Shown here one piece after another: positions 1-64,000 of a stretch of 64,000 nucleotides of DNA. The stretch is from contig CBDFLJ010000001.1 of assembly GCA_965248835.1 (NCBI GenBank), positions 640,001-704,000 on the forward strand, in the 5' to 3' direction. The position numbers were made by a program, and so were the translations under genes. The stretch comes from Alphaproteobacteria bacterium (GTDB lineage: Bacteria > Pseudomonadota > Alphaproteobacteria > MPNO01). The notes under the pieces were generated by a model. The model had not been told where the DNA came from and searched no databases. It was given only the letters and a program-made list of their open reading frames with translations. Numbering within the stretch: the stretch's first letter is position 1; each line of letters opens with the position of its first letter.

Positions 1-1
1 C

Positions 2-706
2 CATCACCGCAGCGGCCAGGTCGGCGTCGAGCTTGCCGTAGACCGGCGCGCCGAGACCGGCGCGAACCCCGCTCGCCACCACCTCGATCACCGCGCCGAG
101 AGAGGATCCGGTTCGCCGGACCTCTTCCAGGCGGGCCGCCCAATCCTCGGCCGCCTGCGGATCGGGGCACCAGAACGGGTTGTCCTCGACCGTCTTCCAG
201 TCCCAGCGCGCCCGGTCGATGGCGTGCGTGCCCATCTGGACCATCGCCCCGCGGATCCGGACCCGGCGGCCCAGGATCTTGCGGGCGATCGCGCCGGCGG
301 CTACGCGGCCGGCGGTCTCGCGCGCCGAGGCCCGCCCGCCGCCGCGGTGGTCGCGGATGCCGTACTTGGCCTGATAGGTGTAATCGGCGTGTCCCGGCCT
401 GAATTTGTCCCTGTTCTCGGAATAGTCCTTGGCGCGGGCATCCCGGTTGCGGATCAGCAGCGAGATCGGCGTGCCGGTGGTCCGCCCTTCGAAGACGCCG
501 GACAGGATCTCCACCGTATCGGGCTCGCGCCGCTGGGTGACGAACCGGCTCTGACCGGGCTTGCGCTTGTCCAGCCAGAACTGGATGTCGTCCGCTGCCA
601 AGGCGATACCGGGCGGCGTGCCGTCGATGACGCAGCCGATCGCCGGGCCGTGGCTTTCGCCCCAGGTGGTGAAGCGGAAGATCCTTCCGGATGTGTTGAA
701 CGACAC
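2..706 (-). CDS. aroC: chorismate synthase (5' part; runs off the left edge)
   Basis: Manual translation from GTG at 706 gives (M)[23 protein letters not shown]...RPGHAD...[11 protein letters not shown]; GGGAGG RBS upstream. Not in the ORF track because it is truncated. Confidence 0.95.
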
Positions 707-796
707 GGCAGCGGCCTCCCGGCCCACCCGCCCGCGCGGCTAAGGGGTGTCTGTTTCAGGCCGCACCGGACCGGCCCGTTGGGAACCGGGCATCGG

Positions 797-1618
797 CTAG
801 TCGGCCGCGACGGTGGCGATATCCGGCGCGTCGACCGCCTTCATGCCCACCACGTGATAGCCGCAATCGACGTGGTGGACCTCGCCCGTCACGCCGGCCG
901 ACAGGTCGGAGAGCAGGTAGACGCCGGCGCCACCGACATCGTCGATCGTGACGTTGCGCTTGAGCGGTGCGTTGAGCTCGTTCCATTTCAAAATGTAGCG
1001 GAAATCCCCGATGCCCGATGCCGCGAGGGTCTTTATCGGCCCGGCCGAGATCGCGTTGACCCGCAAGTTGTCGCGGCCGAGGTCGGCGGCGAGGTACTTG
1101 ACGCTGGCCTCCAGCGCGGCCTTGGCGACGCCCATGACGTTGTAGTGCGGCATCACCCGCTCGGCGCCGGAAAAGGTCAGGGTCAGGAGGCTGCCGCCAC
1201 CGCGCATCAGTTCCGAGGCGCGCTTGCACACCGCGGTGAACGAGTAGCAGGAGATGTTCAAAGACATCGCGAAGTTCTCGGCCGAGGTGTCGACATAGCG
1301 GCCCTTGAGCTCGTCCTTGTCGGAGAACGCGATCGCATGAACCACGAAATCAAGCCCGCCCCAGCGGTCGGCGATTTGGCCGAAGACCCGGTCCAGGCTG
1401 GCGGAATCCGAGACGTCGCACTGCAGCAGGAACGATGAGCCGACCGATTCGGCGAGCGGCCCGACCCGCTTGATCAGCGCATCGTTCTGGTAGGTGAAGG
1501 CCAGTTCCGCACCGTGCCGGGACAGCATGCGAGCGATGCCCCAGGCGATCGAGCGGTCATTGGCGACGCCCATGATCAGCCCGCGTTTCCCGCCCATCAA
1601 CCCCTCGGACCGGGACAT
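797..1618 (-). CDS. fabI: enoyl-ACP reductase (NADH)
   Basis: GKRGLIMGVANDRSIAWGIA, YNVMGVAKAALEAS, RVNAISAGPIKTLA; ATG at 1618 preferred over 1645. Confidence 0.96.
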   Translation of the reverse strand: MSRSEGLMGGKRGLIMGVANDRSIAWGIARMLSRHGAELAFTYQNDALIKRVGPLAESVGSSFLLQCDVSDSASLDRVFGQIADRWGGLDFVVHAIAFSDKDELKGRYVDTSAENFAMSLNISCYSFTAVCKRASELMRGGGSLLTLTFSGAERVMPHYNVMGVAKAALEASVKYLAADLGRDNLRVNAISAGPIKTLAASGIGDFRYILKWNELNAPLKRNVTIDDVGGAGVYLLSDLSAGVTGEVHHVDCGYHVVGMKAVDAPDIATVAAD

Positions 1619-1648
1619 GCAACCCTCGCTGAGATCTGTCGGCATGTG

Positions 1649-1672
1649 AAAAAAGCCCCCGCGCAGGGAGGC
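1649..1672 (-). terminator. probable intrinsic terminator after the lipoprotein gene
   Basis: Minus strand GCCTCC-ctgcgc-GGGGGC hairpin followed by TTTTTT. Confidence 0.55.
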
Positions 1673-1722
1673 AGCGGCATCCTACACGAACTGCCACCGC
1701 CGTCCAACCGCCCGGCGCGGCC

Positions 1723-2202
1723 TCAATTGGCGATCTTCCAGCTTCCGTCCGGCTGCCGGCAGACCGTGCCGAAGGCCGTCTCGAGCTTGCCGTCGATGGT
1801 CACGGTCTGCTGGTATTCCCGGCAGTGCCCGCCCGAGGCCAGCTCGTAGGTCCTGGTCGGGGTGATCGTGCCTTCATTTCCGCTATCGGGGTTGCGCCAG
1901 CGCGCCTCCTCCCCGGTCCGGTTGTGCTCCAATGCCGTCTGAGCCGAGCGCTGCATCGCCAGACGGTCTGCCCGGTCGAGCGACTTGCCGACCTCACCGC
2001 CGATATACGCGCCTGCGAGGGTGCCGACGCTGACCACGGCGAGCCTGCCGAAGCCGCGGCCGATCTGCGATCCGGCCAGGGCGCCAAGCCCCGCACCGAT
2101 GAGCGCGCCGCCGGTTTCCTTCGGGCCGCGGCCGTCGCCGGCGCAGCCGGCCAGCGCCACGGCCAGAACCGCCACGATCGCATAGCGCGTCATGTTCATC
2201 AT
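1723..2202 (-). CDS. 17-kDa surface antigen-like glycine-zipper lipoprotein (RT0821/Lpp0805 family)
   Basis: Lipobox LAGC, glycine zipper GALIGAGLGALAGSQIG, C-terminal CREYQQTV...GTVCRQPDGSW. Confidence 0.88.
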   Translation of the reverse strand: MMNMTRYAIVAVLAVALAGCAGDGRGPKETGGALIGAGLGALAGSQIGRGFGRLAVVSVGTLAGAYIGGEVGKSLDRADRLAMQRSAQTALEHNRTGEEARWRNPDSGNEGTITPTRTYELASGGHCREYQQTVTIDGKLETAFGTVCRQPDGSWKIAN

Positions 2203-2378
2203 GGTCGCTCCCTCGTTTGAACGCCGCCGCGCGCAGGGTGCCGGCGCAGCGTCCGCGTCTCGTGCGGTAAATGGGGATTGAGACACCTGGGCCGCAATAA
2301 GATAACACTGCATCAATGCCGATTGAATGACCACCTGCTCGATCCGGCGAAGACCGCCGGTGGAGGCATCGACTCCCG

Positions 2379-2969
2379 ATGGCCGCCGATACGAAGGATC
2401 CGATCGCGCTGTTCGCTGCCTGGCTCGCCGAGGCGGAGGCGAGCGAGCCCAACGACCCGACGGCGATGACCCTGGCGACGATCGGTGCCGACGGGGCGCC
2501 GTCCGCCCGCATGGTCCTGCTGAAGGATGCCGACGCGCAGGGTTTCGTCTTCTACACCAACACCGAGAGCCGGAAGGGCGTCGAGCTCGATGCCGCCGGC
2601 CGTGCGGCGATGGTCTTTCACTGGAAGTCGCTGCGCCGCCAGGTCAGGGTCGAGGGCACGGTCGAGCGCGTTTCCGACACCGAGGCCGATGGCTATTTCG
2701 CCACCCGTGCGCGGGGCAGTCAGATCGGCGCCTGGGCATCGGACCAGTCACGGCCGATGACCGGCCGGTTCGCGCTCGAGAAGCGGGTTGCCTCCTTCGC
2801 GGCGAAGTTCGGCGCCGGCACCGTGCCCAGACCGCCGCACTGGACCGGCTACCGGCTGGTGCCGGCAGCGATCGAGTTCTGGCGCGACCGGCCGTTTCGG
2901 CTGCACGAGCGGATCCTCTATACCCGGTCCCGGTCGGGCCGGTGGGCGGCCGAGCGGCTTTACCCCTAA
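2379..2969 (+). CDS. pdxH: pyridoxamine 5'-phosphate oxidase
   Basis: [47 protein letters not shown]. Confidence 0.96.
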
Positions 2970-3035
2970 TCGGCCTTGCGGGGGGCGTGGAAATCGCCGA
3001 TCCTCCGGCCAACGTTGTGTGACAAGGGAAGACTC

Positions 3036-3902
3036 ATGCGGTATCGGACCTTGCTGGTGCCCGTAAGCGCCCCCGACATCAGCCGGCCGGTCCTTGAAAC
3101 CGCGCTCCACCTAGCGCGGCGCTTCGATGCCCACATCGACGTTCTCCATGTCCGGCCCGACCCGCGCGGACTGGTCCCCTATACCGGCGAGGGCATGGAC
3201 GGCTCGATGATCGAGGAGATCATGGAGGTGACCGAGCGCGAGGGCAGCGACCGCGCGGTGCGCTCACGCGAGATGTTCGATGACTTCGTCTCCGACACGG
3301 GCTTGCGCGTGGTCGAGGAGCCGGACGAAACGGCCGGCGTGACACTGGCGTGGCGCACCCTGGTCGGGCGCGAGGACGAGGCGGTGGCCGTGGAGGGCCG
3401 GCTCTACGACATGGTTGTCGTCGGACGGCCGACCAAGGATGCCGCCCTGCCCTCGCCGATAACGCTGGAGGCGGCGCTGCTCGATACCGGGCGGCCGGTC
3501 CTTGTCGCACCGCCCCAAACGGCCGCATCGATGGGCAGGACCGTAGCGATCGCCTGGGAGGGTAGCCCCGAAGCGGCGCGCGCGATCGCCGATGCGATCC
3601 CGCTGCTCGAACAGGCCGAGAGCGTCCACATCCTGTCCACGGAAGCCGCCCAGGTCTCGCCGGTGAACCCCGAATCGCTGCAACGCCGACTCGCCTGGCA
3701 CGGCATCGGCGCGCGCATCGTGCATTTCGAGTCGACGGCCTCGGAGCTCGGCGCGGCGTTCCTTGCCCAATCGGCCACCGTCGGCGCCGACCTCCTGATC
3801 AAGGGCGCCTATTCCCAAAGCCGGCTGCGCCAGTTCATTCTCGGCGGCCGGACCCGCCACATCCTGGCGCATGCGGAGATCCCTGTCCTCCTGGCCCACT
3901 GA
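3036..3902 (+). CDS. tandem-domain universal stress protein
   Basis: YRTLLVPV, DMVVVGRP, GRPVLVAP, VAIAWEGSPEAARA, DLLIKGAYSQSRLRQFILGGRTRHIL. Confidence 0.9.
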   Translation: MRYRTLLVPVSAPDISRPVLETALHLARRFDAHIDVLHVRPDPRGLVPYTGEGMDGSMIEEIMEVTEREGSDRAVRSREMFDDFVSDTGLRVVEEPDETAGVTLAWRTLVGREDEAVAVEGRLYDMVVVGRPTKDAALPSPITLEAALLDTGRPVLVAPPQTAASMGRTVAIAWEGSPEAARAIADAIPLLEQAESVHILSTEAAQVSPVNPESLQRRLAWHGIGARIVHFESTASELGAAFLAQSATVGADLLIKGAYSQSRLRQFILGGRTRHILAHAEIPVLLAH

Positions 3903-3929
3903 CTGAGCCGGATCGCGGGAAGGACGCCG

Positions 3930-4673
3930 ATGGCCGGGCAAGCGCGACAAACCGTCGTTCTGACCGGTGCCAGCCGGGGGATCGGCCATGCGACCGTCAA
4001 ACGGTTCAGCGACGAAGGATGGCGGATCCTGACGTGCTCGCGCGAGGCGGTGCCCGAGGCCTGCAAGCGCGATCCGAACTGGACGAGCCATATCCCGACC
4101 GACCTGTCGGACCCGGCGAGCCTTGCCCGGTTCGTCGACCGGGCGATGGCCGAACTCGACGAGGCGCCGCTGCACGCGCTGGTCAACAACGCCGCGGTCT
4201 CGCCGAAGACCGACTACCAGGAGCGGCTCGGCTGCCTCAACGGCGACATCGAAGGCTGGCGCCGCGTGTTCGATCTCAACCTGTTCGCGCCCCTGATGCT
4301 CTCGCGCGGGTTCGCCGCGGCGCTCAACCGGGGCGGCGGGTCGATCGTCAACATCACCTCGGTCGCCGGCCACGCGATCCACCCCTTCGCGGGCTCGGCC
4401 TATTCGACATCCAAGGCGGCCCTTTCCGCCCTGACCCGCGAGATGGCGGTCGAGTTCGCCGAACTTGGCGTGCGGGTCAACGCGATCGCGCCCGGAGAGA
4501 TCGAAACCGAGATGACCGGGCCGGAATACGAGGCGCTGATCCCGCGGATCCCTCTCAATCGGATGGGCACCGCCGAGGAGGTCGCGGCCATCGTCCATCG
4601 GGTGTGCAGCGGGGAGTTCGGCTACGTCACCGGCACCGAGATCTTCGTTACCGGCGGCCAGCACCTGCTTTAG
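3930..4673 (+). CDS. short-chain dehydrogenase/reductase
   Basis: TGASRGIG, LVNNAA, catalytic YSTSK, VRVNAIAPG. Confidence 0.92.
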   Translation: MAGQARQTVVLTGASRGIGHATVKRFSDEGWRILTCSREAVPEACKRDPNWTSHIPTDLSDPASLARFVDRAMAELDEAPLHALVNNAAVSPKTDYQERLGCLNGDIEGWRRVFDLNLFAPLMLSRGFAAALNRGGGSIVNITSVAGHAIHPFAGSAYSTSKAALSALTREMAVEFAELGVRVNAIAPGEIETEMTGPEYEALIPRIPLNRMGTAEEVAAIVHRVCSGEFGYVTGTEIFVTGGQHLL

Positions 4674-5214
4674 GCCGGAGCCCCTGCAGAGCGTCGCGCA
4701 ACCGCTCGAGCCAGTCGCAACGGGCCCGCGCGAGCGCGATGTCGTGGGCGAGCCAGTCGCCGAAATAGCCCGTTGCGCCGCCGTCGTCGGTTTCCAGGTC
4801 GCTGAGCCGGGCGATCTCCGCCTGGCAGGCCTCGATCATCATGTCGGCCTGGTCGCGGCGGTCGGCGGGCGCGAGCAGGTGCAGGAACCGCATCTTCAGC
4901 GAAAACGCGAGGCGACCGACATCGCTGTTGGGCGTCCGGATCGAGGTCAGCAGCAGCGTCTGGAGCTCGCGCCGGCCCGCCGCGGTAATCCGCAAGGGCG
5001 GGTCGTCGCCCGGGCCGTCAGCCTCGATCAGGCCTTCGGTGCGCAACAGCGCGATCGAGCTTCCCATCAGTTCGAGCGAGGGGCCGATGATGCGGCTGGC
5101 GAAATGCCTGACCGCGCCGGCGATCGCCGCATAGCGCTGCGGCTGCTCGCAGACAAAGCCCAGCGCCGCGAGCCGGATCGCCTCCTTGGGCAGCAGGGAA
5201 TTGTCGGCGAACAC
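4648..5214 (-). CDS. hypothetical protein, PadR-like winged helix
   Basis: LLRTEGLIE...LRITAAGRRELQ resembles the PadR wing; helical C-terminus ending W..HDIA....RCDWLERL; GTG start. Confidence 0.6.
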   Translation of the reverse strand: MFADNSLLPKEAIRLAALGFVCEQPQRYAAIAGAVRHFASRIIGPSLELMGSSIALLRTEGLIEADGPGDDPPLRITAAGRRELQTLLLTSIRTPNSDVGRLAFSLKMRFLHLLAPADRRDQADMMIEACQAEIARLSDLETDDGGATGYFGDWLAHDIALARARCDWLERLRDALQGLRPKAGAGRR

Positions 5215-5259
5215 CGGTTCAGCCCACCCGCATCGGCTTGACGGATTTCCCGGCCACGC

Positions 5260-6471
5260 TCATGCGGCGAACCTGAGGTCGAAACGGTTCCAGATCTCGG
5301 TCAGCGCACCGACCAGACGATCCATCGCGTCATCGTCGTGCAGCGGCGTCGGCGTCAGGCGCAGCCTTTCGGTCCCCTTCGGCACGGTCGGATAGTTGAT
5401 CGGCTGGACGTAGATCGCATAGCGCGCCATCAGCTCGTCGGTCACCTGCTTGCAGCGGACCGCATCGCCGACGAACACCGGGACGACGTGCGAGGGCGAG
5501 GGCATCAGCGGCAGGCCGGCCGCGGCGAGCTTGCGCTTGAGCGTCTGGGCGCGCTCCTGATGGCGCTCGCGAATGGCTGTATCGGACTTCAGCGCCCGCA
5601 CACTTTCCAGCGCGCCGGCGGCAATCGCCGGCGGCAGCGCGGTGGTGAAGATGAAGCCGGCCGCGTAGCTGCGGATGAAATCGACCAGTGCGGCGGAGCC
5701 CGCGATATAGCCGCCGACCACCCCGAACGCCTTGGCGAGCGTGCCCTGGATGACGGTGATCCGGTGCATGTGACCGTCACGTTCGGCCACGCCCGCGCCG
5801 CGCGACCCGTACATGCCCACCGCATGGACTTCGTCCAGATAGGTCATCGCGCCGTGGCGCTCGGCGACGTCGCAGATCTCGCCGATCGGCGCGATATCGC
5901 CGTCCATCGAATAGACCGACTCGAAGGCGACGACCTTGGGCGCATCGGGGTCGCATTCGCCGAGGAGCTGGTCGAGATGGGCGATATCGTTGTGGCGGAA
6001 GATCTTCTTCTGCGCCTTGCTGTGGCGGATCCCGGCGATCATGGACGCGTGGTTGTAGGCATCGGACAGCAGCACGCAGCCGGGCATCGACTGGCCGAGC
6101 GTCCCGAGGCTCGCCTCGTTGGCGACATAGCCGGACGTGAACAGCAAAGCGGCCTCGGTACGGTGAAGATCGGCGAGCTCGCGCTCCAGCAGCACGTGGT
6201 AATGGGTGGTGCCGGAAATATTGCGCGTCCCGCCGGCGCCCGCGCCCACGCGGTCGAGCGCCTCGTGCATGGCCGCGACGACCCGCCTGTCCTGGCCCAT
6301 CCCCAGATAGTCGTTGGAGCACCACACGGTCACTTCGGCGGTGCCGCCGCCCTCATGGCTGGTGGCATGCGGGAAATCGCCCGCATGCCGCTCCAGATCC
6401 GCGAAGATCCGGTAGCGCCCTTCGTCCTTCAGGGCCGAGACCGCCTCGGCGAAAAATTTCTCATGGTCCAT
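5260..6471 (-). CDS. hemA: 5-aminolevulinate synthase
   Basis: [50 protein letters not shown] (PLP lysine). Confidence 0.97.
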
Positions 6472-6563
6472 CGGTTCTTGATCCCGTCGGAGCCGTATTT
6501 CCTTTGCGACAGCATACGACGAGCACGCCGGATTTGAAATGCGCTGGATGGGCTTGCGCTGTT

Positions 6564-7952
6564 TCAGCGCAGCCCGCTCGCCTCGACCCAGGCGGTGGTG
6601 TCTTCCAGCGCGCGGGCGAAGCGGGCATACATGTCCTCGATCTCCGGGCCGGTGATCACCAGCGGCGGCGAGAAGGCGATGCGGTCGCCGAGCGCGCGGA
6701 CGATCAGTCCGTGCTCTTCGGCGCGCGCAACCAGGTAGGCGCCGACCTTGGCGGCCGCCGGGAAGGGTGCCCTGGTGGCCTTGTCGGCGACCAGCTCGGC
6801 CACCGCCAGCATGCCGACGCCGTTGACCTCGCCGACCAGCCGGTGGTCGGCGAAACGCGCGACGCCAGCCTGCATGGCCGGCGCGACCGCGCCCACATGG
6901 CCGGCAATGTCGGTCTCGTCATAGATCGCCAGCGTCTCCAGGGCGACCGCCGCCGAGACCGGGTGGCCGGAATAGGTATAGCCGTGGCCGAAAGTCCCGC
7001 GGCGGCCGGTCTCCTCGGCGATGCCGCGATAGACCCGCTCGTTGACCATCACCGCCGCGATCGGCAGATAGCCCGAGGACAGCGCCTTGGCCATGGTCAG
7101 CAGGTCGGGCTGGATGGCGTAGGTCTCCGAGCCCCATCGGTTGCCGGTGCGGAAGAACCCGCAGATCACCTCGTCGGCCACCATCAGGACGTCGTAGCGC
7201 CGCAGAACCTGCTGGATCTTGTCGAAATAGGTCGCCGGCGGGACGATCAGGCCGCCGGCGCCCATCACCGGTTCGGCGAAAAAGGCGGCGACCGTCTCCG
7301 GGCCTTCGGCCAGAATCAACGCCTCCAGCGATTCCGCGCAGCGGCCGGCGAACGCCTCCTCGCTTTCGCCCTGGCGTGCCTGGCGCCAATAGTGCGGGCA
7401 GTCGGTGTGGCGGAAGCCCGCGATCGGCAGGTCGAACCCGCCATGGTTGGGCGGCGTCCCGGTCAGGCTCGCCGCGGCGATCGTCACCCCGTGATAGCCG
7501 AGGTGCCGGCCGATGATCTTCTTTTTGGCCGGCCGGCCGGTGGCGTTGTTGAAATACCAGATCAGCTTGATCGCGGAATCGATCGCCTCGGAGCCCGAGT
7601 TGGCGAAGAAGACCCGCGCCATCGGCACCGGTGCGAGCGCTTTCAGACGCTCGGCAAGCTCGATCTGCGGCTGGTGCGAGCGCCGGTTGAAGCCGTGATA
7701 GAAGGACAGGGTGCGGATCTGGTCGGCCGCAGCCTGGGCCAGCCGCTCCTCGCCGAAGCCGAGCGAGACGCACCAGAGCCCGGCCATGCCCTCGATGTAT
7801 TCCTTGCCGGTCTCGTCCCAGACGCGAATGCCCGCGCCCCGCGTGATGACCAGCGCGCCGTCGCGCTCGTTGGCGATCGCATCGCTGTAGGGGTGGAGGA
7901 CTGCCAGCGGGTCGCGCCGGCCGAGCGTGTTGGGGCGGAGCCGGCTCGCCAT
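6564..7952 (-). CDS. class III (omega) aminotransferase
   Basis: [62 protein letters not shown]. Confidence 0.93.
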
Positions 7953-7964
7953 CGCGCGGCCGGT

Positions 7965-8981
7965 CTACCCGCCAGTGACGCTCATGTGGCGCGGGACCGC
8001 GGGCCCGTGGCGGCGCCGGTCGATGATGAAGTCGTGGCCCTTCGGCTTGCGGCCGATCGCCTCGTCGATCGCTTCCATGAGGAGGTCGTCTTGCGCGCTT
8101 TCGCGCAGCGGCGCCCGCAGGTCGGCGGCGTCCTCCTGGCCGAGGCACATGTAGAGGGTGCCCGTGCAGGTCAGCCGCACCCGATTGCAGGACTCGCAGA
8201 AATTGTGGGTCAGGGGCGTGATGAACCCGACCCGCCCGCCGGTCTCGCGGCAGGTGAAATACCGCGCCGGCCCGCCGGTCGAATAGTCGGTCTCATCCAG
8301 CGTGTAGCGCCGGTTGAGCCCGGCGCGGACCATCGACAGGGGCAGGTACTGGTCGAGCCGGGCATCGCCGCCGATCTCGCCCAGCGGCATGACCTCGATG
8401 AAGGTCACGTCGTAGCCGCGCGCACCGCACCAGCCGACGATATCGGCGAACTCCTCGTCGTTGACCCCGCGCAGCGCGACGGTATTGATCTTGACCTTCA
8501 GCCCCGCCGCATCGGCCGCCGCGAGGCCCTCCATCACCTGATCGAACCGCCCCCAGCGGGTGATCTCGGCGAATTTCCGCGCATCGAGCGTATCCAGTGA
8601 CAGGTTGATCCGGCGCACACCCGCGCCGACCATTTCCCGGGCATAGCGGGCGAGCTGGCTGCCGTTGGTGGTCAGCGTCAGCTCGTCCAGCGACCCGTCG
8701 GCCAAATGCCGGCCCAGCCGCTCGATGAGCCACATGATGTTGCGCCGGACCAGCGGCTCGCCGCCCGTCAGCCGCAGCTTGCGCACGCCGCGGCGGACGA
8801 ACGCGCTGCACAGGCGGTCGAGCTCCTCCAGCGTCAGGACCTGCGCCTTGGGCAGGAAGGTCATCGCTTCGGACATGCAATAGACGCAGCGGAAGTCGCA
8901 GCGGTCGGTCACCGAAACCCGGAGATAGGAAACATGGCGATCGAACGGATCGATCAGCGGGGCGACGGACATGGACGGCAT
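7965..8981 (-). CDS. moaA: GTP 3',8-cyclase (Moco biosynthesis)
   Basis: [34 protein letters not shown]...LYMCL, C-terminal MSVTGG. Start uncertain (8972/8981/9011). Confidence 0.96.
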
Positions 8982-9156
8982 CTCACCTGTAGGCGCCGCA
9001 CGGCGGCTCATGCCGCGAGCGTATGCGGTAACTATAGGGATGGACGCGCGAAAGGAAAGGGGTTGGCGCGTGCCGGTGCCTGTCCGACCACCCCGGAAAT
9101 GCGTCCTCGGCGGCGAGGCGGTTGTCGATCGATGTGATGGCGCGCATATTCCAGGT

Positions 9157-10029
9157 GTGGAAGATTACCTCATCAGACCGGATCCGCACGATGGGCGCCT
9201 GACCCGGCGTGTGCCCGGCGTCGACCAGGACGCCAAGCCGATCGTGACCTCGGTGACGGTCGAACGCCCGTTGACGCTGTTCCTCAACAGCCAGGAGATC
9301 GTCACGCTGATGACCATCGGCGACTATGTCGACTGCCTGGCGGTGGGCTATCTGATCAACCAGAACATGCTGCGCGAGACCGATGTCGTGACCGGCGTCG
9401 ATTTCGACGAGGAGATCGACACCGTCGTCGTCCGCACCGACAGCGATACCGATTTCGAGGAAAAGCTCAAGAAGCGCACTCGGACGTCGGGCTGCGCGCT
9501 GGGCACGGCCTTCGGCGATCTGATGGAGATCTTCGAGACCGTGACGCTTGATGCGGACGCGCGGGTCCATACGTCCTGGCTCTATGCGCTGTCCAGGAAG
9601 ATCAACACCACCCCCAGCCTCTATCTCGAGGCCGGCGCGATCCATGGCTGCGTTCTGTGCCAGCAGGACCGGCCGCTGATCTACATGGAGGATGTCGGCC
9701 GGCACAACGCCGTCGACAAGATCGCCGGCTACATGCACCTAAACGGCATCGCGCCGGAGGGCAAGATGTTCTACACCACCGGCCGGCTGACCAGCGAGAT
9801 GGTCATCAAGACCGTCCAGATGCGCATCCCGGTGCTGGTCTCGCGCTCGGGCTTCACCGCCTGGGGGGTCGATCTCGCCCGCCAGGCGAACCTGACCCTG
9901 ATCGGTCGGGCCAAGGGCAGGCGGTTCGTCGCGCTGGCCGGCGAGCAACGGATCGTCTATGACGCCGATCCCCGGAAGGTCGAGGACGAGCCTCGGCACG
10001 TCCAGCGCAAGGCGAGCGTCGGCGAATAG
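9157..10029 (+). CDS. fdhD: formate dehydrogenase accessory sulfurtransferase
   Basis: [45 protein letters not shown]. Start uncertain. Confidence 0.92.
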
Positions 10030-10032
10030 GAA

Positions 10033-10641
10033 ATGCGCCTGCGGCTGCAATGGCAGGGTCCCATCGGGGCCGGGCAGTTTCCCAGCGATCCGGGGGAACT
10101 GGAGGGGCTGATGGCGCCTGGCGTCTATCTCCGCCTCAAGCGCTATGACGGCGGCCGTTTGGTCAGCTATGTCGGCCAGAGCAGGAACGTGCTCTCCCGG
10201 ATCGATCAGCACCTGACGGCGATGCTCGCGCTCCAGACGCCGTTGCGCGATGCACGCGGACGGACGGCTTTCAACGGGGAAATCGGCGCCCGCCTTGCGG
10301 CCTATAACGACCTCGAGCCGGCCGCCCTGCTCGCCGCCGGAGAAGCGATGCGGACCGCGTTCCTGGTCGCCTGGTGCGACGAGGACTTCACCGTCGACCG
10401 GCTCGACCTGGTCGAGGGCGCACTCAAGGCGCGGCTCGAGGCGCGGGTCGCCGACGCCGCCGGGCTCACGGCGTGCGAGAACATCCAGGGCGTGCCCGCC
10501 GATCCGTTTGCCGACATCCTCAGCCTGGAGCAGGATCCGGGCGCGCTCGCACCCGAGGATGCCGCACTGCTTGCGCAGGTGCTCGGCGAGGAGCCGATCG
10601 TGCTCGACGGCGCGCTGATCGGCGCCGGCCATGCCGAGTGA
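10033..10641 (+). CDS. GIY-YIG nuclease superfamily-like protein
   Basis: PGVY-x13-YVGQS.N...RI.QH, later LVE and ENIQ; tightly packed between fdhD and mobA. Confidence 0.65.
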   Translation: MRLRLQWQGPIGAGQFPSDPGELEGLMAPGVYLRLKRYDGGRLVSYVGQSRNVLSRIDQHLTAMLALQTPLRDARGRTAFNGEIGARLAAYNDLEPAALLAAGEAMRTAFLVAWCDEDFTVDRLDLVEGALKARLEARVADAAGLTACENIQGVPADPFADILSLEQDPGALAPEDAALLAQVLGEEPIVLDGALIGAGHAE

Positions 10642-11269
10642 ACCGCGCATCGCCGGCGTCATCCTGGCCGGCGGGCTGTCGCGCCGGATGGGCGGCGGCG
10701 ACAAGACGCTGCGGCGGATCGGCGGCCGGACGATCCTCGAACACGTCATCGAACGCGCCGCACCGCAGGTCGAGGCGCTGGTGCTGAACGCCAACGGCGA
10801 TCCGGAGCGCTTCGCGGCGACCGGGCTTCCGGTTGCCGCCGACGCGCTCGAGGGTCATCCGGGACCCCTGGCCGGCGTGCTGACCGGGCTGGACTGGGCG
10901 ATCGCCAACGTGCCGACGTGTTCCCATCTGGCGAGCTTCGCCTGCGATGCGCCGTTCCTGCCGCGCGATCTGGTCACCCGGCTCCACCGCCGCATGCGAG
11001 CCGCGGGCGCGGAACTGGCCTGCGCCCGATCCGCCGGCCGCGACCACCCGGTCTTCGCCCTGTGGCCGGTAGCGCTGGCCGAGGCGCTGCGCCGCGCGGT
11101 GCTCGACGAGGGGATCAGGAAGGTCGACCGCTGGACCGCGCGCTATGCGCTGGCGACCGAAGACTTCGCCGCCCAGCCGGTCGATCCGTTCTTCAACGTC
11201 AACCGGCCCGAGGACATCGCGGCCGCCGAGACGCAGATTTCGGCCCTCGACGCGCAGAACCGCGTTTGA
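10631..11269 (+). CDS. mobA: molybdenum cofactor guanylyltransferase
   Basis: ILAGGLSRRMGGGDK, GPLAGVLTGL, CDAPFLP, FFNVNRPED. Confidence 0.95.
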   Translation: MPSEPRIAGVILAGGLSRRMGGGDKTLRRIGGRTILEHVIERAAPQVEALVLNANGDPERFAATGLPVAADALEGHPGPLAGVLTGLDWAIANVPTCSHLASFACDAPFLPRDLVTRLHRRMRAAGAELACARSAGRDHPVFALWPVALAEALRRAVLDEGIRKVDRWTARYALATEDFAAQPVDPFFNVNRPEDIAAAETQISALDAQNRV

Positions 11270-11280
11270 GCCGGCCCCGC

Positions 11281-12213
11281 TCAGCCCGCAGCGCGTTGAG
11301 CGACCACCGCACCCGCCAGAATCACCCATCCGAACAGGCGGTTGGAGCGGAACTTGGCGAGGCAGTCCTTGGGAGAGTCGATGTCGACATCGGCGACTTG
11401 CCAGACGAGCTGGGCCGCGCCGATTGCGAGACCGGCGAAGAACGGCCAAGCCATGCCGGCCTGCTGTCCGGCGGCGGCGAACAGGCAGACCGCGGCGATA
11501 TAGAAGGTCATCAGCCACGGCTTGCTGCCCAGCCCGAGCGCCCTGGCCGAAGATTTGACGCCGGCGCCGACGTCATCGCGCCGGTCCTGGTGGGCATAGA
11601 TCGTGTCGTAGCCCAGCGTCCAGAAGATCCCGCCGACATAGAGCAGGACCGGGGCCCAGCCGAAATCGCCGCGCACCGCCGCCCAGCCGAGCAACGCGCC
11701 CCAGTTGAAGGTCAGCCCGAGGACGAATTGCGGCCAGAACGTCACCCGCTTCATCAGCGGATAGGTGAACACCAGAACCAGCGAGGCCAAGCCGACGAGG
11801 ATGGCAAAGCCGTTCAGCGACAGCAGGATCGCCAGACCCAACGCCAGCTGCGCCGCGAGGAAGACCGCCGCCGCGGCCACCGAGACCTCGCCGCTGGGCA
11901 GCGGCCGGTCGCGGGTACGCTCGACCCGGGCATCGAAATCCTTGTCGCAGATGTCGTTATAGGTGCAGCCTGCGCCCCGCATGACCAGCGCGCCGATGCC
12001 GAACAGGGCGAACAGCCAAAGGCTCGCCGGCGACAGCGGATCGGGCGAGGCCAGCGCGATCGACCACCAGCACGGGAACAGCAGCAGCCAGGTGCCGATC
12101 GGTCGGTCGAGCCGCGCCAACCTGGCGTAGGGGCGCAGCGCGCGCGGCACCAGCCGGTCGACCCAGCCGCCGCGCGGGATGTCGCTCGCCGATGTTTCGC
12201 CCAACCCCGACAT
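11281..12213 (-). CDS. ubiA: 4-hydroxybenzoate polyprenyltransferase
   Basis: RLDRPIGTWLLLFP, GCTYNDICDKDFDARVERTRDRPL, YPLMKR, YDTIYAHQD. Confidence 0.95.
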   Translation of the reverse strand: MSGLGETSASDIPRGGWVDRLVPRALRPYARLARLDRPIGTWLLLFPCWWSIALASPDPLSPASLWLFALFGIGALVMRGAGCTYNDICDKDFDARVERTRDRPLPSGEVSVAAAAVFLAAQLALGLAILLSLNGFAILVGLASLVLVFTYPLMKRVTFWPQFVLGLTFNWGALLGWAAVRGDFGWAPVLLYVGGIFWTLGYDTIYAHQDRRDDVGAGVKSSARALGLGSKPWLMTFYIAAVCLFAAAGQQAGMAWPFFAGLAIGAAQLVWQVADVDIDSPKDCLAKFRSNRLFGWVILAGAVVAQRAAG

Positions 12214-12324
12214 CGAAGCCCGACATTGCCCTTTGGCGCCTGCCCGACTATATCCGGCTCGGTCCTCCGAGACGACCATGTCCCGGGGCGGCCCGCGCAG
12301 GCGCCAAGGGAACAGAAACCGCCG

Positions 12325-13089
12325 ATGTCCAAAGTCCGGCTTCACCTGGATGAGACACTGACGCCGGAGGGCATCGTCGATGTCGGCCCCGACCGCGCGC
12401 ACTACCTCGGCGCGGTGCTGCGGATGGGCCGCGGCGACGCGTTGGCGGTCTTCAACGCGGCCGACGGCGAATTCGCTGCGGTGATCGAGGAGATCGGCAA
12501 GCGGCGATGCACGGTTCGGCTGCACGCGCGGCAGCGCATGCCGGCGCCGGAGCCCGATCTGTGGCTGGTGTTTGCGCCGATCAAGCGGGCGCGGATCGAT
12601 TTCCTGGCCGGCAAGGCCGCCGAGCTCGGCGCCTCGGCGCTGTGGCCGGTCACCACCGCGCGGACCAACGTCGCGCGCGTGAGCCGCGAACGGCTGCGTG
12701 CCAACGCCGTGGAGGCGGCCGAGCAGTGCGGCCGCTTGAGCGTGCCGGAGGTCTTCGCGCCGGCCTCGCTGGAGACCGCCTTGGCGGGCTGGCCCGACGG
12801 CCGGCGCCTCTACTGGTGCGACGAGACGGGCGGCGGCCGCGCGGCTGCGCGCGTGTTCGGCCAGGGCGTGCGCGGCCCGGCAGCGGTCCTGGTCGGGCCG
12901 GAGGGCGGCTTCGTCGATCAGGAACGTGCGCGGCTGCGGGCGCACCGTTGCGTCACCGCGATCGATCTCGGCCCCCGCCTCATGCGTGCGGAGACGGCGG
13001 CGTTTGCCGCCTTGGCGTGCTGGCAGGCTATCCTCGGCGACTGGGCGGGCGATACCGGCACCGCCGGTGCCGCGGTCGGCCTGCGCTAG
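12325..13089 (+). CDS. rsmE: 16S rRNA m3U1498 methyltransferase
   Basis: HYLGAVLRM, KAAELG, EAAEQCGR, VGPEGGF, LGPRLMRAETA. Confidence 0.94.
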   Translation: MSKVRLHLDETLTPEGIVDVGPDRAHYLGAVLRMGRGDALAVFNAADGEFAAVIEEIGKRRCTVRLHARQRMPAPEPDLWLVFAPIKRARIDFLAGKAAELGASALWPVTTARTNVARVSRERLRANAVEAAEQCGRLSVPEVFAPASLETALAGWPDGRRLYWCDETGGGRAAARVFGQGVRGPAAVLVGPEGGFVDQERARLRAHRCVTAIDLGPRLMRAETAAFAALACWQAILGDWAGDTGTAGAAVGLR

Positions 13090-13108
13090 CGCGGAGGGAA
13101 TCCAGAGT

Positions 13109-14473
13109 ATGGCCGCGCCGCCATCCGCCGAGGGAGCCCCGATCGAAAACCGCCGCCAGTTGATCGAATACCTCGATTCCGGCTGCAAGCCCGCCGCCGA
13201 CTGGCGCATCGGCACCGAGCATGAGAAGTTCGTCTTTCATGCGCAGACCCTTGCGCCCGCGCCCTACGAGGGGCCTTGGGGGATCGGCGCGTTTCTCGAC
13301 GGTCTGACCCGGTTCGGCTGGCAGCCGGTCACCGAGAACGGCAATACGATCGCGCTGACCAAGGGCGACTGCAACGTCTCGCTCGAGCCGGGCGGCCAAC
13401 TCGAGCTGTCCGGCGCCCCGCTCGAGACCATCCACCAGACATGTGACGAGGTCCACACCCACCTCGCCGAGGTCAAGGAAGTCGCCGGCGAGCTCGGCGT
13501 CGGCCTGTTCGGGATGGGCTTCCATCCCAAATGGAAGCGCGAGGACATGCCGTGGATGCCCAAGGGCCGCTACCGCATCATGCGCGAATACATGCCGGGC
13601 AAGGGGGCGCTCGGGCTCGACATGATGGTCCGGACCTGTACGGTGCAGGTGAACCTCGACTTCGCCTCCGAGGCCGACATGGTCAAGAAGTACCGCGTCG
13701 GCATCGCGCTCCAGCCGGTCGCGACCGCGCTGTTCGCCGACTCGCCGTTCGTCGAGGGAGAGCCGAGCGGATACTACTCCTTCCGCAGCCACGTCTGGGA
13801 AGACACCGATCCCGATCGGTGCGGCATCCTGCCGTTCGTCTTCGAGGACGGCATGGGCTTCGAGCGCTATGTCGACTATGTGCTCGATGTGCCGATGTAT
13901 TTCGTCTACCGCAACGGCGAGTATCTCGACGCCTCGGGCCTGTCGTTCCGCGACTTCCTCGACGGCCGGCTGCCGATCCTGCCGGGTGAGCTCCCGACGA
14001 TGTCCGATTGGACGGACCACATGACGACGCTCTTCCCCGAGGTGCGGCTGAAGCGATTCATCGAGATGCGCGGCGCGGACGGCGGGCCGTGGCGCCGGCT
14101 GTGCGCGCTGCCGGCGCTGTGGGTCGGGCTGCTCTATGACGGCGCGGCGCTCGATGCGGCCTATGAGATGATCAGCGACTGGACGATCGAGGAGCACCAG
14201 ATGCTGCGCAGCCAGACACCGCTGAAGGCGCTGCATACGCCGTTCCGCGGCCGGACCCTGCGCGAGGTCGCCGGCGAGGTGCTTCAGATCGCCCACGCGG
14301 GGCTGCGCGCCCGCGCCAGACTCGACCGGGTCGGCGACAACGAGACCGGCTTCCTCGGCGCGCTCGATGAGATCGTCCGCCGCGGCCATTGTCCGGCCGA
14401 GCTCAAGCTCGAGCGCTACCACAACGCCTGGAACCGCAACATCGACCCGCTGTTCGGCGAGTTCGCCTACTAG
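13109..14473 (+). CDS. gshA: glutamate--cysteine ligase (plant/alphaproteobacterial type)
   Basis: WRIGTEHEKF, SLEPGGQLELSGAP, MPKGRY, TCTVQVNLD, FPEVRLKRFIEMRGAD. Confidence 0.96.
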   Translation: MAAPPSAEGAPIENRRQLIEYLDSGCKPAADWRIGTEHEKFVFHAQTLAPAPYEGPWGIGAFLDGLTRFGWQPVTENGNTIALTKGDCNVSLEPGGQLELSGAPLETIHQTCDEVHTHLAEVKEVAGELGVGLFGMGFHPKWKREDMPWMPKGRYRIMREYMPGKGALGLDMMVRTCTVQVNLDFASEADMVKKYRVGIALQPVATALFADSPFVEGEPSGYYSFRSHVWEDTDPDRCGILPFVFEDGMGFERYVDYVLDVPMYFVYRNGEYLDASGLSFRDFLDGRLPILPGELPTMSDWTDHMTTLFPEVRLKRFIEMRGADGGPWRRLCALPALWVGLLYDGAALDAAYEMISDWTIEEHQMLRSQTPLKALHTPFRGRTLREVAGEVLQIAHAGLRARARLDRVGDNETGFLGALDEIVRRGHCPAELKLERYHNAWNRNIDPLFGEFAY

Positions 14474-14516
14474 GGCCTGTCCGAACGCGTTGGACCGGGT
14501 CGGACCCGCGGCGGCT

Positions 14517-15950
14517 TCAGGCCGCCGTCCCGCCGACCGTCAAGTTGTCGATCAACAGCGTCGGCTGACCGACGCCCACCGGCACCCCCTGGCCGTCCTT
14601 GCCGCAGGTTCCGACTCCGGGATCGAGCGTCATGTCGTCGCCGATCATCCGAACCCGGGTCAGCACGTCGGGCCCGTTGCCGATCAGGGTCGCGCCCTTG
14701 ACCGGCGCGCCGATCCGGCCGTCCTCGATCAAATAGGCCTCCGAGGCGGTAAACACGAACTTGCCGGACGTGATGTCGACCTGGCCGCCGCCGAAATTGA
14801 CCGCGTACAACCCCTTTGGCACCGCGGCGATGATCTCCTCGCTGCTGCGCTCGCCGGACAGCATGTAGGTGTTGGTCATTCGCGGCATCGGTGCGTGGGC
14901 GAAGCTCTCCCGCCGGCCGTTGCCGGTTGGCGCCAGGCCCATCAGCCGGGCGTTCAGCCGGTCCTGCATGTAACCGGTCAGGATGCCGTCCTCGATCAGC
15001 GTCGTGTGCTGGCTCGGCGTGCCCTCGTCGTCGATGCTGAGCGAGCCGCGCCGGCCGGCGATGGTGCCGTCATCGACGACGGTGACGCCGGGCGAGGCGA
15101 TCCGTTCGCCCATCAGGCCGGCGAAGGCCGAGGTCTTCTTGCGGTTGAAATCGCCTTCCAGCCCGTGGCCGATCGCTTCGTGCAGCAGGACGCCGGGCCA
15201 TCCGGGCCCCAGTACCACCGGCATTTCCCCGGCCGGCGCCGGGACCGATTCGAGGTTCACCAGCGCCTGGCGCAGCGCCTCCTCGACCTGCGCCTTCCAG
15301 GCGTCCTCGGCCATGTAGGGACCATAGGCGGTCCGGCCGCCGGTGCCATGGCTGCCGGTCTCCATCCGACCGCCGTCGGCGACCACGATGGAGACGTTGA
15401 ACCGGACCAGAGGACGGATGTCGGCCGCCCGCCTGCCGTCGGCGCGGATGATCTGGATCGCCTGCCATTCGCCGGCGATCGAGGCGACCACCTGGGCGAC
15501 CCGGGCGTCGCGGCCGCGGGCGTAGGCATCGATGTCCTGCAGCAGCTTGACCTTCGCCTCGAAGGAGATCTCGCCCAGCGGGTTGTCCTCGGCGTAGAGC
15601 GCGGTGTTGGTCGCGGCCGGGCCTTCGGCGGCGATTCCGCCGCGGCCGGCCCGCACCGCCTTGACGGTCTGCGCGGCACGCCCGATCGCGGCCTCGGAGA
15701 TCTCCGCGGCATGGGCGTAGCCGGTGGTCTCGCCCGCGACCGCGCGCAGCCCGAAGCCCTGGCTGGTGTCGAACGAGGCAGTCTTCAGCCTGCCATCGTC
15801 GAAGGCCAAGCCCTCCGATTGGCGGTATTCGATGAACAGCTCGCCGTCATCGGTTCCGGCCAGCGCATCGGCAAGCGTTCGCTCGACCCGGGCGCGGTCG
15901 AGCCCGGTGCGGCTGAAGAACAGCTCGTCCGTCGTTGCCAGATCGGCCAT
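14517..15950 (-). CDS. tldD: metalloprotease TldD
   Basis: GWPGVLLHEAIGHGLEGDFNRK, GNGRRESF, PRMTNTY, CGKDGQGVPVGVGQPT. Confidence 0.96.
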   Translation of the reverse strand: MADLATTDELFFSRTGLDRARVERTLADALAGTDDGELFIEYRQSEGLAFDDGRLKTASFDTSQGFGLRAVAGETTGYAHAAEISEAAIGRAAQTVKAVRAGRGGIAAEGPAATNTALYAEDNPLGEISFEAKVKLLQDIDAYARGRDARVAQVVASIAGEWQAIQIIRADGRRAADIRPLVRFNVSIVVADGGRMETGSHGTGGRTAYGPYMAEDAWKAQVEEALRQALVNLESVPAPAGEMPVVLGPGWPGVLLHEAIGHGLEGDFNRKKTSAFAGLMGERIASPGVTVVDDGTIAGRRGSLSIDDEGTPSQHTTLIEDGILTGYMQDRLNARLMGLAPTGNGRRESFAHAPMPRMTNTYMLSGERSSEEIIAAVPKGLYAVNFGGGQVDITSGKFVFTASEAYLIEDGRIGAPVKGATLIGNGPDVLTRVRMIGDDMTLDPGVGTCGKDGQGVPVGVGQPTLLIDNLTVGGTAA

Positions 15951-16091
15951 ATCGGTTTCCTTCGCAATGGCGCACCCGCCTCTATATGGACCCGGCCGGC
16001 TTCGGTGTCACCCTTTGACCGGCCAGGCGTGCCCCGCCGCATACCTTGTTTTTGACGATCGCGGTGTGTATCAATCGCGCGGCTTCGGCCG

Positions 16092-16274
16092 ATGCGCGGT
16101 AACCTCGGAGCGGCCGAGCGCGGGTCGGACGGCATCGGCGGCAGCCCTCTGGACGACAGCAGGTCGATTCCGATGCCTGTCAGCAACGGCAACTTCGCCT
16201 CCGACAGCACGATGACCGATCCGGTTGATCCGGCGGCCGCGAGCCGCCAAGACGACCGGGGGACAGGGCCATGA
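16092..16274 (+). pseudogene. 60-aa ORF at the usual coxB position, possible deletion remnant
   Basis: Stop overlaps the coxA start (ATGA at 16271-16274); no CuA motif and no TM helices. Confidence 0.3.
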
Positions 16275-17863
16275 GCGACGCAGCGGCGCCGCACTTCGGG
16301 CGCCACGAGGACCATCCCAGGGGCTGGCGGCGGTGGGTCTTCTCGACCAGCCACAAGGACATCGGCACGATGTATCTCGTGTTCGCGGTGTTCGCCGGGC
16401 TGATCGGCGGCGCGATGTCGATCGTCTTCCGCATGGAGCTCGCCGGCCCCGAATCCGAGGTTCTGGGCGGCGACCACCACCTGTTCAGCGTGCTGATCAC
16501 CGCCCACGGGCTGATCATGGTCTTCTTCATGGTAATGCCGGCGATCATCGGCGGGTTCGGCAACTGGATCGTGCCGCTGATGATCGGGGCGCCCGATATG
16601 GCGTTCCCGCGGATGAACATCATCAGCTTCTGGCTCCTGGTGCCGTCCTTCATCCTGCTGCTGGCCTCGCCGTTCTTCGGCGGCCTCGGGGACGGCTGGA
16701 CGACCGACCCGCGGCTCGGCGCCGATACCGGCCCGCCCGGGCCCGCGGTGGAGCTGGCGATCTTCAGCCTGCATCTGGCCGGCGCGTCCTCCATCCTGGT
16801 TGCGGTGAATTTCATCACCACCATCTTCAACATGCGCGCACCGGGCATGCGGCTGCACATGATGCCGCTGTTCGTGTGGTCGATTCTGGTGACCGCCTTT
16901 CTGCTGCTGCTGTCGCTGCCGGTGCTCGCCGGCGGGATCACCATGCTGCTGACCGACCGCAATTTCGGCACGACCTTCCTCGAGGCGGCGGGCGGCGGCG
17001 ATCCGATCCTGTTCCAGGACCTGTTCTGGTTCTTCGGCCACCCCGAGGTCTACATCCTGATCCTGCCCGGCTTCGGCATGATCAGCCAGATCGTGGCGAC
17101 CTTCTCCAGGAAGCCGGTTTTCGGCTATCTCGGCATGGCCTATGCCATGGTGGCGATCGGATTCGTCGGTTTCGTCGTCTGGGCCCACCACATCTACACC
17201 GTAGGCCTGGACGTCGACACCGAGACCTATTTCACCCTGGCGAGCCTGGTCATCGCGCTGCCGACGGGGTTGAAGATCCTCTCCTGGATCGCGACCATGT
17301 GGCGCGGCTCGGTCCGGTTCGACACGCCCATGCTGTGGGCGGTCGGGTTCATCTTCCTGTTCACCGTCGGCGGGGTGATCGGCGTCGTCCTGGCCAACGC
17401 CGGCATGGACCGGCCGCTGCAGGACAGCTATTCCGTCGTCGCCCACTTCCACTACGTCCTGTCGATGGGCGCGGTGTTCGCGATCTTCGGCGGGTTCTAT
17501 TACTGGCTGCCCAAGATGTGCGGGCGGCGCTACTCCGAAGCGCTGGGCAAGCTCCATTTCTGGCTGATGTTCCTCGGCGTGAACCTGACCTTCCTGCCGC
17601 AGCATGTCCTGGGCCTGGCGGGCATGCCGCGGCGAATCCCGGACCATGCCGAGGCCGTCGCCTTGTGGAGCCAGATTTCCGCGCTCGGCTCTTGGATCTC
17701 GGCGCTCGGCGTGCTGGTCTTCCTGTGGATGTGCCTGAAGACCCTCACCGCGGGCGAGCGCGTGACGGAGAACCCGTGGGGCGAGGGGGCGAGGACGCTC
17801 GAATGGTCGCTGAGCTCCCCGCCGCCCTTCCGCGGCTACGACGATCTGCCGCAGACACGATGA
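16271..17863 (+). CDS. ctaD: cytochrome c oxidase subunit I (A1-type), divergent
   Basis: [44 protein letters not shown]; many P-side substitutions (see findings). Confidence 0.95.
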
Positions 17864-17866
17864 GGG

Positions 17867-18805
17867 GTGGGAGGACCCGTCAGAGCCTTGGCCGATAGAC
17901 AGACCGGATTGACAGCCCCCCAAATCGCCCTCGCCGACGGGCCGCCGGTCGGCGACTTCGTTGCGCTGCTCAAGCCGCGGGTGATGTCGCTGGTCGTCTT
18001 CACCGCGGTGACCGGGCTGGTTCTGGCACCCGGCGACATGCACCCGGTGCTGGCGGTGATTGCGGTCCTGTGCATTGCGGTCGGGGCGGGTGCGGCCGGG
18101 GCGGTCAACATGTGGTACGAGCGCGACGTCGACGCGCTGATGACGCGGACTCGGGCGCGGCCGCTGCCGGCCGGGCGCATGAATCCCGGCACCGCGCTGG
18201 GCTTCGGGGTGATGCTTTCGGTCGGCTCGGTCAGCGTCATGGCGCTCGCCGCCAACTGGACCGCCGCCGCGCTGCTGTCGCTGACCATCGCCTTCTATGT
18301 CTTCGTCTACACGATCTGGCTCAAGCGGCGGACACCGCAGAACATCGTTATCGGCGGTGCCGCCGGCGCGGTGCCGCCGATGATCGGCTGGGCGGCGGTC
18401 ACCGGCGACATCGGGCTCGGCGGGATCGCGCTGTTCGCGCTGATCTTCATGTGGACGCCGCCGCATTTCTGGGCGCTGTCGCTCTACAAGTGCGGCGACT
18501 ACCAGGAGGCTGGCATCCCGATGATGCCGGTGGTCGCCGGCACGCGCGAGACCAAGCGCCAGATCCTGCTCTACACGCTGCTCCTGGTGCCGGTCTCGTT
18601 GTCGCCGTCCGTCCTGGGCATCGCCGGGCCGGTCTATGCCGGGATCGCCGCGGCGATGGGGCTGGTCTTCATCGGCCTCGCATGGCAGGTCTGGCGCGCG
18701 GCGGACGAAGCGCGGGCGCCCAGGCTGTTCGGTTTCTCGATCCTCTATCTGTTCGTCCTGTTCGCGACGATGCTGGCCGAACGGCTTCTCGCCGGTGTGT
18801 TCTAA
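17867..18805 (+). CDS. ctaB: protoheme IX farnesyltransferase (heme O synthase)
   Basis: LLKPRVMSLVVFT, NMWYERDVD.LM.RT..RPLPAG, LKRRTPQNIVIGG, WTPPHFWAL. Start uncertain. Confidence 0.95.
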   Translation: MGGPVRALADRQTGLTAPQIALADGPPVGDFVALLKPRVMSLVVFTAVTGLVLAPGDMHPVLAVIAVLCIAVGAGAAGAVNMWYERDVDALMTRTRARPLPAGRMNPGTALGFGVMLSVGSVSVMALAANWTAAALLSLTIAFYVFVYTIWLKRRTPQNIVIGGAAGAVPPMIGWAAVTGDIGLGGIALFALIFMWTPPHFWALSLYKCGDYQEAGIPMMPVVAGTRETKRQILLYTLLLVPVSLSPSVLGIAGPVYAGIAAAMGLVFIGLAWQVWRAADEARAPRLFGFSILYLFVLFATMLAERLLAGVF

Positions 18806-18809
18806 GCCG

Positions 18810-18938
18810 ATGCCGAGGCGCGCTTACAGCCAACGCCATCGGCGGCGGCGCGCCGGGAACCTCGCGCTGCTGGCGGTGCTGCTCGGGCTGGTGGGGCTGT
18901 TCTACGTCATGTCGATCGTGCGCATGGGCGGGGCCTGA
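18810..18938 (+). CDS. small membrane protein typically found after ctaB (CoxF-like), 42 aa
   Basis: MPRRAYSQRHRRRRAGNLALLAVLLGLVGLFYVMSIVRMGGA: Arg-rich stretch, N-x-A-L, TM ending FY..SIVRMG. Below the ORF-track cutoff. Confidence 0.75.
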   Translation: MPRRAYSQRHRRRRAGNLALLAVLLGLVGLFYVMSIVRMGGA

Positions 18939-18939
18939 G

Positions 18940-18993
18940 ATGCCGGCTTCCGGGCGCACGCCCGCACCGCGCGAGGGAAGGGCCGGGCGATGA
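18940..18993 (+). pseudogene. 17-aa mini-ORF, possible scar of a ctaG-coxC-surf1 deletion
   Basis: ATG 1 nt after the small-protein stop; its TGA overlaps the M32 start (ATGA); MPASGRTPAPREGRAGR*. Confidence 0.4.
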
Positions 18994-20492
18994 GACCCGA
19001 CGGTGCCTATGCCGCGCTCCAGGCACGGTTTGCCAGACTCGCAGCGCTGCGCGAAGCCGTCGGCTTGCTCCATTGGGACATGGCGGTGAACATGCCCAGC
19101 GGCGGTGCCGCGGCGCGTACCGACCAGCTCGCCGCACTCAAGCGCGTCTGCCACGAGATCCTGACCGAGGACGGCATGGCCGATCGCCTGGAGGCGGCCG
19201 CCGCCGAGGCCGCCGGGGATGCGTGGCGGTCGGCCAATGTCCGCGAGATGCGCCGTGCATGGATCCATGCCGCCGCCGTCGATGCCGATCTGGTCGAGGC
19301 GCGGTCCCGGGCCGAAGCCGCCTGCGAGATGGCTTGGCGCACCGCACGGGCCGACGACGACTTCGCGGCCGTAAGACCGCATCTGGAGACGGTGCTGGAC
19401 CTGGTCCGCCGCACCGGCGAGGCCAAGGCCACGGTGCTCGGATGCACGACCTTCGAGGCGCTGATGGATGCCTACGAGCCGGGTGCGAGGGCCGCGCGCA
19501 CCGATGCGCTGCTCGACGATCTGGCCGGCTTCCTGCCGGATTTCCTGGCCGAGGTGCTGGAGGCCCAGACCGCCCGCCCGAAGCCGCTTCCCCTGGACGG
19601 GCCGTTCCCGGTCGAAACCCAGCGCGCGCTCGCGTTGAAGCTCATGGAACGGCTCGGGTTCCGTTTCGACAACGGCCGGCTGGATGAAAGCCTGCACCCG
19701 TTCTGCGGCGGTGTGCCGGAGGATATCCGCATCACCACCCGCTACGATCCGGCCGATTTCACCCAGTCGGTCATGGCGGTGCTGCACGAGACCGGCCATG
19801 CGCTCTACGAGATGGGCCTGCCACCGGACTGGCGGCGCCAGCCGGTCGGCCGGGCGCGCGGCATGGCGATGCATGAGAGTCAATCGCTGATGATCGAGAT
19901 GCAAGCGTGCCGGTCGGCGGAGTTCATCGGTTTCCTGGCCCCCCTGGTGCGCGAGGCCTTCGCCGGATCCGGGCCGGCGTGGGAGGAATCGAATCTGCGC
20001 CGCCACTACCATCGGGTGGAACCCGGCCTTATCCGCGTCGACGCCGACGAGGTCACCTACCCGGCCCATGTCATCCTGCGCTACCGGCTTGAGCGGGCGA
20101 TGATCGCGGGCGAGATCGCCGTCGCCGATCTCCCCGAGGCGTGGTCCGAGGCCATGGAGCGGCTGCTCGGCATCCGCCCGCCGAACGACGCCCTCGGGTG
20201 CCTCCAGGACATCCACTGGTATGACGGCGCCTGGGGCTATTTCCCGACCTATACGATGGGTGCAATGGCCGCCGCCCAGCTCTTTGCCGCGGCCAGGGAC
20301 GCCGATCCAGGGATTCGGGATGCGATTGCGGCCGGAGATTTCGCGCCTTTGATGGACTGGCTCGGCGAGAACGTCCACCGCAGAGGCTCGCTGCTGCCCT
20401 CCAGCGATGCGATGCTCGAAGCCGCGACCGGCGCACCGCTGGGCACCGGGGCCTTCAAGCAGCACCTGCACGCCCGCTATCTGGCCCACTGA
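18990..20492 (+). CDS. carboxypeptidase, family M32
   Basis: LHWD, HPFCGG, DIRITTRY, HETGHALYE, HESQS, IRVDADEVTYP, GCLQDIHW. Confidence 0.95.
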   Translation: MRPDGAYAALQARFARLAALREAVGLLHWDMAVNMPSGGAAARTDQLAALKRVCHEILTEDGMADRLEAAAAEAAGDAWRSANVREMRRAWIHAAAVDADLVEARSRAEAACEMAWRTARADDDFAAVRPHLETVLDLVRRTGEAKATVLGCTTFEALMDAYEPGARAARTDALLDDLAGFLPDFLAEVLEAQTARPKPLPLDGPFPVETQRALALKLMERLGFRFDNGRLDESLHPFCGGVPEDIRITTRYDPADFTQSVMAVLHETGHALYEMGLPPDWRRQPVGRARGMAMHESQSLMIEMQACRSAEFIGFLAPLVREAFAGSGPAWEESNLRRHYHRVEPGLIRVDADEVTYPAHVILRYRLERAMIAGEIAVADLPEAWSEAMERLLGIRPPNDALGCLQDIHWYDGAWGYFPTYTMGAMAAAQLFAAARDADPGIRDAIAAGDFAPLMDWLGENVHRRGSLLPSSDAMLEAATGAPLGTGAFKQHLHARYLAH

Positions 20493-20572
20493 CCGCCGGG
20501 CGCCGCGCCGATATCCGTTGCTCCGCGGGCGGATTGAAGCCTATATGCGCGATTGACGCGAAAGGTCCAACG

Positions 20573-21979
20573 GTGCGCTATCTCAGTACAAGGGGCGAGG
20601 CTCCGCCGCTCGATTTCGAGGGTGTTCTGCTCACCGGGCTCGCGCCGGACGGCGGCCTCTACCTGCCGGAGACATGGCCCAGCCTGGAGGCCGGCGAACT
20701 CGCCTCGTTCGCCGCCCTGCCCTATTCCGAGGTCGCGTGCCGGGTGATGGCGCCGTTCGTGGTTCCGGCGATCGAGGAGCAGACCCTGGCGGATATTGTC
20801 GATGCCGCCTATGCCGGGTTCGACCACCAAGCGGTCGCACCGCTGGTCCAGCTCGATCGCAACGACTGGCTGCTGGAGCTGTTTCACGGACCGACGCTGG
20901 CCTTCAAGGACTATGCGCTCCAGGTGCTGGGACGGCTGTTCGACCATGCGCTGCACCGCCGGGGCGAGCGCGTCTCGATCGTCGTGGCGACATCCGGCGA
21001 TACCGGCTCGGCGGCGATCGAGGCGTGCCGCGGGCGCGAAGCGATCGAGATCTTCGTCCTCCATCCCGAGGGAAGGGTCTCCGACGTCCAGCGCCGCCAG
21101 ATGACGACGGTCGATGCGGCCAATGTTCACAACGTCGCCGTCCAGGGCACGTTCGATGACTGCCAGGATCTGGTCAAGGCGCTGTTCGCCGACCGCGCCT
21201 TGCGCAACGAATGCAGGCTCAGCGCCGTCAATTCGATCAACTGGGCGCGGATCATCGCCCAGACCGTCTATTACGTGATCGCGGCCGCGGCGCTCGGCGC
21301 GCCTGCGCGGCCGGTCGCCTTCGCGGTGCCGACGGGGAATTTCGGCAACGTCTACGCCGGCTACGTCGCGCGCCGGATGGGGGTGCCGATCGACCAGCTG
21401 ATCGTTGCCACCAACCGCAACGACATCCTCGCACGGTTCTTCGCGCGCGGCAGCATGACCATCGGCAAGGTGATGCCGACCATCAGCCCGTCGATGGACA
21501 TCCAGGTGTCCAGCAACTTCGAGCGGCTGCTGTTCGACATCCTCGGCCGCGACGGCGCTGCGGTCCGACGGATGATGGAAAGCTTCCGCCAGTCGGGCCG
21601 GCTGAAGATCGACAGCGCCGCCATGCGCGACCTGCGCAAGGTCTTCGCCTCGGACCGGCGCACCGACAGGCAGACCGCGCGCATCATCGAGGCGGAATTC
21701 GACGCCAGCGGCGTCGCGCTCGACCCCCACACCGCCATCGGGGTCGATGTCGGCCGGGCGAAGCGGCGCGATCCGGCGGTCCCCTTGGTGGCTCTGGCGA
21801 CGGCTCACCCGGCCAAGTTCCCCGACGCCGTCGCCGCCGCGACCGGGGAGCGGCCGGTCCTGCCGCCTCGGCTTGCCGGTTTGATGGATCTCCCGGAGCG
21901 GTTCGTCGTCCTGGACAACGATATCGCGGCCCTGAAGGCCCATATCCGCGAGCGCATATCCCTGCGGGGTGCGGCATGA
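20573..21979 (+). CDS. thrC: threonine synthase
   Basis: (M)RYLSTRG, GLAPDGGLYLP, ELFHGPTLAFKD, ATSGDTG, NSINWAR, VPTGNFG, ATAHPAKF. Confidence 0.96.
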   Translation: MRYLSTRGEAPPLDFEGVLLTGLAPDGGLYLPETWPSLEAGELASFAALPYSEVACRVMAPFVVPAIEEQTLADIVDAAYAGFDHQAVAPLVQLDRNDWLLELFHGPTLAFKDYALQVLGRLFDHALHRRGERVSIVVATSGDTGSAAIEACRGREAIEIFVLHPEGRVSDVQRRQMTTVDAANVHNVAVQGTFDDCQDLVKALFADRALRNECRLSAVNSINWARIIAQTVYYVIAAAALGAPARPVAFAVPTGNFGNVYAGYVARRMGVPIDQLIVATNRNDILARFFARGSMTIGKVMPTISPSMDIQVSSNFERLLFDILGRDGAAVRRMMESFRQSGRLKIDSAAMRDLRKVFASDRRTDRQTARIIEAEFDASGVALDPHTAIGVDVGRAKRRDPAVPLVALATAHPAKFPDAVAAATGERPVLPPRLAGLMDLPERFVVLDNDIAALKAHIRERISLRGAA

Positions 21980-23232
21980 GCGTTGAAGTGACCACGTTGG
22001 CTAACGGCCTGCGGGTGATGAGCGAGCGCATGGAGGCGGTCGAGACGGTCTCGCTCGGCTGCTGGGTCAATGTCGGTACCAGGCATGAGACGGCCGAGGT
22101 CAACGGCATCGCCCACATGCTGGAGCACATGGCCTTCAAGGGCACGCGGCAGCGATCCGCGCGCGCCATCGCCGAGGAGATCGAATCGGTCGGCGGATAT
22201 CTCAACGCCTACACATCGCACGAGTTCACCGCCTACTATGCCACCGTGCTGGCCGGCGACGAGGGGCTGGCGCTGGACATCCTTGCCGACATCCTGCAAC
22301 GCTCGGTCTTCGATCCGGCCGAGCTCGAGCGCGAGCGCACGGTGATCCTGCAGGAGATCGGCCAGGCCAACGACACCCCCGACGACCTGGTTTTCGACCT
22401 CTTCCAGCAGGCGGCCTTCCCCGACCAGGCGGTGGGCCGGCCGGTGCTGGGAACGCCGGAACTGGTCGCCGGGATGAAACGCGCGGCGCTGATCGACTAC
22501 ATGGGGCAGAACTATACCGCGCCGCGCATGGTGGTCGCCGCGGCCGGCAAGATCGACCACGACCGGTTCGCCGGCCACGCCGGAGCCGCCTTCGGCGGGC
22601 TCGTCTCGACCGGCGGGGCGCAGCCGGTCCCGGCGCGCTATGCCGGCGGCGATGCACGCCGGGACCGCGACCTGGAGCAGGTCCATATCGTGCTGGGCCT
22701 GGAGGGCCTCGCCTACGAGGACCCCGACTACTACGCGATGTCGATCCTCTCGGCGATACTCGGCGGCGGCATGTCTTCGCGGCTGTTCCAGGATATCCGC
22801 GAAGACAGGGGGCTGGTCTATTCGATCTACACCTTCGGCTCGACCTACGTCGATTCCGGGATCTTCGGCATCTACGCCGGTACCGGTCGCGAGGCCGCGG
22901 ACGAGGTCGTCGGGCTGATCTGCCGCCACGTTCGCGGAATGGCCGAGGGCATCACCGAGCCCGAACTGCAACGCGCCCGCGCGCAGTTCAAGGCCGGAAT
23001 CGTGATGTCGCTGGAAAGCACCGCCGCGCGCGCCGAGCAGATCGCGCGCCAGACGCTGGTCTACGGCCGGCCGCTTTCGATCCCCGAGGTGATCGCCAGG
23101 ATCGACGCGGTCGATGTCGGCGCGATCGAACGTCTCTCCGGGCGGCTGCGCGCCGGCCCGCCCACGCTGGCTGCGATCGGCCCGGTCTCGGGCATCCCGG
23201 ATTATGACGCGATCGTTGCGGCGTTGACGTAA
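21976..23232 (+). CDS. M16 family (pitrilysin/MPP-like) peptidase
   Basis: Inverted zinc motif HMLEH.AFKGT, GGYLNAYT, LGGGMSSRLFQ.IRE.RGLVYSI. Confidence 0.94.
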   Translation: MSVEVTTLANGLRVMSERMEAVETVSLGCWVNVGTRHETAEVNGIAHMLEHMAFKGTRQRSARAIAEEIESVGGYLNAYTSHEFTAYYATVLAGDEGLALDILADILQRSVFDPAELERERTVILQEIGQANDTPDDLVFDLFQQAAFPDQAVGRPVLGTPELVAGMKRAALIDYMGQNYTAPRMVVAAAGKIDHDRFAGHAGAAFGGLVSTGGAQPVPARYAGGDARRDRDLEQVHIVLGLEGLAYEDPDYYAMSILSAILGGGMSSRLFQDIREDRGLVYSIYTFGSTYVDSGIFGIYAGTGREAADEVVGLICRHVRGMAEGITEPELQRARAQFKAGIVMSLESTAARAEQIARQTLVYGRPLSIPEVIARIDAVDVGAIERLSGRLRAGPPTLAAIGPVSGIPDYDAIVAALT

Positions 23233-23268
23233 AACCCTCCCGATCGCGGGAGAGGCAGGGTGAGGGTT
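23233..23268. repeat. REP-like palindromic element between convergent genes
   Basis: AACCCTC-CCGATCGCGGGAGAGGCAGGGT-GAGGGTT; resembles the CCCTCACCC..CCTCTCCC..GGGAGAGGG extragenic repeats of Alphaproteobacteria. Confidence 0.55.
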
Positions 23269-23272
23269 GGTG

Positions 23273-23842
23273 TCAGGCGTGGCCGGCGTCGCCGGAGAGC
23301 ATGTTGATGTTGATGCCGATCTTGGCCATCGCCCGTTCCCAGCGGTTCTCGTGGCTGCCCTCGAAAATCAGGGTCTCGTCGGCCGGCACCGACAGCCAGC
23401 CATTGCGCTGGATCTCGCTGTCGAGCTGGCCCGGTCCCCAACCGGCATAGCCCAGCGCCAGCAGGCTGCGCTGGGGACCCTTGCCCGCCGCGATCGCCTT
23501 GAGGATGTCGATCGTCGCGGTCAGCGCGACCGCGTCGTTGATGACCAGCGTGGCATCCTCGACGAAATCCGCCGAATGCAGGACGAAGCCGCGCCCGGTC
23601 TCGACCGGGCCGCCGAAATGGACGTTGATGCTTCCACCGTCGCCGGAAATGTTGAGTTGCTCCAAGAGGTCGGGAAAATCGACGTTTTCCATCAGTTTGT
23701 TGACGACCAGCCCCATCGCGCCGTCGGCGGTATGCGCGCACAGATAGATGACCGCCTTGGCGAACCGCGAATCCTCCATCTGCGGCATCGCGACCAGGAG
23801 CTGCCCGGTCAGATAGCCTTGGTTGCCGTCATCCGAACCCAT
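23273..23842 (-). CDS. YqgE/AlgH family protein
   Basis: [50 protein letters not shown]. Confidence 0.94.
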
Positions 23843-24034
23843 CGAAACGCCCTTCCTGCGCGGTCAGGTCTCTCCTCGCCTGCCGGGGGCGGGATGGGAC
23901 GACACGCAAATTTTACGAACGCGTGAGCGCCTGTCGTCCTATATATCGGAGGCGAAGCGGCCTCGCTGTCGGGCCGCGCCCCTCGGCGGCTGCCGGACGG
24001 AGTATACCGCAATATCCGAACGACAGGTAATGGT

Positions 24035-26176
24035 GTGAGTGTGAGCGCCAAGCGCCCGGTCGACCGTCTGTTGGCGGCGGCGGCGGTTATGGTTCCGATG
24101 GCCCTGGCGATGCTGGGCGCCGGGCCCGCCCACGCGGCCGCGTCGGAATGGTGGCGGACCGAGCACGGCGCGGTCCGGCTGATCACGGCCACCAACGCAG
24201 TCGGCCAGGGTGCGACGGTCCAGGCCGGGCTGCACTTCAAGATGAACAAGGACTGGAAGATCTACTGGCGCTCGCCGGGCGATGCCGGTTTCCCGCCCGT
24301 GCCCGACTGGGCCGGATCGCGGAACCTGGCCGAAGCGCGGCTGTCCTGGCCGGCGCCGCAGCGGTTCTCGGTCCTCGGCCTGGAGACGCTGGGCTACACC
24401 GGGGAGGTGGTCCTGCCGGTGACCGTCGCCGTCCGCGAGCCCGGCGAGCCGGTCGCCCTGCGGGCGAAGGTGCGCTATCTGACCTGCAACGACATCTGCG
24501 TGCCCTACGAGGCCGATCTCGCCTTCGCGCTGCCGGCGGGTCTTGAGACGTCCTCGATCGAGCACGGCCTGATTGCGGCCTTTCGGGCGCGGGTCCCGGT
24601 GACCGGCGAGGACGGTCCGCTGCGGATCGAATCCGCGGCCGCGGTGGGTGGTGCCACCACCACGGCGGTAGAGCTGCGCCTGCTCGCGCGGGCGCCGCTG
24701 TCGGGGCCCGACGTCTATGTCGAGGGCGCCGCGGGTTGGGCGTTCGAAGCACCGCAATCGATCATCGAGCCCGGCGGCCAGGCCGCCCTGGTGCGGATCG
24801 CCGCGTTGGCGCCGCCCAAGACCACCGAGTCGCTGGTCGGCCGCGAACTGGTTCTGACCGCGGTCGACGGCGACCGGGCGATCGAGCGCACCGTGGTTCT
24901 GAGCGCCCCGCCGGCCGCCGCGCCCGCCCGAAGCCTAGCGGTGATCCTGGCGCTTGCGGTCCTCGGCGGGCTGATCCTCAACCTGATGCCCTGCGTGCTG
25001 CCCGTCCTGTCGCTCAAGCTGTTGTCGGTGGTGGGCCATGGCGGCGGCCACGCGGGCGCGGTGCGGGCAGGGTTCCTGGCATCCACCGCCGGCATCCTGG
25101 TGTCGTTCCTGGTGCTCGGCAGCGGCGCGGTCGGCCTGCGTCTGGCCGGCCAATCGGCGGGCTGGGGCATCCAGTTCCAGCAGCCGCTGTTCCTGGTGTT
25201 CATGGCCGTGATCCTCACCCTGTTCGCGGCGAACCTGTTCGGGCTTTTCGAGATCCGGTTGCCGGGTGCGGTCTCCGATTTCGCCCTCGCCGGCGGCGGC
25301 AAGGGCCACGGCATGGGCGGCCACTTCCTGACCGGCGCGTTCGCCACTTTGCTCGCCACACCGTGCTCGGCGCCGTTCCTCGGCACCGCGGTGGGTTTCG
25401 CACTCTCCCGTGGTCCGTTGGAGATCTACGCCGTCTTCCTGGCGCTCGGGATCGGTCTTGCGCTGCCGTACCTTGCGGTCGCCGCCTTCCCCGGGATCGC
25501 GACCCGGATGCCGCGGCCGGGCCCGTGGATGCGCATGCTGCGCCGTGTGCTAGGGCTCGCGCTGGTCGCCACCGCGGCCTGGCTCCTGAGCGTGCTCGCC
25601 GTCCAGACCGGCCTGGAGCGGGCGGTGGTGGCCGGCATCTGCCTGGTTGGGCTTGCCGTCGGCCTCGCCTTGGCCGGCGCGGCCACCCGCGCCCGGTCGA
25701 GCGCCGGGTTCGCGGTCTCAGGCGCCGCGGTCGTGATCGCGCTGGCGCTGGCGGCCTGGCCCGGCGCCGGACCCGGCCCGAGCAAGGCTCTGGCCGGGAA
25801 ATGGACGGAATTCGACCGGTCGCGCATTGCCCGCGAGGTCGCGGCCGGAAAGCTGGTGTTCGTCGACGTGACAGCGGACTGGTGCATCACCTGCCAGGTC
25901 AACAAGGCCCTGGTGCTCGACGCCCCGCCGGTGAGCGGCCGGCTGGCGGGCAAGGATATTTTGGCTATGCGGGCCGACTGGACGCGCCCGAACCGGGAGA
26001 TCGCCGCGTTCCTGAAGTCCTTCGGGCGCTACGGCATCCCGTTCAACGTCGTTTACGGACCGGGCGGACCGGGCGGGATCCCGCTTCCGGAGATCCTGAC
26101 CCAGAAATCTGTCATGGAAACCCTGGCCCGCGCCGGCACCGGCGGCGGCGGTCCGACGGCGGTAACGAAACGTTAA
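24035..26176 (+). CDS. DsbD-family thiol:disulfide interchange protein
   Basis: WKIYWRSPGDAG, TCNDICVP, NLMPCVLPVL, LATPCSAPFLG, thioredoxin TADWCITC. Confidence 0.92.
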   Translation: MSVSAKRPVDRLLAAAAVMVPMALAMLGAGPAHAAASEWWRTEHGAVRLITATNAVGQGATVQAGLHFKMNKDWKIYWRSPGDAGFPPVPDWAGSRNLAEARLSWPAPQRFSVLGLETLGYTGEVVLPVTVAVREPGEPVALRAKVRYLTCNDICVPYEADLAFALPAGLETSSIEHGLIAAFRARVPVTGEDGPLRIESAAAVGGATTTAVELRLLARAPLSGPDVYVEGAAGWAFEAPQSIIEPGGQAALVRIAALAPPKTTESLVGRELVLTAVDGDRAIERTVVLSAPPAAAPARSLAVILALAVLGGLILNLMPCVLPVLSLKLLSVVGHGGGHAGAVRAGFLASTAGILVSFLVLGSGAVGLRLAGQSAGWGIQFQQPLFLVFMAVILTLFAANLFGLFEIRLPGAVSDFALAGGGKGHGMGGHFLTGAFATLLATPCSAPFLGTAVGFALSRGPLEIYAVFLALGIGLALPYLAVAAFPGIATRMPRPGPWMRMLRRVLGLALVATAAWLLSVLAVQTGLERAVVAGICLVGLAVGLALAGAATRARSSAGFAVSGAAVVIALALAAWPGAGPGPSKALAGKWTEFDRSRIAREVAAGKLVFVDVTADWCITCQVNKALVLDAPPVSGRLAGKDILAMRADWTRPNREIAAFLKSFGRYGIPFNVVYGPGGPGGIPLPEILTQKSVMETLARAGTGGGGPTAVTKR

Positions 26177-26259
26177 CCCGCCGGCGCGCAACGGGCGTGA
26201 CATCGCAAGGGCGATGCCTTATCTCAGGCGCGGACTTTTCGCACAAAGGGGGAAGCGCG

Positions 26260-26742
26260 ATGACGATCACGGTGGGTGACAGGATCCCGGAAGCGACGCT
26301 GACGGCGATGGGCGCGGACGGTCCGGCACCGATCACGACCGAGGAGCTGTTTTCCGGCAAGAAGGTCGCCGTCTTCGCGGTTCCCGGAGCCTTCACCCCG
26401 ACGTGCTCGGCCAAGCACCTGCCGGGTTTCGTCGAGCAGGCCGGCGCGATCAAGGCCAAGGGCGTGGATACGATCGCGTGCGTGGCGGTCAACGACGTCT
26501 TCGTGATGAACGCCTGGGGCAAGAGCCAGAACGTCGGCGACGGGGTGATGATGCTGGCCGACGGCAGCGGCGCCTTCGCCAAGGCGCTGGACGTCGAGCT
26601 CGATCTGGTCGAGCGCGGCCTCGGGATGCGCTCCAGACGTTATTCCATGATCGTCGATGACGGCACCATCACCCAGCTCAATCTCGAGGAGGGCGGCGGT
26701 TTCGAGGTCAGCGACGCGGGCACGCTCCTGACCCAGATTTAG
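26260..26742 (+). CDS. peroxiredoxin, Prx5 type
   Basis: VPGAFTPTCS..HLPGF, VNDVFVMNAW, GMRSRRYSM. Confidence 0.95.
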   Translation: MTITVGDRIPEATLTAMGADGPAPITTEELFSGKKVAVFAVPGAFTPTCSAKHLPGFVEQAGAIKAKGVDTIACVAVNDVFVMNAWGKSQNVGDGVMMLADGSGAFAKALDVELDLVERGLGMRSRRYSMIVDDGTITQLNLEEGGGFEVSDAGTLLTQI

Positions 26743-26750
26743 GGCGGGGC

Positions 26751-27191
26751 CTACCCGCGCCCGGCGAGGCCCTTGCGCGCCAGCGCATCGGCGCGCTCGT
26801 TGTCGACATGCCCGGCATGCCCCTTGACCCAGCGCCATTCGACGTTGTGGCCGGCAAGCGCGGCGTCGAGGCGCTGCCATAAATCGATGTTCTTGACCGG
26901 TTTCCTGGCGGCGGTCTTCCAGCCGTTGCGCTTCCAACCGTCGATCCAGCGCGTAATCCCGTCCTTCAGGTAGGTGCTGTCGGTGTGGAGGACGACGTTG
27001 ACCGGGCGTTTCAGCGACTCCAGGGCGCGGATGGCGGCCATCAACTCCATGCGGTTGTTGGTCGTCGGATCCTCGCCGCCGCACAGCTCCTTCTCCGTGC
27101 CGTCGTAGCGCAACAGCGCGCCCCAGCCACCCGGGCCGGGGTTGCCGCTGCATGCACCGTCGGTGAAGATCGCCACCGTCCGGCCGCTCAT
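26751..27191 (-). CDS. rnhA: ribonuclease HI
   Basis: [42 protein letters not shown]. Confidence 0.97.
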
Positions 27192-28153
27192 GGGTCGAGC
27201 CCGTAGGCGCCCGGCCCGGAAAGCCCGCGGTGGAAGCGCAGCTTGCGCAGGTATTCGAGCGGGTCCTTGCGGCGGACCATCACGCCCTCGGCCGGGAACA
27301 ACATGTCGTGCAAGCGGGTGAGCAGGAAGCGCAGCGCGGCGCCGCGGGTGAGAACCGGCAGGGCGGAGATCTCCGCGCGGGTCAGCGGACGCTCGGCTCC
27401 ATAGGCCTGGATCATGCGGCGGGCCTTGGTGATGTTGAAGTCGCCGCCGGTCTCGAAGCACCAGGCGTTGAGACAGATCGCAAGCTCATAGGCGTAGAGG
27501 TCGTTGCAGGCAAAGTAGAAATCGATCAGACCCGACAGCGCCCCGCCGAGGAAGAAGACGTTGTCCGGGAACAGGTCCGCGTGGATCACCCCGCCCGGCG
27601 CGCCGCCCGGCCATCCTTCGTCGAGGAAATCGAGCTCGCCGTCGATCTCGTCCGCCAGACCGGGCAGGACTTCATCGGCGCGGTCGCGGCACAGCGCGAA
27701 CAGTGGGCGCCATGACCGGACGCCGAGCGCGTTGGACCGCTCCATCCCGAACCCCTCCCCGGCGCGGTGCATCCGCGCCATCGCGCCGCCGAGCAGCGCG
27801 CAGTGCCGCGGAGTCGGCCGCCGGGCGCCAATCCCGTCGAGGAACGTCACCACCGCGGCCGGGCGGCCGCAAAGCGTCCGCAGCGCCCTGCCGTCGCGGC
27901 CGTGGACCGGCGTCGGACAGGCGATCCCGTTCCCGGCAAGGTGTTCCATCAGCCCGAGGAAGAAGGGAAGGTCGCGGGCATCGACCCGGCGCTCGTACAA
28001 CGTCACGATGAAGGCGCCGCGCTCGGTGCGCAGCAGATAGTTGGAGTTCTCGATCCCCTCGGCGATCCCCTTGAAGGCCAGCACGCGGCCGAGATCATAC
28101 TGGGCGATAAAGCCCTCCATGGCCTCGTCGCAGACATCGGTATAGACCGCCAC
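27188..28153 (-). CDS. thrB: homoserine kinase type II
   Basis: [44 protein letters not shown]. Confidence 0.95.
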
Positions 28154-28174
28154 CGCAGACCGTGCGGGTCCGCC

Positions 28175-29119
28175 TCACGCGGTCAGAGCGCGGGGCAGGG
28201 AGAATTCGACCGACTCGCGGATCAGGTCCACCTCTTCGACCGTGACCTCGAACCATCCGGCGCAGAGATCGATCAGTTCGCGCACCAGGATCTCCGGTGC
28301 CGAGGCGCCGGCGGTGACGCCGAGCCGGGCGACGCCATCGAGCCAAAAGCGATCGATATCGTGGGCGCGCTGGATCAGCAGCGCCTTCTTGCACCCGCTG
28401 GCGCGCGCCACCTCGGCAAGCCGGTTGGAGTTCGACGAGTTCGGCGCACCGATCACCACCAGCGCATCGCAGCGCCCGGCGATCTCCTTGACCGCGGCCT
28501 GGCGGTTGGTCGTCGCATAGCAGATGTCTTCCTTGTGCGGCGCGGTGATTTTTGGGAAACGGCGGGTGAGCACCGCGACGATCTCCGATGTCTCGTCGAC
28601 CGACAGCGTCGTCTGGGTGACGTAGGCGAGGTTGTCCGGGTCGGCGACGTTGACCGACAGGGCGTCTTCCACGGTCTCGACGAGGATCATCTTCCCGGGC
28701 GGGAGCTGGCCCATGGTGCCGACGACCTCGGGGTGGCCGGCATGGCCGACCAGGATGATCTGCCGCCTTTCGCCGGCATGGCGGCGTGCATCGACATGCA
28801 CCTTGGTGACCAGCGGACAGGTCGCATCGAGATAGAACATCTCCCGGCGGTCGGCCTCGGTGACCACCGCCTTGGCGACGCCGTGGGCGCTGAACACCAC
28901 CGGCACGCCGTCGGGGACCTCGTCGAGTTCCTCGACGAAGACCGCGCCTTTGTCCTCGAGCGCGGCGACGACATAGCGGTTGTGGACGATCTCGTGGCGG
29001 ACATAGACCGGCTGGCCGTACTTCTCCAGCGCCAGCTCGACGATCTCGATCGCCCGGTCGACGCCGGCGCAGAATCCCCTCGGTCCGGCCAGCATGATCG
29101 TCAGCGGAAGCTTCGGCAT
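28175..29119 (-). CDS. ispH: 4-hydroxy-3-methylbut-2-enyl diphosphate reductase
   Basis: [51 protein letters not shown]. Confidence 0.97.
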
Positions 29120-29254
29120 CGACGGCGGCCCGTTCGAAATGGCGCCTTGAGCATGTCCGGCGCCTTCACTAAAGTCCGCCGCAGCGACGGCGGTCCGATG
29201 GTCCCATCGGGCACGACCTAAATAATACAGCAACAGCGACAAAGGAAGGTAGAG

Positions 29255-29494
29255 ATGGCGGAGCCGGTTATCGCGCAGAAGGAACCCTATGGCATCGACG
29301 TCGAATCGGGCACGGAATACTGGTGGTGCGCCTGCGGCCGGAGCGCGAACCAGCCGTTCTGCGACGGCTCGCACAAGGGGACCGGGCTGACCCCGATGCA
29401 ATACGATGCAAAGGCGGACCGCAAGGTCTGGTTCTGCGGTTGCAAGCAGACCTCCAACAAGCCGGTTTGCGACGGAACCCACAACAACGTCTGA
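29255..29494 (+). CDS. two-domain CDGSH [2Fe-2S] protein (MiNT/CISD3-like)
   Basis: [15 protein letters not shown] and [15 protein letters not shown]; GGAAGG RBS. Confidence 0.93.
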
Positions 29495-29499
29495 ACCCC

Positions 29500-30096
29500 G
29501 TGCGGCAAGCGCCGGCACCCGGCAGGGCCGTCCGGCCGCACGCGGCGCGCGGCATCGCGTGGATCCTGGCCGCGGCACTTCTGGCCGGGTGCGCGGGCTC
29601 GGACGGCAAGCGCCCGCGCAAGCTCTGCCCGCGCGTGGATATCCTGGAATACGCCGACGAACTGGTGCGCTTCCTGCCCGGCCCGGGGCGCGACGTGACC
29701 GATGTCGTCTTTCGCACGCGCCTGGTGAACTACCGGGGCGGGTGCGAGGTCGACAAGAACAAGAACAAGGTCGCGGTCGCGCTCGTCCTCGAGTTCGCGC
29801 TGGAACGCGGCCCGGCCAACCGCGACAGCAAAGCCAGCTTCGAATACTTCGTCGCCATCCCGCAATTCCACCCCCAGCCGGCCGGCAAGCGGCGTTTCGC
29901 GGTCGCCGTCGAATTCGAGAAAGGCCGGAACCGGGCCCTCTACCGCGACGAGATCGCGGTCGAGATCCCCCTCGAGCAAGGCCGGGCAAGCAGCGACTTC
30001 AATATCTTCGTCGGCTGCCAGCTTAGCGCGGCCGAGCTGGACTACAACCAGCGCGGCAGGCGCGACGGTGCCCGACCGGAGCAGCGCTTGCGCTGA
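29500..30096 (+). CDS. hypothetical lipoprotein
   Basis: Hydrophobic stretch with LLAGC lipobox, CPRV, GCE, YFVAI. Start approximate. Confidence 0.7.
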
Positions 30097-30158
30097 ACGC
30101 GGGCGTGCAATCCGACCCAGTTGCGGTCTAGAATTCGCGAAACAGTTGGAGGCCGACG

Positions 30159-31226
30159 ATGGGTGGGAGCTACAGCACGCTGATCCTGGGTGCATCTTAC
30201 GGCTCGCTGCTCGCCATCAAGCTGGCGGCCGCAGGCCATTCCGCGAAACTGGTCTGCCTGCCCGAGGAAGCGGCGCTGATCAACGCCGAGGGCCAGAAGG
30301 TCCGCATGCCGGCGAAGGCGCGCGACGGTCTGGTTGAGATCGATTCCCGCACCCTGCCCGGCGACCTGTCGGCCGCGACGCCCGACCAGGTCGACCCCGC
30401 CGCCTATGACCTGATCGCGCTCGCCATGCAGGAGCCGCAATACCGCGCCCCGGGCGTGCGCGCGTTGCTCGACGCGGTCGCCAAGTCGCGCGTGCCGTGC
30501 ATGTCGATCATGAACATGCCGCCGCTGCCTTATCTGCGGCGGATTCCCGGCCTCGATGTCGAGGCGCTGACCGGCTGCTACACCGACGCAAGCGTCTGGG
30601 ACAGCTTCGATCCCGATCTGGTCACCCTGTGCAGCCCCGATCCGCAGGCCTTCCGCCCGCCTGAGGAGAAGACCAACGTCCTCCAGGTGAGCCTGCCGAC
30701 CAACTTCAAAGTGGCTCGGTTCGGCTTCGACCGTCACACGGCGGTCCTGCGCGAACTGCAGGCCGATATCGAGGCGAGCCGCTATGACGACGGCAACGGC
30801 GCGATCGAGCTTCCGGTCAAGCTCAAGGTACACGACTCGGTCTTCGTGCCGCTCGCCAAATGGTCGATGCTGCTGACCGGCAATTACCGCTGCGTGCGCA
30901 AGCACGACATGCAATCGATCCGCGACGCCGTCCACGGCGACATCGAGGCGTCGCGCTCGGTCTACGAGTGGGTGAGCGCGCTCTGCCGGGAGCTCGGCGC
31001 GACGCAAGCCGACCAGGTGCCGTTCGAGAAATACGCCAACGCCGCCCAGGGGCTCGTCAGGCCTTCCTCGGCGGCGCGCGCCCTGCTCGCCGGTGCGCAG
31101 AATATCGAACGGGCCGACAGCCTTGTCCGCGCCATCGCGGCGCAGAAGGGGTTGCGCTCGCAGGCCGTAGACCAGACCGTGGCGCTGGTCGATTCCTGGC
31201 TCGCCGCAAACCGCGAAAAGGCGTGA
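30159..31226 (+). CDS. conserved hypothetical Rossmann protein, ketopantoate-reductase-like fold
   Basis: N-terminal ILGASYGSL nucleotide-binding loop, DLIALAMQEPQY, KWSMLLTGNY; GGAGG RBS. Confidence 0.65.
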   Translation: MGGSYSTLILGASYGSLLAIKLAAAGHSAKLVCLPEEAALINAEGQKVRMPAKARDGLVEIDSRTLPGDLSAATPDQVDPAAYDLIALAMQEPQYRAPGVRALLDAVAKSRVPCMSIMNMPPLPYLRRIPGLDVEALTGCYTDASVWDSFDPDLVTLCSPDPQAFRPPEEKTNVLQVSLPTNFKVARFGFDRHTAVLRELQADIEASRYDDGNGAIELPVKLKVHDSVFVPLAKWSMLLTGNYRCVRKHDMQSIRDAVHGDIEASRSVYEWVSALCRELGATQADQVPFEKYANAAQGLVRPSSAARALLAGAQNIERADSLVRAIAAQKGLRSQAVDQTVALVDSWLAANREKA

Positions 31227-31312
31227 TGACGTCCGTCGCCGGGGCGGGCGACCTGCGCCCGGTTCCCGGCATCATCGTGTGGCTGCCTGAGCCGGTTTGC
31301 GGACGAGGCGGC

Positions 31313-31597
31313 TTACGAGCCGCCGGAGGAGGCCTCGGCCCGGAACCCCCACCATGCCAGGACGCATTGGCCGGTGTCGGGGTGGGTGATCCCCTCGACC
31401 AGGAACTGGCTCTGTATGCGGGCTTTCGCGGCGAACCGGGGCAGGCCGGCGTCCTCGGCGATGTCCTGCTCCATCCACATACAGGGATCGAAGCTCCGGT
31501 ACTGGATGTAGGTCGCCGCCGATGCGGCGAAGGTCAGCAGGACCGATGCCCCGACGAAGGTCATCAATCCGGATCTTGTTCTCATCGCCGCACCCAC
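31313..31597 (-). CDS. small exported or membrane-anchored hypothetical protein
   Basis: N-terminal hydrophobic segment and two Cys (DPCMW, GQCV); fills an otherwise empty gap. Confidence 0.6.
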   Translation of the reverse strand: MGAAMRTRSGLMTFVGASVLLTFAASAATYIQYRSFDPCMWMEQDIAEDAGLPRFAAKARIQSQFLVEGITHPDTGQCVLAWWGFRAEASSGGS

Positions 31598-31768
31598 CGG
31601 TCCCCAATTCCGGCTGTTGTTGGCAACCCAGCCGGTTGAGGCTGTTTATACCATGCCCGGCTTCCGTCGCGCCAACCGCCGCCCCGCGACAATGTTGACG
31701 TTCACAATCCAGGCAATAAGATGGCCTTCGTTCGGCCCCGATGGCTGATCGCTGCGTTACACAGTCGA

Positions 31769-31968
31769 ATCCTGCGGGAGAGGTCGGCGGTCTGCCGGCG
31801 CCGAAGGAGCAAGCGTCCCGGAAACTCTCAGGCAAAGGGACCGCAGGGGGATGTGTCTCTGGAAAGCAGTCCGGTCCGTCTTGGGCGGGTCGGCCTCACC
31901 GAAGGGGTAAGCCCGCACCCGGCGACAGGCCGGGCGGGGGAATCTCTCAGGTCCACCGACAGAGGGGG
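31769..31968 (+). ncRNA. tandem glycine riboswitch
   Basis: Aptamer 1 GGGAGAG...CCGAAGGAGCAA...AACTCTCAGGCAAA; aptamer 2 CTCTGGAAAG...CACCGAAGGGG...AATCTCTCAGGT...GACAGAG; directly upstream of gcvT. Confidence 0.95.
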
Positions 31969-32009
31969 CGCGCGGCGCGACGCACGCGTGCCGTTTGTCG
32001 GAGACGCCG

Positions 32010-33146
32010 ATGAGCGTACCCCAGGACGCAGCCTTGCGGCGGACCCCGCTCAATGGGCTCCATCGCGCGCTCGGTGCCAAGATGGTGCCGTTCGCAGGCT
32101 ACGAGATGCCGGTTCAGTACCCGGCCGGAATCCTCCGGGAGCATCTGCATACCCGGACGGCGGTCTCGCTGTTTGACGTCTCGCACATGGGCCAGATCAC
32201 GCTCGGCGGGCCGGCGCGCGTCCCGGCCATCGAGGCGCTGGTGCCGGCCGATATCGAGGGGCTGGCGCCGGGTCGGATGCGCTACACGATGCTGACCAAC
32301 GAGGCCGGCGGCATCATCGACGATCTGATCATCACCAATGTCGGCGACTACCTGTTTGTCGTCGCCAACGCCGCCCGCAAGGCCGAAGACATCGCCCATA
32401 TCGCCTCCGCCCTGCCGGCCGGCTGCGCGCTCAATGAGCTTGCCGACCGGGCGCTGATCGCCCTGCAGGGTCCCCGCGCGGCCGAGGCGATCGCCGCGGT
32501 CGCGCCTGAGGCCGCCGGGCTTGATTTCATGTCCGCCGCGCCGTTCGTGGTCGACGGCGTGCGGCTTGCGATCACGCGCTCGGGCTATACCGGCGAGGAC
32601 GGATTCGAGATCTCGGTCCCGGCCGAAGACGCGGAAAAGATCGCCCACATCCTGCTCGAGGCGCCCGGCGTCGCCCCGGCCGGTCTGGGCGCGCGCGACA
32701 CGCTGCGGCTGGAGGCCGGGCTCTGCCTCTATGGCCAGGACATCGGACCGGAGACCACTCCTGTCGAGGCCGGGCTTGCCTGGACCATTGCTCGGCGCCG
32801 GCGGGAACAGAGAGGATTCCCGGGCGCGGACGTCATCACGGACCAGCTCGCCGCCGGGCCGCCGCGCCGGCGGATGGGGATCCTGCCCGACGGCGGTGCG
32901 CCGGCACGCGGCCATACCGAGGTCCGGGACGCCGCCGGAATGCGGATCGGCGAAATCACCAGCGGCGGCTTCGGGCCCAGCCTCGGCGGCCCCGTCGCCA
33001 TGGGTTATATCGCCTCCGAGGCCGCGCGCGAGGGCGCACCGGTGCAGGTCGTCGTCCGCGGCAGGCCGCGGCCCGCGCGGCTGGCGAGACTGCCCTTCAT
33101 TCCGCACCGCTACGCAAAGCGCCAAGGAGGCTCCGCCAATGGCTGA
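32010..33146 (+). CDS. gcvT: glycine cleavage aminomethyltransferase T
   Basis: MVPFAGYEMPVQY, LFDVSHMGQ, RSGYTGEDGFEI, GLGARDTLRLEAGLCLYG. Confidence 0.96.
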   Translation: MSVPQDAALRRTPLNGLHRALGAKMVPFAGYEMPVQYPAGILREHLHTRTAVSLFDVSHMGQITLGGPARVPAIEALVPADIEGLAPGRMRYTMLTNEAGGIIDDLIITNVGDYLFVVANAARKAEDIAHIASALPAGCALNELADRALIALQGPRAAEAIAAVAPEAAGLDFMSAAPFVVDGVRLAITRSGYTGEDGFEISVPAEDAEKIAHILLEAPGVAPAGLGARDTLRLEAGLCLYGQDIGPETTPVEAGLAWTIARRRREQRGFPGADVITDQLAAGPPRRRMGILPDGGAPARGHTEVRDAAGMRIGEITSGGFGPSLGGPVAMGYIASEAAREGAPVQVVVRGRPRPARLARLPFIPHRYAKRQGGSANG

Positions 33147-33513
33147 TCTCAGATACAGCGAAGATCACGAGTGGGTGCTCGTCGACGGCGACATCGCCGC
33201 CATCGGCATCAGCGACTATGCCCAGGAACAGTTGGGCGACGTGGTCTTCGTGGAGCTGCCGGAGCCCGGCAAAGCGGTCGCCAAGGGCGAGGAGGCCGCC
33301 GTCGTCGAATCGGTGAAGGCGGCGAGCGAGGTCTTCACCCCGGTCACCGGCGAAGTCGTGGCGGTCAACGGGCTGCTGGCCGAAGATCCCGGTTTGGTCA
33401 ACCGCGCGCCGACCTCCGAAGGCTGGTTCCTCAAGGTCCGCATGTCCAACCCGGGCGAGGTCGAGGGGCTAATGGACGCCGCCGCATACCAGACCTATAT
33501 CGGCACGCTCTAG
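33139..33513 (+). CDS. gcvH: glycine cleavage H protein
   Basis: [35 protein letters not shown] (lipoyl lysine). Confidence 0.97.
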
Positions 33514-33535
33514 CGACGGCGGCGGGGAAACCGGT

Positions 33536-34879
33536 ATGCGCTATCTGCCGCTCACCGAAACCGACCGACGCGCCATGCTGTCGAGGATCGGCGCCACCGC
33601 AATCGATGACCTGTTCGGCGATGTGCCGCCCGCGGCCCGCGCGCCGGATTTCGACCTGCCCGAGCACGCGGGCGAGCTGGAGGTCGAGCGCGCGTTGGGC
33701 GCGCTTGCCGCGCGCAACGTGCCGGCCGGCTCGGTCCCGTTCTTCCTCGGCGCCGGGGCTTATCGCCATCATGTCCCCGCGAGCGTCGATGCGCTGATCC
33801 AGCGCGGCGAGTTCCTGACCTCCTATACGCCCTATCAGCCGGAGTTCTCGCAAGGCACGCTGCAGGCCCTGTTCGAGTTCCAGACCCAGGTCGCACTGAT
33901 CACCGGGCTCGATGTGGCAAACGCCTCGATGTATGACGGGGCTACGTCCTGCCTGGAGGCCGCGAGCCTGGCCACGCGGGTGACCGGGCGGTCCCGTGTC
34001 GTGCTTTCGGGCGGGCTCCATCCGCATTACCGCGCCGTCATCGAGACCGGCTTCGTTTTCCAGCCGGTCGATGTCGAGGCGCTTCCGTTCGACTATGACG
34101 GCATCGAGACGCCCGATGCCGCGATCGACGACAGCACCGCCTGCGTCGTGGTCCAGTATCCGGACTTCTTCGGCCGGCTGCGAGACCTCAGCGCGCTCGC
34201 CGGGGCCTGCCATCAGGCGGGGGCGCTGCTGGTGGTCGCGGTCACCGAAGCGGTCGCGCTCGGCCTGGTGCGTGCGCCGGGCGAGATGGGCGCCGATGTC
34301 GTCGCCGCCGAGGGCAAGTCGCTGGGCAACCCGCTGAGCTTCGGCGGGCCCTATGTCGGGTTGTTCGCCTGCCGCGAGAAGTTCGTCCGGCAGATGCCGG
34401 GCCGGCTCGCCGGCGAGGCACTGGATGCCGACGGCAACCGGGGCTGGGTGCTGACGCTGGCAACCCGCGAGCAGCACATCAGGCGCGAGAAAGCGACCAG
34501 CAACATCTGCACCAATTCCGGCCTGTGCGCGCTGGCGTTTTCGATCCATCTGAGTCTCTTGGGGGAAGAAGGCTTTTCGCAGCTTGCCCGGCTCAACCAC
34601 GCCGTCGCGGTCCAGCTTGCCGAGCGGCTCGACCGCCTCGACGGTGCGGCGGTGGTCAATCGGTCTTTTTTCAACGAGTTCACCCTCCGGCTCGACCGGC
34701 CGGCCGAGCCTGTGGTCGAGGCGCTGGCCGGGCGCGGGGTGCTGGGCGGGGTGCCGGTCTCGCGCCTGCTGCCCGATGAGGACGAAGCGGTCCCGTTGCT
34801 GCTGGTGGCCGCGACCGAGACCGCGACCGAGGCCGACATGGCGGCCTTCGAAGAGGCTCTGAGGAAGGTGCTGCGATGA
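33536..34879 (+). CDS. gcvPA: glycine dehydrogenase subunit 1
   Basis: [49 protein letters not shown]. Confidence 0.96.
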
Positions 34880-36396
34880 CCGGGCCGAGCCACCACGGGC
34901 TTCACTTCGAGGAGCCGCTGATCTTCGAGCAGGATGCGCTGGGGCGCTGCGGCGTCGATCTCCCCGAGCCGCCGACGGTCGCCGACAGGCTGGGCGGGCT
35001 CGGCCGGACCGGGGCGATCGGCCTGCCGGGCCTTTCCGAGCCGCAGGTCGTGCGCCATTACACCCGGATCAGCCAGAAGAACTACTGCATCGACAGCGGC
35101 CTCTATCCGCTGGGCTCGTGCACGATGAAACACAACCCCCGGCTCAACGAGAAGATGGCCCGCCTGGCCGGTCTTGCGGACATCCACCCACTGCAGCCGG
35201 TCTCCACCGTTCAGGGCGCGCTGGCGCTGATGCACCGGCTGACGGAATGGCTGAGGCAGCTCACCGGACTTCCCGCCATCGCCCTGTCACCGGCGGCGGG
35301 CGCCCACGGCGAATCGACGGGGCTGATGACCATCAGGGCGGCGCTGGAGGCCGGCGGTGCGGCGCGCCGCCGCGTGCTGGTGCCCGATTCCGCGCATGGC
35401 ACCAACCCGGCGAGCGCGGCGATGTGCGGCTACCAGGTCGCGTCCGTGCCGCTGAACGACCGCGGCCGGGTCGATCTCGCCGCGCTGCGCGCAGCCCTCG
35501 ACGAGGACGTCGCCGCGTTCATGCTCACCAATCCCAATACCTGCGGCCTGTTCGAGGACGAGATCCTGGAGCAGGCCGAGGCGGTCCACCGGGCCGGCGC
35601 CTACTTCTATTGCGACGGCGCGAACTTCAACGCCATCGTCGGGCGCGTCCGGCCGGCCGACCTCGGCATCGACTGCATGCACCTCAACCTGCACAAGACC
35701 TTTTCCACCCCGCACGGCGGCGGCGGGCCGGGCAGCGGGCCGGTCGCGCTGTCGGCGGCACTGGCCCGATTCGCGCCGGTGCCCTACGTAATCGAGGGTC
35801 CCGACGGCTTCACGCTGGTCGAGACCGAGAGCCAGAGCGCAACCGATGCCCGGCCGTTCGGCCGGATGAAAGGCTTCCACGGCCAGATGGGGATGTTCGT
35901 CCGGGCGCTCGCCTACATGATGAGCCACGGAATCGACGGGCTGCGTCAGGCTTCTTCGGATGCGGTGCTCAACGCGAACTATGTCCAGGCCAGCCTGGCC
36001 GATGTCATGAGCCCGGCCTATGACGGCCCGTGCATGCACGAGACCCTGTTTGACGACAGCTTCCTCAAGGGCACCGGGGTGACCACGCTCGACTTCTCCA
36101 AGGCGATGATCGATGCCGGTTACCATCCGGCGACCATCTACTTCCCGCTGGTCGTCCACGGCGCGCTGCTGGTCGAGCCGACGGAGACCGAGAGCAGGCA
36201 GAGCCTCGATCATTTCATCGCCACGGTCCGCGCCCTGGCCGAGCGCGCCAGGTCCGGCGATGCCGCACCGTTCCACGCCGCACCACAGGATGCGCCGCGG
36301 CGCCGCTTCGACGAGACCGAGGCCGCGCGGCATCCGAAACTGCGCTGGCGGCCCGAGACGGTCCCCGGTCAGGCCGCCGAACCGACGTTCAGTTGA
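34876..36396 (+). CDS. gcvPB: glycine dehydrogenase subunit 2
   Basis: [46 protein letters not shown]. Confidence 0.96.
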
Positions 36397-36871
36397 GCTG
36401 GTAAGGGAGTTCGGCCACCGCCTCGTCGATCAGCGCGCCGGCGCGGTCCTGACCGAGCCGATCGGCGATAACCCGGCCGGCCGCCGCGATCGCGACATCG
36501 ATGGCGACGTTGCGGACCTCGCGGACGGCGTCGTCCTCGGCCTGGGCGATCTTCTCGCGGGCCAGCGTCTCGCGGCGGTCGAGCACCCGGTCGAGGTTGG
36601 CGCCTGCCTCGGCGGTGACGCGCTCGGCCTCCGCGCGGGCCTGCTCGATCGTCAGCTCGGCCTCGCGCGCCGCATCGCGCTGCTTGCGCTGGTACTCGGC
36701 GAGCAGATGCTGGGCTTCCTCGCGCAAGGTGCGCGTGTCATCGAGCGCGGCCCTGATCCGGTCGCTGCGTGCATCGAGCGCGGAGGTCATCGCGCGCCCC
36801 ACCGGCCGCACGATGCCGACCACTAGGATGACGAAGCCGACCGCGACCCAGAATTCCGGGGTCTCGAACAT
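36389..36871 (-). CDS. atpF: ATP synthase Fo subunit b
   Basis: PEFWVAVGF TM followed by a coiled coil (LDARSDRIR...KIAQAE); operon position. Confidence 0.9.
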   Translation of the reverse strand: MFETPEFWVAVGFVILVVGIVRPVGRAMTSALDARSDRIRAALDDTRTLREEAQHLLAEYQRKQRDAAREAELTIEQARAEAERVTAEAGANLDRVLDRRETLAREKIAQAEDDAVREVRNVAIDVAIAAAGRVIADRLGQDRAGALIDEAVAELPYQLN

Positions 36872-37365
36872 CAGCGCCGCTCGGTGAGCGCGGCCGCGAC
36901 GCCCGCTTCGACCGCCTGGCGGTCGGGCGCCTGGCCGGTCAGGCGCGCAGCAGCCGCCTCGGCGATCTCGATAGCGATCGCCTCGACATTCTCCAGCGCC
37001 GCGGCGCGCGCAGCTTCGATCCTGCCTTCGCTGACCGCCGTTTCCTCGGCGATGCGCCGGCCGATCTCCTCGTGGCGCGCGGCCGCCCTGGCCGCGAAGG
37101 CGTCCGCACTCTCGCGCAGGATCGATTGGGCCTCGGCGCGGGTCCTGGCGGCGGCTTCCTCGTAGGCGGCGAGCACGCCGGCGGCCTCCTTCTTCAACGA
37201 CTCGGCCTTGTGCAGGTCGTCGTCCATCCGCTCCTGGCGCTGGGTCAGCACCTCGGTGATGCGCGGCAGCGCCGCGCGCCACAGGACCAGGTAGAGCAGG
37301 GCGAACGTGACCACCAGCCAGAAAGCCTGGCCGAGATAGGTGTCGATCTGTTCGAGCTGCGGCAT
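36871..37365 (-). CDS. ATP synthase Fo subunit b'
   Basis: MPQLEQIDTYLGQAFWL...LPRI..VL..R, typical alphaproteobacterial b'. Confidence 0.92.
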   Translation of the reverse strand: MPQLEQIDTYLGQAFWLVVTFALLYLVLWRAALPRITEVLTQRQERMDDDLHKAESLKKEAAGVLAAYEEAAARTRAEAQSILRESADAFAARAAARHEEIGRRIAEETAVSEGRIEAARAAALENVEAIAIEIAEAAAARLTGQAPDRQAVEAGVAAALTERR

Positions 37366-37397
37366 GGCGGCCCGCCGCGCCTAGAAGCTGCCGGCCA

Positions 37398-37622
37398 TCA
37401 GCCGAAGAGGATCACGAGGGCCACGACCAGCGCGAACAGCGCGATCGCCTCGACCAGCGCGAACCCGAGCATGGTCATCGGGAAGACATCGCCGCGTGCG
37501 GCCGGGTTGCGCGCGACCGCGGATATGAACGACGAGAAGATCGCCCCGATCCCCACGCCGGAGCCGACGACGCCGATGACCGCGAGGCCGGCGCCGATGA
37601 CCTTGGCTGCGTCTAGTTCCAT
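37398..37622 (-). CDS. atpE: ATP synthase Fo subunit c
   Basis: IGAGLA..G..G.GVGIG, ARNP, GFALVEAIALF (ion-binding Glu). Confidence 0.97.
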   Translation of the reverse strand: MELDAAKVIGAGLAVIGVVGSGVGIGAIFSSFISAVARNPAARGDVFPMTMLGFALVEAIALFALVVALVILFG

Positions 37623-37669
37623 TCTGTCCCCTCTTTCCGCAAGATGATGCCTTCGACGCCGGCGACCGC

Positions 37670-38407
37670 TCAGTGCAGGTGCAAGGCGTCGTTGATGTAA
37701 AGGCAGGTCAGGATCGCGAACACGTAAGCCTGCAGGAACGCGATCACCAGTTCGAGGCCACAGAGCGCGGCAACGAAGGCCAGCGGCAGGACCCCCAGCG
37801 CGCCGAGCGCCGGCACGAAGCCGGCGAAGACCTTCAACAGCGTGTGCCCGGCCAGCATGTTGGCGAACAGCCGGACCGACAGGCTGATCGGCCGCGACAG
37901 GTAGGAGATGATCTCGATCGGGATCAGGAGCGGCCACAGCGCAACCGAGACGCCGGGCGGCACGAAGAACGAGAAGAAATGGACGCCGTGCTTGATGAAG
38001 CCCAGGATCGTCACCCCGACGAAGACCACTGCCGCCAGCGCGAAGGTGACGATGATGTGGCTGGTGAAGGTGAAGCTGTAAGGGATCATCCCCAACAGGT
38101 TGCCGAACAGGACGAACATGAACAGCGTGAAGACAAACGGGAAATAGCGCCGCCCGTCGCCGCCGATGGTGTCGCGGATCAGGTTGACGATGAATTCGTA
38201 GCTGAGCTCCGCCATCGACTGCCAGCGACCGGGCACCAGCGCGCCCCGGCGCATGCCGAAAACCAGGAACAACGAGATCAGGACCAGCGCGATCACCATC
38301 ATCAGTGCGGAATTGGTGAACGACAGATCGGCGTCGCCGAGCCTGATCGGCACCAGTGTCTTGATCTCGAACTGGGACAGCGGGCCGTGATGCTCAGCGC
38401 TCGCCAC
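37670..38407 (-). CDS. atpB: ATP synthase Fo subunit a
   Basis: SFTNSAL, VPGRWQ, RPISLSVRLFANMLAGH, LQAYVFAIL. Confidence 0.97.
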   Translation of the reverse strand: MASAEHHGPLSQFEIKTLVPIRLGDADLSFTNSALMMVIALVLISLFLVFGMRRGALVPGRWQSMAELSYEFIVNLIRDTIGGDGRRYFPFVFTLFMFVLFGNLLGMIPYSFTFTSHIIVTFALAAVVFVGVTILGFIKHGVHFFSFFVPPGVSVALWPLLIPIEIISYLSRPISLSVRLFANMLAGHTLLKVFAGFVPALGALGVLPLAFVAALCGLELVIAFLQAYVFAILTCLYINDALHLH

Positions 38408-38756
38408 GTTTTTTCGCCTCTTCCGCCTGCCGTCGGTCGGCGGCGTACCCGACACCTTGGCTCATGTTCGACATCACGCGATAGACATTCAGCATCCCCG
38501 CCGCCGCGCCGAGGACGAAAAAGACGATCAGCAACCACGGCGCGGTTCCGAGCCAGCCGTCGAGCAGCAGCCCGATCCCGACGCCCACCGCCAGCGCCGC
38601 GACCAGCTCGACACCGATCTTGAGAGCCTGGCTGAACCCCCTGCCGCGCTCGCGCGCTTCGGCCGCTGCCCGGTCCTCATCGGAATTATCGGCCCGTGCC
38701 CGCTTGAGCCGTGCATCCAGGTCCCGGAGGGATGGAGGAGGCTCGCGCTCGGCCAT
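38394..38756 (-). CDS. atpI: AtpZ/AtpI family protein
   Basis: ELVAALAVGVGIGLLLDGWLGTAPW...LGAAAGMLNVYR; first gene of the Fo operon. Confidence 0.88.
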   Translation of the reverse strand: MAEREPPPSLRDLDARLKRARADNSDEDRAAAEARERGRGFSQALKIGVELVAALAVGVGIGLLLDGWLGTAPWLLIVFFVLGAAAGMLNVYRVMSNMSQGVGYAADRRQAEEAKKRGER

Positions 38757-38950
38757 GGATCGACTGCGCTGGATACGTTGCGCCGTGGCGCCCGCGCCGC
38801 GGAACCGCAAGGCTCAAGGCGCAGGCGGGCGCACGATACGGAGAGCCCCGCGGCCTGTCAAGGACAATGCCCGACTCATCAACCCATTGAAATCACGAAT
38901 ATATTTTCGGCTCCGACGGTGCGGCAAAGCCGCGCATCACCGGCCCGCGC

Positions 38951-41900
38951 CTACGCCCGGTCGCGCAGCCGTTCGGCGGTCCCGAGGTCGACGGAAACGA
39001 GCTGGGAAACACCTTGCTCGGGCATGGTCACGCCGTAGAGCCGATCCATCCGCGCCATGGTCAGGCGGTGATGGGTGATCACCAGGAACCGTGTCTCGGT
39101 ATTGCCGGCGATCTCGCTCAAGAGATCGCAGAACCGGTCGACATTGTGATCGTCGAGCGCGGCATCGACCTCGTCGAGGACGCAGATCGGCGCCGGGTTG
39201 GTCAGAAAGACCGCAAACAGCAGCGAGATCGCCGACAACGCCTGCTCGCCGCCCGACATCAGCGACATCGTCTGCAGCCGCTTGCCCGGCGGGCTCGCCA
39301 TCACCTCGAGGCCGCACTCGAACGGGTCCTCGGCCTCGGTCAGTGCCAGCCGCGCGCTGCCGCCGTCGAACAGCCGCGTGAAAATCGTCCGGAAATGCCC
39401 GTCGATCGTCTCGAAGGCCCCCAGCAGCCGCTCGCGGCCCTCACGGTTGAGCCCGGCGATCCCCTGGCGCAGCTTGGCGATCGCGCCCACCAGGTCGTCG
39501 CGCTCCTCGTGCATCGCAGCAATCCGGGTGTCGAGCTCCGCCGCCTCGGTATCGGCGCGCAGGTTGACCGGACCCATGTTCTCGCGCTCGCGGAGATGGC
39601 GTTCCAGCCTGGCTTCCAGCGAGACGGCATCGGGGATCTCGGCGGTCTCGTCCAGGCCCGCGGCAGCGAGCGCGTCCTGCGGCGCGCAGCCCAGCCGCTC
39701 GCGCACCCGCTCGGCGACGGCCTCGATGGCCTGCTCCGCCTGGCCAAGCGCCGCCTCGCGGCGGACCCGCTCCTCGCGCTCCTCGGCGAGCCGCGCCTCG
39801 GCGGCGCGCAACGCGCGTGCACTCTGGTCGACCTGGGACTCGGCGTCGGCCAGGACGCCGGCGGCGCGGGTCCGGTCGGCCTCGGCCTCGGCGATCTCGC
39901 CCTCGATCGCGGCGCGCTTGCGCGCCAGGTCAGCCGGCCGGACGGCGAGCGATTCGCGCTCGGCGAGCGCGGTCTGGCGGCGTGAATCCAGGTCCTCGGC
40001 GTGCCGTGCCGCGTCTGCCGCGCGGCGGCGCCAGGACCCGATCTCGGCTTCGATCGCAGCGATCCGCCGCCGGCGTGCCTCGGCTTCGGCGACGTGGCGC
40101 TGATAGTCCTGGCGAGCCGCGTCGGCCTGCTCGCGCGACCGGGCCAGCCGGCTCCGCGCGGCGGCGAGCCCTTCGCCGGCGGCGGCGGGGTCCGGCAAGG
40201 CCGCGCGCTCCTTCCGCCCGGCAGCGAGCTGGGCATCGGCCGCTTCCAACTCGGCGTCGATCGCAGCCACCGCCTCGTCGTTCGACCGCTGATGCGCGCG
40301 CGCGGCCGCGAGACGGGACCGGAGATCGGATTCCGTCGTCTTGGCGCCGCTCAACGCCGCCTCGGCCAGGCGCAGCGCGTCGCGGGCGGCCCGGTCGGCA
40401 GCCACCGCATCGGCCAGCGCCCGGCCCGTCGTCTTTACCCGCGCGCCGGCCGCAGCAAGGTCCTCTTCGAGGCCGGTCAGGCAGGCGCGCAACGCGCCCA
40501 GGCGGTTGCGCTGGGCCATTCTGGTCGCGGCGGTCGTCGGCGTGCCCGCGGCGATGCGATACCCGTCCCAGCGCCACAGCGCGCCGGAGCGGGCAACCAG
40601 GCGCTGACCCTGGGCGATGCGGCCCACCAGCGCCTGGGCTGCCGCCTCGTCCTCGACCAGACCGATCTGGGCCAGCCGGCGCCGCAGCGCCGGCGGGGCC
40701 TCGACGACCTCGGACAGGGCGCGCGTGCCGGCGGGCAAGGCCGGCGCGTGCGCGTCCGGGCCGAGGTCGTGCCAATGGACGGGCGCAGCCGCATCCCCCG
40801 GCGCCAGGAGGTCGTCTCCAAGCGCGGTGCCAAGGGCAATCTCGTATCCCGGGCTCACCTTGACCACGTCGATCATCGGCGGCCAGAGGCCCGGCTCGCC
40901 GACCTCCAGCAGGGCTGCCAGCGCCGCGGTCTCGGCCTTGGCCCTGTCGGCGTCGGTCTCGGCGACGCGGAAGGCTTCGCGGGCAACGGCGGCGGCGTCC
41001 TCGGCGATGGCCCTGGCGTTCTCGGCCGCGGCCAGCGCCGCCTGTGCGGCTTGGAGTCGGTCGCCGGCCTCGGCGGTTTCCGCCCCGGCCGCGTCGAAGG
41101 CAGCCTCGAGCTCATCGACCGAGGACTGATCGGCCTGCGCTCCGAGCAGGTCGTCGCGCCGGGCGCTGTGCCGCACGCGCTGGGCTTCCAAAGCCTGCAG
41201 CCGGCGGTCGAGTTCGGTCCGGCGCGAGTCGATCTCGGCCAGCGCGCGCACTGCCTCGGCATGCTCCTCTTCGGCGGCAAGCACCGTCCGGTCGCACCCG
41301 GCGAGCCGTTCGGACAGCGTCTCGGCCGCCGCGGCGAGGTTGGCCTCCAGATCGCACAATTCGGTCTGCTCGGTGTCGAGCCGCGCAAGCGCCTCGTCCG
41401 CATCGGAGCGGCGGGTCCGCTCGCGCGCGAGGTCGCCATCGAGCTGTTCCAGCCGGTCGGCGAGCGCGGCCCGTGCTTCTTCGATCCTCCGGTTCTCCGC
41501 GTCGATCGCCTCGCGCGCCACCAGGAGGCGCTGAAGGGCCGCCGCCGCCTCGGCCTCCGCGCCGCGCAGACCCGGAAGCGCCGCGGCGCGGCTTTCCTGG
41601 TCGACCGTGGCGCGGGCGACCAGCCTGGTCGTCTCGGCAACCGTGTCCTCGGCCTCTGCAAGCGCCGCGCGGGCACCGGCCATGGCCTCGGTCGCCTCGC
41701 GCCAGCGGCGGTGGAACAGCATCGCCTCGGCGCGGCGGATATGGTCGCTGAGGTTCCGGTAGCGGCTGGCCTGCCGTGCCTGGCGCTTGAGTGCGCGGTG
41801 CTGGTCCTCCAGCGTGCCGATGACGTCGTCGAGCCGTTCGAGATTGGTCCCCGCGGCGTGCAGGCGCAGTTCCGCCTCGTGGCGCCTGGCGTGAAGCCCG

Positions 41901-42412
41901 GTGATTCCGGCCGCCTCCTCCAACACGCGGCGGCGCTCGGCCGGCTTGGCGTTGATCAGCTCGCCGATCCGCCCCTGGCTTACGATCGCGGTGGAGCGCG
42001 CGCCGGTGGAGGTATCGGCGAACAGCGTCTGGACGTCGCGCGCGCGCGCATCGCGCCCGTTGACCCGGAACAGCGACCCGCTGCCGCGCTCGATGCGGCG
42101 GCTCACGTCGATCTCGGCGCCCTGGTTATACGACGACGGCGCCGAGCGGTCGGCGTTGTCGATGCTGAGCAGGACCTCGGCGATGTTGCGCGGCGGCCGG
42201 TCGCTGGTGCCGGCGAAGATGACATCGTCCATCTCGCTGCCGCGCATCTGGGTGGGGGCGGCCTCGCCCATCACCCATCGCAGCGCCTCCACGATGTTCG
42301 ACTTGCCGCACCCGTTCGGGCCGACGATCCCGGTGAGCCCGGGATCGACGTGGATATCCGTCGGATCGACGAAAGACTTGAACCCGCTCAGGCGCAGCCG
42401 TGTGAAGTGCAA
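38951..42412 (-). CDS. smc: chromosome segregation protein SMC
   Basis: GFKSF, Walker A GPNGCGKSN, long coiled coils with hinge, signature MSGGEQ, Walker B LDEVDA, ITH. Confidence 0.97.
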   Translation of the reverse strand: MHFTRLRLSGFKSFVDPTDIHVDPGLTGIVGPNGCGKSNIVEALRWVMGEAAPTQMRGSEMDDVIFAGTSDRPPRNIAEVLLSIDNADRSAPSSYNQGAEIDVSRRIERGSGSLFRVNGRDARARDVQTLFADTSTGARSTAIVSQGRIGELINAKPAERRRVLEEAAGITGLHARRHEAELRLHAAGTNLERLDDVIGTLEDQHRALKRQARQASRYRNLSDHIRRAEAMLFHRRWREATEAMAGARAALAEAEDTVAETTRLVARATVDQESRAAALPGLRGAEAEAAAALQRLLVAREAIDAENRRIEEARAALADRLEQLDGDLARERTRRSDADEALARLDTEQTELCDLEANLAAAAETLSERLAGCDRTVLAAEEEHAEAVRALAEIDSRRTELDRRLQALEAQRVRHSARRDDLLGAQADQSSVDELEAAFDAAGAETAEAGDRLQAAQAALAAAENARAIAEDAAAVAREAFRVAETDADRAKAETAALAALLEVGEPGLWPPMIDVVKVSPGYEIALGTALGDDLLAPGDAAAPVHWHDLGPDAHAPALPAGTRALSEVVEAPPALRRRLAQIGLVEDEAAAQALVGRIAQGQRLVARSGALWRWDGYRIAAGTPTTAATRMAQRNRLGALRACLTGLEEDLAAAGARVKTTGRALADAVAADRAARDALRLAEAALSGAKTTESDLRSRLAAARAHQRSNDEAVAAIDAELEAADAQLAAGRKERAALPDPAAAGEGLAAARSRLARSREQADAARQDYQRHVAEAEARRRRIAAIEAEIGSWRRRAADAARHAEDLDSRRQTALAERESLAVRPADLARKRAAIEGEIAEAEADRTRAAGVLADAESQVDQSARALRAAEARLAEEREERVRREAALGQAEQAIEAVAERVRERLGCAPQDALAAAGLDETAEIPDAVSLEARLERHLRERENMGPVNLRADTEAAELDTRIAAMHEERDDLVGAIAKLRQGIAGLNREGRERLLGAFETIDGHFRTIFTRLFDGGSARLALTEAEDPFECGLEVMASPPGKRLQTMSLMSGGEQALSAISLLFAVFLTNPAPICVLDEVDAALDDHNVDRFCDLLSEIAGNTETRFLVITHHRLTMARMDRLYGVTMPEQGVSQLVSVDLGTAERLRDRA

Positions 42413-42427
42413 GGCGCTCTATACCCT

Positions 42428-43102
42428 CTAGTCCTTGGACAGGATCGGCTCTATGACCGCGCGCACCTGGGCGAAATTCAGCCCGCCATTGTACTTGCGG
42501 CCGTCGATGATCAGTGTCGGCGTGGAGCTGATCTTGTAATCGCGCCCGCCGGCAAGCCGCTGCTCGAGCACGAAGCGCTGGACGGACTCGTCTTTGAGGC
42601 ACGCATCGAATCGCGCCTGCGACATGCCGCCCAGACGGGCGATCCGGCCGAGTGCCTGAACCGGGTCGCGCGCCTCCGACCAGCGGCTCTGGTCCTTGAA
42701 CAGGATGTCGATGAAGCCGAAATAGCGCTCGGGCCCGGCGCAGCGCGCCAGCATCGAGCCGGCCAGCGCCAGCCGGTCGAGCGGGAAGTCGCGGTAGATC
42801 AGCCGCGCCTTGCCGGTCTCGATATAGGCCTTTTTGATCTTCGGCAGCACCTGGCCGTGGAACTCCGCGCAGTGCGAACAGGTGAGCGAGGCGTATTCGA
42901 CGATGGTCACCGGCGCGTCGGCGTTGCCCAGAATCATGTCGGTGTCGACGACCGGGACCGCATCGAACCTGTCGTCCGGCTCGGGAGCGGTGCTCTGGGC
43001 GAGCACGCTCGCACTCAAGACCATTGCCGTGCAGAGCCCGGCAATAGCATAGGTGATCGACCGCGCGTGAGGCTTCAAGATGTTCCACATTACCCGTTCC
43101 AC
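42428..43102 (-). CDS. DsbA family thioredoxin-fold protein
   Basis: Signal peptide, EYASLTCSHCA, RDFPLD, cis-Pro STPT. Confidence 0.9.
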   Translation of the reverse strand: MERVMWNILKPHARSITYAIAGLCTAMVLSASVLAQSTAPEPDDRFDAVPVVDTDMILGNADAPVTIVEYASLTCSHCAEFHGQVLPKIKKAYIETGKARLIYRDFPLDRLALAGSMLARCAGPERYFGFIDILFKDQSRWSEARDPVQALGRIARLGGMSQARFDACLKDESVQRFVLEQRLAGGRDYKISSTPTLIIDGRKYNGGLNFAQVRAVIEPILSKD

Positions 43103-43173
43103 CCTACAACATATAGACGATTCAACGTGTCACCGTCCAGCAACCCGTAAGCCCGATTGTTGCCGTGACCCGG

Positions 43174-43650
43174 CTAACGGCCGGGCCGCGCATCCGAATC
43201 GGCCCGAATGGTTCGTTCGAGCCGACGAAGGGCGGCTCGCAGCCCCCGATCCTCGATCTCGACGATCGACGCCTGCGGCGGCGCCCGGTCCGGCCCCGCG
43301 CCGTCGGCGGGTGTGCCGTCTTCCTGGCGCCCAGGATGCGCCTCGACCGGGGCCTGGTGCAACGCCAGACCCTGCAGCGCCGCGTACCCGTAATAGGCGT
43401 TGAGGCGCTCGATCACCAGCGGCGCGATATGCTGAAGCTCGACCGCGAAAGGCCCGTCGACCTTGATGTGCAGGGTTCCGCGCGTCCGCTCCTTGCGTGG
43501 AAAGACGACCTTGAGCGGCACGGTCCTGCGGGCAAGCTCGGCACCGACGATAGATGGCCATTGGGTGACCAGCGCCGGCTCGCTGAAGCCGCGGCGCCAA
43601 AAGGCCTGGCGGACCATCTTCGAGACCATGGCGTTCAATGCGGCGGCCAA
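43174..43650 (-). CDS. DUF721/DciA family protein
   Basis: RRGF....LVTQWPSIVG, GTLHIKV.G..A.ELQH...IERLNAYYG; usual mutY-DUF721-dsbA-smc synteny. Confidence 0.82.
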   Translation of the reverse strand: MAAALNAMVSKMVRQAFWRRGFSEPALVTQWPSIVGAELARRTVPLKVVFPRKERTRGTLHIKVDGPFAVELQHIAPLVIERLNAYYGYAALQGLALHQAPVEAHPGRQEDGTPADGAGPDRAPPQASIVEIEDRGLRAALRRLERTIRADSDARPGR

Positions 43651-43741
43651 CCCAGGCTCCGTCCTCGCCGTGCGGTTGACATGGTATTCTGGGGCCGCGC
43701 GCGAGACAACGAACCGGTGATTCGCCGATGGGAAGGGTTGG

Positions 43742-45957
<2,216 letters not shown>

Positions 45958-45989
45958 TTCATCCGGCCGGGTTTTCCCAGATATTGGGT

Positions 45990-46604
45990 TCAGTCCGGCC
46001 CTGACCGCAAGATCTTGCGGATCGGCGCGAAGGTCCGCCGGTGATGCGGAGTGATGCCCTGGCGGTCGAGCCCGTCTTTGTGCTCGGGCGTGCCGTAGCC
46101 GGCGTTGCGCTCCCAGCCGAAGCCGGGGTAGCGGGCGGCGAGCCGGGCCATGATCCGATCGCGGGTGACCTTGGCGACGATCGAAGCCGCGGCGATAGAC
46201 AGCGAGCGGGCATCGCCGCCGATGACGGGCTCGGCACGGCAGGCGAGCGCGGGCACCCGGTTGCCGTCGACCAGGGCGAGCGTGGGTGCAACGGGCAATG
46301 CCTCCACCGCGCGCGCCATCGCCTTGAAGGTCGCCTGGAGGATGTTGCGGCGCTCGATCTCGGCAACGCTCGCGGCACCGATCCCGATCGCGGCGTGGCG
46401 GCACAGCCCGTCGAAGAGCGCACGCCGCCTGGTGGCGCTCAATCGCTTGGAATCGTCGAGCCCGTCGGCGAGCGCGGCCGGCAGCCTGTCGGGGTCGAGC
46501 ACCACGGCGGCGGCGACCACCGGGCCCGCCCACGGGCCGCGGCCGGCCTCGTCGATACCGGCCACCACTCCGGAGCGGTCGCGCTCGATCGAGAAGTCAG
46601 GCAT
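45990..46604 (-). CDS. rnhB: ribonuclease HII
   Basis: GIDEAGRGPWAGPV, DDSKRLS, LVDGN, SIAAASIVAKVTRD, GYGT..H, HRRTFAP. Confidence 0.96.
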   Translation of the reverse strand: MPDFSIERDRSGVVAGIDEAGRGPWAGPVVAAAVVLDPDRLPAALADGLDDSKRLSATRRRALFDGLCRHAAIGIGAASVAEIERRNILQATFKAMARAVEALPVAPTLALVDGNRVPALACRAEPVIGGDARSLSIAAASIVAKVTRDRIMARLAARYPGFGWERNAGYGTPEHKDGLDRQGITPHHRRTFAPIRKILRSGPD

Positions 46605-46798
46605 CGGCGGGACCGGGGCCCGGCAGCCGCTCCGGACGGTCCTCGATCACGGTCCGGCGCGCGGTCCTGAACGGCGTGGCCAGCAGCGGCATCAGCGGCA
46701 CCGTGGCGAGATTGTCGGTTATGAACGCGCGATCGACCGGAAGAATACCATCACCGGGAGGCTCCGGGTCGGCCGCGCTGATTCGATGAGATCGCGCG

Positions 46799-47878
46799 TC
46801 AAAAAAGCGCCATCTGGTCGCCGCGACGCTGCGGCCTGCGGAACGAGGCGGTGTCGAGCCTGGGACGCTTCTCGCCGAAGCCGATCCGCTTGCAGGCGAG
46901 CTCGAAGCGTTTCTGAAGCAAGTCCGCAAACGGTCCGGTGCCGCGCATCCGCCGGCCGAAGGACGAGTCGTAGAGCTTGCCGCCGCGCGACTGCTTTATC
47001 AGGCTGAGCACTCGCGCGGCACGCGCGGGCCGGTGGGTCTGCAGCCACTCGGTAAACAGGTCGGCGATCTCCAGCGGCAGCCGCAGCAGGATGTAGGAAG
47101 CGAACCCGGCGCCTGCCTCACGGCCGGCAGCCAGGATCTCCTCCAACTCCGAATCCGTCAGACCCGGGATCATCGGGGCTGCCATCACTCCGGTCGGGAT
47201 CCCCGCCCCGCTCAACCGCCGCAGCGTCTCGACCCGGCGCATCGGCGTCGGCGCACGGGGCTCCAACGTCCGGGCGATCTCCCGGTCGAGTGTGGTCACC
47301 GACACGCAGACCTGAGCCAGACCGCGCGCGGCCATGCGCTCCAATATGTCGATGTCGCGCACCACGAGCGCCGACTTGGTGACGATGCTCACCGGGTGGT
47401 TGCAGGCATCGAGCACCTCGAGGATCGACCGGGTGATGCGATACTCCTTCTCGATCGGCTGGTAGGGATCGGTGTTGGTGCCCATCGCCATCACCGCGCA
47501 CGCGTATTTCGGATCGTGCAGCGCGTCTTCGAGCAGCCGCGCCGCATCGGGCTTGTAGAAGAGCCTGGTCTCGAAATCGAGCCCGGGGGACAGACCGAGG
47601 AAGGCATGGCTCGGCCGCGCGAAGCAGTAGATGCAACCGTGCTCGCAGCCGCGATAGGGGTTGATCGAGCGGTCGAACGGAACGTCGGGCGAGACGTTGC
47701 GCGCGATGATGCTGCGCGACCGGTCGACGCTCACCGTGGTGCGCAGAGGCGGCAGGTCTTCCTCGGCAAGCAGCCAGCCGTCGTCGACGGCCTCGCGCTG
47801 GTGCGCCTCGAACCGGCCGACCCGGTTGCTGACCGCGCCACGGCCTTTGCGGGCAAGCCCTGGCAGGGGCGTGTTCAT
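46799..47878 (-). CDS. PA0069/Rv2578c-family radical SAM protein (SPL-like)
   Basis: KGRGA, SINPYRGCEHGCIYCFARP, GTNTDPYQPIE, LRLPLE. Confidence 0.92.
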   Translation of the reverse strand: MNTPLPGLARKGRGAVSNRVGRFEAHQREAVDDGWLLAEEDLPPLRTTVSVDRSRSIIARNVSPDVPFDRSINPYRGCEHGCIYCFARPSHAFLGLSPGLDFETRLFYKPDAARLLEDALHDPKYACAVMAMGTNTDPYQPIEKEYRITRSILEVLDACNHPVSIVTKSALVVRDIDILERMAARGLAQVCVSVTTLDREIARTLEPRAPTPMRRVETLRRLSGAGIPTGVMAAPMIPGLTDSELEEILAAGREAGAGFASYILLRLPLEIADLFTEWLQTHRPARAARVLSLIKQSRGGKLYDSSFGRRMRGTGPFADLLQKRFELACKRIGFGEKRPRLDTASFRRPQRRGDQMALF

Positions 47879-47902
47879 GGCGTGAATATAGTCTTCTTTT
47901 TA

Positions 47903-47917
47903 GAACATATCAAGAAC
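47903..47917. promoter_or_regulatory. alphaproteobacterial LexA (SOS) box
   Basis: GAAC-ATATCAA-GAAC, a perfect GAAC-N7-GAAC (GTTC-N7-GTTC), about 25 nt upstream of the radical SAM start in an AT-rich patch. Confidence 0.88.
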
Positions 47918-48004
47918 AAAATGCCGTAGTCGGCGATCGAATTGGACAGCGGCCGGCGCGCGCGGCAGAAAGCCGAAGGACCGTTCGACCGAAAGGGCTG
48001 AGAA

Positions 48005-48682
48005 ATCCGGCTCAGCGTCATCATCCCGGCGCTCGATGCCGCCGCCACGCTCGCGGCAACGACCGGAGCGCTTGTCGACCCCTCGGGCGCGCCGGTCGAG
48101 GTAATCGTCGTCGACGGCGGCTCGGGCGATGACACCGCGGACGTGGCACGGCGCTGCGGCGCGCGCCTGATCGCCGCCCCGCCGGGCCGGGGCGGCCAGC
48201 TCCGCGCCGGCGCGCAAGCGGCCTCGGGCGATTGGCTGCTGTTCCTGCATGCCGATACGGTGCTTGATCCGGGATGGGCGGCGTGCGTGCGTGCGCATGT
48301 CGGTCGGGCCGATGCGCGCCGCCGCGCGGCGGTCTTCCGCTTCGCGCTGGACAGCGATGCGCCGGCCGCGCGCCGGCTGGAGGCGGTGGTCGCCTGGCGG
48401 ACCCGCCGGCTCGGCCTGCCGTACGGCGATCAGGGCCTGCTGATCTCGCGCGCGCTCTACGAGGAGATCGGCGGGTTCCGCCCGCTGGTGCTGATGGAAG
48501 ACGTCGACATCATCAGGCGCATCGGCCGGCGGCGGCTCGACCTGCTGGAGGCGCGCGCGGTGACCTCGGCGGTGCGCTACCGGCGGTCGGGGTATTTCCG
48601 GCGGCCGGCCCGCAACCTGTTCTGCCTGAGCCTCTACTTCCTGGGCCTGCCGCCGCGCCTGATCGCCGGGCTCTACCGGTGA
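48005..48682 (+). CDS. GT2 glycosyltransferase (TIGR04283-like); canonical start missing
   Basis: [46 protein letters not shown]; an in-frame TGA at 47999 precedes the domain. Confidence 0.8.
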
Positions 48683-49284
48683 GCCGCCGCCGCGCCCCGG
48701 TGGTCTATGTCTTCGCCCGCGCGCCGGCCCTCGGCGCCGTCAAGACCCGTCTTGCCGCGGGCATCGGCGCGGTCCCGGCGCTCGCGTTCCACCGGCAGAG
48801 CACGCAGGCGCTGCTCCGCCGGATCGGCGCGGACCGGCGGTGGCGCACTGTGCTCGCACTCACGCCGCACACCGCGCTGCGCTCGCCCGGCCGATGGCCG
48901 GGCTCCCCGCCGTGCATCGACCAGGGCACCGGCGATCTGGGCCGGCGCATGGCCCGGGTGCTGGACGCCGACCGGAGGGTGCCGGCGCTGCTCATCGGCA
49001 GCGACATTCCCGACATCGCAACGGGGCACATCGCGCGCGCGTTCGCGGCCCTCGGCGAGGCCGATCTGGTGTTCGGGCCGGCGCGCGACGGCGGCTACTG
49101 GCTGGTCGGCCGGCGCCCGGGCGTGGCGCTTGGCGGGCTGTTCGAGAGCGTGCGCTGGTCGAGCCCGCACGCCTTGGCCGACACACAGGCCAACATCCCC
49201 TCCCACCGCAGGGCGGTGCTGCTCGAGATGCTGGAGGATATCGACGACGCGGCCGCTTACGCCCGGTGGCGCGCGCGGCGTTAG
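48679..49284 (+). CDS. DUF2064/TIGR04282-like glycosyltransferase
   Basis: [50 protein letters not shown]. Confidence 0.88.
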
Positions 49285-49303
49285 GGTATGCCGTGGACGC
49301 GCC

Positions 49304-49838
49304 CTAACCCCGTGGGGCCGCCAGATGCTCCTGCAGCCGCGGCATCAGCTCGACGAAGTTGCACGGCTTGTGGCGGATGTCGAGCTGTTGGACCAGGATC
49401 TCGTCCCAGGCATCCCGGCACGCGCCGGTCGAGCCTGGCAGGGCGAACAGGTAGGTGCCGCCGGCCACGCCCGCGGTCGCGCGCGACTGGATGGTCGAGG
49501 TGCCGATCTTGGCGAAGCTGACCATCCGGAAGGTCTCGCCGAAGCCGGCAATCTCCTTGTCGTAGACGGCATGGAACGCTTCGGGGGTGATGTCGCGGCC
49601 GGTAACCCCGGTCCCGCCGGTCGAGATCACCGCATCGATCTCGGGATCTGCGATCCAGGCCCGGAGTTGGGCTTCGATCGCCGCTTGGTCGTCGCGCACG
49701 ATGGTCTTGGCGCCCACCCGGTGGCCCGCCTTCTCGATCCGCTCGACAAGGACCGCGCCGGACCTGTCATCGGCCTCGGTCCTGGTATCGGAGACCGTCA
49801 GGACCGCGATATTGATCGGAGCGAAGGCGACCGACTCG

Positions 49839-49852
<14 letters not shown>
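49304..49852 (-). CDS. moaB: molybdenum cofactor biosynthesis protein B
   Basis: IAVLTVSDTR, STGGTGVTGRD.TPE, QSRA, LPGSTGAC, KPCNFVE. Confidence 0.95.
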
Positions 49853-51695
<1,843 letters not shown>

Positions 51696-51743
51696 CGCGG
51701 TTCCTCTAGCGACCGTTAGCGCATCCTGTCATCGAGGAGCCCA

Positions 51744-52529
51744 TTACAGCGGCTCCACGGTCTCGTTCAGGCGCTTGCTGATAGCGAGGAGGTCTTGCCA
51801 GGCTTCCCGTTTCTGGCCCGGCTGCCGCAACAGATAGGCGGGATGCAGAACGGCGCACAGGGGAACCGGATCCGCCAGGCCGGGCACATTATGGCTGAAC
51901 CAGCGGCCGCGGAGCCGCATGATGCCGTCGCGCGTGTCGAGCAAGGCTTTCGCCGCAGTGCCGCCCACCGCGACGAGGATCCGCGGCCGGGCCAGCGCGA
52001 TATGCCTTTCCAGGAACGGCAAACACACCGCGATCTCCGAATCTGTCGGGTTGCGGTTGCCCGGCGGCCGCCACGGCAGGATGTTGGTGATGTAGGCTTG
52101 GCTGCGGTCCATCCCGATCGCGGCCAGCATGCGGTCCAGCAGCCGCCCGGCCGGTCCGACGAACGGAAGCCCGCGGCGGTCCTCCTCGGCGCCCGGCGCC
52201 TCGCCGATGAACATCAGCGGCGCGCCGGGTGCGCCGTCCGCGAAGACGAAATTGGTCGCCGTCTCCTTGAGCGGGCAGCCGTCGAAGGCCTGGAACGCCG
52301 CGCGAAGTTCCTCGATGCTGCCGGCCGCGTCTGCGGTCTGGCGTGCGCCCGCCGGCGCCCCTTGGCCGTTCGGCGAGGCCGGTTTGGCGGGCGCAGGCGG
52401 CCGGTCCGGAAGCGCGCGGCCCGACGCGGCCACGGCAAACCTGTCGACCGGCGCTATGGCGATCGCCTCGTCCGCACCGGCCTCCATCTGCCAAACAAGC
52501 AACGCTTTCAAACCTTCCCCGGCGGTCAT
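51744..52529 (-). CDS. uracil-DNA glycosylase, family 4
   Basis: GCPLK, IGEAPG.EED..G.PFVG.AG, WRPPGNR.P, HPAYLLR. Confidence 0.93.
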
Positions 52530-52616
52530 GGGCCGAACCTAGCATGGCCGGCTACGCTACAAAACCTGTCATTCGATATGCTATAGCTCCGGCGGCGCGT
52601 GGATACGAGGTGGGCG

Positions 52617-54251
52617 GTGGAACGCGACTCCATGGCATTCGACGTCGTCGTGGTCGGTGCCGGCCCTGCCGGGCTGACGACGGCGATCCGTCTCAAGCAG
52701 CTTGCGGCCGAGCACGACCGGGAGATCGGCGTGTGCGTGCTCGAGAAGGGCTCCGAGGTCGGCGCCCACATCCTGTCCGGCGCCGTGCTCGAACCGCGCG
52801 CGCTGCTCGAGCTGTTCCCCGACGCGATCGACAAGGGCGCGCCCTTGCGCACGCCGGTCACCGAAGACCGGTTCGTCCTGCTGACCGGATCTATGTCCAT
52901 CCCGCTTCCGACCCCGCCGCAGATGCGCAATCACGGCAACTACATCATCAGCCTGGGCAATCTGTGCCGCTGGCTGGCCGCCGAAGCCGAGGCGCTGGGC
53001 GTGGAAATCTACCCGGGGTTCGCGGCCGCCGAGGTGCTCTACCACGAGGACGGACGGGTCAAGGGCGTGGCGACCGGGGACATGGGCATCGGCAGCGACG
53101 GGCAGCCCACCGCCAATCACCAGCCGGGCATGGAGCTGCACGCCACGCAGACGGTTTTCGCCGAGGGCTGCCGCGGCTCGCTCGGCAAGCAGCTCATGTC
53201 CCGTTTCGGGCTCCACAAGGCGGCCGATCCCCAGACCTACGCCATCGGGATCAAGGAGCTGTGGGAGGTCGATCCGGCCAAGCACCGGCCCGGCCGGGCC
53301 ACCCATACGATCGGCTGGCCGCTGGCCGGGGATACCTATGGCGGCTCCTTCCTCTACCATCTGGAGGACAATCAGGTCGCGGTCGGCTTTGTCATCGGGC
53401 TCGACTATCCGAACCCGCACCTGTCACCCTACGAGGAATTCCAGCGCTTCAAGTCCCACCCTTCGATCCGGCCCATTTTCGTGGGCGGTCGGCGGGTCGC
53501 CTACGGCGCGCGCGCGCTGAACGAAGGCGGTTTCCAGTCGATCCCCAAACTGGCTTTCCCCGGCGGCGTGCTGGTCGGCTGCGAGGCGGGGTTCATGAAC
53601 GTTCCCAAGATCAAGGGGACCCATACCGCGATGAAGAGCGGCATTCTGGCCGCCGAGGCGCTGTTCGAGGCGCTCGGTGCGGCAAGCCCGCCGGCCGAGG
53701 TCGATACCTACGAGGTGGCGCTGCGCGCAAGCTGGGTGTGGGACGAGCTCAAGGCGGTGCGCAACATCCGTCCGGCATTCCGGTTCGGGTTCTGGGCGGG
53801 GATCGCCTATTCGGCGATCGACACCTACCTGTTGCGCGGCCGCGCGCCCTGGACCATGGGCCATCGCAACGACCATGACAGCCTCAGGAAGGCAAAGGAC
53901 GCGCCGCGGATCGCCTACCCCAAGCCCGACGGCGAGGTGACGTTCGACCGGCTGTCATCGGTGTTCATCTCCAACACCAACCACGAGGAAAATCAGCCCG
54001 CGCACCTCAAGCTGACCGATCCCTCGCTGCCGGTCGCGGTCAACCTGGCCGAGTACGACGCGCCTGAACAGCGGTACTGCCCGGCCGGCGTATACGAGAT
54101 CGTCCGCGAGGACGACGGATCGTGCCCGCGCTTGCAGATCAACGCCCAGAACTGTGTCCACTGCAAGACCTGCGACATCAAGGATCCACGCCAGAACATA
54201 GAGTGGGTGGTGCCCGAGGGCGGCGGCGGGCCGAACTATCCGAATATGTAA
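52617..54251 (+). CDS. electron transfer flavoprotein-ubiquinone oxidoreductase
   Basis: [56 protein letters not shown]. Confidence 0.96.
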
Positions 54252-54425
54252 GGGCGCTGGACCCGCCGGGCCGAACGAGTCATTTTTGACCGATGCGAGC
54301 CGATATATGCGCAAGCGCCTGGTGCGGCTTGGCTTCACGCCCCGGGGTCGCGCCCCGGGGATCGGTGGAGACGGATCGGGCGGGCGGGCGGGTCAGCGCC
54401 CCAACCGTCGGCCAGACGGACCGAG

Positions 54426-56243
54426 GTGTTTGAATTGACCTTCCTGCGGGACACCGGACCGCGGAAATGGCGGCGGCCGCTGGCCATCGGGACGGGCGTC
54501 GTGCTGACGGTCGGCGCCGCGGGCGTGCCGCTGATCTCCTGCGCCCAGGCGCCGGCGCCGGTGCAGCTCCAGACCGCGGCGGTGGACCAGCCGAATTCGG
54601 TCCCGATCAGGGTCGGCTACGAGGTCGGCGCCTCTCCGGTCGGCAACTACCTTGCCGGACGGTTCGCCCAGAAGAGCCGGGATTTCGCCACCGCGGCCCG
54701 GCTGTTGTCGAGCGTGCTCAGATCGGATCCGGGGAACCCGGACCTGCTCCGCCGGGCTTTCTTCGCCAATCTCGCCGGCGGCCAAGTCGCCGCCGCCCGC
54801 CGGCTGGCGCGGCGGATCAAGGCGTCCGGGGAAGCCTCGCCGCTGGCCGATCTGGTCCTTGTCGTCGGCAAGCTGCGCGAGGGCGCCTTCGACCAGGCCG
54901 AACGGATGCTCGGCGCGGTCGGCACCGGCGGGCTCAACGCCTTCATGGTTCCGCTGCTCTCGGCGTGGGCCCAGGCGGGCCAGGGCCGCTTCGACGACGC
55001 GCTGAGGACGCTGACCAAGGCGAAGGAGGGCACCGGCCTCGCGGTCATGGGCGATTTTCATGCCGCTCTGATTCTCGATCTCGCCGGACGCACCGACGAG
55101 GCGGAGAAGCGCTATCTCGCCGCCGTCAACGGTGCGCAGCAGCAGACGGTCCGGCTGGTCGAGGCCATCGGCTCGTTCTACGAGCGCACCGGCCGTCGGG
55201 GCGAAGCGGAGAAGCGCTACCGTGCCTTTATCGCCCAGCACAACGAGTCGCCCCTGCTCGCGCATGCGCTCAAGCGCCTCGCGGCGGGCGATGTGCCCGG
55301 GCACATCGTCGCTGACGCAAGACAAGGCGCCGCAGAGATCTTCTTCAACATCTCAGGGATGCCGCTCCGGGAGAATTCAATCGACATCGCGATGATCTAC
55401 GGCCGCTTGGCCCTCGACCTGCGGCCGCGTTTCCCGCTGGCCAGGGTTCTGGTCGGCCGGATGCTCGAAGCGATCGGCAGAGCCGAGGAAGCGATCGCGG
55501 TCTATGCCGGTGTTGACAAGGCCTCGCCGCTGTGGTGGTCGGCCCGGTTGCGGCGCGCCGGCGGGCTGGAGGTGCTGGGCCGCCAGGAAGAGGCCATCGC
55601 CCAGCTTCGTCAGATGGCCGCGGAGCGCAAGCAGCGCTCGGACGCGCTGACCACTCTCGGCAACATCCTGCGTGCGGCCAAGCGGTTCAAGGAAGCGGTG
55701 GTCGCTTATGATGCCGCGATCAAGCGGGTCGGGCCGTTGGAGCGGCGCCACTGGACGCTGCTCTATTCGCGCGGCATCGCCCTGGAGCGCTCCGACCGGT
55801 GGCAGCGCGCGGAGGCCGATCTCATCGCCGCGCTCAAGCTCAACCCCGACCAGCCCTACGTTCTCAACTATCTCGGCTATTCCTGGGTGGATCGGGGGAT
55901 CAAGCTGGGCCGTGCACGGCGGATGATCGAGCGCGCGGTCGAGCTGCGGCCCAATGACGGCTACATCGTCGATAGTCTGGGCTGGGCGCTCTACCGGATC
56001 AACGAGTTCGGCGGCGCGGTTACCCATCTGGAGCGCGCGGTCGAGCTGCGGCCCGAGGATCCGACGATCAACGATCATCTGGGCGATGCCTATTGGAGGG
56101 TCGGGCGCCACGTCGAGGCGCGGTTCCAATGGCGCCGCTCACTGAGCCTCGATCCCGAGCCGGAGCAGGTCGCCAAGATCCGGCAGAAAATCGAAGACGG
56201 CCTGACGGCGGCCGAGGCCGAGGCCGCCGAAAAAGCGCCCTGA
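54426..56243 (+). CDS. TPR repeat protein (exported)
   Basis: GNYLAGR, multiple TPRs, VLNYLGYSW, GYIVDSLGW, INDHLGDAYWRVGR; usual position upstream of ispE. Confidence 0.88.
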   Translation: MFELTFLRDTGPRKWRRPLAIGTGVVLTVGAAGVPLISCAQAPAPVQLQTAAVDQPNSVPIRVGYEVGASPVGNYLAGRFAQKSRDFATAARLLSSVLRSDPGNPDLLRRAFFANLAGGQVAAARRLARRIKASGEASPLADLVLVVGKLREGAFDQAERMLGAVGTGGLNAFMVPLLSAWAQAGQGRFDDALRTLTKAKEGTGLAVMGDFHAALILDLAGRTDEAEKRYLAAVNGAQQQTVRLVEAIGSFYERTGRRGEAEKRYRAFIAQHNESPLLAHALKRLAAGDVPGHIVADARQGAAEIFFNISGMPLRENSIDIAMIYGRLALDLRPRFPLARVLVGRMLEAIGRAEEAIAVYAGVDKASPLWWSARLRRAGGLEVLGRQEEAIAQLRQMAAERKQRSDALTTLGNILRAAKRFKEAVVAYDAAIKRVGPLERRHWTLLYSRGIALERSDRWQRAEADLIAALKLNPDQPYVLNYLGYSWVDRGIKLGRARRMIERAVELRPNDGYIVDSLGWALYRINEFGGAVTHLERAVELRPEDPTINDHLGDAYWRVGRHVEARFQWRRSLSLDPEPEQVAKIRQKIEDGLTAAEAEAAEKAP

Positions 56244-56249
56244 AGCGCC

Positions 56250-57182
56250 GTGGTCGGAGCCGCAAGGCCGCCTGGTTACCGCGTCCAGGCCGCGGCAAAG
56301 GTAAACCTCACCCTCAACGTCGTCGGCCGTCGCGATGACGGCTATCACCTGATCAACGGGCTGGTCGTCTTCGCGGGCATCGGCGACGTGCTTGAGGTGG
56401 AACCGGCGGAACGCTTCGGGCTGGAGATCGATGGCCCGTTCGGCGAAGCGGTGGCCGCGGGCGGGGACAATCTGGTCGCGCGCGCCGCCCACGGTTTCGC
56501 CGCGCTTGCCGGCCGGGAACCGGCAGTACGGATCACGCTGCGCAAGAACCTGCCGGTGGCTGCCGGCATCGGCGGCGGGTCGGCCGATGCAGGGGCGACA
56601 TTACGGGCCTTGGCAGCGCTTTGGCAGCCCGCGCTCGACCGCTCGGACCTGGAAGAGCTGGCCCTGTCCCTGGGCGCGGATGTGCCGGTGTGCCTTCTCG
56701 CGCGGCCGGCCTACATGTCCGGCATCGGTGAGGTGATCGCCTGCGCGCCGGATTTGCCCGCAGCGCATCTGGTGTTGGTCAACCCGGGCGTGCAACTGTC
56801 GACGGCCACCGTCTTCGCCGGCACGGCGGGCCATTATTCCGCGCCGCGGCAGCGGCTTTCCGGGGCACCTGGCGATGCCGCCGCGCTGGCCGACTGGCTG
56901 CGGGCGGGCGGCAACGACCTGACCCGGGCCGCGTGCGTGCTGGAGCCGCGCATCGCGGTGGCGATCGCGCGGATCGCGGCCGCGCGGGGCTGCTTGCTGG
57001 AACGGATGTCGGGCAGCGGTCCGACCTGCTTCGGCCTGTTCGCCACCGCCGCCGCTGCGCGCCGGGCGGCCCTGGAGATCGCCGCGGAGAATGCCGCCTG
57101 GTGGGTGCGCGCGGCGCCGGTCCTCGCCGAGGCGCCACCGGTCCGCCGGCTCACCCCGGCCCGGCGCCGAAGGTCTCCGTGA
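56250..57182 (+). CDS. ispE: 4-diphosphocytidyl-2-C-methyl-D-erythritol kinase
   Basis: AKVNLTL.VVGRRDDGYH, KNLPVAAGIGGGSADA, LGADVPVC, MSGSGPTCF. Confidence 0.95.
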   Translation: MVGAARPPGYRVQAAAKVNLTLNVVGRRDDGYHLINGLVVFAGIGDVLEVEPAERFGLEIDGPFGEAVAAGGDNLVARAAHGFAALAGREPAVRITLRKNLPVAAGIGGGSADAGATLRALAALWQPALDRSDLEELALSLGADVPVCLLARPAYMSGIGEVIACAPDLPAAHLVLVNPGVQLSTATVFAGTAGHYSAPRQRLSGAPGDAAALADWLRAGGNDLTRAACVLEPRIAVAIARIAAARGCLLERMSGSGPTCFGLFATAAAARRAALEIAAENAAWWVRAAPVLAEAPPVRRLTPARRRRSP

Positions 57183-57270
57183 TCGCTGCTGCAAGCCGGG
57201 GCGTTGCCGTTCACCGCTTCGATGCCCGCGGTTGCGGGGGTGACCGATTGAACCTATGTTCCCGCCGGCC

Positions 57271-57322
57271 GGAGCATGTTCCATTCCGATGGAGCCGGTC
57301 CGGCTTGTCCGGGACATGCTCC
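57271..57322. repeat. palindromic element immediately 5' of tRNA-Gln
   Basis: GGAGCATGTTCC...GGGACATGCTCC (11/12 complementary) enclosing two small hairpins. Confidence 0.6.
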
Positions 57323-57328
57323 AGGCAT

Positions 57329-57402
57329 TGGGGCGTAGCCAAGTGGTAAGGCAACGGGTTTTGATCCCGTGATCCCAGGTTCGAATCCTGGCGCCCCAGC
57401 CA
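57329..57402 (+). tRNA. tRNA-Gln (TTG)
   Basis: Acceptor TGGGGCG/CGCCCCA, D-arm GCC-AAGTGGTAA-GGC, anticodon stem ACGGG/CCCGT with loop TTTTGAT, T-loop GTTCGAATC, encoded CCA. Confidence 0.97.
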
Positions 57403-57428
57403 GGCGAGGCGGCGGACGGACGTGCGCG

Positions 57429-57653
57429 ATGCCCGAGACCCTCGATGCAACGGGGTTGAGATGCCCTCTGCCCGTGCTGCGTGCGCGCAAGGCGATCAGA
57501 GTGGTCGAGGCCGGCGGAACGCTGGTCGTGCTGGCGACCGACCCGGCGGCCGTCGACGACTTCCGCGCCTTCTGCGCGGAAGCCGGGCATGGCTTCGTCG
57601 AATGGTCGCGCAACGGCGAGGTCTTCCGCATCACCGTCCGCAAGGCGGGCTGA
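57429..57653 (+). CDS. TusA family sulfur carrier
   Basis: LDATGLRCPLPVL, LVVLATDP.A..DF.AFC...GH. Confidence 0.92.
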   Translation: MPETLDATGLRCPLPVLRARKAIRVVEAGGTLVVLATDPAAVDDFRAFCAEAGHGFVEWSRNGEVFRITVRKAG

Positions 57654-57736
57654 CGGCGACCCCGTCGGGGACGCGTGGACGGCCCGTCTTTCGTCAGCAA
57701 TAATCGCGCGCAGCGGCGAGGATCGGAGGGACGACG

Positions 57737-58825
57737 ATGGATTTCGGGTATTTCACGCTGAGCGACAACCATTACCGGAACAACCAGCGCACGGCGAACC
57801 AGTACATCCAGGACATAACCGAGGAGGCGATCTACGCCGAGCAGGTCGGGATGCATTCGGCGTGGATCGGCGAGCATCATTTCTCGACCTTGGGCTGCCT
57901 GTCCTGCCCGGACATCGTCCTGGGCTACGTCGCCGCGCGGACCGCCCACATCCGCCTCGCGCCGGCCGTCAACGTGCTGCCGCTGCACCACCCGATCCGT
58001 GTCGCCGAGCAATGGGCGACGCTCGACCTGCTGAGCGGCGGCCGGGTCGATTTCGCGACCGGGCGCGGCTACGACAAGCGCGAATACCTGCCGTTCAAGG
58101 CGCCCTACGAGAACAACACCGAAGCCTTCGCCGAGGGGCTGGAAGTGCTGGGGCGGCTGTGGACCGAGGCCGAGCCGGTCACCCACAAGGGGACGTTCTA
58201 CGCGTTCGAGAACATCTCGATCACGCCCAAGCCGGTCCAGGTGCCGCTGCCGATCTACGTCGCCTGCTTCTCCAGGCCGTCGATCGAGCTGGCCGGCCGG
58301 CTGGGCCACAACGCGGTCGTCGCGCCGTTCGCCGCGGCGATGCAGTTCGGCGGGCTCGCGGAGATGGCCGAGATCTACCACGAGTCCTGCGCCAAGCACG
58401 GCAACAGCCCGGGGCGCCTGATCTGCAGCTACTTCACCCACCTCGTCGACGGTGCCGAAGAGGATCACGCCGCCCGGGTGAGCCAGGTGCGCTACTTCCA
58501 GGAATGCTGCATCGAAGCGTTGCCGCAGGACCTCAAGACCGCGCCGCCGACCTATGCCTATTTCGTCGACATGGTGAAGAATTTGAAGTCGATGAAGCCC
58601 GAGAACCTGACCGACAAGTCGGTGCTTGTGGGCAGCCCCGACGCGATCACTCAGACGCTAAAGTCGGTCGAGGCCGCCGGGTTCGACGAGGTCATCCTCT
58701 ATTTCAACGTCGGGCTCAAGGCGCACGGCCGGGTCAAGGAGGAGATGCAGCGCTTCATGGAGGAGGTCGCCCCGGCGTTCGACGGCGACCACCGCCGCGC
58801 GAGCGCCCGGGTGGCGGCCGAATAG
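57737..58825 (+). CDS. luciferase-like (LLM) flavin-dependent oxidoreductase
   Basis: WIGEHHF, AARTAHIRL, LPLHHPIRVAE..ATLDLLSGGRV..GRGY, LVGSPD. Confidence 0.92.
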   Translation: MDFGYFTLSDNHYRNNQRTANQYIQDITEEAIYAEQVGMHSAWIGEHHFSTLGCLSCPDIVLGYVAARTAHIRLAPAVNVLPLHHPIRVAEQWATLDLLSGGRVDFATGRGYDKREYLPFKAPYENNTEAFAEGLEVLGRLWTEAEPVTHKGTFYAFENISITPKPVQVPLPIYVACFSRPSIELAGRLGHNAVVAPFAAAMQFGGLAEMAEIYHESCAKHGNSPGRLICSYFTHLVDGAEEDHAARVSQVRYFQECCIEALPQDLKTAPPTYAYFVDMVKNLKSMKPENLTDKSVLVGSPDAITQTLKSVEAAGFDEVILYFNVGLKAHGRVKEEMQRFMEEVAPAFDGDHRRASARVAAE

Positions 58826-58828
58826 CGC

Positions 58829-60313
58829 TCAGGACGCCGCGCTCAGACGCAGCCCCTTGGCTACGCAGGCGCGCTCGGCAAGCTCGAACAGGCCCTGGAC
58901 GAGCAGCGCGAGCAGCGCGGCCGGCACCGCGCCCTCGAGGATCAGCCCGGTGTCATCGAGCCGGATCCCGGTGAGGATCGGCTGGCCGTAGCCGCCGGCG
59001 CCGATCAGCGCGCCGAGCGTCGCCGTGCCGACATTGATCACCGCGGAGGTCTTGATGCCGGCGAGGATCGCGCGCGCGGCGATCGGCAACTCGACCAGGC
59101 GCAGCTTGGCCGCTTGCCCGAGCCCCAGGGCATCGGCCGATTCGATCACCGACGGCGCTATGTCGTGGAACCCGGCATGGGTGTTGCGGACGATCGGCAG
59201 CAGGCTGTAGAGGAAAAGGGCCACGACCGCCGGCGGGCCGCCGATGCCCAGAAGCGGGATCATGAACACGAACAGCGCAAGCGACGGGATCGTCTGCACG
59301 ATGCCGGTCACCGCCAGGATCACCTGGCCGGTCCGCGGCCGGCGCGCGGCGTAGACCCCGAGCGGCACCGAGACCCCGATCGCGGCACCCAGCGAGACGG
59401 CGACCAGGGCCAGATGCTCCAGCGTGTTGCGGACCAGCCGGTCGATGATATTCGACCCGGCGCCGCTGGCCGCCAGGCCGAGCTTCGACGCCAGGAAGTC
59501 GGCCGCGACCACCGCTTCGGGTTCGCGGTCGAGCTTGACGCGCCTGTTGAGCCCGGCCATTGCAGTCTCGTCGATCAGCCCGGCCAGACGGGCGAAGGCG
59601 GCCGCCACATCGGGCGCCCGCGCCGCCAGATCCCGGCGGTGGACGATAACCGCCTTGTAGATCGGGAAATAGCCAAGGTCGTCGACGAGCAGCCTGAGGC
59701 GGTAATAGCTGATCTCGGCATCGGTGGTGTAGACGTCCATCGCATCGATGCTGCCAGCCTCGAGCCCGCGATAGGCCAGGTCGTGGTCGAGCCCGCGGAC
59801 CTCGGACTGCGGCAGGCGGTAGCGGGCCTTGAGCCCGGGCCAGCCGTCGTGGCGGTCCATGAACTCGTTGCCGAACCCGAACCGGAGTCCGGCGTGGCCG
59901 CGCAGATCCGAGATCCTTGAAATGCCCAGGCGGTCGGCGTGCTGGGGAGGCATGCCGATCGCATAGGTGTTGTTGAACCCCAGCGGTGCGCCCATGACGA
60001 TGCCCAGCGGCGCCAGCGCGCCCCGGATCGCATCCTCGCCGGCGAGGCCCCGCCCGGCCAGGATCTCCTGGCTCAGCGTGCCGGTATATTCGACATAGGC
60101 GTCGATATCGCCGCGCTTGAGCGCCTCCCACAACACGCGGGTGCCACCGAGTTCGCGGCGATGGTGCGCCTGCGCCCCTGCGCCGGTCGCGAGCTGGACC
60201 AGCATCTCGCCCAGGATCACCGACTCGGTGAATTTTTTCGAGCCGATGCGGATGTCCTGGCCCAGCGCCGCGGTGCTTGCGAACACCAGGACGGCGAGCA
60301 GGAGCCTCAGCAT
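58829..60313 (-). CDS. glycine betaine/choline-type ABC transporter, fused substrate-binding and permease
   Basis: IGSKKFTES.ILGE, YVEYTGT, LGFNNTYAI, QTIPSLAL, LLPIVRNT, ALIGAGGYG. Confidence 0.92.
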   Translation of the reverse strand: MLRLLLAVLVFASTAALGQDIRIGSKKFTESVILGEMLVQLATGAGAQAHHRRELGGTRVLWEALKRGDIDAYVEYTGTLSQEILAGRGLAGEDAIRGALAPLGIVMGAPLGFNNTYAIGMPPQHADRLGISRISDLRGHAGLRFGFGNEFMDRHDGWPGLKARYRLPQSEVRGLDHDLAYRGLEAGSIDAMDVYTTDAEISYYRLRLLVDDLGYFPIYKAVIVHRRDLAARAPDVAAAFARLAGLIDETAMAGLNRRVKLDREPEAVVAADFLASKLGLAASGAGSNIIDRLVRNTLEHLALVAVSLGAAIGVSVPLGVYAARRPRTGQVILAVTGIVQTIPSLALFVFMIPLLGIGGPPAVVALFLYSLLPIVRNTHAGFHDIAPSVIESADALGLGQAAKLRLVELPIAARAILAGIKTSAVINVGTATLGALIGAGGYGQPILTGIRLDDTGLILEGAVPAALLALLVQGLFELAERACVAKGLRLSAAS

Positions 60314-61059
60314 CGCCGGTCCTCCAGCGCCTGGATCAGCCCGCGCTGGGCGGTCACGAAACGCTCGACGAAGGGCTCGGCCGGGGTGCCGATCAACGCC
60401 TCGATCGTTCCCTGCTGGACGATCCGACCCTCACGCAGCAGCACGATGCGGTCGCCGAAATAGCCGGCCTCGCCGATGTCGTGCGTGACCAGGACGACGG
60501 TCTTGGCAAGCCGGCGGAAGATCTCGCGCAGCTCGGCCTGCAGGTCGTAGCGGATCATCGGATCCAGCGCGCCCAGCGGCTCATCCAGCAGCAGCACGTC
60601 GGGGTCCAGCATCAGCGCGCGCATCAGGCTCACCCGCTGGCGCTGGCCGCCCGAAAGCTGCGCCGGAAACCGATCGAGCCCGTCGACCGGGAACGCGGTG
60701 AGCGCGCTCAGCGCCATCAGCCGGTCCTGGATGCGCCCGGCAGGCCAGCCGACGTGCCGCGCCATCAGGCACACGTTGCCGCGCGCGGTCAGATGGGGAA
60801 ACAGGCCGCCGTCCTGGATGACGTAGCCCATGCGCCGGCGCAGCGCGGACGCGTTTTCCGGCCCGACCCGCTGACCGGCGAACCGGACCTCGCCCTGATC
60901 GGCGCGCACCAGCCCGATCATCAGCCGCAGCAGGGTCGACTTGCCGCAGCCCGACGGCCCGATCAGGACCGTCGTGGCGCCGACATCGATCTCCAGATCG
61001 ACGGGGCCGAGCACCCGCGCGCCGGAGAACGTTTTTTCCACCCCGCTCAGCGTGAACAT
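60307..61059 (-). CDS. ABC transporter ATP-binding protein (OpuA/OsmV-like)
   Basis: GPSGCGKST, GYVIQDGGLFPH, LSGGQRQR, LLDEPLGALD, VTHD. Confidence 0.94.
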   Translation of the reverse strand: MFTLSGVEKTFSGARVLGPVDLEIDVGATTVLIGPSGCGKSTLLRLMIGLVRADQGEVRFAGQRVGPENASALRRRMGYVIQDGGLFPHLTARGNVCLMARHVGWPAGRIQDRLMALSALTAFPVDGLDRFPAQLSGGQRQRVSLMRALMLDPDVLLLDEPLGALDPMIRYDLQAELREIFRRLAKTVVLVTHDIGEAGYFGDRIVLLREGRIVQQGTIEALIGTPAEPFVERFVTAQRGLIQALEDRRC

Positions 61060-61072
61060 GGCGCGTCCCCGA

Positions 61073-62053
61073 TCAGCTATCCCACGTCGTGTCGTGGAAC
61101 AGGCTGTCGACGCTGACCGGCGCTTCGATCAGGCGCTGGTCGTGGGCGTAGGAGATGAACCGTTCGAGGTTCGCGCGGTTGGCGGCGATGCCCGACGGCC
61201 AGGGGTCCGGCCCCATGGCAGCGACCTGGTCCTCGAAGTCGTTGCGGGCGAATGCGAGGCTCGCATAGCCCGGATCCTCGTAGAACGCCCGTGCCTGGGT
61301 CTTGGCGTCCTCCCACATATCCATCAGTGCGCGGGCGAGCCAGGGATGTTGCTCGATCAGCGCACGCCTGAACGCGAACAGGTGCATGATCGGGTAGTAG
61401 CCGTGTTTGGCGTAATAGGCCATCGCCTCGGCGCGGCGGTCGGGGAACAGCGTGCGCACCCGGTCCCCGGCCTCCAGCACGGAAGGCGGCGGGTGGGGAT
61501 GGATCATCGCATCGGCCGCGCCCTCGACGAGCATCCGGCCGACATCGACGTCCGGTCCGACGCGCTCGACCTCCAGGCCCCTGTCGTCGGCCAGCGGCAG
61601 GGCCTCCTCGGAGCTGACGATCCAGCGGATCCTGTCCCACGCTACGCCGTATTCGAACTTCAAATCGCCCAGCGCCAGCACCGACATCGTGGTCTGGAAG
61701 GTCCGCACGATGACCCGTCTGCCGATCAGGTCGGCGGGTTTGTCGATGCCGGAAGCCGCGTTGACGAAAATATGGTTCTGCGAGAACAGCCGACGCGGGA
61801 AGACCGGGATGCCGACGAATGGCGCGCCGCGGCTGACGGCCATGATGTGCGAGCACAGCGAGGTCTCGGCGATGTCGAACTCGCCATCCCGGAGGAACCG
61901 GCGGTGGCGGTCGATGCCGTCACGCCGCGGCGGCGCCATGCCGACCTCCAGCGGCCGCAGCCGCAGGCCCTCGGGCGGGCTGAGCGTGCCCATGAAGAAC
62001 GGCACGTGCCGATCGTAGCGTTCGAGCGCGATCGAGAGGTCGAGATCTGCCAT
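61073..62053 (-). CDS. 4,5-dihydroxyphthalate decarboxylase-like / periplasmic-binding-fold protein (no signal peptide)
   Basis: YDRH, EFDIAETSL, IPVFPRR.F, DLIGRRV....FQTT, YPIMH, DPWPSG...NR, DQRLI. Confidence 0.75.
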   Translation of the reverse strand: MADLDLSIALERYDRHVPFFMGTLSPPEGLRLRPLEVGMAPPRRDGIDRHRRFLRDGEFDIAETSLCSHIMAVSRGAPFVGIPVFPRRLFSQNHIFVNAASGIDKPADLIGRRVIVRTFQTTMSVLALGDLKFEYGVAWDRIRWIVSSEEALPLADDRGLEVERVGPDVDVGRMLVEGAADAMIHPHPPPSVLEAGDRVRTLFPDRRAEAMAYYAKHGYYPIMHLFAFRRALIEQHPWLARALMDMWEDAKTQARAFYEDPGYASLAFARNDFEDQVAAMGPDPWPSGIAANRANLERFISYAHDQRLIEAPVSVDSLFHDTTWDS

Positions 62054-62089
62054 CGCTTGTTCCCCCCGCAGGTCCGGTCCGGTTGCCGA

Positions 62090-63268
62090 TTATCGCTGCC
62101 GTGCGAGGAAGACGATACCGATCGTGAGCACGCTGAACAGGGCGGCGATCCAGAAGACGCCTTCCGGCGCGCCGCGGTCCATCACCCAGCCGTAGAGGAT
62201 CGGCGCGGTTCCCATGCCGACGTTGAACCCGGTGGTGACGAAGCCGAACACCGCCCCGGTCGCGCCCGCCGGGACGTGGCTGCGCAACAGGATATCGCGG
62301 CTGGGATTGACCACGCCGCGGAAGATCCCGGCGATCAAGAACGCGATCACCACGACCCAGAAGGCGATCGCGCCGGTTGCGATCGCCATCAGCAGCAAGG
62401 CGACGATGGCGTAGCTGATGCCGAGCACGGCATCATGGCGGCCCCAGCGGTCGGCGACGAACCCGCCCGCGGCGACGCCGAGGCCGATGAAGACGTAATA
62501 GACAGTCAGCACCCCGCCGGCGAGCTCCTGGCCCACGTCGTACAGGTCGATGAAGGCGACGATCGAGAACGCGCTCAGACCGGAGCCGGCCGCCGCCGAG
62601 AGGACGTAGAATCCGAAAAAGGCAAGGATCGTCGGATTGACGATGATGCCGAGGTCGATCTTCGGCCGTCTGGTCTCGCCCGGCCGGTCGTCGCGGAGCG
62701 CGCCCAGGACCGGCAACATCATCGCGGCGAGCGCGATGCCTGCCATCCCGGCCACAACCAGTGCCGTTCGCCAGTCCCAAATGCCGGCCAGGAACAGCAG
62801 CGTCACCGGTGCCGCGGCGAAGCCCAGCGATCCGCTCAGCGAATGGGCGCTGAACGCGCGGCCCATGCGGCTTTCGGTGATCGAGGACGACAGAATCGCG
62901 AAATCGGCCGGATGGAAAACGCTGTTGCCGACCCCGGCGAGGACCAGCGCCGCAACGATCTGCCAATAGGACTCGGCCGCACCGACGGCGACGAACGCCA
63001 GGCCGTTGAGGAACAGTCCGGCGACCAGCACCCAACGCGCGCCGATGCGGTCGACCAGGAAGCCCACCGGTGTCTGCAGGCACGCGGTCGCGATGTTGTA
63101 GGCCGCCACGGCCGCGCCCAGCGCGGTGAAGCTCACCTCGATATCGGCGCGGATCAGGTGGAACAGCGGCGGCAGGGCGAGCTGGTAGAAATGGCTCAGG
63201 AAATGGCCGGGGCAGACCAGCCCCAGCGTCCGGATGTCGCTGCCGAGCGCCTTTGAGGTGGCGACCAT
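62090..63268 (-). CDS. MFS transporter (Fsr-like)
   Basis: About 12 hydrophobic segments, GFLVDRIGAR, GNSVFHP, GGFVADRWGR. Confidence 0.9.
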   Translation of the reverse strand: MVATSKALGSDIRTLGLVCPGHFLSHFYQLALPPLFHLIRADIEVSFTALGAAVAAYNIATACLQTPVGFLVDRIGARWVLVAGLFLNGLAFVAVGAAESYWQIVAALVLAGVGNSVFHPADFAILSSSITESRMGRAFSAHSLSGSLGFAAAPVTLLFLAGIWDWRTALVVAGMAGIALAAMMLPVLGALRDDRPGETRRPKIDLGIIVNPTILAFFGFYVLSAAAGSGLSAFSIVAFIDLYDVGQELAGGVLTVYYVFIGLGVAAGGFVADRWGRHDAVLGISYAIVALLLMAIATGAIAFWVVVIAFLIAGIFRGVVNPSRDILLRSHVPAGATGAVFGFVTTGFNVGMGTAPILYGWVMDRGAPEGVFWIAALFSVLTIGIVFLARQR

Positions 63269-63296
63269 GACCGGCTCCCGCGACGGCGGGCCGGGG

Positions 63297-63458
63297 CTAG
63301 CGCCTGCGGCAGGTCACAACCGCAAGCCCGACGGCCAGCGCGACCGCAAGGCCCGCCCAGGCCTCGGTTCCGGTGACGCCTTCGTGATGGGCCGCGGCCA
63401 GGCCCGGCGCGAATGTCGCCACGGCGGCAATGAGCGGGATCGGGAAACGCTTCGTCAT
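63297..63458 (-). CDS. unannotated 53-aa protein: signal peptide, His-His, TM, RRR
   Basis: Manual translation MTKRFPIPLIAAVATFAPGLAAAHHEGVTGTEAWAGLAVALAVGLAVVTCRRR*; fills the gap between the eutA-like gene and the MFS gene on the same strand. Confidence 0.6.
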   Translation of the reverse strand: MTKRFPIPLIAAVATFAPGLAAAHHEGVTGTEAWAGLAVALAVGLAVVTCRRR

Positions 63459-63494
63459 TCGCACTTTCGACACCTTGGGTTGGATGATTTCGCT

Positions 63495-64000
63495 CTAACG
63501 GCCGAGATGGGCTGCCGCGCTCGCATCGGCGCTCGCATCGGGCGTGGAAAAGAGCAGCGACTTGATGATCAGCGGGACCACCTCGGTCGGGTGGATCATC
63601 GCGCCGATGTCGACATAGTCGAGGTCCTTGAGCTGGACCCCATCGACGGAAACGATGTCGACGCCGATGGCGAGTTCGTCCTTGAGGATGTGGCCGATCG
63701 TCCCGCCGGCATCGCCTTCCATCATCAGCACGACGGGACGGCGGTTGCCGATCACCCGGGCCAGCCCGGTGCGGATTCCGCTCGCCAGGTGGTGCAGCCG
63801 AGCATGGAGAGGCAGCCCGGCCCACTTGAAGGCAAGCGCGACGTTGGTGTCTTCGGGCTGGATGTCGTTGCGCGCCAGCGCGGCGGCGATCTCGGCTGCG
63901 ACCGCCGCCGGGTCGATGTCGCCGGAAAGATCGGTCCGGATGCGCACCACCGGCACGTTGCGCAGCGGCAGCACGTCCTCGCTTGAGACCATGATCGTGT
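63495..64000 (-). CDS. EutA-like (ethanolamine ammonia-lyase reactivase family) protein, C-terminal part
   Basis: LPLRNVPV, GDAGGTIGHIL, VSVDGVQL.DLDYVDIG....VVPLIIKSLLF; runs off the right edge. Confidence 0.8.
   Translation of the reverse strand, partial: TIMVSSEDVLPLRNVPVVRIRTDLSGDIDPAAVAAEIAAALARNDIQPEDTNVALAFKWAGLPLHARLHHLASGIRTGLARVIGNRRPVVLMMEGDAGGTIGHILKDELAIGVDIVSVDGVQLKDLDYVDIGAMIHPTEVVPLIIKSLLFSTPDASADASAAAHLGR

Follow-up and report, generated by a model that had tools for sequence, protein, structure and literature searches.

An orphan coxA beside ctaB in an alphaproteobacterial genus, a likely vestige of a dismantled cytochrome oxidase operon

A relic of the ctaD–ctaB kind is already known from acetic acid bacteria, its original study, on Acetobacter pasteurianus, reportedly being that of Matsutani et al. 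(BBA 1837:1810, 2014; PubMed 24862920), and the lineage described here is a further case. For Acetobacter, published accounts report that adjacent ctaD and ctaB were kept though COX was otherwise lost (PMC5158111, PMC3751514), and that a deranged COX1-like gene was kept in a cluster with CtaB, the Acetobacter protein being described as without all metal ligands (PMC10715153). The locus analyzed here lies in the window, by which we mean the whole stretch of 64,000 nucleotides taken from the genome of an Alphaproteobacteria bacterium (GCA_965248835.1). The locus is like the Acetobacter relic in that an oxidase operon has been cut down to subunit I and an adjacent heme O synthase gene, with ctaA elsewhere; in that respiration has moved to another heme-copper oxidase that lacks its own gene for heme O synthase; and in that subunit I is changed at conserved sites and judged probably inactive. 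It differs in its origin, which is independent: the operon is still complete in all the other genera of the window's family that were inspected. It also differs in the replacing enzyme, here a cytochrome c oxidase of aa3 type that has a COX3 doublet and there a ubiquinol oxidase, and in its stage, which is early here, with all metal ligands present, when the two proteins are compared by description.

The other point of reference is the canonical A1-type CtaD/CoxA (R. sphaeroides 1M56 chain A, P. denitrificans 1AR1/3HB3 chain A and mitochondrial COX1 7JRO). The orphan CoxA shares with it the 12-helix COX1 domain, the ligands and both the D and K channels, is 72–83% identical to canonical members of the family, and gives very strong matches to solved COX1 chains. 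However, it is without cognate subunits II and III, CtaG and Surf1, and it falls below the equivalog cut-off. Related loci among named organisms are distant, at 64–75% identity, and a literature search limited to main articles found no paper describing the orphan of this lineage. The locus presents deletions, an orphan subunit I gene, a change in evolutionary rate, a spatial bias in the altered sites and a series of losses across three congeners. With moderate confidence, we regard the orphan coxA as the gene of a vestigial catalytic subunit, left over from a canonical operon and kept as a passenger of ctaB, which the cell cannot do without.

A reduced operon between tldD and a carboxypeptidase gene

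The features of the locus are collected in Table 1. Throughout, G000 is the window's genome, G001 and G002 are its congeners, and other G numbers are genomes of relatives. The genus is represented by these three genomes, of which G001 is a draft of 64% completeness. In seven of seven relatives (G009, G005, G007, G006, G025, G022 and G004) the gene order is coxB–coxA–ctaB–sORF–ctaG–coxC–surf1–M32, and tldD precedes that operon wherever the sequence stretch extended far enough. The tldD gene is a divergent neighbor of the cox operon, syntenic in G009, G007, G006, G025, G004, G003, G001 and G002, and is the left edge of the ancestral cluster; M32 directly follows surf1 in the seven relatives and abuts tldD in G002. 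Compared with this order, coxB and ctaG–coxC–surf1 are gone from the window and coxA–ctaB–sORF is left. More widely, coxB was directly upstream of coxA in 77 of 80 diverse alphaproteobacterial loci, the other three comprising one without upstream sequence and two isolated coxA copies.

Table 1. Features of the reduced oxidase locus (positions within the window)
Feature	Position	Strand	Description
tldD metalloprotease	14517..15950	-	three Pfam PmbA/TldD domains; NF008006 573.8 bits
spacer, scar of first deletion (coxB position)	15951..16270		320 bp; coxA ribosome-binding region kept
orphan coxA	16271..17863	+	530 aa; A1-type heme-copper oxidase subunit I; open frame; ligands kept
ctaB, heme O synthase	17867..18805	+	TIGR01473 335 bits vs cut-off 210.3; 4 nt after coxA stop
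small membrane ORF	18810..18938	+	42 aa; aligned with same-position ORFs of relatives
scar of second deletion	18939..18989		relatives have ctaG, coxC, small ORF and surf1 (~2.5 kb) here
M32 carboxypeptidase	18990..20492	+	Pfam Peptidase_M32 521.6 bits; right neighbor of ancestral cluster

At the first scar, relatives carry a coxB of roughly 980 bp in place of the spacer. The spacer is collinear with that of G001 in five blocks of 85–90% identity, and its last 25 nt align with the coxB–coxA junction of G009. A further match to G009, of 21 nt (16061–16081), sits 15 nt inside the G009 coxB and may be a trace of the start of that gene. For the second scar, CtaG, CoxC and SURF1 were identified among the G009 ORFs between the small ORF and M32. 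The small ORF after ctaB is conserved in G009, G007, G005, G006 and G001 (common motif ...VLLGLV.LFYVMSIVRMGG), gave no Pfam match above cut-off, and has been kept along with ctaB.

A scan of positions 15800–19100 returned no promoter-like site and one terminator-like site, inside coxA (2.0 expected in shuffles), with none between coxA and ctaB; such scans carry little information in a genome of 68–70% GC. Because the gap between the two genes is so short and no terminator-like site was found in it, transcription and translation of coxA probably continue, jointly with those of ctaB.

The orphan state and the second oxidase

Across the whole genome there are two COX1, one COX2 and two adjacent COX3 matches, and all but the window's coxA fall within a single operon at C1:1633969-1638300, on the same contig as the window. 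The first-pass annotation had called this CoxA an orphan, and rightly so, as the sole other COX1, COX2 and COX3 matches belong to that separate operon. It is a CoxMNOP-like operon encoding an aa3-type oxidase with its own subunit II, a subunit III present as a COX3 doublet, and a IV-like subunit, and in the nomenclature of PMC6431628 (section 7) it corresponds to the A1 operon of "subtype a-III" that has a COX3 doublet. It resembles the lost enzyme in being the other A-family oxidase of the genome, its CoxN having the same ligand and channel residues as the orphan CoxA. It differs in forming a separate paralogous lineage, outside of which coxA lies. CoxM, the CoxB-like protein of this operon, has a complete CuA motif and scores 131.8 bits, below the cut-off of 147.7. 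Whole-genome COX2 and COX3 profile searches and tblastn found no canonical CoxB or CoxC in the window's genome; when the genome was searched by tblastn with CoxB, CoxC, CtaG and Surf1 of G009, CoxM alone matched, at 26% identity. These searches revealed neither the distant coxB and coxC of an ordinary split operon, a case raised in the first-pass annotation, nor any cognate subunits II (with CuA) and III for the orphan CoxA. Pfam CtaG_Cox11 and SURF1 likewise had no matches in any of the three genomes of the genus, and both are present in G003 and G009. With no canonical subunit II or III, no Cox11/CtaG chaperone for CuB and no Surf1, it is very unlikely that the orphan CoxA works as a cytochrome c oxidase.

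Some bacteria, such as Paracoccus, have two subunit I isoforms and one common subunit II. The orphan CoxA could in principle be used in that manner, as an alternative catalytic subunit with CoxM and CoxO/P and an isoform of CoxN, which would make this effectively a split operon. The complete CuA motif of CoxM and the location of its operon on the same contig would suit such an arrangement. However, we hold it to be highly improbable. The orphan CoxA and CoxN are just 39–41% identical, and canonical CoxB and CoxM about 26%. Convergence of the orphan CoxA on CoxN, the natural partner of CoxM, was considered and rejected, as only 3 of the 28 changed sites described below match CoxN. The loops that would dock subunit II are the fastest-evolving part of the protein, and G002 has dropped the gene yet keeps the second operon.

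The orphan state could also be imagined as an artefact of assembly or binning, with coxB and the other genes collapsed or placed elsewhere. The reported contamination of the genome is 9.5%, and the sequencing runs that contain the sequence are metagenomic, with no RNA run among those listed. Even so, the chance of such an error appears minimal. Short-read contigs from four runs of one sample bridge the tldD–coxA, coxA–ctaB and ctaB–M32 junctions with no indels, although they are not independent support because the assembly may itself derive from that sample. The same tldD–coxA junction is present in the separately assembled G001, and the whole-genome searches were without canonical coxB, coxC, ctaG and surf1. 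A survey of 53 genomes of the order turned up no further case of the orphan state.

Conserved residues and selection on the orphan coxA

The gene opens with ATG and has zero internal stops in the window translation, and its product matches Pfam COX1 (PF00115) over the full model (509.4 bits against a gathering threshold of 34.8; residues 30–476, model positions 1–436 of 436). This bears out the earlier description of a full-length 530-aa frame, and neither the ORF nor the bridging short-read contigs contained a frame-disrupting mutation. Its GC3 is 0.93, not below that of relatives, and on that account there is no compositional sign of decay. Against the NCBIfam equivalog CtaD_CoxA (TIGR02891) it scores 666.3 bits, under the cut-off of 670.75, compared with 739.2 for the relative G009.

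For a finer comparison we used 97 alphaproteobacterial CoxA as references and defined as conserved the 285 columns with at least 95% conservation. The residues H79, D109, H257, E259, Y261, H306, H307, K335, H392, H394, R454 and R455 are all kept in the orphan CoxA. These 12 positions are invariant in the 97 references, with one at 99%, so the ligand, channel and MPRR residues named in the first-pass annotation are indeed all present. They include the six histidine ligands and the cross-link tyrosine Y261, whose columns are invariant; for the metal bound by each residue we follow the first-pass annotation and the usual assignment in the family. The D- and K-channel residues D109, E259 and K335 are kept, and a nearby conserved Asn is lost (N117I). 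The Glu of the HPEVY motif is a mark of the A1 type. Residues 91–556 of the R. sphaeroides chain 1m56_A align with residues 68–528 of the orphan CoxA, and the R. sphaeroides numbering given earlier has consistent offsets to that chain, as judged from the alignment ends.

Elsewhere the protein has changed considerably. In the orphan CoxA, 28 of the 285 conserved columns are altered, far beyond chance given that the other 97 CoxA, counted by leaving each out in turn, reach 8 at most (median 1, mean 2.2). Changes at highly conserved columns include N27S, N117I, Y146D, P148R, S150G, F237L and H250D, and further along T370I, T386S, Y388S, Y459H, P460A and D461E. With topology classes from custom hydropathy calls, which stand in for the solved contact surface of subunits I and II, 12 of the 45 conserved columns in periplasmic loops are changed, compared with 16 of 240 in the rest of the protein (Fisher p = 3e-4), and the P side has 21 of 132 changed against 7 of 153 on the N side (p = 0.002). 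The first-pass annotation had reported near-invariant motifs altered mostly on the periplasmic side, and the counts agree with it in general, except that the columns of its TRAYF to TETYF example are less than 95% conserved. Its argument from LHD to LQD, as a loss of the Mg/Mn histidine, carries little weight, as Q occupies that column in 17 of the 97 ordinary CoxA.

To follow the rate of change we used a custom codon branch model, the one-ratio likelihood of which equals that of IQ-TREE GY+F3X4 (-9167.33). For coxA, omega rises about five-fold, from 0.037 in the background to 0.183 in the genus clade (LRT 102.7, p = 4e-24), with branch values of 0.147 for G000 and 0.243 for G001, 4 to 7 times background, and 0.124 for the stem. 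The controls were unchanged, with 0.050 vs 0.069 for tldD (p = 0.12) and 0.082 vs 0.097 for ctaB (p = 0.48). The earlier suggestion of relaxed selection after the loss of CoxB is thereby supported, the increase being confined to coxA and to this genus. For comparison, pairwise NG86 dN/dS between G000 and G001 is 0.505 for coxA, 0.142 for tldD and 0.274 for ctaB; we relied on the branch model instead. Relaxation does not amount to release. An omega of 1 is rejected for G000 (p = 0.013), G001 (p = 5e-10) and the stem (p = 7e-8), as well as in every topological partition, and consequently coxA is not evolving as a free pseudogene. Tip omega is 0.39 in periplasmic loops, 0.26 in the P-half helices, 0.14 in the N-half helices and 0.18 in cytoplasmic loops. 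Relaxation by a factor of 4 to 10 affects every partition, reaching 10-fold in the periplasmic loops and about 5-fold in helices; a newly constrained surface is nowhere apparent, and the cofactor ligands stay. Other fully invariant columns are changed at rates of 8.7% in G000 and 20% in G001, which puts the joint chance of losing no ligand or channel residue in G000 (12) and G001 (10) at about 0.034, a weak hint that cofactor binding may still be under selection.

Such a pattern invites the question of whether the protein has been repurposed as a stand-alone heme-copper protein that would scavenge O2 or NO, act as a sensor, or accept electrons from a new donor, all without subunit II. Neither G000 nor the covered part of G001 has lost any of the six histidines, the cross-link tyrosine or the residues of the D and K channels, the periplasmic surface is remodeled, and omega is below 1, as would be expected of such a protein. 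We nevertheless think this improbable. The genus is without the CtaG/Cox11 and Surf1 needed to build the CuB–heme a3 site, and in R. sphaeroides subunit I made without subunit II is reported to form no normal a3–CuB center. The relaxation of every partition without a newly constrained surface also counts against it, as do the truncation of the gene in G001, its absence from G002, and the restriction of the orphan state to this genus among the genomes of the order.

Reciprocal loss of ctaB and dismantling within the genus

The congeners place the window's locus within a series. G001 has the coxB deletion in common with the window, its coxA following tldD after about 312–313 bp of collinear spacer, and is 72–74% identical to the window in CoxA, 91.5% in TldD and 85% in CtaB. 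Its CoxA is changed at 57 of 240 conserved columns (24%) and keeps 10 of the 10 covered ligand and channel residues. Its gene is interrupted by a TAG in frame, which falls in the region of helix 12 and some 150 nt ahead of ctaB, so that translation of ctaB in G001 cannot depend on strict coupling. In G002, 196 bp replace window positions 16041–18985, so that coxA and ctaB are gone and tldD abuts M32. The first-pass annotation had set out simple decay as uniform changes, dN/dS near 1 and no shared architecture elsewhere. The first two are not what we found, with omega at 0.15–0.24 and changes non-uniform. The architecture is shared with one congener, but the copy in G001 has a stop and in G002 the gene is deleted.

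A genome-wide search of the window's genome for heme O synthase gave one match above cut-off, the second match being a UbiA gene. Next to coxM, G002 and G003 carry another ctaB, of which G000 retains just an 86-bp trace (L006 3656-3740). CtaA is present in all three congeners, with ctaA of the window's genome at C1:143862-144803. The two ctaB paralogs have thus been lost reciprocally within the genus, and this accounts for which of the genomes was free to lose coxA. The presence of ctaB next to coxA had been taken earlier as support for continued CoxA function. It is no such evidence, because ctaB is the sole heme O synthase gene and the other aa3-type oxidase needs ctaB together with ctaA.

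On the reading that we prefer, of a vestige kept with ctaB, the ancestral operon would have been a mitochondria-like A1 "subtype b" cluster, coxB–coxA–ctaB–sORF–ctaG–coxC–surf1. The ancestor of the genus would have come to rely on the second aa3-type oxidase, that of the COX3-homolog doublet operon, and two deletions would then have removed coxB and ctaG–coxC–surf1. With the loss of the copy beside the other operon, ctaB would have been left as the sole source of heme O synthase in the genome, and the block coxA–ctaB–sORF would have persisted for that reason. Relaxation would have been strongest in the periplasmic loops that formerly carried subunit II. The constraint that persists may have two sources: a 12-helix heme-binding protein that is still made must insert and fold harmlessly, and expression of ctaB must stay intact.

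An alternative account of the same constraint is that CoxA has been co-opted as a non-catalytic partner of heme O and heme A synthesis, either as a scaffold or stabilizer of CtaB (and CtaA) or as a heme a acceptor for the other oxidase. We consider this unlikely, though it has several observations on its side. The same role has been suggested in print for the Acetobacter relic, of which the window would represent an early stage with ligands present. Two lineages remained under purifying selection following the coxB deletion that they have in common, constraint is strongest in helices, all heme ligands are kept against the low joint chance given above, and the retained block is exactly coxA–ctaB–sORF. 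However, G002 does without the orphan coxA and relies on a ctaB with no coxA next to it, the G001 copy combines a stop codon with its many changed conserved columns, and on the same branches coxA has roughly double the omega of ctaB. A predicted complex of the orphan CoxA with CtaB scored 0.00 against a mark of 0.32, from two 8-row alignments, and was counted neither for nor against.

Should that alternative apply, the orphan CoxA would be an exaptation in progress toward a non-catalytic, heme-binding scaffold or heme acceptor of CtaB and CtaA, early here, with intact ligands, a relaxed periplasmic face and helices still under constraint, and late in Acetobacter. This is a tentative proposal that we doubt, but the same exaptation would then have arisen on two independent occasions, and a moonlighting interaction between COX1 and heme O synthase would be conserved. 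Together with Acetobacter, the case raises the question of whether COX1 stays beside ctaB for the sake of expression or out of a mutual need of the proteins. As an enzyme, judged from its sequence and gene content, the orphan CoxA probably offers no novelty, being a leftover that has very likely ceased to reduce O2. Its value as a vestige lies in a dated natural series of the dismantling of a respiratory operon, with an open-frame remnant, a stop-codon remnant and a clean deletion in one genus, in which the effect of losing subunit II on subunit I is made visible. For annotation, a coxA of this kind should not count as evidence of a mitochondria-like aa3 oxidase.

To the right of the locus, the ORF at 20477-21943 (-) was considered as a conserved protein of unknown family and rejected as an antisense shadow of threonine synthase (20534-21979, +). 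The right-hand synteny marker beyond M32 is thrC, and synteny holds.

A subunit I gene without its operon partners

The orphan status of coxA*, the subunit I gene of the window, is confirmed. Gene order at the locus is ubiA (minus strand), rsmE, gshA, tldD (minus strand), coxA*, ctaB (heme O synthase), a 42-aa ORF, an M32 carboxypeptidase gene and thrC, with 4 nt between the coxA* stop and the ctaB start. In seven relatives of the same family and order, tldD (minus strand) is followed by a complete operon, coxB-coxA-ctaB-sORF-ctaG-coxC-surf1, and then M32; coxB also lies immediately 5' of coxA in 77 of 80 diverse alphaproteobacterial loci. This arrangement is the mitochondria-like "A1 subtype b" operon of PMC6431628, in which ctaB is placed between COX1 and ctaG. 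Because the same gene frame encloses a complete operon in the relatives, the window's operon must have undergone two deletions. Loss of coxB produced a 320-bp spacer, whose 3' end is the old coxB-coxA junction including the ribosome-binding site. The second deletion took out ctaG, coxC and surf1, so that the small ORF and M32 are now 51 bp apart.

The 42-aa ORF survived this second deletion and is conserved immediately 3' of ctaB in G001 (a congener), G009 (a relative with the full operon), G007, G005 and G006. It had no family match above cut-off, and it may be functionally tied to ctaB, not to the oxidase. Isolated coxA genes were also seen in two retrieved loci, L078 (Nitrobacter sp. MAG, match 6001-7593) and L096 (unclassified MAG, match 6001-7560). 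Their flanks, 6 kb on each side, contain no coxB, ctaB or ctaG, and the two genes may represent additional stand-alone paralogs of subunit I.

Coordinates of coxA* and of other reading frames in the window
Feature	Position	Strand	Description
coxA*	16271-17863	+	530 codons, frame uninterrupted
42-aa ORF	18810-18938	+	Arg-rich N-terminus, one hydrophobic helix
Threonine synthase, thrC	20534-21979	+	Thr_synth_N, PALP and THR4_C domains
Overlong frame, 723 aa	10918-13089	+	rsmE-like methyltransferase domains at residues 492-703
Overlong frame, 644 aa	11281-13215	-	UbiA at residues 378-628

Relaxed selection and the location of changes

The protein matches the Pfam COX1 profile over its full length (509 bits) and scores 666.3 bits on the NCBI CtaD_CoxA equivalog, slightly below the cut-off of 670.75; the G009 ortholog scores 739.2. 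We aligned it with 97 alphaproteobacterial CoxA references (19 close relatives, one further relative and 80 diverse loci, minus three with a stop or X in the extracted sequence). All twelve ligand, channel and arginine residues that the first-pass annotation had listed as retained (H79, D109, H257, E259, Y261, H306, H307, K335, H392, H394, R454 and R455) are present, in columns that are invariant or 99% conserved. Given the change rate of other invariant columns, the joint chance of keeping them all is about 0.034, so that their retention is only weakly surprising. The motif changes reported alongside them are equally real: coxA* is changed at 28 of 285 columns of at least 95% conservation, versus a leave-one-out median of 1 and maximum of 8 (L096) among the references. 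Metagenome contig depth (four runs) rises 5- to 50-fold at window 16897-17150, the most conserved part of coxA (HPEVY region), evidently through recruitment of other organisms' coxA and not as a feature of the window's genome, G000.

Selection was assessed with a codon branch model (GY94, F3x4) in our own code, whose one-ratio likelihood equals that of IQ-TREE (-9167.33). On an 11-taxon tree, omega (the dN/dS ratio) was 0.037 in canonical CoxA versus 0.183 in the genus clade (LRT 102.7, p=4e-24), which, with coxB deleted, bears out the earlier suggestion of relaxation after loss of CoxB. Estimated separately, omega was 0.147 for G000, 0.243 for G001 and 0.124 for the stem; omega=1 was rejected for each (p=0.013, 5e-10 and 7e-8, respectively), as was the background value for G000 (p=0.003). 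The flanking genes are unchanged in the genus (tldD, 0.050 vs 0.069, p=0.12; ctaB, 0.082 vs 0.097, p=0.48), which marks the relaxation as specific to coxA; it is large and incomplete.

To locate the changes, we assigned 12 helices from alignment-averaged hydropathy and sides by the textbook N-in topology, which we take to hold for coxA*. On this hydropathy-based topology, conserved columns are changed more often in periplasmic loops than elsewhere, both in G000 (12/45 vs 16/240, p=3e-4) and in G001 (19/33 vs 38/207, p=6e-6), and in these loops the frequency of change is now similar for conserved and variable columns. Tip omega is 0.39 in periplasmic loops, 0.26 in outer and 0.14 in inner helix halves, and 0.18 in cytoplasmic loops; every value is below 1, against backgrounds of 0.025-0.044. 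The periplasmic excess supports the proposed release of the subunit II-facing side, with sides drawn from hydropathy rather than mapped contacts. One argument for that release fails: the LHD to LQD change, read as loss of a Mg-site ligand, is of little weight when Gln replaces that His in 17 of 97 ordinary CoxA.

A second oxidase and a series of losses

G000 has one other A-family oxidase operon, on the same contig (C1:1633969-1638300; locus L006 3859-8269), encoding CoxM (291 aa), a CuA-bearing subunit II with a complete CuA motif, CoxN (595 aa, subunit I), two COX3 homologs and a subunit IV-like ORF. It falls below the NCBIfam equivalog cut-offs (subunit I, 645.6 vs 670.75; subunit II, 131.8 vs 147.7) and, by the PMC6431628 scheme, matches the "a-III" type, which has a COX3 doublet. 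A genome-wide search of G000 found a heme A synthase (ctaA) but no canonical CoxB or CoxC, CtaG/Cox11 or Surf1. The window's ctaB is the sole heme O synthase match above cut-off in G000, which undercuts the inference of continued CoxA* function from its adjacency. Relaxation after CoxB loss thus stands from the earlier interpretation, and the ctaB and Mg-site arguments do not.

Three species genomes sample the genus: G000, G001 (a 64%-complete draft) and G002 (complete, one contig). In G001, 313 bp separate tldD from coxA and are collinear with the window's spacer; the coxB deletion is therefore common to both. Its CoxA is altered at 57/240 conserved columns, has a branch length of 0.43 in the protein tree (vs 0.06 for CoxA*), and is interrupted by an in-frame TAG in the helix-12 region; identity to the window's proteins is 91.5% for TldD and 85% for CtaB. 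In G002, 196 bp replace window 16041-18985, so that tldD adjoins M32, and coxA and its linked ctaB are gone. A second ctaB adjoins the a-III operon there and in G003, from a sister genus, which still carries both oxidase operons. In G000 only an 86-bp trace of that copy is left, about 120 bp upstream of coxM. Relative to G002, G000 also carries roughly 950 additional bp upstream (L006 2112-3069). Loss of the two ctaB copies was thus reciprocal, and coxA survives only in genomes that cannot do without the ctaB behind it.

That CoxA* forms a hybrid oxidase with CoxM is unlikely, because it shows no convergence on CoxN (3/28 changed sites match), its docking loops evolve fastest and G002 dispenses with the gene.

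Across the order, 53 genomes reach 90% completeness, and canonical CoxB occurs in 46 of them. No orphan coxA was seen in the CoxB-less genomes outside the genus: the a-III type is the only one in G044, the coxA copy of G043 is split by contig ends, and G047, G050 and G051 gave no match. In G033 (another family of the order, 78% complete), two CoxA-like matches (C1:298085-299311 and 1732606-1733463) contain 4 and 3 in-frame TGA codons, which could reflect decay, assembly error or TGA recoding.

A probable course of operon decay

The most economical explanation is that the operon eroded once another oxidase had replaced its function. The a-III oxidase would have taken over, followed by deletion of coxB and of ctaG-coxC-surf1. 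The coxA-ctaB-sORF block would have been retained because the remaining oxidase depends on ctaB and ctaA for its heme, and coxA, 4 nt 5' of ctaB and probably within one transcription unit, would have been carried along. Judging from the genes present, CoxA* is unlikely to be an oxidase: its subunits II and III are missing, as are the CuB chaperone and Surf1. The residual constraint is stronger in helices than in loops and has spared the ligands. A protein that is still produced, and that has to fold and bind heme without doing harm, would fit this pattern, as would a CoxA* that still does something for CtaB.

Acetic acid bacteria offer a published parallel. Matsutani and colleagues (2014) reportedly describe a COX1-like relic of this kind in these bacteria. 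Passages in PMC10715153, citing the same work, describe a deranged COX1-like protein devoid of all metal ligands. For A. pasteurianus, the relevant excerpts report "only subunit I" of cytochrome c oxidase, probably inactive (PMC3751514), and ctaD adjoining ctaB with ctaA retained (PMC5158111). As far as these excerpts go, the relic is the same end state as coxA*-ctaB. The window's case is of independent origin, because every other inspected genus of that family has retained the operon in full; it also involves a different replacing enzyme and an earlier stage, with ligands intact and later steps visible in congeners. The genus offers a clean natural series in which to follow operon decay, and a second system for asking why COX1 stays with ctaB.

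Elsewhere in the window, a 488-aa frame at 20477-21943 (minus strand) was rejected as a gene and is an antisense shadow of threonine synthase; it is conserved in relatives (tblastn) and drew no match in Pfam, NCBIfam or Atlas. Long antisense frames that are conserved occur commonly in this genome (about 70% GC). The two overlong frames overlap; each holds a real gene in only part of its length and far exceeds that gene in size.
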